Positions 1-29,208 of a stretch of 29,208 nt of DNA are shown one piece after another. The stretch is from Candidatus Helarchaeota archaeon. Its GTDB lineage: Archaea > Asgardarchaeota > Lokiarchaeia > Helarchaeales > RDOG01. The notes beneath the pieces are model-generated. The model searched no databases. It saw only the letters and a program-made list of their open reading frames with translations, and had not been told where the DNA came from. The stretch covers positions 1-29,208 of the forward strand of contig JALGVI010000045.1 in NCBI GenBank assembly GCA_029838215.1. Reading direction: 5' to 3'. Within the stretch, counting starts at the first letter, position 1, and each line of letters begins with the position of its first letter. Both the position numbers and the translations under genes were made by a program.

Positions 1-2645
1 TTCTTCAGGAATGAAATCCTTGGCGGCATCTCGAGCTGAATCATCGAACTTTTGAATGCGTCGTTTTCGTTTTAATTCATCGGGTATGTGGTCTTTCGCC
101 ACGTTTCTGGCAGAATCGCTGAGTTTTGGTTTTGATCGCGGTCGCTTTGTCTGGTAAGGGAGGAAATCCTTTGCTTCATCTCGGGCTGTATCTTGGAGCA
201 AAATTTTACGTTTTGGTAACTTTTTTCCAGCTACTTCCTCGAGGATTTCTTCGTGTTCTTTGTCGACTTTCGCAAAAGTAGGTCCTGTTGATTCTATTTT
301 TTTTCGTTTTTTCTTTTCACGGGCGTGAATGGGTTTTGTGTCAAATTTTTTGAAGGTGGGTTCATAAGATTCGGATTTTTTTCTTCTTTTTACAGGAGGT
401 GCTTTTTCCTGTAAGAGATCAGGATCAGATTCTTTTTTCTCGGCTTGCATTTCCTGTTCGATTCTTCGAAATGTTCCTCCTTCATCTTCTAGCTTCTGTC
501 TTTTCCTAACGGGTTTTTTTGTAGGAAGAAGAACAGAATCATCTTTTTCCCATTCCTCTTTCATTTGAGCATCAATTCGTTTGAAAGTACCTTCTTCATC
601 CATGTATTTCAATGATTTTTGTTCTAATTCATCAAAGTAAGACCTTAATTTCTTTTTCTTATCTGCCGTGATGATATATTCATCTTTATCGTAAATTTCT
701 TTCATCTCTTTCTCTATGCGTGCAAATGTTCCCTCATCATCTCTCAAGATTTCACGATATCGTTTAATTTCAACTCGGGCAGCTGCTTCGTATTTTTCAC
801 CCAGTAAATCATCCATCAACTCGGCAGTAGTGCGATATTTTTTGGCACGGGCAAGCAAGTTTTCTTCTTTTCGTTCCCATTCTGGTTTTTCCTGCGAAGG
901 GATGAAATCCTGAGCAACATCACGAGCCGAAAAATCTTTTAATTCGGTCAAATCACGTCTTTTTGACTTTTTTCCAGCTACTTCATTGTAAACTTCCTTG
1001 TATTTCTCGTCCATTAGTTCGGCAGTTGTTCTATATTGACTTGCAGCTGCCAAATCTTTAGATTTCGAAGTATCGGGAAGAAGTTCGGCTTCTTTGGAAT
1101 CAGGAACGACCAAGTCGGGAGCCGCATCTCTTGGAGAAAAATCTTTTAATTCGTCCTGAATGGAACGTCGCCGTTGGACTTTAGAACCGGCAATACGTTC
1201 ATATTCATCTTTTAATTCAGCATCTAAGAGCTCTGCCGTGGTCAGATATTTTCCCTTCGTGGATCTTCTAGGTTTTGTACCCATCTGTTTTATTTCCTGA
1301 GAGCTGACACCTTTCTCTATCTTAGGAGACCAATCTCGTGCCACATCTCGTGGAGAAAATTCCAAGAGTTCATCTTGCTCTTCTCCTTTCCGTCTTTGAG
1401 TTGGAGTTACTTGGTTTTCAATAATCCCCTGAGCATCAAGCCATTCCGCAGTAGAACGATATTCGACACCGGAAGTTTTACCACGAGTAGGACGCACGGG
1501 TTGTGCTTCATCAAGCAGGTAATCTTGGGCAGCATCTCTAGGAGAGAACTCCTTCACTTCATCTTGAATGACCCTTTTTCGTGTCGTGCTCCCAACAACC
1601 GTTTCGGGAGCACTTCCCTGTTCGGCATCAAGCCATTCAGCGGTTGAAGTAAATCTTCGGGAATGTAATCTTGTACTATGTCTCTAGGAGAGAACTCCTT
1701 CACTTCATCTTGAATGACCCTTTTTCGTGTCGTGCTCCCAACAACCGTTTCGGGAGCACTTCCCTGTTCGGCATCAAGCCATTCAGCGGTTGAAGCGGTT
1801 GAACGATATTCGGCGTCTGGAATTTTACGTCTGGTTTGAGTGGCAGGATGTAAATCTTCGGGAATGTAATCTTGTACTGCATCTCTAGGAGAGAATTCTT
1901 TAACATCTACTTGACTCATGCCTGCTCTGCGGGGCTTCAATAATTCTTGTTCTTCGACATTGCCTTGTTGTGCTTCTAGCCATGCAGCAGTTGATTCATA
2001 CCCGTCTATGTCAGATTGTGATTTCGGGACTTGAAATTGTCGTGCCACTTGTGATTCGGGGGATCCCGTTTCTGTTTCTGTATCGAGTGCTTTCCAAGTT
2101 GGAATATATTCTTCATTTTCAGCAATCGGACTCTGAGTTGAAGGTTGAGTTTCTGTTTCAGGTGGAATTCTCTGTTTTAAAATTTCTGCAGAATTGGGCT
2201 CAACGGCGGCAGGTTCTTTCTTTGGACCCTTTACTAGAGCATTTAATTGATCGAGCATGCTATCCACGGATGATCCTCCTGAATAGGCTTCTTCTTCCCG
2301 TGTCATATCTTGTTCTTGATAATCATAACTCTGCTCTAAATTAGAATGCTCTGCGGTAGGATATTCCTGATAATGTCCTTGATATTGTTCCGCTTGGTTC
2401 TGATCGTATTCCATTGGAGTTTGTTCTTGATAATATACGGCTTGAGCTTCCTGGCTCACATCATGACCGTGATCTGAAGTGATTTCTGTAGCAGTCTGCG
2501 GTGCTATTTCTCCTTGTGGATAACAATATGCACAATAAGAACCGTATGCGTAGTAACAGGAGGTGCACAGTGGCGTCCCGCAGTTTTGACATTGAATGAC
2601 TTGTTCAGCTTCAAAATTCCTACCACATCTTCCACATTGGGGCAA
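1..2645 (-). CDS. Large low-complexity repeat protein with N-terminal 8-Cys (FYVE-like spacing) zinc finger; frameshifted near 1650; 3' end outside the window
   Basis: Track ORF 1554..2645 starts MPQCGRC-x11-CQNC-x4-CTSC-x7-CAYC. Manual translation of the frame with codons starting at 1650 is stop-free down to base 1 (550 codons, ...TSTAEWLDAEQG...DDSARDAAKDFIPEE) and carries the same motifs. This frame has no Met until about 1284, so the two frames look like one gene. Confidence 0.8.
1535..1795. repeat. Exact 115-bp direct repeat (1535..1649 = 1681..1795, period 146 bp); also 1649..1677 = 1850..1878
   Basis: Base-by-base comparison: both copies run tctctaggagagaactcc...cattcagcggttgaag. 146 is not a multiple of 3, which explains the frameshift. 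Confidence 0.95.
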
Positions 2646-3034
2646 TTCTAAAACAACCTTATATTATTTTTGGGATTCGTAATTTTTTTCACTAAAAATT
2701 CAATTTTTTGCAAGGAATACGTGATCTGAGAAGACTTTTTGGAATTTTTTCTATCGAAAATTGATCACAACTAATTTACTTAAAGCCCGACACAAGTATT
2801 TTAATCATTCGAGATCTTCTAAGTCAAAATTATGACTAGAAATTAATAAATTGGAATTTATAGATCTGTTATTAGAGATATTTCAAAGAACTTCATAATT
2901 CATGCAAAATTCTTTAAAGATTTTTAGAAAAAATATTGGATCATGATAATTTCCGCGTGACTTTCCTTGCAATATTGCGGAATAGCATGGATTTCGGTAA
3001 AAATTTCAAAAAAGAATAAAAAAAGGAGAAAAAT

Positions 3035-3703
3035 TTGGAGAAAATCGATATAGAAAAAATCATAGGCGGAGTTCTGGCAAGGCGTGTCATCCTTGAGACA
3101 TTGTTAGAGGGTCCTAAGACAGGAACAGAGTTAAGATGGGCTTTGGCAGATCGATTTGATCGACGAATCGATGGTGTATCAGATGCCTTGCTATATTTCA
3201 ATTTACAACACCTTGAAAACACGGGTCTTATATTGCGAAAAAAGGAATGGAAGTCGAAGTACGCCAGCATCATTGCCAGTAAAATCCAATTTATTCGTAA
3301 CTTTTTTCATGTTTCGGCTCCAGTTACAGTGGTGAGTGGTATAGATGATGATCCAAACCTTATACGTACTTTAAGGATGAATTTCAGACGCCAAAAAGCC
3401 ATTTCACCTGAAAAATTTTATTTTATCGCATCTGATAAGTTAAAGCGAAGGGCCGCAGGATTATTTGAAGGTGTTAAGATTTTTTACGTCGAAGATGAGG
3501 TTTTCAAGAACGATTTCAGAAACATGTCTTCCTTCATACGAGAAATAATAGACGGTGAAATCGCATCAAATGAAATCATTGTAAATGTTGCATCAGGATC
3601 TCGGATTTGTTCTTTAACGCTTTTAAGATTTGCAATGCAATATACACTTCGTTGTTTCTACTTAGACAAAAATGAAGAAATTTATTGGTTTCTAGACGAG
3701 TAA
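3035..3703 (+). CDS. Winged-HTH (PadR/ArsR-like) + C-terminal CARF-like domain protein; putative ligand-responsive transcription regulator
   Basis: TTG start with AGGAG at 3024-3028. N-terminus RRVILETLLEGPKTGTELR...LYFNLQHLENTGLI fits a wHTH. C-terminus VTVVSGIDDDP ... IIVNVASGSRICSLTLLRFA...CFYLD fits the CARF pattern (strand-(T/S)GG(R/K)-helix-FY). Confidence 0.7.
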   Translation: MEKIDIEKIIGGVLARRVILETLLEGPKTGTELRWALADRFDRRIDGVSDALLYFNLQHLENTGLILRKKEWKSKYASIIASKIQFIRNFFHVSAPVTVVSGIDDDPNLIRTLRMNFRRQKAISPEKFYFIASDKLKRRAAGLFEGVKIFYVEDEVFKNDFRNMSSFIREIIDGEIASNEIIVNVASGSRICSLTLLRFAMQYTLRCFYLDKNEEIYWFLDE

Positions 3704-3730
3704 ATAAAAAGTAAAGAAAAAATAGCAAAG

Positions 3731-4237
3731 TTATTGTTTCAGAAGAAGATCAGACAGAAGTTTAAAGGATTCTTCTACATTTTCTCCGGAACTCGCAGAT
3801 GTTTCGAAAAATGGAACGTTTATTTTCTTGCTATACGCTTCACCCTCTTCCTTGGTAACTTTTCTTTGATCTGCAAGGTCGACTTTGTTTCCCATTAAGA
3901 TACTAGGAATATCCCCACAATAATTGCGAAGGTTTTCTACCCATTCATCCAACTCATCATATGTTTCCTTTCGAGTAATGTCATAAACTATTAAACAACC
4001 ATTTGCTTCTTGGTAATAATCTCGGCGAATCCATTTAAATCTAGAATCACCAGCTAAATCCCAAATCTGGAGAAGAACACGTTTATCAGGATAATCAAGA
4101 TACTTTATTGTAAAATCTGCTCCAATCGTTTTTAAATACGATTCGGAAAATTTTCCGGTTGTAAATCGTCGAATCAAGCTCGTCTTGCCAACTGCTGGTT
4201 CGCCAATTGTTACAATTTTAAATCCATAGGTCTTCAT
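3731..4237 (-). CDS. Rab-like small GTPase (Ras superfamily)
   Basis: G1 GEPAVGKT, G2 YLKTIG, G3 WDLAG, G4 NKVD, G5 ETSA. RabF1-5-like motifs IGADF, LLQIW, RFKWIR, YYQEA, LIVYDIT. AGGAG upstream. Confidence 0.95.
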   Translation of the reverse strand: MKTYGFKIVTIGEPAVGKTSLIRRFTTGKFSESYLKTIGADFTIKYLDYPDKRVLLQIWDLAGDSRFKWIRRDYYQEANGCLIVYDITRKETYDELDEWVENLRNYCGDIPSILMGNKVDLADQRKVTKEEGEAYSKKINVPFFETSASSGENVEESFKLLSDLLLKQ

Positions 4238-4336
4238 CTTAATTAGATGCTCCTTTTTAATTAGATTCTAATAACGGGTTTTTCATCTACTCAAGTCCCA
4301 ACTGCCAACACTTACCAAATTATAATATTTGAACAT

Positions 4337-4933
4337 TTATATGTTTTTAACTTTTGAATCTGGAATTTCATCAAGTTCAATTAAAAACTTCATAAACCGA
4401 TTTTTAATTTCCAACGAAACCAGTGAAATGATAAGGGGGGGGAGAAGGTCTTCTTCGGTAATTTGAATGTAAAGAATTGAAACTCCATTATTCTTTTCCA
4501 TCTTTTTAAGAGCTCCGTGAAGATTCTCAGCTTTTTGAATTTTATAGATTTTCTCAAATCCCATTGACTTGAGTACCTTTAAAAACTCGAATTTTTGAGA
4601 TGAAACAAAAAATTGATTTGAAGATTTAGATGGGATTTGAAAATCAAATAGGACAAGGATGAGGTTTGAAATGTCGTAGTTTTGAAGAGCATGAATCGTT
4701 CCAAGGTTATTTAGAAAATCCCGTGTTTCTTGAAGAACAAATATGCGATTTTTTAAGTTAAGTGCCAATCCTAGGGAAAGCGTAATGCAATTCCCGAAGT
4801 CTGCAGTCATGTAAAAATTGCCTGGGCGATCATATCGAAAAAGAGATTGAGACAGAAATCCCGGTGGTGAAACAATGACATCAAATTGTTTCAAGGAGTC
4901 CTTGAAAAATTTGAGTACTTCATTAATATTCAA
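4337..4933 (-). CDS. Degenerate TPP-binding (PP) domain protein, ComE / phosphonopyruvate decarboxylase beta-like
   Basis: NFYMTADFGNCITLSLGLALN..RIFVLQETRDFLNNLGTI...NLILVLFD matches the ComE/Ppd-beta pattern (NFYM.G.MG....GLG.AL...V....GDG...MN.G.......N.....DN), but GDG and DN are replaced. Confidence 0.65.
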   Translation of the reverse strand: MNINEVLKFFKDSLKQFDVIVSPPGFLSQSLFRYDRPGNFYMTADFGNCITLSLGLALNLKNRIFVLQETRDFLNNLGTIHALQNYDISNLILVLFDFQIPSKSSNQFFVSSQKFEFLKVLKSMGFEKIYKIQKAENLHGALKKMEKNNGVSILYIQITEEDLLPPLIISLVSLEIKNRFMKFLIELDEIPDSKVKNI

Positions 4934-5429
4934 TGAACTCCCTCCAAATTGAGTTGTTTAGATGAATGATTGTCGGTGTTTGAAGTCTCATGCCTAATTC
5001 ATTAACATCCTTCATGAATGGAATGTTTTTCATTTTACGTATTGAAAAAAATGGAATGTTTATTGCGCGGAAAATTCTCTTAAGTCTCTTGACGTGTTGA
5101 CGTTCAATATTTTCGTTAAAAATATTGCTTATCAGAATGATTAATAGCGAGAATTCATAACCGTTCTGAAAAATTCTTACGGATCTCAGAATTTCATCTG
5201 CTTTCAAGCTATCAATGAAAAGAACTGGAGAGGTTCTACATATCATTTGAGCAGCCGCCATTCCAAAAAGATCGGGGATTGTAAATCCAAGATATGACTT
5301 GAATTGGAATAATTTATTCTTTTCATCTAAATAAAGCTTGAATAGAGATGATAAATCAGAATGCATTATGAGCCATCTCTTATTTAGTTTAACCAATTCT
5401 TTAAAGATGGGCTGAAAGTTTCTCTCCAT
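4923..5429 (-). CDS. Degenerate PYR-domain protein, ComD / phosphonopyruvate decarboxylase alpha-like
   Basis: DLFGMAAAQMICRTSPVLFIDS...FSLLIILISN...FRAINIPF...TPTIIHL follows the ComD layout. It overlaps the ComE-like gene by 11 bp in the usual alpha-then-beta order. Confidence 0.5.
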   Translation of the reverse strand: MERNFQPIFKELVKLNKRWLIMHSDLSSLFKLYLDEKNKLFQFKSYLGFTIPDLFGMAAAQMICRTSPVLFIDSLKADEILRSVRIFQNGYEFSLLIILISNIFNENIERQHVKRLKRIFRAINIPFFSIRKMKNIPFMKDVNELGMRLQTPTIIHLNNSIWREFIEY

Positions 5430-5459
5430 TAAATCGAATCCTTTTTTTCCTTCAATTAT

Positions 5460-6053
5460 TTATGGATTCTTTTTTAATTTATAAGTATATTTGGAAATAC
5501 GATAAATTGCTGTTATGTTGGAAATCACGGCTGCGACCATCATTCCCACGGGGGGAAGAAGGATGAAGCTAAAGATGCACAAAATCATTAACCGCTCCGA
5601 TCGGGCTGCAAAACCAATATTTGTTTCTTTCAATCCCCAATATTCGGCTATACTTCTGGAATAACTAACCATGAAAAATCCAATTATGGCTAAAAACACC
5701 CAAAAGAGAAGAGGAAATGGATACCAGTAAAAAAAACGAATATACGCTACAAAATAGCCGAAAATTACGATAAAATCGGTGATTCGATCGATCACGGAAT
5801 CAAGAAACCCTCCAAACCTAGTAATGGAATCGGTCATACGAGCTAGCGCACCATCTACGCCATCAAATAAGATTAAGAGAAAAAGAAAAAGACCGTGAAA
5901 TTCAGTTCCCAGTACGAAGATGAAATAGCAATTCACATTAATGGCAAAAAACAGGGAGATTCCCGCGGAAATGGAAAATATAAGAGAAAATAACGTGATT
6001 GTATTCGGTGTTGCACCTAATTTATGAAACTGTCTTGCAAGATATCGTATCAA
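5460..6053 (-). CDS. CDP-alcohol phosphatidyltransferase family protein (archaetidylinositol-phosphate synthase / PgsA / DIPPS-like)
   Basis: TPNTIT plus the intact signature DGVDGALAR-x8-GGFLDSVIDRITD; RSERL near the C-terminus; hydrophobic helices. Confidence 0.93.
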   Translation of the reverse strand: MIRYLARQFHKLGATPNTITLFSLIFSISAGISLFFAINVNCYFIFVLGTEFHGLFLFLLILFDGVDGALARMTDSITRFGGFLDSVIDRITDFIVIFGYFVAYIRFFYWYPFPLLFWVFLAIIGFFMVSYSRSIAEYWGLKETNIGFAARSERLMILCIFSFILLPPVGMMVAAVISNITAIYRISKYTYKLKKNP

Positions 6054-6115
6054 ACGACCTTTAAACAGATTTTTTAACCGATATTTAGAAGATATAAAAA
6101 TTCACCACCAAAGAT

Positions 6116-6853
6116 CTATTCGAGTTTCATTCTTTGAATTATTTGCTTGATATCTTCAGGCGAATCCATGTCTTGCCAAAAATATCCTTTAAACTTAATG
6201 GATCTAATAAATAAACCTGATTTTATGCCAATATTCAGGGCTTCAATGAGACGTGTCTTCCCAAAATCCACAGCTTTTCTTGCATGTATAAATACATTTT
6301 TCGTGCAATGTAAAAGAGGAATCGGAGTTCTCATCAAATAATTTCTTTTAGTCAGGATTAATTCATTAAAGCCTAAGAGACTTCCTTCTTCGACTTGACT
6401 TGATCCAGGGATGGGTTCAATGAACACTTTAGATTTTGATCTGGAGCTTAATTCATCAACAGCAATCGTGATTTCATCTGAAACGGTATATTTGAGGAAT
6501 TCTTTCATCAATTGGGAATCGAGAAAAAGATCTGCTGGTGTCACTAAAAAATTTTCATCCAGAATATGATTTTCGGCGTTTAAAAAAGTGAATAGAGGTC
6601 CAAATTCATATTTTTCAGCATTAACAAAAGTAATTAGGTCTGAATTATGCCAATTCTCGGAAATAAAATCCTGAATTCGTTCGCCTTGGTATCCGAGCAG
6701 TATTATAAAATCGGTCATTCCCGCTTCCAATTGAGTAGAGAGAAGATGTTCTAATATTGTTTTCTTTCCTATTTTAATTAATGGTTTGGGCACATTTTCT
6801 TGAAAATTCCTTATTCGGGTTCCGAAACCTGCTGCGAGAATCACGGACTTCAT
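6116..6853 (-). CDS. NTP_transferase family nucleotidyltransferase (cytidylyltransferase-like: LicC/IPCT/PntC type)
   Basis: VILAAGFGTR...PKPLIKIG at the N-terminus, C-terminal WQDMDSPED, no left-handed beta-helix domain. ATGA overlap with sua5. Confidence 0.85.
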   Translation of the reverse strand: MKSVILAAGFGTRIRNFQENVPKPLIKIGKKTILEHLLSTQLEAGMTDFIILLGYQGERIQDFISENWHNSDLITFVNAEKYEFGPLFTFLNAENHILDENFLVTPADLFLDSQLMKEFLKYTVSDEITIAVDELSSRSKSKVFIEPIPGSSQVEEGSLLGFNELILTKRNYLMRTPIPLLHCTKNVFIHARKAVDFGKTRLIEALNIGIKSGLFIRSIKFKGYFWQDMDSPEDIKQIIQRMKLE

Positions 6854-7494
6854 GATTCATCCACCAATCCAGAGAGATCCAGGGATCCCTTTCGCAAGAT
6901 CCTTATCTCACTCGTGGATACATCAACGATTGTTGACGGTTTGCCATGCTTGCAGGAACCCATATCAATGATTAAATCAACCCTTGAAAGAACATCCGGC
7001 GATATATCGCTGATTTGAACGGGATCTGGTTCTGAAGAAAGATTTGCACTAGTTCCAATGAGATATCCGTTGGCGGCTTCCATCAATTTTAGGCAAAAAT
7101 CATGTTTGGGTATGCGAATTGCAACGGTATTTTGATATCCTGTCAAAATGTCGGGAACGATCTCTTTCTTCTGCAAAATTAATGTCATTTGTCCGGGCCA
7201 ATATTTTTTACCAAGTTCTACAGCAATTTCATTTAAGTAGCAGATCTCAGAAACTTTTTCAATCGAATGACTTAATACAGGAAGACCCTTCTCAAATGAT
7301 CGCCTTTTAATTGAGAAAACCTTCTTGATTACATTTATATCAAGAGGATTCCCCCCCAAGCCATATAAAGTGTCTGTAGGATAAATTATGGTCTTGCCCT
7401 TCAAAACATAATTGTCAGCGATTGCATTTATTTGTTCCTTGCTGACGGGTTTTTGCAGAAATTGCAAGTTTTTAATATTCTTATCGATTATCAT
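6850..7494 (-). CDS. sua5: L-threonylcarbamoyladenylate synthase (Sua5/YrdC/TsaC), short single-domain form
   Basis: YPTDTLYGLG, KRR, WPGQMTLIL, VAIRIP, TSANLS, STIVD motifs. Confidence 0.95.
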   Translation of the reverse strand: MIIDKNIKNLQFLQKPVSKEQINAIADNYVLKGKTIIYPTDTLYGLGGNPLDINVIKKVFSIKRRSFEKGLPVLSHSIEKVSEICYLNEIAVELGKKYWPGQMTLILQKKEIVPDILTGYQNTVAIRIPKHDFCLKLMEAANGYLIGTSANLSSEPDPVQISDISPDVLSRVDLIIDMGSCKHGKPSTIVDVSTSEIRILRKGSLDLSGLVDES

Positions 7495-7582
7495 TTTGAT
7501 TTTCCATGTTTATTATGAGTATTTTAAATAAAAATTTCTTAACTTCAGAAATTGTTTTTAATCGAAGTTTTAGATTGATAGA

Positions 7583-8101
7583 ATGATGATTAGATTTTTA
7601 ATTTCATGTCCCCGACTGCACGAAAAAGATGCTTGTATTGAAGCCAGGTACATGTTTTCTTCCATTGATATTTCACTTTCCTGTAAAAGAACTCGGATTC
7701 CGGGTTTGGTATTGGGAAGTTTAAAAGAAGAGCTTGATTTACCAGAAGTCATCGAAAAATTGAAAGATCTGCTTCAGGAAGAAGCATATGGTTTTCATTT
7801 CGTGTTGAAACTAACGCCTCTTGAACTTTTTGTCCCCAGCACGCTTGAAGAAATCTTGAATGCAACTTCTCAGCTTAAAGACAAAATAAAAAAAGGAGAG
7901 AAATTTAAAATTGAACTTCAAAAAAGGTTCACGACACTTCGTTCTGCAGACATCATTCAAGAAGTAGCATCACTAATTGAGCATGACGTTGATCTCAGCA
8001 ATCCTGATAAAATTCTATTGATTCAAATTGTAGGGGAACATACAGGGCTTTCAGTTCTAAAGCCAAACGACATTATTTCAGTTGTAAAGCTGAAAAGATG
8101 A
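7583..8101 (+). CDS. THUMP-domain protein (Tan1-like RNA-binding)
   Basis: C-terminal FKIELQKR...VDLSNPDKILLIQIVG...GLSVL is a typical THUMP core. Confidence 0.88.
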   Translation: MMIRFLISCPRLHEKDACIEARYMFSSIDISLSCKRTRIPGLVLGSLKEELDLPEVIEKLKDLLQEEAYGFHFVLKLTPLELFVPSTLEEILNATSQLKDKIKKGEKFKIELQKRFTTLRSADIIQEVASLIEHDVDLSNPDKILLIQIVGEHTGLSVLKPNDIISVVKLKR

Positions 8102-8104
8102 ATG

Positions 8105-8689
8105 CTATTTATCCAAAATTAGCATTGCCATTCGATTCAAAACTATTTTTAGTAGGGCATTTTGCCATTCTTGCGTTTCCCCACTTGGACAGATCGCAAG
8201 CAATTCTTTTTCATCTATTTTAAAATCAGCCATGATTTGTTTCTTTTTCGGTTCCGTTAATTCCAGCAGTGTTTCATCTTCTTCTGCTTTTAAAAAGAAT
8301 TGGATGTCCTTGATTTGTAGGGATATCATGCCATGATCATTCCCGATTACGACCAAACCCAGTTCCGTGAAATCTTCTTTAACTCCAAGTCTTGATTTTG
8401 CTACTTTTATTTGTCGTTGTCCTGACGCATGAAGAAGAAATTCCATTCCCAAATCCATTGAAATCATTTTTCCAAGCTCGTGAGAGCTTATTGCGTGAAG
8501 TGCAGCAAAAAAAACATGTTCCCAAGAAGCAATGCGTGAACAATTAAAACATTGAATGATGGATTTATTCTTCACGCCATCAAAAAAATCGAAAAGCTCG
8601 GGAATCGAAGGAAGAGTAATTGATTTGAACGCTGTTATACCGCAATATTGAAAAGGAAGCCTTGTATCTTCAAATTTCTTTAAATACAT
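8105..8689 (-). CDS. cgi121: KEOPS complex subunit Cgi121
   Basis: IQCFN...HVFFAALHAI...DLGMEFLLHASGQRQIKVA...GVK matches the Cgi121 signature (E....SG.RQI..A...G). Confidence 0.92.
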   Translation of the reverse strand: MYLKKFEDTRLPFQYCGITAFKSITLPSIPELFDFFDGVKNKSIIQCFNCSRIASWEHVFFAALHAISSHELGKMISMDLGMEFLLHASGQRQIKVAKSRLGVKEDFTELGLVVIGNDHGMISLQIKDIQFFLKAEEDETLLELTEPKKKQIMADFKIDEKELLAICPSGETQEWQNALLKIVLNRMAMLILDK

Positions 8690-8776
8690 GTTCTCAAGTC
8701 ACTCACAAGGAAGAATTTTTATCAGTTGTCTTTACAAGTACGTGTAAAAGAATATAAAATTTGGTGAATTTCTGAC

Positions 8777-9826
8777 GTGATCATTCATCATGGAGATGCT
8801 GACGGAATTGCTGCGGCAGGCTTGCTTTTATTGGCTCAAGATGTCGATGGTTTGAAATCGAAAGATGAAGAATTGGCAGAACTGAAATATGCGACAGTTG
8901 GATATATTAATAGGTTTCTTAAAAAAATATTGAATAAACCCCCAGAGCCGCTCTACATTTTAGATATCAATGCAGATGATAGCGAACGATTTGTATATCA
9001 ATTGAAAAAACTCGCTCATAAAGGATTTGAAATTTCATTAATAGATCATCACCCATTTGCGTATGATCAGGACTTATTAAGTTATAACATTAAGGTAATT
9101 CGAGATACTGAAATGTCGGCTGCAGAGCTGGTATATAAAACGTATATTTCTGCCATTCCTTCAAAAGATCGTGAAAAAGCAAGTTTTTTATTACTTTTAG
9201 GAGCTCTTGGTGATAAGAAAATAACGCCTTTTGTAGATAAAATCATGAAAGAAATGCGACAGGAAACCATTTTCGACGTGCATGCAGTGCTCATGGCAGG
9301 CAAGTTTGATTCTTCATTTTTACGAAGCCTTTTCTATGACAGAGATAAGAATGGCATAGGTTTTACAAAAAAAATATATGAAAAAGCCGTGGATAAGCGC
9401 TTCTTTCTGGAAAAAGTGAAAAAGTTCGTAATCAAGCATCATGTTTGGATCAAGTCGTTGAATGCCCGTATTGTGAATATTTATTCACCATATATCGGAC
9501 TTGCAGCAGGTTATTTAATCGACCAAGAGTGTGATTTTGCAATTGCAATAGGTGATGGGAAACCACCGTTAAGAATTATCGTCAAGGATTACTTGAAAAG
9601 GATTTTTAGCTTGGGTCTGAGCAAGGACTTCCGAATTTGGGAAAGACAGAAAAATGTCAGGATAAGCTTTCGCACGAAAAAACCAGTCAACGACCTCGTG
9701 AAAGAAATAGCAAAACAGTTCGATGGAACTGGAGGAGGTCATAAATACGCATGTGGGGCAAATATTCCAAAAGAAACTCTAGATGCATTTATTCGAAAAA
9801 TCTTAAAGGATTTCGCGAAGTTATAG
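8777..9826 (+). CDS. DHH/DHHA1 family phosphoesterase
   Basis: GTG start; HGDADG, ILDI, LIDHH, ALGD and C-terminal SFR...GGGHKYACG motifs. Confidence 0.9.
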   Translation: MIIHHGDADGIAAAGLLLLAQDVDGLKSKDEELAELKYATVGYINRFLKKILNKPPEPLYILDINADDSERFVYQLKKLAHKGFEISLIDHHPFAYDQDLLSYNIKVIRDTEMSAAELVYKTYISAIPSKDREKASFLLLLGALGDKKITPFVDKIMKEMRQETIFDVHAVLMAGKFDSSFLRSLFYDRDKNGIGFTKKIYEKAVDKRFFLEKVKKFVIKHHVWIKSLNARIVNIYSPYIGLAAGYLIDQECDFAIAIGDGKPPLRIIVKDYLKRIFSLGLSKDFRIWERQKNVRISFRTKKPVNDLVKEIAKQFDGTGGGHKYACGANIPKETLDAFIRKILKDFAKL

Positions 9827-10441
9827 ACCTAGTTTTTCCGCTACTAAAGATGGTAGAGAGCGATACGTGACTTGAAACGTGTCCATAATCTCTTGAAAGA
9901 ACGTAAAATGTTGCTTGAATTGATCCTCAATTTTGGAAATTTCTTTAACGTGGACTTCAATTTCAGCAGAATATCCAAAACCCTCTATCTTTTCTAACGC
10001 AATATTGAAGGGATTTTTTGAGTGAGGTATTCGAAATAACTGACCTTCTTCTTTATGTATTTTAAACCAGAATTCGAAGTCCCAATCTTTTAAAATGAGC
10101 TTTAATAGAGAAATATCACCTGTAATAATTTCCAATTTGCCATTGGGAAATATCGATTTCTTGAATGACATATCATCTTTGATGAATATTTCAACCTTTG
10201 AAAATAGTAATTTGGATTCCTTGAGAGGTTCATGCCACTCTCGAATTCGCATTGTTTTAGTTTCCAAGTCTTTCGGTGTCCATTTACTTTCAGGATTTCG
10301 TGGGCGATAACAATGATCGGTAAAACGATAACGCTCGCCCGGCAAGGCTTTTTTTGACATTAGAAAATGCTTGAATGCATTAATATCATTAATGAGAAAC
10401 CTAATTTCAGATTCAGCGCCTTCATCAGTAGCTCCTGACAT
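9821..10441 (-). CDS. CYTH-domain protein (class IV adenylate cyclase / triphosphate tunnel metalloenzyme)
   Basis: ESEIR (ExExK-like), FTDHCY, MRIRE, IALEKIEGFGYSAEIEV (consensus LD.VEGLG.F.EIE). Confidence 0.8.
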   Translation of the reverse strand: MSGATDEGAESEIRFLINDINAFKHFLMSKKALPGERYRFTDHCYRPRNPESKWTPKDLETKTMRIREWHEPLKESKLLFSKVEIFIKDDMSFKKSIFPNGKLEIITGDISLLKLILKDWDFEFWFKIHKEEGQLFRIPHSKNPFNIALEKIEGFGYSAEIEVHVKEISKIEDQFKQHFTFFQEIMDTFQVTYRSLPSLVAEKLGL

Positions 10442-10444
10442 GGT

Positions 10445-11449
10445 TCATTCCTCTTCTAGTGGTGAAATGGCAGATTTTAAATAATTTATAATGAAATTTT
10501 TAGCTTCAACAAGATTTTTCTTACCATTACATCCAGCAGCATTTTCATGACCACCTCCAGAGCCATCAATCAAAGGACCGAGTGGTTCCATTATGTCCCT
10601 TCCTAGATGAATTCCAGTTTCTTTTGAAAAAGAATACGTGCTTCTCGCACTAATTCTGACTTCGTTCTTTCGCTTTAAAAAAATAAAAACGGCATCAGCT
10701 CCTAAACCCAATAATGCACGGCAAGCACTCGCATCATAGGAACTAACTTGAGAAAAAACCACCGTTTTTCCATGAATTTGATGAATCTTCATTCGCTGTG
10801 CAGCTTTTAACCGGGCTAACTTTTCAGGACGATCCATGTCAAATTTCAATAACTCAACTATTTCTGCATAAGGTACCTTGAGCTTTAATAAAGCAGCGGC
10901 CACTTCAAAGGTATTTTCATTCGCCAAAAGAAAATGTCTGGAATCAGAAACCATTCCCACCAGTATTGCCTCAGCCACAACAAGATCTAAAGGAACGTCC
11001 AATTCTTCATACAATCGATAAACCAATTCGGAAGCAGAGGGCGATCCCGCATCAACAAATGACCATGAAGTGAGATCCTTTACCGCTTCAGATTGATGAT
11101 GATGGTCAATTAAATATACCAATCGGCTTGAATTCAGAAGATCGCGATGTTTTCCCAAGAGTTCGGGACTATTTAAATCAAAAAGCAACAAGCAATCTGG
11201 ATTAAAATCTTTCAGATCTTCTAAAAATGGAATTTTAAGTTTTTCAATTATCTTTTTTGAAACGAGCGATACTTCATCTCCGCAGATCTTGACTTCGATA
11301 TCAGGACAGATCTTTTTTATTAAAGAATAGAGAGCAAATCCTCCGCCTACGGCATCGGGATCTGCATTCTTGTGTAACATGATTGCAATTCGGTTACACC
11401 GATCTTCTTTAACCTGCTGTAAGAAATCCTTCATGATAATCAAGATCAA
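10445..11449 (-). CDS. DHH/DHHA1 family phosphoesterase (NrnA / oligoribonuclease-PAP phosphatase-like)
   Basis: HKNADPDAVG, LFD, LIDHH, SASEL, GMVSDS.HF, ISARS, GGGHENAAG. Confidence 0.92.
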   Translation of the reverse strand: MILIIMKDFLQQVKEDRCNRIAIMLHKNADPDAVGGGFALYSLIKKICPDIEVKICGDEVSLVSKKIIEKLKIPFLEDLKDFNPDCLLLFDLNSPELLGKHRDLLNSSRLVYLIDHHHQSEAVKDLTSWSFVDAGSPSASELVYRLYEELDVPLDLVVAEAILVGMVSDSRHFLLANENTFEVAAALLKLKVPYAEIVELLKFDMDRPEKLARLKAAQRMKIHQIHGKTVVFSQVSSYDASACRALLGLGADAVFIFLKRKNEVRISARSTYSFSKETGIHLGRDIMEPLGPLIDGSGGGHENAAGCNGKKNLVEAKNFIINYLKSAISPLEEE

Positions 11450-11476
11450 ATAGTTTAGCTGGTGCAGGGAGTGGGA

Positions 11477-11507
11477 TTTTCGAAGACCATATAGCTACAT
11501 GGTCACC
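11477..11507 (-). other. tRNA intron 3 (31 nt), non-canonical position 59/60
   Basis: BHB: outer GTGGG/CCCAC, central TTCG/CGAA, bulges AA|G and AA|T, intron hairpin GACCATGT-AGCT-ATATGGTC. Confidence 0.9.
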
Positions 11508-11538
11508 TTCGAACCCACGAACCTCTACAGGACTGGAT

Positions 11539-11576
11539 GTCCTATTTTATTCGCGAACTTAAGGCGTTCGCGCGAT
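11539..11576 (-). other. tRNA intron 2 (38 nt), canonical position 37/38
   Basis: Follows G37. Relaxed central helix CTCA/TAGG (one G-U, one mismatch); strong internal hairpin CGCGAAC-GCCTTAA-GTTCGCG. Confidence 0.88.
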
Positions 11577-11592
11577 CTTGAGTCCAGCGCCG

Positions 11593-11611
11593 GTGGTCTT
11601 CTTGAAAGAAT
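11593..11611 (-). other. tRNA intron 1 (19 nt), non-canonical position 21/22
   Basis: Strict BHB: outer GCC/GGC, central GGTC/GACC, bulges AA|A and AC|C, intron hairpin TTCT-TTCA-AGAA. Confidence 0.88.
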
Positions 11612-11773
11612 TTGACCGGCTTGGCTATCCCTGCTTGTTTTCGCTCCACCAGAATCAATCCTGCATGATTTAGATTATTTCATGCTTGACATGTTCCGGT
11701 TTCAATTTTTGTTCACGTTTGGTCAGTAAACTCATTAGAACAAAATACATATAAAAATTAATCTCACGGAGGA

Positions 11774-12910
11774 TCATAAATCGACTTCTTTTAATTGCTT
11801 GACTACGGCCTTCTGTTCATTCGTAAGTTTTCTAGGAATGTCAATAACGACTTGAACTATTTGATCTCCACGCCCAACATGTTCAGCATCATATCCCGGA
11901 ATGTTGCGAAGAATGGGAAATCCCTTTTTCTTCAATGTGAAAATATCACCTGAAGACGTGCCTTTTGGAATTTTTAACTTCTCTTTTTCGGCATTACCAA
12001 CGGCCCAATCCAAAGTTGGGACTTCAATTGTATCGCCCAGCAAAGCTTGGCTAATTTTAATGGGCATTTGAACGATTATATTGTGATCATTAACATGAAA
12101 AATGGAATGTTCACGGACATAGACTTCTACGTACAAATCACCCGGAGGTCCGCCCCGGACTCCTGCATCGCCTTCACCAGATAATTTGAATCGAAGTCCA
12201 GAATATGCTCCTTTTGGAACTCGAATGGTAACGGTTCTCTTGCGTGTAATTTTTCCCGAACCATTGCACTCCTTGCAGGGATCCTTTATTACAGAACCTT
12301 CACCATGACAACGTGAACAGGTAGAAATGACGATCGATTGTCCAAAAGCAGTTCTTCGAATATCACGTTTTTCACCAGTTCCGTTACATGAAGGACATGT
12401 TGTCGGTTCAGTCCCTTCCTTTGCTCCTGAGCCATTACATGATGGGCATTGCTCGGCGCGTGGTATCTCTATTTTTTTCGTGACTCCTGTAAAGGCCTCT
12501 TCCAAAGTCAATTCAATTTCATATCTTAGATTTCGTCCCTTTTGTGGACCTTTGCGGGTAGAACGCTGATGAGACCGTCTTCCAAAAATGCTACCGAATC
12601 CAGAAAAAATATCGCCAAATCCACCGAATCCGCCGCCACCACCAAAGATTTCACTAATTAGATCTGAGAAAAACCCCATTCCCCCAGAGTCGTAACGGCG
12701 GCGTTTTTGAGGATCAGATAAGATTTCATGAGCAAGATTAATTTCCTTGAATTTTTCTTCAGCATCATGACTTTTATTAATATCGGGATGATATTTTTTC
12801 ACGAGTTTTCTGTATGCCCGCTTGATATCATCCTGTGAAGGGTTGTCTTCCTTTCTTAAACCAAGTATCTTGTATAAATCCTTTTGATAGATATCATGCG
12901 GGACTGACAT
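11774..12910 (-). CDS. dnaJ: Chaperone DnaJ (Hsp40, class A)
   Basis: J domain with HPD, G/F-rich linker, four CxxCxGxG repeats (CPSCNGSG, CPSCNGTG, CSRCHGEG, CKECNGSG). Confidence 0.98.
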   Translation of the reverse strand: MSVPHDIYQKDLYKILGLRKEDNPSQDDIKRAYRKLVKKYHPDINKSHDAEEKFKEINLAHEILSDPQKRRRYDSGGMGFFSDLISEIFGGGGGFGGFGDIFSGFGSIFGRRSHQRSTRKGPQKGRNLRYEIELTLEEAFTGVTKKIEIPRAEQCPSCNGSGAKEGTEPTTCPSCNGTGEKRDIRRTAFGQSIVISTCSRCHGEGSVIKDPCKECNGSGKITRKRTVTIRVPKGAYSGLRFKLSGEGDAGVRGGPPGDLYVEVYVREHSIFHVNDHNIIVQMPIKISQALLGDTIEVPTLDWAVGNAEKEKLKIPKGTSSGDIFTLKKKGFPILRNIPGYDAEHVGRGDQIVQVVIDIPRKLTNEQKAVVKQLKEVDL

Positions 12911-12924
12911 TTCGTTACAACACC

Positions 12925-12934
12925 AAAAAAAAAA
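12925..12934 (-). terminator. Oligo-T (T10) tract between dnaK and dnaJ; possible partial terminator
   Basis: Ten consecutive A on the + strand, 8 bp after the dnaK stop and directly before the GGTG RBS of dnaJ. Confidence 0.4.
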
Positions 12935-12942
12935 GTAATAAA

Positions 12943-14814
12943 TTATTTGTCTATTTCATATTCAACGTCTACCGCGTCGTCATCTGTCGGTTCGGAACTA
13001 GGAGGGCTTGGTCCCGGACCAGCCTGAGAAGCCTGTTGATATGCTTGTTGAGCTGCCTGTTGTGCTGCCACGTCTTGATAGATTTTTTGTGAAAGCACGT
13101 GTAAATGACTCTCAAGATTTTGCATTTCCTGCTTGATTTTTTCAACATCATCAGATTCCAAGACTTTCTTCAGTTCTTCGATGCCTTTTTCCAGTTTTTC
13201 CTTCAAGTCCTTGTCAATTTTAGCTTCGTGTTCCTTCATGAGTTTTTCAGTAGAATATACCATTTGCTCTGCTTGATTTCTTGTTTCAACTTTCTCTTTT
13301 ATCATTTTATCCTGTTCTGCGTATTCTTCGGCTTCCTTGATCTTCTTATGAATTTCATCCTCAGAAAGTTTAGTAGATGCTGTAATTGTTATAGCCTGGC
13401 TTTTACCCGTACCGAGATCTTTTGCAGATACATTTAGAATGCCGTTTCTATCGATGTCGAAAGAGACTTCAATCTGTGGCACGCCTCTGGGTGCAGGTGG
13501 AATGCCAACAAGGTGAAATTTTCCGAGCGTGACATTATCTTTTGCCATTGGTCTTTCGCCTTGTAGAACGTGAATCTCTACTGCTGGCTGATTATCTGCT
13601 GCAGTAGAAAAGATCTGGCTTTTCTTCGTTGGAATCGTGGTATTTCGTTCAATGAGCTTGGTAAAAACACCTCCAAGTGTTTCCACACCCAAGGATAATG
13701 GTGTAACGTCAAGAAGAACCAATTCATCAGTTTCTCCTGCTAATACCCCTGCTTGAATGGCAGCACCCATTGCCACGCACTCCATTGGATCGATACCGCG
13801 TTCAGCTTCTCTTCCAAAGAAATCAGCAAATTTCTTACGCACGCAAGGCATCCTAGTTGGACCTCCAACCAAAATGATATTATCTACTTTTGAAGCAGGA
13901 ATGCCTGAATCGTTTAAAGCCCGTCTTATAGGAGCATCAAGACGATCGAGAACGGGTTCAATGATTTGTTCCATTTTGGCTCTGGAGAGCGTCATTGTCA
14001 AATGTTTGGGACCAGTTTCGTCTGCTGTTATGTAAGGCAGATTAATAGAAGTTTCTAACGTTGTAGATAATTCGATTTTTGCTTTTTCGGCGGCTTCTCG
14101 CACGCGCTGCATTGCCATGGAATCTTTTGTAAGGTCTATCCCTTGATCTTTTTTGAATTCTTCCACGATCCAATCAATGATCCGCCTGTCCATGTCAGTA
14201 CCACCCAGGGCAGTATCTCCAGCGGTAGATTTTACTTGGAAGACACCTTCACCCATTTCCATTATGGTAACGTCAAACGTTCCACCACCCAAGTCTAAAA
14301 CGCAAATCGTGAGTTCCTTCTCTAATTTATCTAGGCCATAAGCAATCGAAGCCGCAGTAGGTTCGTTGATCAAGCGTACTACTTCAAGACCCGCAATTCG
14401 TCCTGCATCTTTTGTTGCTTGGCGCTGATTATCATTAAAATAAGCTGGCACCGTGATAACTGCTTTTTCTACTTTTTCACCCAAGAATGCTTCAGCATCG
14501 TTTTTTATCTTGGACAGAATCATTGCTGAAATATCTTGAGGCGTGTATTCTTTATCATCAATTTTAACCTTGTAATTTGTTCCCATTTTCCGCTTGATCG
14601 CCATTATCGTACGATCGGGATTGGATACTGCTTGTCTTCGTGCAGGTTCACCTACCAATCTCTGACCATCTTTCGTAAATGCAACAACTGATGGAAATGC
14701 CTTTCCACCGATTGAAACACCTTCCGCACTAGGTATGATAGTGGGTTTACCACCAATAAATGCGGCAGCCGCAGAGTTGGAAGTACCTAAGTCGATTCCT
14801 ATTATTTTGGACAT
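12943..14814 (-). CDS. dnaK: Chaperone DnaK (Hsp70)
   Basis: [48 protein letters not shown]-terminal DDAVDVEYE. Confidence 0.99.
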
Positions 14815-14820
14815 AAGATT

Positions 14821-15453
14821 TCACTCCTTTTTCTTAGCTTTAGCAATTTTTATTAAACTTGGTCTTAAGACCTTGTCTTTTAAATAATAACCTTTTTTAA
14901 AGACTTCTAAAACAGTTCCCTCTTCAGCTTCATCAGTTTCTTCACTCAACATAACTTCATGAAGATTAACATCAAAAGGCTTACCAAGAGCGTCAATAGA
15001 CTTGACATTTTCAGTTTCGAGTAATTTTTGAAGCTGTTTAAACAATAAATCATAAGCCTCTTGTGCTGACGACTTATCTTGAGCATTGCTGATTGTAGAT
15101 AAAGCGCGTTCAAAATCATCCACGAAATCCAACACTTTCAAGAGTAAGTCTTTTTTAGCATAATTATAAAAATCTTGTTTTTCACGTTCTAATATCTTTT
15201 TAAAATTCTCATAATCAGCTCTAACATATAAGAGCTTATCTTCTGCTTCCTTTTTATCCTTCTTTGCTTGCTCTAATTCTTCTTTTAATTGGTTAAGTTC
15301 TGATTGGCTGATTTCAACGATAGGGTCTTCTTCAACTTCCACTTGAACTTCTTTATCCATTCCATTCTCTTCTGTTAAGGAGACATCAACGATTTCTTCA
15401 TCCGCTTGATCATTTACACCAGTATCTTGATACTCTTTCTCCTTTGGTTCCAA
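14821..15453 (-). CDS. grpE: Nucleotide exchange factor GrpE
   Basis: RADYENFKK, GKPFDVNLHEV, KGYYLKDKVLRPSLIKI; TTG start with GGTGA RBS. Confidence 0.97.
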   Translation of the reverse strand: MEPKEKEYQDTGVNDQADEEIVDVSLTEENGMDKEVQVEVEEDPIVEISQSELNQLKEELEQAKKDKKEAEDKLLYVRADYENFKKILEREKQDFYNYAKKDLLLKVLDFVDDFERALSTISNAQDKSSAQEAYDLLFKQLQKLLETENVKSIDALGKPFDVNLHEVMLSEETDEAEEGTVLEVFKKGYYLKDKVLRPSLIKIAKAKKKE

Positions 15454-15477
15454 TTAACTTCACCCATTCAAGCTAAT

Positions 15478-16011
15478 TCAATCCACGGCTTTAGGAACGC
15501 GAACTTCTAAAATCCCGTTTTTTAACTTGGCCTTGCTTTGCTTTGGAATCACATCTGTCGGAAATGGAATATTTTTTTGGAATTTTTTTCCCGCTCGAAC
15601 GCGGAGCTCTTTTTTGGTACATTTTAGGTTGATTTCTTCTTTTTCCACGCCAGGTACCTCAACAATTACCAACAATTCATCCCCTTGATCCATTATATCA
15701 ACGAGGGGTTCTCTAACAAAACTACCAGGATCTTGTTCGACGACCTGACCCGGTTTCTCAATGCGATTAAATATCGGCTTCCCATCAGGACCAATACCAA
15801 CGGAGAAGCCCATTATAAATGGATTGGGAGCGTCTCCAGAACCAAATCCGGGAAAATTCCCCGTAAAACCGAAATCCTTAAACTTTTCCTGTAATTCTTC
15901 GGGGTCTAAGCTACCCACCATATTTTGCATGAATTCTTGCAGTTCTGCAAGGAAATCTTCAAATGTTTTCTTTTTCTTATCTTCGTCTCGTTCTTCTTCA
16001 TCACTGGTCAA
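15478..16011 (-). CDS. hsp20: Archaeal small heat-shock protein (Hsp20)
   Basis: GFSVGIGPDGKP, REPLVDI, VEVPGVEKEEI, AKLKNGILEV. The TTG at 16011 sits 5 nt after GGTGA; the track start at 16023 is probably too long. Confidence 0.93.
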   Translation of the reverse strand: MTSDEEERDEDKKKKTFEDFLAELQEFMQNMVGSLDPEELQEKFKDFGFTGNFPGFGSGDAPNPFIMGFSVGIGPDGKPIFNRIEKPGQVVEQDPGSFVREPLVDIMDQGDELLVIVEVPGVEKEEINLKCTKKELRVRAGKKFQKNIPFPTDVIPKQSKAKLKNGILEVRVPKAVD

Positions 16012-16040
16012 GCATTTCACCAATAATGTAAGTGTTTTTT

Positions 16041-16058
16041 ATTGGATTTAAATCCAAT
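16041..16058. promoter_or_regulatory. Perfect 18-bp palindrome ATTGGATTTAAATCCAAT upstream of hsp20
   Basis: Self-complementary. Its centre TTTAAA is TATA-like and lies about 35-40 bp upstream of the hsp20 start, just after T-rich tracts that follow the thermosome stop. Confidence 0.5.
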
Positions 16059-16087
16059 TTTAAAAAAATATAAAAAATGGAGGCGTT

Positions 16088-17722
16088 TTAATCCTCATCC
16101 ATTCCAGGACCGGCACCAGGAGGTGCACCACCAGGACCTTCCGTCTTGCTGGATGCTATGACATCATCAATTCGCAAGATTAGCTGTGCAGACTCGCTCG
16201 CAGATCGAATGGCTTGCTTCTTCACGACAACGGCTTCGTAGATTTTAAGGTCAGCCATATTAGAAACTTTGCCTTCATTTACATTAACCCCAACATCAAC
16301 TTCACCTTTTGCATGTTTGGCTCTAAGGTCGACCAACATGTCAATGGTATCCATTCCTGCATTTTCTGCAAGCGTGATGGGGATGATTTCCATGGAATCT
16401 GCAAATGCATTTACTGCAAGCTGTTCACGACCACCTAGACTTTCAGCATACTCTCGCAAGCCTTTTGCAACTTCTATCTCAGAAGCACCTCCACCTGTAA
16501 CGATCTTTGGCTCTTGGACAGCATTTCGGACCACACATAATGCGTCGTGCATTGCCCGATCCACTTCGTCAACGATCATTTTAGTTCCACCGCGAATCAT
16601 GATACTTATGGCTTGAGGATTCTTGCATCCTTCAACAAAAATCATGTTGTCATTACCGATCTTACGTTCCTCAACGAGTCCTGCGCTTCCAAGTGCATCA
16701 TCCGAAATGTCGTCCAAATTTGTTATCACGCGACCACCCGTGGCACGAGCAAGTTTTTCCATGTCGGATTTTTTGATCCGTCGTGCTGCAAGAATTCCTG
16801 CCTTAGCCAAGAAGTGCTGGACCATGTCATCAATACCCTTTTGGCAAAGAACCACGTTTGCTCCCGCATTCTTGATCTTTTCGACCATTTTTTTGAGCAT
16901 ATTTTCCTCTTCTTGGAGGAAGGCTTCCATCATGTCCACTTGCGTGATGTTAATCTTGGTATCGAATTCCGTTTTTTCAATTTCTAAAGCAGTTTCAAGC
17001 AAGGCAATCTTTGCATCATGCATTGTTTTAGGCATGCCGGAATGCACGACTTCCTTGTCAAGTATGAGACCGTTAATGATCGTGGTGTCTTCAATGCTTT
17101 CACCTTCTTTCTTGATAATGCTAATGTTGTCAAGATCTGCTACCCATTGACCATCTTTTTTCTCCGCAATGGATTTAATTGCCTTGACGGTAATATCAGA
17201 AAGCGGATTAGATGATGTTCCAACGACCTTGCTTTCCATGGAGGTTATTGCAATATTTTTGAGCATATCCACGTCATCAATGCTAATTTCTTTAGCAATT
17301 TTATCCAAGATCTCGATTGCTTTTTTCGTTGCCTTTCGATAACCTTCGACAATGATTGTTGGATGAATTTTTTGTTCAATGAGATTTTCTGCACTCTTTA
17401 ATAATTCACCTGCAAGTACAACGGCAGTAGTCGTTCCGTCTCCTACTTCATCGTCCTGAGTTTTTGCGATTTCGACCATCATTTTGGCAGCTGGTTGAGC
17501 AACATCAATTTCCTTCAAAATTGTTGCGCCATCGTTTGTAATCGTGACATCACCAAAACTGTCAACAAGCATCTTATCAAGACCTTTCGGACCGAGAGAA
17601 GTTCTGACGGCTTCAGCAATGACTTTTGCAGCAGTGATATTAACGGATTGAGCATCCTGACCGCGGGTTCGTTCAGACCCTTCTTTTAAAATTAAAACTG
17701 GTTGTCCACTTAATTGCATCAT
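16088..17722 (-). CDS. Thermosome (group II chaperonin) subunit, second paralog
   Basis: [39 protein letters not shown]; GAGGTGA RBS. Confidence 0.98.
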
Positions 17723-17732
17723 TATTCACCTC

Positions 17733-19400
17733 TTACATCATTCCAGGCATTCCGCCCATTCCTCCCATTCCGGGTGGCATTCCACCCATGCCTCCCATTC
17801 CACCAGGTGGCATTGGCGGGGCACCTGCTTTAGCAGCAATCACGTCATCAATTCGTAGTATCATTGACGCTGCTTCAACGGCAGATTTAATTGCCTGAGA
17901 TTTTACTACAAGTGGTTCAATAATCCCTTCTTCGAGCATATCAACGATCTTACCGGCAAAAACATTTAATCCCATGTTCTTTCCACCAGCATCGTGTTTT
18001 GATCGCATTTCCACTAGAATGTCGATTGGGTCAAGACCTGCATTTTCGGCCAAAGTTTTTGGAATGATCTCAAGAGCATCGGCTAGAATTTCAATAGCTA
18101 ATTGCTCACGACCTCCAATTGAAGATGCATATTCTCTCAATTGACGAGAAACCTCAACTTCAACAGCACCACCACCAGGAACAATCTTGCTGTTTATAAC
18201 GATGTCTTTTGCAACACATAAAGCGTCATGAAGAGCTCGGTCTGCTTCATCGACAACGTGTTCAACACCGCCGCGTATGAGAATGCTCACGGCTTTTAGA
18301 TCTTTAGCACCCGTTATGAAGACCATCTTATCATCGGCAATTTTCTTTTCTTCAATGAGACCAGCAGTACCTAAATCACTTTCGCTCAGGTCATCAAGAT
18401 TCATTACTATTCTTCCACCTGTCGCTCGAGCAAGTTTTTCCATGTCGGACTTCTTCACACGGCGAACAGCAGAAATTCCATTCTTTGCAAAAAGATGTTG
18501 CACCATATCATCAATGCCTTTCTGACAAAAGACAAAATTCGTGCCAACAGCCTTTATCTTGTCCACCATTTGGTTAAGGATTTTTTCTTCCTGATCTAGA
18601 AAGGCCTGAAGTTGTGTTGGATCGTTAATCCGAATTTCAGAATCAAATTCAGTTTTCTTGATCTCCAATGCCTTGTCAAGGAGAGCAACCTTTGCATCAG
18701 GAATCTTTTTAGCCATTCCATCGTGAACGATTTCTTTATCGATGATAATACCGTCAATTAGTTCCGTGTCCAATAAACTCTTGCCTTTCTTTTTCTGGAT
18801 CTGTATTTGTTCAAGATCCACGTAATTTTTATTATCACGGATTTCTTTAACTTGCGTGACGGCTTTCACTGCAATCTCAGCGAATTTTTCTTTTACACCT
18901 GAAACTGCTTTACTATTCATGCTCGTGATCGTTGCGTCCATTATTTCCTTTCCATCCAAAGAAACTTCCTTGGCAATTGATTGGAGAATTTCTTGTGCTT
19001 TATCTGCACCCTTCTTCAGTCCTTGCACGATTGTTGTTGGATGGATTTTCTTCTCAAAGAGGGCTTCTGCATATTTCAAAATTTCGCCAGCGAAGATAAC
19101 AGATGTCGTGGTTCCGTCTCCAACTGCAGTATCCTGCGTCTTGGCAATCTCAACCATCATTTTGGCGGCAGGATGTTGCACGTCGATTTCGTCGAGAATA
19201 GTTGCACCGTCGTTCGTAATGGTAACATCGCCCAAAGAATCTACCAGCATCTTATCCATGCCGCGAGGCCCGAGTGTGGTACGGACGGTCTCGGCAATAA
19301 TTTTAGACGCACTTATGTTATTCTTCATGGCGTCCTTACCCTTGCGCTGTTCAGTTCCTTCTTTCAGAATCAAAACAGGCGTTCCACTTAAGTAAGCCAT
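17733..19400 (-). CDS. Thermosome (group II chaperonin) subunit, first paralog, with GGM tail
   Basis: [34 protein letters not shown]-terminal [11 protein letters not shown]. The ATG at 19400 follows a GGTGA RBS; the track start at 19409 is a GTG inside that RBS. Confidence 0.98.
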
Positions 19401-19460
19401 TTCATTCACCTTTTTGTTTTTTTTTCAATATTACAATTATTTATAAGAAGAGCTTAATCT

Positions 19461-19493
19461 AGTGTATTTCTCACAGCTTGTGAGTAACACACT
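19461..19493. promoter_or_regulatory. Inverted repeat (15-bp arms, 13/15 match, 3-bp spacer) with core CTCAC-N5-GTGAG; candidate heat-shock operator
   Basis: AGTGTATTTCTCACA-GCT-TGTGAGTAACACACT lies between the predicted TATA box and the first thermosome start codon. Confidence 0.6.
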
Positions 19494-19518
19494 TCTTTTC
19501 TCTTTTTACTTCCCACAT

Positions 19519-19540
19519 TATTTAAATATAAAAGTTTCGG
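19519..19540 (-). promoter_or_regulatory. BRE + TATA box of the chaperone cluster
   Basis: The minus strand reads CCGAAACT-TTTATATTTAAATA, matching archaeal BRE (cRnaANt) followed by TTTAWA. Confidence 0.6.
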
Positions 19541-19680
19541 ATTTGCACTTCCATTTTTCGAATTTGGACTTCGCATCATTGGTTCAAATGAAAAAAATAG
19601 CGCCGATTTTTCACAAGAAAAATGGGGTTTAAAACAGAATCGCTGAGAATTAATGCTAGAAACGCAAGAGGATTTTCACG

Positions 19681-20208
19681 ATGATAAGTCAAACGGAATT
19701 TATCTCCGATGAAGCCATTTATTCAACAATTTCCAAACACGTTAATCAAATGACTGAAGAGTTGGTTTTTGTGACGCCATGGTTTGAAGACGGACATCTT
19801 ATCGAGCAAATGGTCATCAAACGTGAAGAAGAAGGCATCGGTATTAGTGCAATCACGAGATTTTATGCTAAGAGAAACATCAAGCATCGTGATGCGATAT
19901 TTCGATTGGATGAAAGCGGTGCACGCGTGTATTTAAATAAAGTTCTCCATGCAAAAATGTTCATTTTTGATTCCAAAACTCTAATTCTCTGCTCTTCAAA
20001 TTTGATCGGGACATCCTTATTTCGTAATCATGAAGTTGGTATTGTCTCAACAGAACCGGTATTGGTTCGTAATGCACTTGATTACTGTTCATGGTTAAAA
20101 CAGAACTCTCATCTTTTCAGACCGAGAAGGATTTCACGATACCAACGCCCAAAACGTCAAAAGTCCAGAGTCAGACCATCATATCCGACCACGAACCGTT
20201 CACCGTGA
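19681..20208 (+). CDS. Phospholipase D-like (single HKD) nuclease-domain protein
   Basis: LHAKMFIFDSKTLILCSSNL...RNHEVG = HxK-x4-D-x6-(G/C)SxN. Confidence 0.88.
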   Translation: MISQTEFISDEAIYSTISKHVNQMTEELVFVTPWFEDGHLIEQMVIKREEEGIGISAITRFYAKRNIKHRDAIFRLDESGARVYLNKVLHAKMFIFDSKTLILCSSNLIGTSLFRNHEVGIVSTEPVLVRNALDYCSWLKQNSHLFRPRRISRYQRPKRQKSRVRPSYPTTNRSP

Positions 20209-21026
20209 TTTTTCATCCGTTCGACGAATTCTAAGTGCGGAGGGACGTAATGCGACATGTGAACGAAGATGACTTTTTTTGCTCCGATTTGTTTGCTGAA
20301 TGCAATCGCCTCAGGCAAGATAAAATGAGATTCTCGCAAGAATTCGACATTTCTATCGGTGAACATGTCAATGATTGCTACGTCAGGGTTGATGGATATC
20401 ATTTTGAGGGTTTTTTCAGGAATATTTGGGGATGTATCACCCGTCACCACGATTTTTTTCTGACCGTGAGTGATGAGAAAGCCTCGGGCACTCATGCCTT
20501 CATTTCGCGACCTATGATTGACTTTAAAAGATTGAAACTCGATTCCCGCAAATTCGACCTTCTCATAGATACCGAGCGGACGACGTCGAAAAGGGAGGAT
20601 GTTTTGAAGATTTCGTTCTACGAGTAAATGGTTTATTACATCTTCACCTGCAAATAGAAGAACTTTTTCCGATGCTTTAATTTTATATCTATAAAAATTA
20701 AATAACCCGCTAGAATGGTCGAAATGTTCGTGAGTTAAGAATACGGCATCAATTTTCTCCACGCCTTCTCTAATTAATTGAAAGCGAAGATCAGGTGATG
20801 CGTCAATAAGAATGTTTTTTCCGTCATCAGCTTGAATTAAAATGGAGAATCGCGTGCGAGAATGTTCTGGGTGCTTTCTGGCGTTCTCGCAAGTTTTGCA
20901 ATGACAATTTAGCGCAGGTGTGCCCGGGGTATCCCCACTACCAAGAATCGTTAATTTCACTTGCCACACATCTTTATCAGTTAAACTGAAAAATTCAGCT
21001 TCAGAAATTTTATATAAATCTTGCAT
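20157..21026 (-). CDS. MBL-fold metallohydrolase, PhnP-like
   Basis: ILGSG..PGTP..NCHCKTC, ILIDASPDLR.Q, THEHFDH, FKVNH, TGDT, SHF, HMSH. Confidence 0.9.
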   Translation of the reverse strand: MQDLYKISEAEFFSLTDKDVWQVKLTILGSGDTPGTPALNCHCKTCENARKHPEHSRTRFSILIQADDGKNILIDASPDLRFQLIREGVEKIDAVFLTHEHFDHSSGLFNFYRYKIKASEKVLLFAGEDVINHLLVERNLQNILPFRRRPLGIYEKVEFAGIEFQSFKVNHRSRNEGMSARGFLITHGQKKIVVTGDTSPNIPEKTLKMISINPDVAIIDMFTDRNVEFLRESHFILPEAIAFSKQIGAKKVIFVHMSHYVPPHLEFVERMKNHGERFVVGYDGLTLDF

Positions 21027-21074
21027 TTAAACAAAGTCTAATTTTTCAAATGCGATTTGAAGGAGATTTGAATT

Positions 21075-21554
21075 TTGGACAAGAATTTCAAGGATTATAT
21101 CTTTATCGACAAGATCAAATACGTGAGAGCAAAGAAATCAGAATCAGATGGAACTCCATGTATTTTCTGTAATCTCAAAGAACAAATACTCGATGCCAAC
21201 GAGCAAAGTTACTGTATTTTAAATAAATATCCATATAATCCGGGTCATCTTCTCATCATACCAAAACGACATGTTGAGAATTTTGAGGACTTGACGGACA
21301 AAGAACATCTTGCTTGTTTTGAATTAATCAAAAAGATGTTGGCTCTTCTCCGAAAGACATATTCGCCACATGGATTCAATATAGGACTAAATTTGGGTGA
21401 AGCAGCAGGTGCGAGCATCAGGCATCTTCACATTCACTTGGTGCCTCGATATAAATCAGAATTAGGCTTCATGGACGTCTTGTCAAGCACGCGAACCATC
21501 GTGGAGCCGCTTAAAGATACGTTCGTTCGGTTAAAAAAGAACTTGAAGCAATAA
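21075..21554 (+). CDS. HIT family nucleotide hydrolase/transferase (Ap4A phosphorylase / FHIT-like)
   Basis: CIFC, NKYPYNPGHLLIIPKRH, NLGEAAGASIRHLHIHLVPR; TTG start after AAGGAG. Confidence 0.93.
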   Translation: MDKNFKDYIFIDKIKYVRAKKSESDGTPCIFCNLKEQILDANEQSYCILNKYPYNPGHLLIIPKRHVENFEDLTDKEHLACFELIKKMLALLRKTYSPHGFNIGLNLGEAAGASIRHLHIHLVPRYKSELGFMDVLSSTRTIVEPLKDTFVRLKKNLKQ

Positions 21555-21688
21555 GAAAATTAGTAGTTTTCCTAACGAAAATCATTAAAATGGATGATTA
21601 ACAAAGATAATGAATGAGCCACAAATTGTGAGAAGATTCAAAAAAATTTCTTGCTTGCAAGAGATTGTTAATTAATGGTGAAAGAATT

Positions 21689-21988
21689 ATGAGTAAGGAT
21701 GAAATGTGTGCGATTCTTGATAAAACTTTAGAACCAGGACATCGTTCTGTTATCGTCTATACAAAAGATTACGTATATTGCTTGTTGTCTAGTGAAGACT
21801 TGGAAACATGGACTGAGGCGGTCTTTGAATTTCCAAATACGTTTTCAAAAAAAGAAATAAAAGCATCAATAGCACTTGCAAACTTGATCGAAGAACTCAC
21901 ACAAGGTCTGCCGGGGTACTTCTCGGAATTACCAGTAGTCAAGGATCCTGGTGAAGTTAATAAAGTAAAAAGCATGATAACAGGTTAA
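21689..21988 (+). CDS. Hypothetical protein (99 aa)
   Basis: ATG at 21689 preceded by GGTGA; the ORF fills the gap between HIT and recJ; no motif recognised. Confidence 0.6.
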   Translation: MSKDEMCAILDKTLEPGHRSVIVYTKDYVYCLLSSEDLETWTEAVFEFPNTFSKKEIKASIALANLIEELTQGLPGYFSELPVVKDPGEVNKVKSMITG

Positions 21989-22000
21989 AACGAACATTTT

Positions 22001-23416
22001 TTATTCTTTTTTCTTTTCCTTTACTTGATGTTTTAATTCTTCATCAAGAGAAGATAGAAAATCATTTATTTTATTTTTTTCTATGGAACCTCCACCCGAG
22101 TTGTCGTGTCCTCCTCCATATCCTCCCGATTTTTTAGCGGCTACTTTTAAAGCACTACCGACGTTGATCCCCGCTCGTCTTGCAGAGTCCATGTGACATC
22201 GAGCTGAGAATTTCACGTTATCATTTTCAGATGCCATGCATACCAAAGTTTTGGCACAGGAATTTAAATCAGAAGATAGGACCATCGTGCAAACGGTACC
22301 TATCATTTTTGGTTCAATTTTGTTGGAAAAAATGTACTCAAGATTATCACTAACGTTAACGCGCGACGCACTGGCTTCCTTTATCCCTTCGAATAATTTG
22401 TTTGTATCATCTTCGAATAATTTCAAGGCACGTTTATATTTTTCTTCGTGACCATTCATTATGAGGTCCATTCCCAGTTCAGGAGCATTTCGGCGGGCAG
22501 CCGCATTAAGCAAGAACCCAAATTCTCGTGCATCACGTCGCATCGTTCCTTTTTTTTCGTTACAGAGGGTGAAAACATCACCAGAAAAGTTTTTCACGAC
22601 TTTGGGAGGAAGCCCTACTTCAGTCATTCTTTCTTTTAATTTGTTTATAAATAGATTCTTTTGATCAACGGTTAGATCGTGCCATTTATCATTCTCGTTA
22701 AGTCCGAGATCATTAATAAATTTTTGACTTTCTTCAAGGTGAGCCGTGAGTGAAGGAAGAACCGGAAACGAAATGAATAACATGTTTAAAAGCGTGTAAG
22801 TTTCTCTTCCCAATAATCGAATGTCATTTTCCTTCTTGACATATCCTTTCTTTTCACATTCGTCTAGAATCACGGTATTTATGCCAATTAGGCTTCCTTC
22901 AGCATCCTGCCACTCGGCAATCGCCGCCACGATGGCATATGGTGCAAAATGCTCGAAATCACCCATTTCTTTTATAATAAGATAAGCGAGACCTCCAGCA
23001 CAAATGGAAAGAGTACCATCTATTCCAACAAGCCATGGATTTGCATGGATTAAATGAGTAGATTCTTCATCAGATGGCTCATATATCGTCTTATGATGAT
23101 CAACGATTACGATTTTTTTATCAGGGTACAACTTGAGAATTGTTTCGAGCTGCGTGGATCCGGAATCCACGAAGATCAAGGTATCGAATGAATCAGGATC
23201 AAGAGATGAGATGACTTTCTCATTAATGGAATATGCAAATTTATAGGAAATGTTTTTTTTCTCATTTTGAAGAGCTACACCCAATAGACCCGCCGATACG
23301 ATTCCGTCAGCATCAAGGTGCGCCACGCAAAAAAAACGAGATCCCCTTTTCTTTTCCGAAAGAAGAAATTTCGCCACCTTTCGGATGTCCGGAAGCAGCT
23401 TCTGATATTCTTCCAT
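22001..23416 (-). CDS. recJ: Archaeal RecJ/GAN-like DHH-family ssDNA exonuclease (Cdc45 homolog)
   Basis: HLDADGIVSA, FVDSG, IVDHH, NPW..GIDG, DAREFGFLLNAAAR, KFSAR, GGGHD. Confidence 0.85.
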   Translation of the reverse strand: MEEYQKLLPDIRKVAKFLLSEKKRGSRFFCVAHLDADGIVSAGLLGVALQNEKKNISYKFAYSINEKVISSLDPDSFDTLIFVDSGSTQLETILKLYPDKKIVIVDHHKTIYEPSDEESTHLIHANPWLVGIDGTLSICAGGLAYLIIKEMGDFEHFAPYAIVAAIAEWQDAEGSLIGINTVILDECEKKGYVKKENDIRLLGRETYTLLNMLFISFPVLPSLTAHLEESQKFINDLGLNENDKWHDLTVDQKNLFINKLKERMTEVGLPPKVVKNFSGDVFTLCNEKKGTMRRDAREFGFLLNAAARRNAPELGMDLIMNGHEEKYKRALKLFEDDTNKLFEGIKEASASRVNVSDNLEYIFSNKIEPKMIGTVCTMVLSSDLNSCAKTLVCMASENDNVKFSARCHMDSARRAGINVGSALKVAAKKSGGYGGGHDNSGGGSIEKNKINDFLSSLDEELKHQVKEKKKE

Positions 23417-23429
23417 GAGACCGTCTCAT
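23415..23429. promoter_or_regulatory. Palindrome ATGAGAC-C-GTCTCAT overlapping the recJ start codon
   Basis: Perfect 7-bp arms; a TATA-like TTTATTTAAAA lies about 20-30 bp upstream on the minus strand. Confidence 0.3.
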
Positions 23430-23508
23430 CTGAAATTTTAAATAAAAATTAGGTTTTTACGAAAATGGAGGAAAAATCATTCTTTAAAGTTATTTTTGCC
23501 TGCTAATC

Positions 23509-24804
23509 TTAAAGAAATGATAGGATTCTAAAGATTTTATTAATGACATCTGTTGCACTTCGTCCAAAAATTCGAATCATCGGTTCCTTTTTAAAATCTC
23601 CCCTGTCAAAAATTGCATCAGGTATCTTACCGTGGCGTTTGTATACTTCTTCTACAACCCACTCCATCGTACCTCCTTCTTTTTGCAAGTTTTTTGGAGG
23701 TTCTTTTCTCCTATCAATTTCTTGAACGTCAAGTTTTGCTAACTGACAAGCTTCAACGTGTTCCTCTTTAAAACGGATGTTAATTGCAGCTCGGATTGAA
23801 TTATCCAAACGTTGGGCAGATAAAAGCAAGCGAGGAACGTGATGAATGCCACCCAGTTCTAGAGGACCAATCGCAATAGGATAACCGTAGGATTGCGTGA
23901 TTCGACCTTCCGTTGTCACGATATCCTCCAAAGATCTCATTTGTTCAGATCCAACTGCGAGATTACTCCTTACTTCTGCAATTAGTTTACAGAAACCTTT
24001 CGAATTTTCCAATCGGGCAATGCCTTGCCTAAATTCACGCTCAAGCGTCATTATTTGCTCATTCTCTAGTAATGCTCTTTCTTTCATTATTCCCGATACA
24101 TGATCTTCCGCTCGATGGAAGGCTACTTGAGGTGTTGAACCATTGATGATCCCTGCGAGGAGTGCCGCAGAAAAAACGCACCCCGTACCGTGTGCAGAAG
24201 CGTTGATTCGCTTTTTTTCGTGGATATGAAAGTCGTCTTCCAGATAAAACATGTCGGTGATCTTGGGAGTATTTAGATGACTTCCCTTCATCAAAATGCC
24301 TTGTATTCCCATATCACGCATTTTTTTCGCTGCAATTTTCATATCTTCGAGTGTTCGAATCTTGATCTTGGCAATCCTTTCTGCTTCGTGTATGTTGGGT
24401 GTGATAATGGTGGCAAGCGGTAATAATGTATCAATTAAAGGAATAATTGCATCTTCCTGTAACAGTAATGCACCCGATCCTGCGATCATGACTGGATCAA
24501 TAATTAAAGGTCCGTCATATTTGTGAAGTTTTTCTCTAAGGATTTCAATCGTGTTCGCCGTGTAAAGCATTCCAGTTTTAATACCATCAATATTAAAAGA
24601 AGATCGAACGGCTTCAAATTGGTCAGAAATAGATTCAGCAGGGACAGTATGAATAGATAGGACTTTTTCGGGAGCCTGCGCAGTAATGGCAGTAATCACG
24701 CTCAAGCCATGTACCTTGAAATGTTTGAACGTTTTCAAATCGGCTTGGATACCAGCCATCCCATCGCTATCAGATCCTGCAATAGTTAGAGCAGTTTTCA
24801 TCAT
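23509..24804 (-). CDS. thiDN: Bifunctional HMP/HMP-P kinase - thiamine-phosphate synthase (ThiD-ThiN fusion)
   Basis: ALTIAGSDSDGMAGIQADLKTF, IKTGML, IDPVM, TPNIHEA, HGTGC, then ThiN: EVRSNL, AAINIRF, PDAIFDRG..KKEPMIRIFG. Start adjusted to MMKTAL after a GGTG RBS. Confidence 0.95.
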   Translation of the reverse strand: MMKTALTIAGSDSDGMAGIQADLKTFKHFKVHGLSVITAITAQAPEKVLSIHTVPAESISDQFEAVRSSFNIDGIKTGMLYTANTIEILREKLHKYDGPLIIDPVMIAGSGALLLQEDAIIPLIDTLLPLATIITPNIHEAERIAKIKIRTLEDMKIAAKKMRDMGIQGILMKGSHLNTPKITDMFYLEDDFHIHEKKRINASAHGTGCVFSAALLAGIINGSTPQVAFHRAEDHVSGIMKERALLENEQIMTLEREFRQGIARLENSKGFCKLIAEVRSNLAVGSEQMRSLEDIVTTEGRITQSYGYPIAIGPLELGGIHHVPRLLLSAQRLDNSIRAAINIRFKEEHVEACQLAKLDVQEIDRRKEPPKNLQKEGGTMEWVVEEVYKRHGKIPDAIFDRGDFKKEPMIRIFGRSATDVINKIFRILSFL

Positions 24805-24927
24805 TAACACCTGAGAATAATTAGATTCCACAATAAATAAATCTCAAGACATGAAGAATAATTTAATTCATAATTTCATGATAAATTTTAAGCATTAGTA
24901 TTAAAATTCGCTCCACCCGAGGCATGA

Positions 24928-25362
24928 ATGATGGGGATGCTTTTAGAAACAAATCTCGGTGCAAAAAAATTACGGCAGCTAAAAAAAATTCTTATAACAG
25001 GAACGTGCGTGCCAAAACGTTATCCAGAAATTTTTAAAAAATTTAAGACCGATGATCTGGTTCATCTACACGTGTGTTTAGAAACGCACCACATGTCCAT
25101 GGCAGGATATAAATTAGCAAAAATGGTCGAATTTTCAAATATCGAGGAAATCATCATCCTAACTGTAGATGGTAGCCCTCACTGTTTCCAACTTCACGTC
25201 ATTGGTCAAGACATCAAGCGACATTGGAAACCAGAAGCCAATATCGAACATTGGGTCATCGAACACGGCGAATTGATCTCCATTGATTATCAAACCATCA
25301 CGGTGGGACGACATCTCCATCGCGTTAAAAAACTCTTGGATGAGAAAAAATCAAAGGAATGA
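24928..25362 (+). CDS. Conserved hypothetical Cys/His protein (TVDGSPHCxQLH), possibly metal or Fe-S binding
   Basis: ILITGTC...HVCLE...ILTVDGSPHCFQLH resembles the C-terminal domain (LIAADC...CPKLD...MEVPCC) of ferredoxin-fused proteins. Recognised from memory only. Confidence 0.5.
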   Translation: MMGMLLETNLGAKKLRQLKKILITGTCVPKRYPEIFKKFKTDDLVHLHVCLETHHMSMAGYKLAKMVEFSNIEEIIILTVDGSPHCFQLHVIGQDIKRHWKPEANIEHWVIEHGELISIDYQTITVGRHLHRVKKLLDEKKSKE

Positions 25363-25369
25363 GAACGAA

Positions 25370-26275
25370 TTGAAAACGATAATCAAAATTGAGATAGCAA
25401 TAGCAGTGGCATCTTTCCCAATCTTCCTGATCGGAGGAATATTTACTAATTTAGCCGTTGCAATGATCCTTTACTTGCTAATTCCAGCATTTGAAACAGG
25501 AGTTCATGGTGGTATTTGGCTCTGGGATTATCTTGCGACTTCAAATCTTTTTGAAAAGGGTTTCCCACCTGTTGTCAAAGTTCTAGCAGGATTTTTTTTG
25601 GTGAGCCTGTTGATTTTCTTGATAATTGGTTTCTCTCAGAGTTTTATTGCACCAGTAAGTTTCATGCTCATTGTTGTGGACATGATCACCAGCACTCTCT
25701 GGTTCATGCTATTTTATTTTCTCGGATACATCATCACGATTTGGGTTCCTAACGATAGTTCGGAATCGGAACAGGCAAGCCAACTCAGCATCGAGTGGAA
25801 AAAAAGTTTAATTTTACTCGGAATTTTTGCCGTAATTCTCTTGACCAGTCTTATAATTGCATTACCTATAGTAATACTGCTTGTTTTTCCACCAGAGTTA
25901 ATTTTCAGAATTGTTTTTACAATTTTTTCCGGCGAACTCGGCTTTATCCTTGCGGTTCTTGTTTGGATGCACGTCCGGAAAACCAACCTTCTTCAAGGGC
26001 AATTTTTACAAAAACTAAAACTATTTTCGATCGGTTCGTTAATCCCAATTCCGATTCTCATCGCAGGAGGAATGATAAGCCTGGTTCTCGGTTCTCCAGT
26101 ACTCCTTCAGATAGAGTTGTTATCAGTAAATTTATTCCTCTTTTGGATGTTTTCTTATTTCGTTGGATTATTTTATGCACTTCTTAAAAAAGAAAGAATT
26201 AACATACACGTAAAGACCAAAAGTCACCATGAGACCTTCAAAAATGAAAGCATATGGCAAAATTGTAATGATTAA
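25370..26275 (+). CDS. Hypothetical multi-pass membrane protein
   Basis: About 7-8 hydrophobic segments. The in-frame TTG at 25370, just after the upstream stop, is preferred to the track start at 25283. Confidence 0.7.
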   Translation: MKTIIKIEIAIAVASFPIFLIGGIFTNLAVAMILYLLIPAFETGVHGGIWLWDYLATSNLFEKGFPPVVKVLAGFFLVSLLIFLIIGFSQSFIAPVSFMLIVVDMITSTLWFMLFYFLGYIITIWVPNDSSESEQASQLSIEWKKSLILLGIFAVILLTSLIIALPIVILLVFPPELIFRIVFTIFSGELGFILAVLVWMHVRKTNLLQGQFLQKLKLFSIGSLIPIPILIAGGMISLVLGSPVLLQIELLSVNLFLFWMFSYFVGLFYALLKKERINIHVKTKSHHETFKNESIWQNCND

Positions 26276-26899
26276 AAGCTCGTTTTTTTGGGGACGGAAT
26301 ATCAAAAAACGGAGGCAAATCACGATGCCATATATGAATGCAGGAATCCAGAAAGGAAGCATGTACGTTGAATAAATGGTAATTCGAAGGCAAATTAAAA
26401 TTACGAGGTCCACGGTTAGCTTCGTGTCGACCCAACCCCGAAAAATCTTGAATCCATCCTTGTGAAACGGCTCTCCCTTGAACCATTTAATGCCAAAGAT
26501 CTTCCTAAAAAGAAGAAAAACTTGCCCCCAGAATAATATCATCCAAAGCGGAAGCAGTCCGTTTAGGAGCGGAATTAATGGAATAGAAGTGTAACCATAA
26601 ACGTTGTTTAGCATAGACATCAAATCATTCCCTCCTCCAGCCAAGACACCAAAAAGATAGAAGAGCCAGTCTCCTTTTTCATTAATGAGTAAAAATCGGA
26701 GTCCAAGATTGATTCCAAAAATAATCGTGATGATTAAAGTGAAAATGACGTTGATGGACGACAACCAACCTAAGAATCCAACGGAAATGATGATTGGTAA
26801 TAGAAAAATGACTTCTAGGATGAGACGTTGTTCGGGATTTTTTGGTGGAAATCCAAATAGAGAGTTGTTTTTTAGTTCGGAATTTTCAAGATCGGTCAT
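26168..26899 (-). CDS. Multi-pass membrane protein with internal repeat (DUF2878/CruF-like motif), probably 3'-truncated
   Basis: NDLMSMLNNVYGY...GLLPLWMILFWG; a second repeat FEGLMVTFGLYVY stops before its P-x-W part. GGTGAG RBS; 15 bp downstream of the radical SAM gene. Confidence 0.6.
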   Translation of the reverse strand: MTDLENSELKNNSLFGFPPKNPEQRLILEVIFLLPIIISVGFLGWLSSINVIFTLIITIIFGINLGLRFLLINEKGDWLFYLFGVLAGGGNDLMSMLNNVYGYTSIPLIPLLNGLLPLWMILFWGQVFLLFRKIFGIKWFKGEPFHKDGFKIFRGWVDTKLTVDLVILICLRITIYSTYMLPFWIPAFIYGIVICLRFLIFRPQKNELLIITILPYAFIFEGLMVTFGLYVYVNSFFFKKCIK

Positions 26900-26914
26900 T
26901 TTCTCACCAAGTGC

Positions 26915-27970
26915 TTACAATAAACTTTTTACTTCTTTAAATACACCACTTCCAAAAATGCCTTCGACAACAGCAGTCCCATAAACTTGCGTCACCATAT
27001 TCTGCATCCAAGAACAATGTCCTTGACATTGATTTGGACCATCACCATGAAAGTTCGTTGGATCAAGGAGCATTGAAGCCGCTGCATGGACATCCTTCAC
27101 GTTCTTATATTTCAAGACGTCAATCATTTTTGCTTCCTTGTATGCCTTGCACGGCCAGAACAATTCCCCAGTATTGTCCACGTGGTCAAACACCGTAGGA
27201 TAACAATTTTTGACATTAGCCTCGAGTAAATCTTTCAATAATTTCGTTGATGCGATCATTGGATATCCCATTTCCGCCCGTTCTAGAATCTTTGCAACGA
27301 GTTTCTTGTATTGAGGATCATTTATGAGTTCAAAGTCCGCTTCATGACCGATATTTGCGGAAACAGGAGAAAAGCAAATTCCCAAGTCATTGCACCAATC
27401 CAAGATATCGTACGTGTCTTCAATCGTCTCTCTTGTAATTACCGTGTTTGCAACGAGTTTAAACGGGACGAATTCCTGAAGGATTCTTAAAGTTAGAATA
27501 TTCCGTAAGACTTTTTTCGAGACTCGCTCGCTAACTTCATACATCTCGGCTAATTGGGGGACTCGCAAGGAATCAAGAGAAATTATGATGACATCCATTT
27601 GATACAAAAATTTCTGATAAGCAGGTTTTGTTAACAAGTCCCCTATGACAGAACCATTTGTATTTATCATATTGAACATGTTTAATTTAGTGGAGTAATC
27701 TAGAAGCTCGGGTAGATCCTGTCTTAAGGTTGGTTCTCCTCCGCAAAAATATATAGCTGAGGATTCTTTCATTATCTTGATTAATGCTTTCCCCTGCTCG
27801 GTAGATAGATCCCGATCCTTGCCTTGCTTGTAGAGATCAGGGTATTTTCCACCTCTATGATTGCTGCAATAAGAGCAATTAAAATTACATTGATTTGTCA
27901 TCGTCCAAATATAGAATATCGGAATGAAATCATGACTTCCGTCGTTTTTTTTTATGACAATCTTGGACAT
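26915..27970 (-). CDS. Radical SAM protein with C-terminal Cys-rich (SPASM/Twitch-like) extension
   Basis: CNFNCSYC, GGEPTLR, NTNG, ISLDS, CYP...VDNTGELFWPC, CQGHCSW. Confidence 0.93.
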   Translation of the reverse strand: MSKIVIKKNDGSHDFIPIFYIWTMTNQCNFNCSYCSNHRGGKYPDLYKQGKDRDLSTEQGKALIKIMKESSAIYFCGGEPTLRQDLPELLDYSTKLNMFNMINTNGSVIGDLLTKPAYQKFLYQMDVIIISLDSLRVPQLAEMYEVSERVSKKVLRNILTLRILQEFVPFKLVANTVITRETIEDTYDILDWCNDLGICFSPVSANIGHEADFELINDPQYKKLVAKILERAEMGYPMIASTKLLKDLLEANVKNCYPTVFDHVDNTGELFWPCKAYKEAKMIDVLKYKNVKDVHAAASMLLDPTNFHGDGPNQCQGHCSWMQNMVTQVYGTAVVEGIFGSGVFKEVKSLL

Positions 27971-27984
27971 TCGTCCCTAATAGA

Positions 27985-28200
27985 TTGACCTTTGGATCTC
28001 GAGGATCCCCGGGGCGAGACGGCACACCCCATTATATTTGGGAGTTGGATGCATGCATTTAAGTCTTTCGCCGAATTTTGCGCATCTTCCCAAGTATTAC
28101 TTGAAGTGATGGAATAATTTCAGTGCTATGTTTCTTGAGGCGTTGGTATCGGCGTTTATGAGTGCTGCCATATCGTGGACAAAGAATTCGCCCCCTTTCT
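27985..28200 (-). ncRNA. Candidate omega RNA (reRNA) scaffold; 5' boundary unknown
   Basis: Position at the tnpB 3' end plus several stems (GATGC/GCATC, CCCA-AATATAA-TGGG, GTCTCG/CGAGAT, GGATC/GATCC). Inferred by analogy with TnpB systems. Confidence 0.45.
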
Positions 28201-29208
28201 CGTTAGGCGGTGGAATAACAGAGGGATCATTTGTCCGGTAACCTCTTGTGGTGTCAGCATTCCACGTTTCATGCCTTCCGTCCGATTTAAGTGCTTCAAG
28301 AATCAGTTCGGACGAGTATTGGGAGGTGTATCCTGCATTCACGGCATAGAGCTTGCCTCCAAAGCGCTTTATTTTCATGTCCAATAACCGTTTCACCAGT
28401 GATCGTGGTGAATGTGAAACGCGAAAGTTTAGTTCCCGAGACAATTTTCCTTTTTCTGGACGCAATGATTTCAGGCTCTCGACAGCAATCACCCTGGAAT
28501 CATTCGTAATGCCCCACGCAACCAGTGATGCAGACACCACGTGAGCAATCTGCATCAGCCGCAAGGCGTTTTTCAAGCCGTGCATGGTAAGCGAGCTCGA
28601 ATATTTCTTGAAGAATCGACCTTTTTTAAGATAGCCGCGTTCCCGATGCGCTTTAATGCGTTGCAATCGCGTGAAATTGCCGCGCGATGCCATGATTTTC
28701 CCCCATAATTCGGGTTTATCGAGTTGAATGTCTGTCAGAAATGCTTTTTTCTCGAAATCGAAGATGCTTGCAGATAAAAGATTTCTGATCCCCCAGTCCA
28801 CGCCCACAATTTTCGTGCTGTCATTTTTCGACACGGGGATCTGAATTACAACGGGAATGTCAATCAGTAGTTTCGTTTTTTTCCTGAGGATGGAATGCTT
28901 TCGCTGATTCACGTAATTTTTGAGTTGAAACAGATTGAACCGTGATGCGATGCAAGAAGGACATTCGTCAGGATGGGCTAGAAAGATCTTTTTCAACTTC
29001 ATCACGTTAACCTGCTCCAACGGCAAGGCATCCGGGTTAACTGCTTTTATCTTTTCCTGCACGTTCGTTCCGAAATCTACGAGTGCCAGGTGTTTCAGGT
29101 CATGTTTCAGCAAGGCATTTTGTGACGCAACGCTTATCGGTTCGACGAATAAGGAACGGAAACTCTTGAACGTTTTCGGGTCCTGTTTGCGTTCATATAG
29201 CTCGAAGC
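28097..29208 (-). CDS. tnpB: TnpB/Cas12f-like RNA-guided RuvC endonuclease, 5' end outside the window
   Basis: RuvC-I IVGVDWG, RuvC-II IAVESL, VNAGYTSQ, RuvC-III INADTNASRNIA. The frame stays open from 29113 to the window edge (FELYERKQDPKTF...), so the track start is not the real start. Confidence 0.88.
   Translation of the reverse strand, partial: FELYERKQDPKTFKSFRSLFVEPISVASQNALLKHDLKHLALVDFGTNVQEKIKAVNPDALPLEQVNVMKLKKIFLAHPDECPSCIASRFNLFQLKNYVNQRKHSILRKKTKLLIDIPVVIQIPVSKNDSTKIVGVDWGIRNLLSASIFDFEKKAFLTDIQLDKPELWGKIMASRGNFTRLQRIKAHRERGYLKKGRFFKKYSSSLTMHGLKNALRLMQIAHVVSASLVAWGITNDSRVIAVESLKSLRPEKGKLSRELNFRVSHSPRSLVKRLLDMKIKRFGGKLYAVNAGYTSQYSSELILEALKSDGRHETWNADTTRGYRTNDPSVIPPPNEKGGEFFVHDMAALINADTNASRNIALKLFHHFK

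Follow-up and report, generated by a model that had tools for sequence, protein, structure and literature searches.

We report a gene from Candidatus Helarchaeota archaeon that encodes a large, mostly disordered protein of ~1,100 residues, in which arrays of short conserved motifs are flanked by an N-terminal zinc finger and by a C-terminal region homologous to the tail of an actin-related protein (Arp) of sister lineages. The gene lies at the edge of contig JALGVI010000045.1, the window analysed here being a stretch of 29,208 nucleotides, and the scaffold family to which its product belongs is hitherto undescribed; literature searches returned no description of either the zinc-finger scaffold family or the Arp-tail family. 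Since part of the protein is homologous to an Arp tail, we propose, tentatively and from sequence, that this single, presumably cytoplasmic protein may serve as a multivalent disordered adaptor tied to an actin-related system.

Table 1. Features of the gene in the window; all coordinates refer to the minus strand, and motif positions were obtained with regular expressions on the translation.
Feature	Position (nt)	Strand	Description
8-Cys zinc finger	2520..2645	-	CxxC-x12-CxxC-x4-CxxC-x8-CxxC, FYVE-like spacing
First reading frame	1554..2645	-	363 aa; zinc finger, Q/E/Y-rich acidic region, A/B units 1 and 2
Second reading frame	1..1650	-	550 aa, open to contig end; A/B units 3-7, motif C array, first three 25-aa repeats
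142-nt direct repeat	1508..1795	-	copies 1508-1649 and 1654-1795, 92% identical, spacing 146 nt
C1-type motif YIPTWKALD	2082..2108	-	further C-type copy, in acidic region
A/B array	811..2000	-	seven A alternating with six long B, 64-71 aa period
Motif A	2000-1974, 1793-1773, 1647-1627 (partial, at frame break), 1461-1435, 1248-1222, 1035-1009, 837-811	-	
Motif B (long)	1901-1869, 1700-1668, 1554-1522, 1365-1333, 1146-1114, 939-907	-	
Motif C array	262..732	-	five C-type motifs and SYFDELE motif; colinear with actin-like fusion protein tails
Motif C	732-712, 591-571, 477-457, 360-340, 282-262	-	
Short-B repeats	1..189	-	first three of seven 24-25-aa repeats; contig ends within
Short B	189-157, 114-82, 39-7	-	

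The gene reads from a TTG start at position 2645 past position 1, which is the contig end (Table 1). The C-terminal 205 residues are absent from this assembly, the remainder of the gene was not found on its other contigs, and the missing part is supplied by protein P0003 of a sibling assembly; the union of sibling assemblies yields an open frame of 1,103 aa. Within the window the frame is broken at ~1650, inside a near-identical 142-nt direct repeat whose spacing is not divisible by 3; A/B units 2 and 3 are nearly identical as DNA, and the final 33 residues of the first frame represent the next repeat unit read out of frame. Three assemblies of the same strain (the source and two siblings) show no difference in the 700 nt upstream or the 1400 nt downstream, and differ solely inside the 142-nt repeat, where each carries different indels and each is broken in frame. 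Because the indels of the siblings differ at this one spot and their union is a single open frame, the split is probably an assembly artefact, and comparison of the sequences thus argues for one gene rather than two genes or a pseudogene. A programmed frameshift was ruled out, the break sites being different across the three assemblies with no slippery site in common, and plus-strand ORFs of 65, 90 and 124 aa that overlap the gene were taken as shadow frames. As a caution for annotation, owing to near-identical internal repeats every assembly of the strain has this gene either called as two hypothetical proteins or truncated.

The chain carries alternating motifs A (consensus Y-R-S/T-T-A-E-W/L-L/M-D) and long B (K-E/D-F-S-P-R-D-x-x-Q-D-Y/F-I-P), then motif C (G/P-T-F-x-R/K-I/V-D/E, with xxMKEEWEKDD directly after the best copy) and short B (S/T-A-R-D/N/E-x-A-K-D-F/H-I/L-P). 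In the joined protein the spacing is 64-71 residues from A to A, 63-73 from B to B and 24-25 between short B copies. Along the whole chain there are at least 13 B-type motifs with the core [PA]-R-D-x-A-x-D-aromatic-I/V-P, spaced by 64-71 residues in the first half and by 24-25 in the second, and six C-type motifs in total (T-F-x-K/R-I-D...W), of which five are arrayed and the sixth is the C1-type copy, whose type is also that of the YVPSFxRLD repeats in actin-like fusion protein tails. The observed motif counts were reached in none of 2000 residue shuffles (mean expected count ~0). Outside this one gene, neither the A nor the short-B nor the Trp-bearing C pattern occurs in the source genome; the short C pattern has one further match, which falls within an 80-residue frame of contig C83 and was judged to be due to chance. 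The motifs are thus located on the minus strand where the original prediction had placed them, with the periods it had claimed (64-71 aa for A/B, 25 aa for short B), whereas the protein span of 1-2000 has to be corrected, as the start at 2645, the zinc finger as part of this gene, the frame break and the missing C-terminal residues had been overlooked.

The composition is that of a disordered polyampholyte, with a charged-residue fraction of 0.38-0.51, a near-zero net charge and low hydropathy, and AlphaFold2 predicts no globular fold (mean pLDDT 49, pTM 0.18). Old repeat units are 20-48% identical overall, yet retain the A and B motif cores. The earlier view of a large, mostly disordered chain with conserved short motifs in divergent charged linkers is hence borne out by composition, by structure prediction and by unit identity. 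According to the AlphaFold2 models, the A-to-B intervals form long helices and the B-to-A intervals are disordered, the seven A motifs marking helix starts; C-type motifs are predicted amphipathic helices, and the three that align with Arp tails are modelled as helical. The small C-terminal module, which lies beyond the window and was taken from P0003, is predicted to consist of a beta-hairpin and a hydrophobic helix (LELFMFLT...). We discarded a transmembrane tail anchor as the principal interpretation: the sole hydrophobic stretch comprises ~17 residues and includes Asp and Lys.

Resemblance of the N-terminal finger to FYVE domains is evident from its spacing, and FYVE domains are the best single-stretch matches among solved structures (E 0.007-0.04). 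The pattern CxxC-x3-F-x7-CxxCG-x3-CxxC fits the first three ligand pairs of the FYVE domains of EEA1 and RUFY1; the last loop, however, is much shorter, and the Pfam matches stay below cut-off (FYVE, PF01363, E 0.034, 14.7 bits vs a cut-off of 27.8; Prok-RING_1, E 0.019). The basic RRHHCR and WxxD lipid-binding motifs are absent from the finger in all three orthologues. The finger itself is kept among orthologues, with 11 invariant alignment columns including seven of the eight Cys; in one orthologue the last Cys is displaced by one column.

Beyond the finger, no family of Pfam or NCBIfam fits the protein, and membership of the WH2 (PF02205), nebulin (PF00880) or tau-MAP (PF00418) families is not supported, since none gave a Pfam match even at E up to 10. 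An LKKV-type motif was not found after the C helices. An exhaustive phmmer search of 1.8 billion representative proteins yielded only eight relatives, all of them from Asgard archaea and three of them Arp tails, and no eukaryotic homologue. The 987-aa orthologue, used as query in a word-indexed homologue search, retrieved itself alone; alignment A6, when scanned against the genome collection, matched solely the locus in genome G001, and a feature search of the ESM Atlas gave no usable match. The close family, defined by the finger, a B-type array, C motifs and the C-terminal helix, was seen in two genomes of the Helarchaeales and in two further metagenome assemblies.

The 937-aa LW55_61 gene product (Candidatus Helarchaeota archaeon) and EAX96_05685 (987 aa), both encoded in single open frames, share with the protein described here (i) the 8-Cys finger, (ii) ~25-aa B-type arrays, (iii) C-type motifs and (iv) SYFDELE and the beta-hairpin/hydrophobic-helix C-terminal module. 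Present in our protein are likewise the B-type family pattern [AIP]-R-x-x-A-x-D-aromatic-I/V-P-E-E, in many copies ~25 aa apart, and, in P0003, the C-terminal module of the family (C-type motif, SYFDELE, beta-hairpin, helix LExFMFLTxL). The motifs are conserved: they recur in orthologues of 26-34% identity, with invariant alignment columns on A-R-x-x-A-x-D-x-x-P-x-E. The 64-71-aa A/B expansion is, in contrast, lineage-specific, motif A being single-copy or absent in LW55_61 and EAX96_05685; these proteins also carry ~20 short repeats (compared with seven here) and a terminal ...LL peptide that is missing here. Strict B-type copies number 10 in this protein, 9 and 14 in two orthologues and none in 16 Arp tails, and about 22 repeat units were counted by eye in the G001 orthologue.

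The link to actin-related proteins lies in the array of C motifs together with the C-terminal module. In Helarchaeota proteins in which an actin-like head is followed by a winged helix and a tail, the tail is homologous to these parts of the scaffold and colinear with them. Comparison of the C-terminal module with the Arp-tail family by hhalign gave a probability of 97.3% (E 1.9e-11, ~200 columns colinear), and BLASTP against an Arp-tail protein gave 5e-12 with three colinear C motifs. The Arp/winged-helix/tail family has about 16 members in the database, which measure 694-939 aa and are without exception annotated as hypothetical. Shared with its tails are colinear xTFxKIDxxxxxxW helices, the (G/S)(F/Y)FDE motif and the terminal module. 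The scaffold differs in that it has no actin fold (PF00022) or winged helix but a zinc finger, carries A and B arrays that Arp tails do not possess, has one YIPTW copy compared with 1-9 YVPSFxRLDxxMPDQ copies in the tails, and lacks their conserved terminal ...EEKLL peptide. In the source genome the Arp with winged helix is a separate 483-aa gene without a tail. Within the order the two forms are distributed in a complementary manner among seven related genomes (82-94% complete; being kin, they are non-independent samples): family f1, that is the source genome and G001, has the zinc-finger scaffold and a tail-less Arp with winged helix, and the five genomes of families f2 and f3 have the tailed Arp with winged helix, with no scaffold detected. 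The Arp-tail fusion shows shared context, not direct contact.

Gene neighbourhood varies among the orthologues. In G001 the orthologue is convergent to a Lokiactin gene, an adjacency that is conserved neither in the source strain nor in the Lokiarchaeota MAG carrying the 987-aa orthologue. In both genera a Ras-family GTPase is encoded 1 kb upstream, and downstream in the source strain follow a 147-aa gene, a RagA/Arf-like GTPase gene and a longin/roadblock-like gene. The upstream synteny is not specific, since it includes many unrelated housekeeping genes, and it is absent from the Lokiarchaeota MAG, where the neighbourhood is unrelated.

It is tempting to suggest how such a protein might work. 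A two-zinc FYVE-like finger is followed by ~1,000 residues of charged, mostly disordered chain and by the C-terminal module, and the motifs on the chain may fold upon binding, so as to render the protein a multivalent adaptor. Given that the C motifs and the C-terminal module match the Arp tail and that the strain's own Arp lacks a tail, the scaffold would most likely supply in trans what the Arp tail supplies in cis. It would then connect a partner to the Arp with winged helix or to the Lokiactin cytoskeleton, the zinc finger possibly acting as a second anchor. As the A and B motifs, which make up the bulk of the protein, are absent from Arp tails, the partner of these motifs may be unrelated to actin. 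The original prediction had named a cytoskeletal or a membrane-trafficking scaffold, and a cytoskeletal link gains support, indirectly, from the homology to Arp tails.

Absence of A and B motifs from Arp tails is also the starting point for a rather unlikely alternative, in which the protein is a multivalent disordered adaptor for a non-actin system (membrane or small-GTPase trafficking, or a nucleic-acid or PCI-type complex), and the tail common to both would be a general-purpose module for localisation or docking that became attached to Arps in sister lineages. The FYVE-like finger spacing, the GTPase genes on either side, the longin/roadblock-like gene downstream and a weak DDRGK/PCI-like signal in the winged helix of the Arp are consistent with such a role. 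The FYVE match, however, is sub-threshold and without the basic lipid-binding motif, and upstream synteny is unspecific and lost in the Lokiarchaeota MAG. Small GTPase genes are abundant in Asgard genomes, so that proximity to them is weak evidence.

The protein might also have no discrete partners, being a charged spacer, an entropic bristle or a condensate-forming polyampholyte with the motifs as helix-forming stickers for self-association. This is distinctly improbable: although the charge pattern, the long helices predicted between A and B and the widely varying repeat number among orthologues would fit, the Pro, Asp, aromatic and Trp positions are strictly kept amid free linkers, which is more typical of peptide-in-groove recognition. 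Least of all do we expect a decaying or split gene with a real frameshift, its motif pattern reflecting recent neutral repeat expansion. The frame is indeed broken in the repeat in all three assemblies, and the near-identical DNA of units 2 and 3 points to a recent duplication, but the break positions differ and the union is open, the contig ends in another near-identical repeat as is typical of assembly failure, 550 and 363 codons are still open on either side of the break, the orthologues are intact, and old units retain their motifs despite linker divergence. Hence, an adaptor tied to an actin-related system is the reading that we tentatively retain.

Spire combines an array of short actin-binding motifs with a FYVE-type finger. 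With tandem WH2 proteins (Spire, Cobl), nebulin and Lifeact-type motifs, the protein shares the design principle of a disordered chain along which short amphipathic helices or peptides recur. By sequence it belongs to neither the WH2 nor the nebulin arrays, and its periods of 24-25 or 64-71 aa differ from those of nebulin (35 aa) and tau (31 aa). The Lifeact-type filament-binding motif is a helix with conserved anchors at P1, P4, P8 and P9 (V..L...FE type; PMC13364712), of which no more than two out of four are matched by motifs B and C in a comparison by eye with the published description. A bolder version of our proposal, quite unlikely in our judgement and drawn by analogy, would make the protein an archaeal invention comparable to Spire or nebulin, in which C helices capture Lokiactin or the Arp with winged helix, B motifs line a Lokiactin filament or another polymer lattice, and the finger anchors the assembly at a membrane. 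If this were true, the protein and the tailed Arps found in sister lineages would make up a system, specific to Asgard archaea, for nucleating or tethering actin, with an evolutionary origin separate from that of the WH2, formin and Arp2/3 regulators of eukaryotes.

An actin cytoskeleton is present in Asgard archaea, and profilin and gelsolin-type proteins are its only known regulators (PMC9834061, PMC7444086). The present family of long disordered motif arrays has a conserved tail in common with a lineage-specific Arp, fused to it in some lineages and separate in others, and this shared tail offers a concrete, testable handle on the partners of archaeal actin-related proteins. Judging from its sequence, multivalent scaffolds of short motifs, so characteristic of how eukaryotic cells are organised, would appear to exist in Asgard archaea too.

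Combining the assemblies of the strain yields the full reading frame of the scaffold gene, whose rebuilding the original prediction had proposed, as one open frame of 1,103 residues. The assembly holding the window comprises 3.6 Mb in 170 contigs, with contig C115 (29,208 nt) complete in the window, and there the gene is broken inside a 142-nt direct repeat, the copies of which are spaced by 146 nt, no multiple of three, with the next older copy in frame at a distance of 201 nt. The same strain is represented in two more public assemblies (loci L001, GCA_054384155.1, and L002, GCA_054383755.1), which are identical to the window across 700 nt before and 1400 nt after the junction; each of the two carries its own indels inside the repeat, and the open frame was obtained by filling gaps from whichever assembly has letters. 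A second near-identical repeat pair (two 24-residue units) lies at the contig end, where the window's contig stops inside it, and the final 205 codons, missing from the entire window assembly, are present in the sibling assemblies (protein P0003; L001:10001-12118). All three assemblies have the gene called as two hypothetical proteins, or truncated, and orthologues of 937 and 987 residues have frames without interruption. As judged from these sequences, the break in the frame probably arose during assembly, and the gene may in reality contain more repeat units than any of the assemblies shows. A 9-nt tandem duplication at window 1773-1803 on the minus strand (TTCAACCGC twice, giving STASTAEW) is a single copy in both siblings.

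Coordinates of features of the scaffold gene, the joined protein and upstream genes, and motifs of the Arp tails
Feature	Position	Strand	Details
Frame 1	window 2645-1554	minus	363 codons; TTG start
Frame 2	window, opens 1650, reaches contig end at position 1	minus	550 codons
142-nt direct repeat	window 1508-1649 and 1654-1795		92% identical; contains frame break (~1650)
Sixth C-type motif	window 2108-2082	minus	YIPTWKALD
Winged-helix + CARF-like protein	window 3035-3703	plus	222 aa; weak Pfam Card1-CARF and PadR matches
Ras-family small GTPase	window 3731-4237	minus	
Zinc finger	joined protein 1-42		8 Cys
Acidic region	joined protein 43-215		Q/E/Y-rich; includes YIPTW motif
A/B array	joined protein 216-640		7 A alternating with 6 B motifs; period 64-71 residues
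C array	joined protein 641-825		5 C motifs and SYFDELE
Short-B array	joined protein 826-965		7 repeats of 24-25 residues bearing short B motif
C-terminal module	joined protein 966-1103		degenerate C motif, predicted beta-hairpin, sole hydrophobic stretch (LELFMFLTILDKLIF)
Arp tail motif			YVPSFxRLDxxMPDQ; 1-9 copies
Arp tail motif			xTFxKIDxExxxxWxKDxTI; 1-3 copies, ~38 residues apart
Arp tail motif			two copies with PKGFFD/E ending
Arp tail motif			LPTFLxIK...ADLLKPK
Arp tail motif, terminal			PTFL...EEQL...EEEERKKKEKEEKLL

All motifs previously listed are present in the minus-strand translation, a few bases at most from where they had been placed: seven A motifs (Y-R-S/T-T-A-E-W/L-L/M-D), six long B motifs (K-E/D-F-S-P-R-D-x-x-Q-D-Y/F-I-P), five C motifs (G/P-T-F-x-R/K-I/V-D/E) and, inside the window, three short B motifs (S/T-A-R-D/N-x-A-K-D-F/H-I/L-P). 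Shuffling the protein 2000 times never gave as many copies of any motif, and genome-wide the patterns for A, short B and Trp-bearing C are confined to the scaffold gene, the short C pattern giving one chance match in an 80-residue frame of contig C83. Pairwise identity among the seven A/B units is 20-75%, and the older units have little in common outside the A and B cores, a pattern better explained by selection on the motifs than by recency alone. The claim of disorder is likewise borne out: 38% of all residues are charged (~50% in the C-motif and 25-residue regions) at a net charge near zero, and AlphaFold2, given P0003 and four relatives, returned a mean pLDDT of 49 and a pTM of 0.18, with predicted helices extending from each A motif to the next B and also covering the first three C-type motifs, and coil in between.

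Neither Pfam nor NCBIfam assigns the protein to a family, and membership of the tau, nebulin or WH2 families found no support, as no such repeats were detected in Pfam at E-values up to 10. The zinc finger scores below threshold against both Prok-RING_1 (E 0.019) and the Pfam FYVE model (E 0.034; 14.7 bits versus a cut-off of 27.8). When a profile from three orthologous fingers was compared with solved structures, the best single-stretch matches were the FYVE domains of EEA1, RUFY1 and WDFY3 (E 0.007-0.16). The cysteine spacing in the first three pairs is alike, but none of the three orthologues has the basic lipid-binding motif, and the last loop is short; the resemblance to FYVE is a lead suggested by sequence and not membership.

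Of 1.84 billion representative proteins, searched exhaustively with phmmer, eight matched. Two are pieces of the scaffold gene itself and one is the 987-residue protein from a Lokiarchaeota MAG; a 337-residue fragment and a 502-residue protein that begins within the repeat array also belong to the scaffold family. The remaining three are two proteins whose N-terminus has an actin fold and a single tail fragment. Whole-genome searches added the syntenic 937-residue orthologue in Candidatus Helarchaeota archaeon LW55_61 (G001), the sole other genome of the same family; the window genome belongs to another genus, and its protein differs in motif repertoire by the A/B expansion. In 400 genomes of the phylum, the C-terminal module otherwise matched actin-fold proteins only, and these weakly. 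Conservation of motifs among homologues holds across this small family for the B-type motif (invariant at A-R, A, D, P and E) and the C-type motifs, together with the finger and the C-terminal module; motif A is multi-copy in the window protein only, with one A-like copy in the Lokiarchaeota protein.

The actin-fold matches fall into a family with ~16 members, each 694-939 residues long, from Helarchaeota and Promethearchaeota MAGs. All of these proteins combine an actin-like (Arp) head with a winged helix and a 300-450-residue tail. For one of them, AlphaFold2 predicted head and winged helix with confidence and a disordered tail with a short helix at each motif, these motifs forming a fixed series mostly around a (T/S)-(F/Y) pair. 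The window protein aligns in colinear order with three TFxKID units of the tail (alignment A4; BLASTP 5e-12), and the scaffold-family C-terminal module matches the last ~200 tail columns (97.3% probability, E 1.9e-11), which shows scaffold and Arp tails to be homologous in this part. Our literature search found no published description of either family; the nearest concept, short linear actin-filament-binding motifs (PMC13364712, with 0 occurrences of archaea), appears not to match the scaffold motifs in pattern when judged by eye. A 1003-residue metagenomic match, P0026, carries Pfam Sec23_trunk, VWA_2 and Actin in one chain, an unusual coat-protein-like/actin-fold fusion.

Within the order, the window genome encodes a Lokiactin of 378 residues and a tail-less Arp/winged-helix protein of 483 residues that ends directly after the winged helix. 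The counterpart in G001 (570 residues; L024:985-2697, minus strand) has an unrelated extension without C motifs, C-terminal, K/E-rich and coiled-coil-looking. In the five genomes of the two sister families the Arp/winged-helix protein does have the tail, with open frames 715-861 residues long, and the zinc-finger scaffold was not found there with the queries used. Hence, the tail module occurs either as part of the Arp or on the zinc-finger protein, a domain-fusion argument for a common function, based on seven related genomes that are all 82-94% complete. In five genomes outside the order, no match spanned the winged-helix part.

Gene neighbourhoods differ. The scaffold and Lokiactin genes of G001 are neighbours in convergent orientation, an adjacency conserved neither in the window strain nor in the Lokiarchaeota MAG, the neighbourhood of which has nothing in common. 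Upstream, synteny with G001 extends over a long run of genes without relation to each other (one for a winged-helix + CARF-like protein, one for a Ras-family GTPase, and a number of housekeeping genes) and thus carries little information. Downstream, in the window strain, lie a 147-residue protein, a RagA/Arf-like GTPase (186 residues) and a longin/roadblock-like protein of 147 residues (L001:12254-13806), a typical Asgard arrangement of GTPase and regulators.

How, then, might the protein act? A decaying or split gene, as the broken frame in all three assemblies might suggest, is very improbable beside the uninterrupted orthologues. It is only a little less improbable that the chain is a polyampholyte spacer or condensate former without a partner, a reading that accommodates the many charged residues at near-zero net charge and sits poorly with motif cores kept among homologues. 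An adaptor for a non-actin system is rather unlikely; in its favour, B-type motifs are absent from all 16 Arp tails. We tentatively favour, at somewhat less than even chances, a multivalent, largely disordered adaptor that would stand in for the Arp tail: its C-type helices and terminal module would do in trans what the tail does in cis, and the B-type array and zinc finger may provide extra valency and an anchor.

Follow-up and report, generated by a model that had tools for sequence, protein, structure and literature searches.

The locus analyzed here raises the question of what is controlled by a winged helix-turn-helix (wHTH)-CARF protein encoded in a Candidatus Helarchaeota genome in which no Cas10 was detected. 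The gene lies in a 29,208-nt stretch of DNA (here called the window, meaning the whole of the stretch analyzed), in which no cas gene or CD-NTase is present and an array scan revealed no CRISPR-like array, as the preliminary description had said. The genome is 94.3% complete, with type I-B cas genes on contig C80. Using three Cas10 models (Csm1, Cmr2, and the PADLOC Cas10) together with searches for SMODS, DAC, GGDEF, and class III cyclases, no match was found in this genome, and no CD-NTase was identified in it.

Family membership and domain architecture

The wHTH-CARF gene occupies positions 3035 to 3703 of the plus strand, encodes a protein of 222 amino acids (25 kDa), and is present in a single copy in the genome. 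The open reading frame (ORF) starts with a TTG codon at 3035, with AGGAG at positions 3024 to 3028, and is real; 33 homologs align with the 222-amino-acid protein from end to end at 35 to 80% identity; an identical protein of this length is also present in a database record. A full-length match was obtained to the CARF_m5 profile of PADLOC-DB 2.0 (PDLC01987, "CARF_m5--CARF"; E value of 3.8e-51, 171.9 bits), with residues 5 to 218 aligned to positions 5 to 194 of a 195-position profile that itself spans both the wHTH and the CARF domain. Weaker PADLOC matches were to CARF4 (1.1e-8) and Csx1 (1.5e-7). The label of "orphan" given to the protein in the preliminary description therefore fails, and on these profile matches it is almost certainly a wHTH-CARF protein of family CARF_m5. 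The family name presumably derives from the naming of minor CARF families in the 2020 CARF/SAVED census of Makarova et al. A search of the literature yielded no paper that names CARF_m5 and none that links a CARF/wHTH regulator to Asgard actin; the 2020 census might describe CARF_m5 and its neighborhoods.

Pfam, PADLOC, and separate N- and C-terminal profile matches all support the domain order first proposed, with a PadR/ArsR-like wHTH at positions 3089 to 3247 (plus strand; residues ~19 to 71) and a CARF domain at positions 3314 to 3691 (plus strand; residues ~94 to 219). The Pfam PadR match to residues 19 to 71 has an E value of 0.0082 and, at 16.6 bits, falls below the cutoff of 27; PadR (PF03551) was matched in 10 of the 33 family members (E value of ≤0.1). 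When an N-terminal profile was compared with the PDB, the PadR-type protein 1xma (3.4e-4) and Pex (2dql; 3.2e-3) were found, followed by ArsR and PadR entries between 0.014 and 0.5. Judged from these matches, the likeness to PadR is at the superfamily level only. In the alignment of the 33 members, the most conserved stretch is F41 to E61 (DRRIDGVSDALLYFNLxHLE), which lies inside the recognition-helix region of the wHTH, and this peak of conservation fits a conserved DNA target.

The evidence for the fold of the C-terminal part consists of profiles and a stored Atlas model of a homolog, and it places this part among CARF families, as had been suggested from the sequence. In Pfam, matches were found to CARF_Card1 (2.5e-4) and HFX_2341_N (3.4e-4), both under their curated cutoffs, and to Csa3_N (0.14); HFX_2341_N was matched in 21 and CARF_Card1 in 20 of the 33 members. 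A C-terminal profile searched against the PDB identified the CARF nuclease 8z4i (1.6e-4), Card1 (0.31), and Can2 (0.36). Matches were usable only once profiles had been split by domain, as the full-length profile reached 8z4i at an E value of 0.63 and phmmer of the whole protein against the PDB gave only chance-level matches. The structural neighbors of residues 94 to 235 in the Atlas model of the homolog (P0015; 48% identical, pTM of 0.81) are likewise CARF clusters, with TM scores by row of 0.59 to 0.62 against stand-alone CARF clusters.

Two loops can be compared with Csa3 motifs. The β4-α4 loop VNVASGSR (positions 3581 to 3604, plus strand; residues 183 to 190) aligns with NVTGGTK of 8z4i and is the counterpart of Csa3 motif 2 (L-x2-G-h-R), which is described as clamping the cA4 phosphates in Csa3a (PMC8699464). 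Retention of the SG-x-R motif, which the preliminary description had pointed out, holds across the family: G188 is invariant, S189 is present in at least 90% of sequences, and all 33 aligned homologs carry R or K at position 190. Among 15 actin-clade sequences at greater distance, four lack the basic residue of this loop, including all three from family f31; thus, ligand sensing cannot be universal. The β1-α1 loop reads PVTVVSGIDDDPNLIR in the window protein and has a family consensus of P-x4-GG-L/F-D that resembles, and is not identical to, Csa3 motif 1 (T-h-G-F-N/D-E-x4-R). Control of the regulator by a ligand is proposed only tentatively, as less likely than not.

Genomic context and linkage to actin

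The regulator gene is divergent from a zinc-ribbon repeat-protein gene (positions 1 to 2645, minus strand, starting at 2645; two ORFs with a 4-nt overlap that run off the contig) and convergent with a Ras/Rab-like small GTPase gene (positions 3731 to 4237, minus strand; Pfam Ras, 2.5e-54), and the ORF map agrees with the orientations reported earlier. In the neighborhood map, the GTPase gene is a neighbor common only to the window and loci L001 and L051. In L001, the nearest relative, a 937-amino-acid homolog of the repeat protein is placed between actin and the regulator gene.

The main context, missed in the preliminary description, is a conserved pairing with actin across Asgard archaea. 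Of the 400 Asgard genomes that were sampled, 43 contain a full-length ortholog, and most Lokiarchaeia (families f5 and f6) have no full-length ortholog yet carry actin. The cultured Lokiarchaeia likewise seem to be without it. Twenty-seven loci were compared, comprising the window, all six from one search, and 20 chosen so that each family in which a strong match occurred was represented. The ortholog directly adjoins a conserved actin (lokiactin) gene in 19 of the 27 loci, head to head in 17 and in tandem in two. Of the remaining eight, one has a single intervening gene, two are cut by contig ends, and five, including the window, have no actin in the DNA examined. The linked actin genes are 68 to 97% identical across lineages; the far flank of the pair is variable (ComB, Rab, CDC48, and others). 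As the pair is split in the window genome, with actin on another contig (C49), the pairing is invisible in the window. According to a review, no cytoskeletal gene of Asgard archaea is more conserved or more highly expressed than lokiactin, the regulation of which is uncharacterized (PMC12993045).

Part of the adjacency could be inherited gene order, because a wider 3' block (ComB, CDP-alcohol transferase, NTP transferase, Sua5, THUMP, and CGI-121) is also syntenic across Asgard. The protein would then be a general or autoregulatory factor with other targets, either the repeat-protein gene, with which it shares a spacer in the window, or the 3' lipid/t6A block; persistence of the regulator gene unlinked from actin in 5 of the 27 loci is in keeping with such a role. 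However, actin is a tighter neighbor than any other, as ComB is directly adjacent in only 8 of the 27 loci, and adjacency to actin outlasts an inversion of the regulator gene in family f2 (L004 and L005).

Sequences upstream of the actin and regulator genes

A Gibbs sampler and EM returned the same weak palindrome of ~22 bp, ATATCAyC-N6-GrTGATAT (perfect form, ATATCACC-N6-GGTGATAT; 12.3 bits), with half-sites 14 bp apart and located 8 to 48 bp upstream of the actin TATA box, with TATA boxes assigned by eye. Training of the position weight matrix (PWM) used 13 spacers, all taken from other orders. Among nine held-out actin promoters, which included family f20 with its unlinked regulator gene, the P values were 0.032 (C49, of the window genome), 0.031, 0.35, 0.010, 0.09, 0.28, 0.295, 0.004, and 0.079; four of the nine were ≤0.05. 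The palindrome stays with the actin promoter where the two genes are unlinked (C49 and L063; P = 0.032 and 0.004), while the regions upstream of the unlinked regulator genes themselves gave P values of 0.25, 0.074, 0.28, and 0.99. Ten actin promoters from regulator-free genomes were scored as well, and one of them reached a P value of ≤0.05. Regulator-bearing and regulator-free genomes differed when all rows were used (one-sided Mann-Whitney test, P = 0.027), and significance was gone when each family was represented by one row (P = 0.37).

Across 15 actin-upstream regions, ATAGAT was present in nine (shuffle mean, 4.0) and TATAGAT in six (shuffle mean, 1.4), an enrichment that is no proof because it is uncorrected for the ~2,000 k-mers compared. 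The pattern TCATC-N15-GATGA, found in the actin promoters of C49 and L001, was dropped since its 25 matches in the genome show that it is not specific. P values of 0.010 and 0.37, obtained when the regions of L061 and L062 were lengthened to 400 nt, are post hoc, the sites having already been seen, and were not counted.

In the window, the regulator gene and the divergent repeat-protein gene share an AT-rich spacer of 389 nt (positions 2646 to 3034), and the best PWM score for the actin-promoter palindrome within it is 3.7 (P = 0.25; 1,000 shuffles). With no such palindrome upstream of the regulator gene here, nothing in the window ties the regulator to actin. The near-palindrome AAAATTCTTTAAAGATTTTT (positions 2906 to 2925), put forward earlier as a candidate operator, is present in the form given, and 9 of its 10 arm pairs match, but its role as an operator did not hold up: it is not conserved in L001 and is not beyond chance, as an equally good near-palindrome occurred in 168 of 2,000 dinucleotide shuffles of the spacer. 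It overlaps a conserved block made up of TTTAGAAAAAATAT, one base, and GGAT (positions 2923 to 2941, plus strand), of which the first 14 nt (2923 to 2936) match L001 exactly in a pairwise alignment. The ATG of L001 follows ~10 nt after the end of the block. This block is probably the TATA box/core promoter of the wHTH-CARF gene, and the leader predicted from it would be roughly 70 nt. A sigma-70 and terminator scan of positions 2600 to 3800, with models that are irrelevant to archaeal promoters, gave the same result as shuffled sequence.

The modest motif statistics, with their dependence on how families are counted, leave room for inherited order; the palindrome nonetheless follows unlinked actin promoters and not the regions upstream of the regulator. 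Overall, we consider it unlikely that gene order was merely inherited and that the regulator acts on other targets.

Proposed role and comparison with known systems

In the best reading, the protein is not an antiviral device but a dimeric factor that regulates transcription of the actin gene and may be modulated by a ligand. That it is a DNA-binding regulator is likely; that actin is a target is evenly balanced, with palindrome binding and activation as the presumed mode of action, and the explanation taken as a whole, an Asgard CARF_m5 regulator of the actin gene, could equally prove right or wrong. Archaeal activators usually sit upstream of BRE/TATA. In the proposed mechanism, the PadR-like winged helix would bind DNA and the C-terminal CARF domain would dimerize, with a ligand pocket on the 2-fold axis as in Csa3; the dimer would set the level of actin transcription by binding the ~22-bp palindrome that precedes the actin TATA box. 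The CARF pocket may tune binding through a small nucleotide other than a cyclic oligoadenylate made by Cas10. In most Asgard lineages the regulator and actin genes are neighbors with a common control region. In the Helarchaeales genome studied here the pair is broken and the regulator gene faces the repeat-protein gene; its product would reach the actin gene of C49 in trans. This split locus serves as a natural experiment, with a remnant of the palindrome at the actin promoter (P = 0.03) and not upstream of the regulator gene (P = 0.25).

A conserved, single-copy candidate DNA-binding protein encoded beside actin in many Asgard families offers a concrete and cheaply testable hypothesis on the regulation of lokiactin and, if the hypothesis is true, a clear example of a CARF sensor outside defense. 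A further step, which we regard as rather unlikely, is that a wHTH joined to a CRISPR-type CARF domain was fixed early in Asgard archaea as a dedicated transcriptional switch for their eukaryote-like actin gene that senses an endogenous, non-Cas10 nucleotide. A second messenger would then control expression of an archaeal cytoskeleton through a module common to antiviral signaling. Exaptation could have run in either direction between defense and housekeeping, and a tree of 28 family members, in which 10 of the 25 internal branches lack a clear resolution and long branches come together, settles neither this direction nor the monophyly of the actin-linked genes.

Alternatively, the protein could be a Csa3-like defense regulator. 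It would then respond to cyclic oligoadenylate made by a type III CRISPR system, or by some other antiviral cyclase, encoded elsewhere, and would adjust host gene expression upon infection. Distant CARF_m5 paralogs do adjoin Cas10 in Lokiarchaeia, at L065 (8145 to 8789), L066 (10544 to 11197), and L067 (12069 to 12713), with E values of 6e-44 to 4e-41 for CARF_m5 and 9e-67 to 2e-28 for the neighboring Cas10; the β1 and β4 loop motifs are common to these and the actin-linked proteins, and 11 of the 43 ortholog-bearing genomes have a Cas10 match. However, the proteins linked to Cas10 group in a separate long-branch clade (support of 100/100), and their wHTH differs in that four residues are deleted from the recognition helix. 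No Cas10 match was found in the other 32 ortholog-bearing genomes, including all seven of the order, and no cas genes lie next to a full-length ortholog in the 27 loci. Together with the lack of any Cas10, CD-NTase, or cyclase match in the window genome, these observations make a defense role very improbable, and the earlier suggestion of a housekeeping regulator was right; as a whole, the interpretation in the preliminary description is partly supported.

Winged helices can also serve protein contacts. It is equally improbable that the protein is no transcription factor and uses its winged helix in this way, with the CARF domain acting as a ring nuclease or other nucleotide-binding enzyme or the protein having a structural role alongside actin or the cytoskeleton, since, although some CARF domains are described as ring nucleases (PMC8730458) and the repeat protein and Rab-like GTPase are neighbors with a cytoskeletal or trafficking flavor, the best-conserved segment aligns with the DNA-recognition helix region of PadR-type regulators, the spacer shared with actin holds a symmetry-matched palindrome, and no fused effector form was found among 1,811 longer candidates (which is weak evidence).

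The regulator of actin proposed here can be compared with several known systems. With PadR regulators (1xma and Pex, 2dql) it shares a wHTH that aligns with its N-terminal 95 residues, but these have a helical C-terminal part for dimerization and no CARF domain. HFX_2341-like proteins of Methanobacteriota and Thermoplasmatota (PF19810 with WHD_DUF6293 or an ArsR-type HTH) also combine a non-CRISPR, CARF-like Rossmann domain with a winged helix, and language-model features place them closest among the named clusters (score of 0.77, a lead only). PF19810 was matched in 21 of the 33 family members (best E value of 2.3e-5), with all matches below the cutoff (21.5 bits against 30 for the window protein), and in these proteins, unlike the window protein, the CARF-like domain is N-terminal.

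Csa3 and Csa3a of Sulfolobales likewise place a CARF sensor and a winged helix in a small dimeric regulator, with the G-x-R loop as motif 2. For Csa3a, a cA4 complex is described together with a palindromic site, CAPPa, 12 bp upstream of BRE/TATA (PMC8699464), a position just upstream of the core promoter that resembles that of the candidate actin palindrome. In contrast, Csa3 has an N-terminal CARF domain and a C-terminal, MarR-like wHTH, whereas the window protein has the reverse order, a PadR-like helix, and no link to CRISPR; at 19.3 bits against 60.2 for TIGR01884 and 12.6 against 27 for Csa3_N, it falls short of both Csa3 cutoffs.

The Cas10-adjacent paralogs are similar in size (214 to 217 amino acids) and carry the loops P-x4-GG-L and T-G-x-T/S-K/R, and the gene at L065 and its presumed target operon are arranged head to head, like actin and the genes linked to it. 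They differ in having 21 to 24% identity to the window protein, in matching the A1 profile solely beyond about position 60, and in having type III cas genes, not actin, as neighbors. The CARF_m5 profile itself is matched over its full length and has the same wHTH-then-CARF order; it comes from a defense database, whereas the window protein and its orthologs are encoded by core genes, present in single copy and located next to actin or housekeeping genes, in mostly Cas10-free genomes.

The gene and its family

The gene at 3035-3703 (+) lies in a window of low GC content (about 35 to 45%) and encodes a 222-aa protein, with a TTG start at 3035 and AGGAG six bases 5' of it. Because 33 homologues of 219 to 275 aa align with the product end to end, the ORF is a real gene; its genome carries one copy. 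A Ras/Rab-like GTPase gene (3731-4237; Pfam Ras, 2.5e-54) converges on it, and a zinc-ribbon repeat-protein gene with its start at 2645 (-) diverges from it. For the latter, two ORFs are called, 1554-2645 and 1-1557 (-), which share 4 nt (GTGA) but lie in different frames; its homologue in L001, the locus of the nearest relative, is a single 937-aa ORF matching both. The split could come from a frameshift or from a sequencing error, or the two could be coupled genes. At 4337-5429 (-), two overlapping ORFs of 198 and 168 aa, with a weak TPP_enzyme_C match (E = 0.005) and no homologue at the 26 remaining loci, occupy the place of a ComB (2-phosphosulfolactate phosphatase) gene that adjoins the regulator gene in many other lineages.

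Pfam matches to the protein were sub-threshold: CARF_Card1 (2.5e-4, residues 123-216), HFX_2341_N (3.4e-4), PadR (0.0082, residues 19-71) and Csa3_N (0.14), which matched 20, 21, 10 and 5, respectively, of the 33 aligned members. The Csa3 model TIGR01884 gave 19.3 bits, below its cut-off of 60.2. Assignment to a family was settled by PADLOC, in which CARF_m5 (PDLC01987) matched at 3.8e-51, residues 5-218 aligning to profile positions 5-194 of 195, followed by weaker matches to the CARF4/Card1-type, Csx1, CARF3, CasR and Csa3 models. The name CARF_m5 presumably stems from a CARF census. Against structures, a profile of the N-terminal 95 residues matched PadR-type 1xma (3.4e-4) and Pex 2dql (3.2e-3), and one of the C-terminal 130 residues matched the CARF nuclease 8z4i (1.6e-4), then Card1 and Can2 at 0.3 to 0.4; together with the full-length PADLOC match, this bears out the order of wHTH first and CARF last given in the preliminary description. 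In an ESM Atlas model of a homologue 48% identical to the protein (P0015; pTM 0.81), the structural neighbors over residues 94-235 were CARF clusters, namely, HFX_2341_N, Card1 CARF and Csm6-type.

Pairing with actin across Asgard archaea

The regulator is conserved Asgard-wide, in a small family confined to these archaea that comprises 34 clusters at 90% identity and, among 1.84 billion proteins, 20 representatives at 50% identity. Of 400 genomes sampled from the phylum, 143 contained a match at E ≤ 0.001; in 43 of these the match was full-length (E ≤ 1e-30), and these 43 fall in f1-f3, f8-f11, f19-f21, f26 and f27 (families within the sampled genomes). Family f31 carries more distant forms of 256 to 295 aa, and f5 and f6, of the same class as the window genome, mostly have no match or a C-terminal match only.

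Twenty-seven loci were mapped: the window, all six loci from the relative search and 20 chosen from the 400-genome survey (picked to cover every strong-match family, plus six of f31). In 19 of these, the regulator gene and an actin gene are immediate neighbors, head-to-head in 17 and in tandem in two (L004 and L005, family f2); ORFs of 73 to 82 aa called in the spacer in four of the 19 were treated as non-genes. Between actin and regulator gene in L001 sits the 937-aa repeat-protein gene. A contig end cuts the relevant side of L006 and L047 (the L006 genome has its actin on a different contig, 262 nt from one end), and actin is not within the available flanking sequence of L002, L003, L044, L045 and the window. 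The paired actin is the conserved one (Pfam Actin, 1.5e-133; 68 to 97% identical between lineages); in each of the five genomes examined, nothing else matched at E ≤ 1e-60. The far flank is variable, with a block of CDP-alcohol transferase, NTP transferase, Sua5, THUMP and CGI-121 recurring a few genes off. No published description of a link between a CARF_m5-type regulator and Asgard actin was found in the literature.

The L004 contig (DATKTP010000170.1) is titled as bacterial, Candidatus Deferrimicrobium sp., and is probably mis-binned or mislabelled, since an Asgard actin gene (Pfam Actin, 1.5e-133) and the wHTH-CARF gene are both on it. In f2, the tandem is preceded by genes for a Roadblock/LC7-domain protein (360 to 401 aa) and an AAA_22 ATPase (380 to 387 aa), at 4688-7385 in L005 and 5017-7600 in L006, a cluster with a eukaryotic-signature flavor.

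In the window's own genome, actin is encoded on another contig, C49, at 28761-29894 (-), with 8 kb of contig to one side and 28 kb to the other, and shares 92.9% identity with the L001 actin. Its neighbors are a family B DNA polymerase gene and an uncharacterised 416-aa ORF; within C49:22000-37810, the polymerase gene lies upstream on the same strand, and a TFB gene follows some 1.5 kb downstream. Other L001 neighbors occur in the window in the same order. The pair is split in this genome, barring misassembly of the bin (contamination 6.2%). The window by itself holds nothing pointing to actin; it is the relatives, together with a remnant site on C49, that supply the link.

Independence from Cas10

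The window's genome (94.3% complete) encodes, at 1-10600 of contig C80, a complete-looking type I-B CRISPR cluster (Cas1, Cas2, Cas4, Cas3, Cas5b, Cas7b and Cas8b). No match to Csm1, Cmr2 or the PADLOC Cas10 model was found in this genome, nor any to SMODS, DAC, GGDEF or class III cyclases, and the window contains no CRISPR array. The earlier statement that the window lacks an array and a CD-NTase held, and the absence of Cas10 and SMODS matches extends genome-wide. The Csm1 model exceeded its cut-off in 18 of the 400 genomes and in one of the 43 bearing an orthologue (G006); any Csm1 match at E ≤ 0.001 was found in 18 of the 43, many to the HD domain only. The PADLOC Cas10 model matched 64 of the 400 genomes, including 11 of the orthologue-bearing 43; all seven genomes of the order lacked a match. 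The regulator is independent of Cas10.

At three Lokiarchaeia loci (L065, L066 and L067), proteins of 214 to 217 aa adjoin Cas10 genes (PADLOC Cas10, 9e-67 to 2e-28), head-to-head in L065. These match CARF_m5 over its full length (6e-44 to 4e-41), and the regulator family profile covers them only from about position 60 onward. They have the P-x4-GG-L and T-G-x-S/T-K/R loops in common with the actin-linked proteins, but their recognition helix is unlike that of the latter. They form one long-branch clade (100/100) in a tree whose backbone is unresolved. Elsewhere (L068, G125:C193), a weak CARF_m5 paralogue of 271 aa (718-1533, -; E = 1.9e-9) and a 768-aa ORF (7186-9492, +) are about 6 kb apart. 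The N terminus of the 768-aa ORF matches the Csm1 HD region (E = 1.2e-7); this ORF had no PADLOC family match at 1e-6.

Candidate control elements and proposed role

The preliminary description had put forward as a candidate operator a 20-nt near-palindrome, which is present at 2906-2925; palindromes as good arose in 168 of 2000 spacer shuffles and the aligned L001 stretch differs, which tells against it. L001 does retain, without mismatch, the 14 nt at 2923-2936 and a GGAT after them, and because its copy stops about 10 nt short of the ATG, this block would most simply be the TATA/core promoter.

A weak palindrome, ATATCAyC-N6-GrTGATAT (12.3 bits), on which a Gibbs sampler and EM agreed, was found toward the actin end of the spacers, 8 to 48 nt upstream of the actin TATA box (assigned by eye). 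A PWM was trained with 13 spacers, none of them from the order, and tested on the last 300 nt of each region with 1000 dinucleotide shuffles each. Held-out actin promoters gave p values of 0.032 (C49), 0.031 (L001), 0.35 (L004), 0.010 (L005), 0.09 (L060), 0.28 (L061), 0.295 (L062), 0.004 (L063) and 0.079 (L064), the last two from f20, where the regulator gene is located elsewhere. Those of ten genomes from families without a full-length orthologue gave 0.174, 0.782, 0.494, 0.844, 0.727, 0.239, 0.244, 0.081, 0.174 and 0.033. Values of ≤ 0.05 were thus obtained for four of nine promoters versus one of ten, and a one-sided Mann-Whitney comparison of promoters with and without the regulator gave p = 0.027 with all rows and 0.37 with one row per family. 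Upstream of the regulator gene itself at unlinked loci, the palindrome did not score, with values of 0.25 (window), 0.074 (L001), 0.28 (L002) and 0.99 (L003). The palindrome as a shared actin-promoter element is suggestive, not proven. Three Lokiarchaeia actin upstream regions without the regulator (L069, L072 and L073) have in common AAGATAAT plus a C or A, a short element some 50 nt upstream of the actin start codon, which bears no relation to the palindrome and may represent another control element or a feature of the leader.

The loop VNVASGSR (residues 183-190) is the counterpart of Csa3 motif 2, in which Gly and Arg bind the phosphates of cA4 (PMC8699464). The SG-x-R motif noted earlier is indeed retained, G188 being invariant and position 190 R or K in 33/33 aligned members. 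Since the basic residue is absent in four of 15 actin-linked sequences, ligand sensing cannot be universal in this set. The four are all three f31 sequences (L052, STGPS; L053, SFAPP, with the glycine also lost; L056, SRGPP) and L051 (HGSE); these orthologues have insertions of 20 to 30 residues, yet are still head-to-head with actin.

We propose that the regulator would act as a dimeric transcription factor binding the palindrome upstream of the actin TATA box, and that the CARF pocket may tune it. The position of the palindrome would be activator-like, and is similar to that of the CAPPa site of Csa3a, which lies 12 bp upstream of the BRE/TATA (PMC8699464).

Follow-up and report, generated by a model that had tools for sequence, protein, structure and literature searches.

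The locus described here raises the question whether a 175-nt stretch, which is recognized as a tRNA gene only after 19, 38 and 31 nt have been taken out of it, is a functional gene with three introns, a decaying copy of such a gene, or a product of too generous excision. It is located in the window, by which the whole 29,208-nt stretch of DNA that was analysed is meant, between dnaJ and a gene for a DHH/DHHA1 phosphoesterase. With high confidence we conclude that the locus is a functional tRNA-Leu(CAA) gene, present in one copy in an Asgard (Promethearchaeota) archaeon, and that three endonuclease-type introns interrupt it.

The pre-tRNA gene occupies positions 11634..11460 on the minus strand, starts with GCAGGGA and ends with TCCCTGCACCA. 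A sequence-only reading of the window had proposed that removal of three introns at 21/22, 37/38 and 59/60 leaves a normal 87-nt leucine cloverleaf, and this is what was found. Each of the three stretches occurs once (19 nt, 11611..11593; 38 nt, 11576..11539; 31 nt, 11507..11477), their excision gives an 87-nt product that is called tRNA-Leu(CAA) by ARAGORN, and the intron positions agree with those proposed. In this product the acceptor stem is 7 bp long and the anticodon stem, which carries the loop CUCAAGA, 5 bp; the variable arm is long, the T-arm reads GUGGG-UUCGAAU-CCCAC, and both A73 and an encoded CCA are present. An encoded CCA is normal for this genome, since it is shared by 24 of the 25 compact tRNA genes. 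The gene and its neighbours are arranged as follows.

11774..12910, minus strand: dnaJ, the upstream neighbour, at the end of an hsp20-grpE-dnaK-dnaJ row
11612..11634, minus strand: exon 1 (pre-tRNA nt 1-23), with the acceptor 5' strand, U8 A9, the D-stem 5' strand and the D-loop to A21
11593..11611, minus strand: intron 1, 19 nt, position 21/22, strict hBHBh' motif
11577..11592, minus strand: exon 2, C22 to G37, with the D-stem 3' strand, the anticodon stem 5' strand and the anticodon CAA
11539..11576, minus strand: intron 2, 38 nt, canonical position 37/38, relaxed bulge-helix-bulge motif and an internal 7-bp hairpin (CGCGAAC/GTTCGCG)
11508..11538, minus strand: exon 3, A38 to A59, with the anticodon stem 3' strand, the long variable arm, the T-stem 5' strand and the T-loop TTCGAA
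11477..11507, minus strand: intron 3, 31 nt, position 59/60, bulge-helix-bulge core with an imperfect inner helix and an 8-bp hairpin
11460..11476, minus strand: exon 4, with U60, the T-stem 3' strand, the acceptor 3' strand, A73 and the encoded CCA (11462..11460)
10445..11449, minus strand: gene for a DHH/DHHA1 phosphoesterase, the downstream neighbour, which starts 10-25 nt past the CCA of the tRNA

The chaperone row upstream of the tRNA extends over window positions 11774-14814 (minus strand) and beyond, and downstream of the tRNA there are two genes for DHH/DHHA1 phosphoesterases and an ORF of 206 aa that has no Pfam match. A scan for sigma-70 promoters and intrinsic terminators, which is not applicable to archaea, delivered nothing useful, and a comparison of the upstream regions of 25 tRNA genes revealed no common motif at a fixed distance. 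Neither a promoter nor a terminator of archaeal kind could be recognized with conviction. Window positions 11695-11770 (minus strand), which belong to the 140-nt spacer separating dnaJ from the tRNA, gave a C/D-box-like Rfam match to SNORD59 (19.5 bits, E 0.28), which is far below the gathering score. The spacer also contains a TATA-like TTTTTATATG, which is not significant as it stands.

The geometry of the bulge-helix-bulge (BHB) motifs was scored by script against the standard layout, in which an outer helix (h) is followed by a 3-nt bulge with the cut behind its second base, a central helix of 4 bp (H), another 3-nt bulge and an inner helix (h'). Intron 1 forms a strict hBHBh' motif: H is GGTC/GACC with 4/4 pairs, the bulges are AA|A and AC|C, h has 3 bp (G15-C17 with G23-C25), and h' has 4 bp and is closed by a 4-nt loop. 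Intron 3 likewise has a complete H (TTCG/CGAA, 4/4), with bulges AA|G and AA|T and the whole 5-bp T-stem as h; its h' is weak and consists of one G-U pair and a U-U mismatch, followed by the 8-bp hairpin. In intron 2, H (CTCA/TAGG) has 3/4 pairs with a C34 x A mismatch, the bulges are AG|A and AC|A, the anticodon stem serves as h (h 6), and h' has only 1 bp beside the bulge, with the 7-bp hairpin set apart. It had been stated from the letters that introns 1 and 3 refold the D-loop and the T-loop through these very helices and that the canonical intron has the most relaxed motif. Both statements were borne out by the script.

When the boundaries were shifted in ways that yield the same mature RNA, the motifs scored by script became far worse; 37/38 and 59/60 are therefore supported splice sites. 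In mononucleotide shuffles of the 175-mer, about 1.9 of the 8804 intron placements that are possible had a strict motif, and chance is excluded as the source of the motifs, because two placements fixed independently by the cloverleaf both have a perfect H. All three motifs and the acceptor stem are compatible in one secondary structure of -51.3 kcal/mol, with local values of -9.1, -7.6 and -16.3 kcal/mol, and the fold of the whole precursor has a z-score of -7.2. Nearest-neighbour folding favours slipped registers by about 4-8 kcal/mol over the BHB registers, giving a 6-bp continuous helix at intron 1 and a 6-bp UUCGAA/UUCGAA helix at intron 3. We read this preference as an effect of the bulge penalty that the folding model applies, and not as counter-evidence to the motifs.

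A survey of the same gene in relatives, which the sequence-only reading had suggested, was carried out by BLAST of the region against 61 genomes (its own and 60 relatives up to class level), of which 22 matched. By spliced alignment, 19 loci in other genomes were identified as orthologues of tRNA-Leu(CAA). The automated refinement of boundaries mis-parsed a few distant loci, and the conclusions rest on the clean ones. The intron positions in these relatives are as follows.

G001, same family: 21/22 (24 nt, GGTC/GACT) and 37/38 (15 nt)
G002, same order: 32/33, 37/38 and 59/60
G052, G056 and G058, one class-level genus: 32/33, 37/38 and 59/60
G044, G017 and a Promethearchaeota archaeon MAG, class level: 21/22 in all three and 37/38 in G044 and the MAG; the second intron of G017 was not cleanly placed

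Triple-intron tRNA-Leu(CAA) genes thus occur in four other genomes among the 61 sampled, with 32/33 in place of 21/22. Among the genomes searched the set 21/22, 37/38 and 59/60 is confined to this genus; a sister family has 21/22 and 37/38, and the set 32/33, 37/38 and 59/60 is found in another family of the order and in one Loki-type genus. No look-alike stretches were detected in the other scanned genomes. The mature sequences of the orthologues are kept with compensatory changes in the anticodon stem, the T-stem and the variable-arm stem, and in the introns nothing but the motif strands can be aligned. All 21/22 introns, which range from 19 to 56 nt, keep GAC[CT]. At 59/60 the conserved intron strand is CGAA, with TGAA in its place in genes whose T-loop carries A57 instead of G57; in the tRNA-Leu(UAA) of two genomes, A57 together with the change from CGAA to TGAA forms a compensatory pair.

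Two further features were observed in the relatives. In three loci of one genus (L015, L018 and L020) the anticodon loop carries two introns five nt apart (32/33 and 37/38) in addition to a 59/60 intron. In one related family (L013, L014, L016, L018, L019 and L021) the canonical introns are 40-47 nt long, all keep CCGTTGA and end in CTGATGAGA. CCGTTGA is the complement of TCAACGG in the tRNA's own D-loop and D-stem, and it could be an alternative pairing in the pre-tRNA or a guide-like element.

It is conceivable, although we hold it to be somewhat doubtful, that the set of intron positions is lineage-specific and informative and arose by repeated independent gains at half-motifs encoded in the exons (GGUCAA...CGG and UUCGAA), and not from one ancient set with losses. 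If gains were indeed repeated, the leucine tRNAs of the class would form a compact natural series for the dating of intron gain, and it could be tested with them whether exon sequence alone dictates where introns settle.

Interrupted tRNA genes were also found elsewhere in the same genome. The gene for tRNA-Leu(UAA) (contig C75:6342-6503, minus strand) has introns at 14/15 (22 nt) and 21/22 (56 nt), the latter at the same site and with the same GGTC/GACC helix as intron 1 of tRNA-Leu(CAA). This gene has no encoded CCA, unlike most tRNA genes of the genome. The gene for tRNA-Pro(CGG) (contig C1:37303-37467, minus strand) has a 40-nt intron at 59/60 with TTCG/CGAA and a 10-bp inner helix; it shows further insertions in the D-arm and the anticodon region, where its parse is ambiguous. 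Parses filtered with an HMM of the genome's compact tRNAs suggest 59/60 introns also in a tRNA-Tyr gene (C88) and in a gene of Arg or Pro type (C102), for which the ARAGORN parses disagree on the anticodon. The genome-wide tRNA census gives a lower bound, as it depends on a T-arm that is contiguous or broken by a 59/60 intron; spurious multi-intron solutions enter it unless an HMM filter is applied, and the genes named here are therefore examples. Where other tRNA genes carry an intron at one of these positions, its similarity to the tRNA-Leu(CAA) intron is restricted to the motif strands.

These comparisons bear on the possibility that one or more of the introns release a functional small RNA, either a guide RNA or a stable circular RNA. 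Such a role could be read into the perfect, GC-rich 7-bp hairpin of intron 2 and into the conservation, within one related family, of a canonical-intron motif complementary to the D-loop of the tRNA. Against it, the canonical intron of the same-family orthologue is unrelated and 15 nt long, no Rfam family matches the gene even at E <= 10, and no C/D or H/ACA boxes were seen by eye. The introns also have no other copy in the genome: a blastn-short search returned self-matches only, the next best being 13-nt chance matches. We regard a functional intron RNA as very unlikely.

Another reading takes the gene for a pseudo-tRNA, a copy in decay from which the insertions are no longer excised, in which case tRNA-Leu(UAA) would read UUG. 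The genome does contain tRNA-Leu(UAA), and the central helix of the canonical intron is imperfect; an imperfect canonical helix of the CTCA/TAAG type is, however, kept in the orthologues of three other genomes, so it appears to be tolerated and is not a sign of decay. Every stem of the spliced product is intact, the exons are conserved with compensatory changes across the class, and the BHB strands are kept where the intron bodies diverge. An intact tRNA-Leu(CAA) elsewhere, which the sequence-only reading had named, together with a lack of spliced product in RNA data, as the mark of a pseudo-tRNA, was looked for in the whole assembly (3.62 Mb, 170 contigs, 38.6% G+C, 94% complete) by a spliced-alignment scan with the mature sequence. 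None was found, the next match being tRNA-Leu(UAA), and the gene is the sole CAA copy detected; at 94% completeness another copy could be unassembled. UUG accounts for about 22% of the leucine codons in the genome. Because tRNA-Leu(UAA) could in principle read UUG, the tRNA-Leu(CAA) gene need not be essential. Taken with the evidence from the relatives, a pseudo-tRNA is highly improbable, and a functional gene with three introns is the preferred reading.

The parse itself was subjected to several controls. An independently assembled JGI metagenome contig (sample 3300033148) carries the identical 175 nt and, over 7137 positions, agrees with the window at all but 5. In a permissive control, BHB-like segments around T-arm anchors were located genome-wide, up to three of them were removed in every combination, and ARAGORN was run on the products; many false tRNAs resulted when excisions of more than 100 nt were allowed, with spurious four-intron ones at about a dozen loci. 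The HMM of compact tRNAs rejects these spurious multi-intron parses, and in an unbiased enumeration of motif combinations it ranks the three-intron parse first at the locus, with 27.1 bits. Over-fitting, in which the three introns would be an artefact of permissive excision and the true structure would have fewer introns or other boundaries, draws on the many spurious tRNAs that BHB-stripping with ARAGORN produces and on the several alternative parses found even at this locus, and is nevertheless extremely improbable, given that the spurious solutions require excisions of more than 100 nt and have no HMM match, that the three-intron parse scores best here, that a motif-free spliced alignment to the orthologues recovers the same three gaps, and that shifted boundaries destroy the motifs.

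The enzymes expected to act on such a precursor are encoded in the genome. Two genes have the EndA domain (PF01974), each with both EndA Pfam domains. The first, EndA alpha, lies on contig C168, has 190 aa and matches the catalytic subunit of Aeropyrum pernix (3p1z_B) over its full length at 5e-48, with the active-site Tyr, His and Lys retained in the alignment. Its nearest atlas cluster is Promethearchaeota, a phylum in the kingdom Promethearchaeati, in agreement with an Asgard host. The loop GIRKPKNAEF of EndA alpha aligns without gaps on the Crenarchaea-specific loop (CSL), K47 falling on K44 of A. pernix and K49 on R46. Hirata (2011, PMC3241643) showed that broad specificity is due to this loop and that RNA is recognized by K44, a residue required for a D-loop intron. 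The second paralogue, on contig C1, has Thr at the position of the catalytic His of M. jannaschii EndA (1a79_A) and no Crenarchaea-specific loop; from its sequence it looks like a structural beta subunit. Its sequence resembles the homotetrameric enzyme of M. jannaschii (1e-21) more closely than it does the crenarchaeal beta subunits (4e-5). Typing of the endonuclease, proposed at the outset as a check, thus points to a catalytic alpha subunit with the loop Lys and a His-less beta subunit, the predicted (alpha-beta)2 plus L1 arrangement. An RtcB ligase is also encoded (577 bits).

From the anatomy of the gene and this set of enzymes the following route may be proposed. The 175-nt region would be transcribed as a single precursor, in which every exon-intron junction would fold into a BHB motif. 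In the D-loop motif G15-C17 would be borrowed as the partner of G23-C25, and the T-loop motif would be made of the T-stem and the UUCG of the T-loop. As the BHB motifs would occupy both the D-loop and the T-loop, the mature elbow between them could not form before introns 1 and 3 are removed. The (alpha-beta)2 splicing endonuclease of the genome would cut every 3-nt bulge behind its second base, and RtcB would ligate the four exons. Refolding of the D-arm (G10-C12 with G23-C25) would then give the 87-nt class II tRNA that reads UUG. We infer that transcription, cleavage and ligation of the tRNA-Leu(CAA) precursor take place in this way.

The unspliced gene is missed by ARAGORN in the whole window and by Rfam, which gave no match at the gathering score and none at E <= 10 on a 501-nt excerpt; the earlier warning that standard annotation may miss the gene was justified for both programs. 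Since ARAGORN and the Rfam covariance models fail on such genes, the tRNA complements of such genomes are under-called. In this assembly no more than 36 candidates are listed by ARAGORN, and several of these are doubtful, from which it follows that a considerable share of the tRNAs is hidden. Combining in one 175-nt transcript a strict motif in a refolded D-loop with a relaxed one at the canonical site and another in the T-loop, the gene is a tidy test substrate for an Asgard splicing endonuclease. Its value is that of a clean substrate and of a worked example of annotation failure. It opens no new question; this kind of endonuclease, tRNA genes with several introns and the failure of annotation to see them have already been published.

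The splicing endonuclease is best compared with the (alpha-beta)2 EndA with CSL of A. pernix (3p1z/3ajv). As in that enzyme, the alpha subunit has Tyr, His and Lys together with a Lys equivalent to K44, and the second subunit is His-less; unlike in A. pernix, the putative beta subunit is more M. jannaschii-like. An Asgard EndA with (alpha-beta)2 architecture and an L1/CSL loop was reported in 2018 (Kaneta 2018, PMC5829648). The significance that the sequence-only reading had attached to the gene is not supported.

The same reading had held triple-intron tRNAs to be known mainly from Thermoproteales, for which up to three BHB introns per tRNA are described (Sugahara 2008 and Fujishima 2010, cited after the 2026 preprint named below and PMC4090602). 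As far as these accounts go, the present system resembles that of the Thermoproteales in its non-canonical intron positions and in an (alpha-beta)2 EndA with a Crenarchaea-specific loop. In Thermoproteales, according to the same accounts, related introns recur across tRNA genes (intron transposition), whereas here none of the three introns recurs in the genome. The restriction to Thermoproteales is outdated. In three complete Asgard genomes 92-95% of the tRNA genes have introns, over half of them several, and many of these introns are non-canonical (Valentin-Alvarado 2024, PMC11291895). A survey of 90 Asgard genomes has followed (Goswami 2026 preprint, bioRxiv, October 2026, 10.64898/2026.10.13.758758). 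Asgard multi-intron tRNAs with up to five introns per gene, and D-arm introns missed by annotators, are documented in these two works (PMC11291895; 10.64898/2026.10.13.758758). The reading had itself cautioned that many published Asgard triple-intron tRNAs would lower the novelty, and the published multi-intron ones do so: with the Asgard EndA type, the multi-intron tRNAs and the missed D-arm introns already in print, the claim of novelty fails. Neither the Leu(CAA) gene nor the set 21/22, 37/38 and 59/60 was found named in the texts consulted from 2024 and 2026. The present gene is like the Asgard multi-intron tRNAs of that literature in having BHB introns at D-arm, anticodon-loop and T-arm positions, in a D-arm intron that is missed by annotation, and in the presence of two EndA paralogues in the genome. 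The papers of 2024 and 2026 centre on Atabeyarchaeia, Freyrarchaeaceae and Jordiarchaeaceae, whereas the genome described here represents another lineage, with class-level relatives of Loki type.
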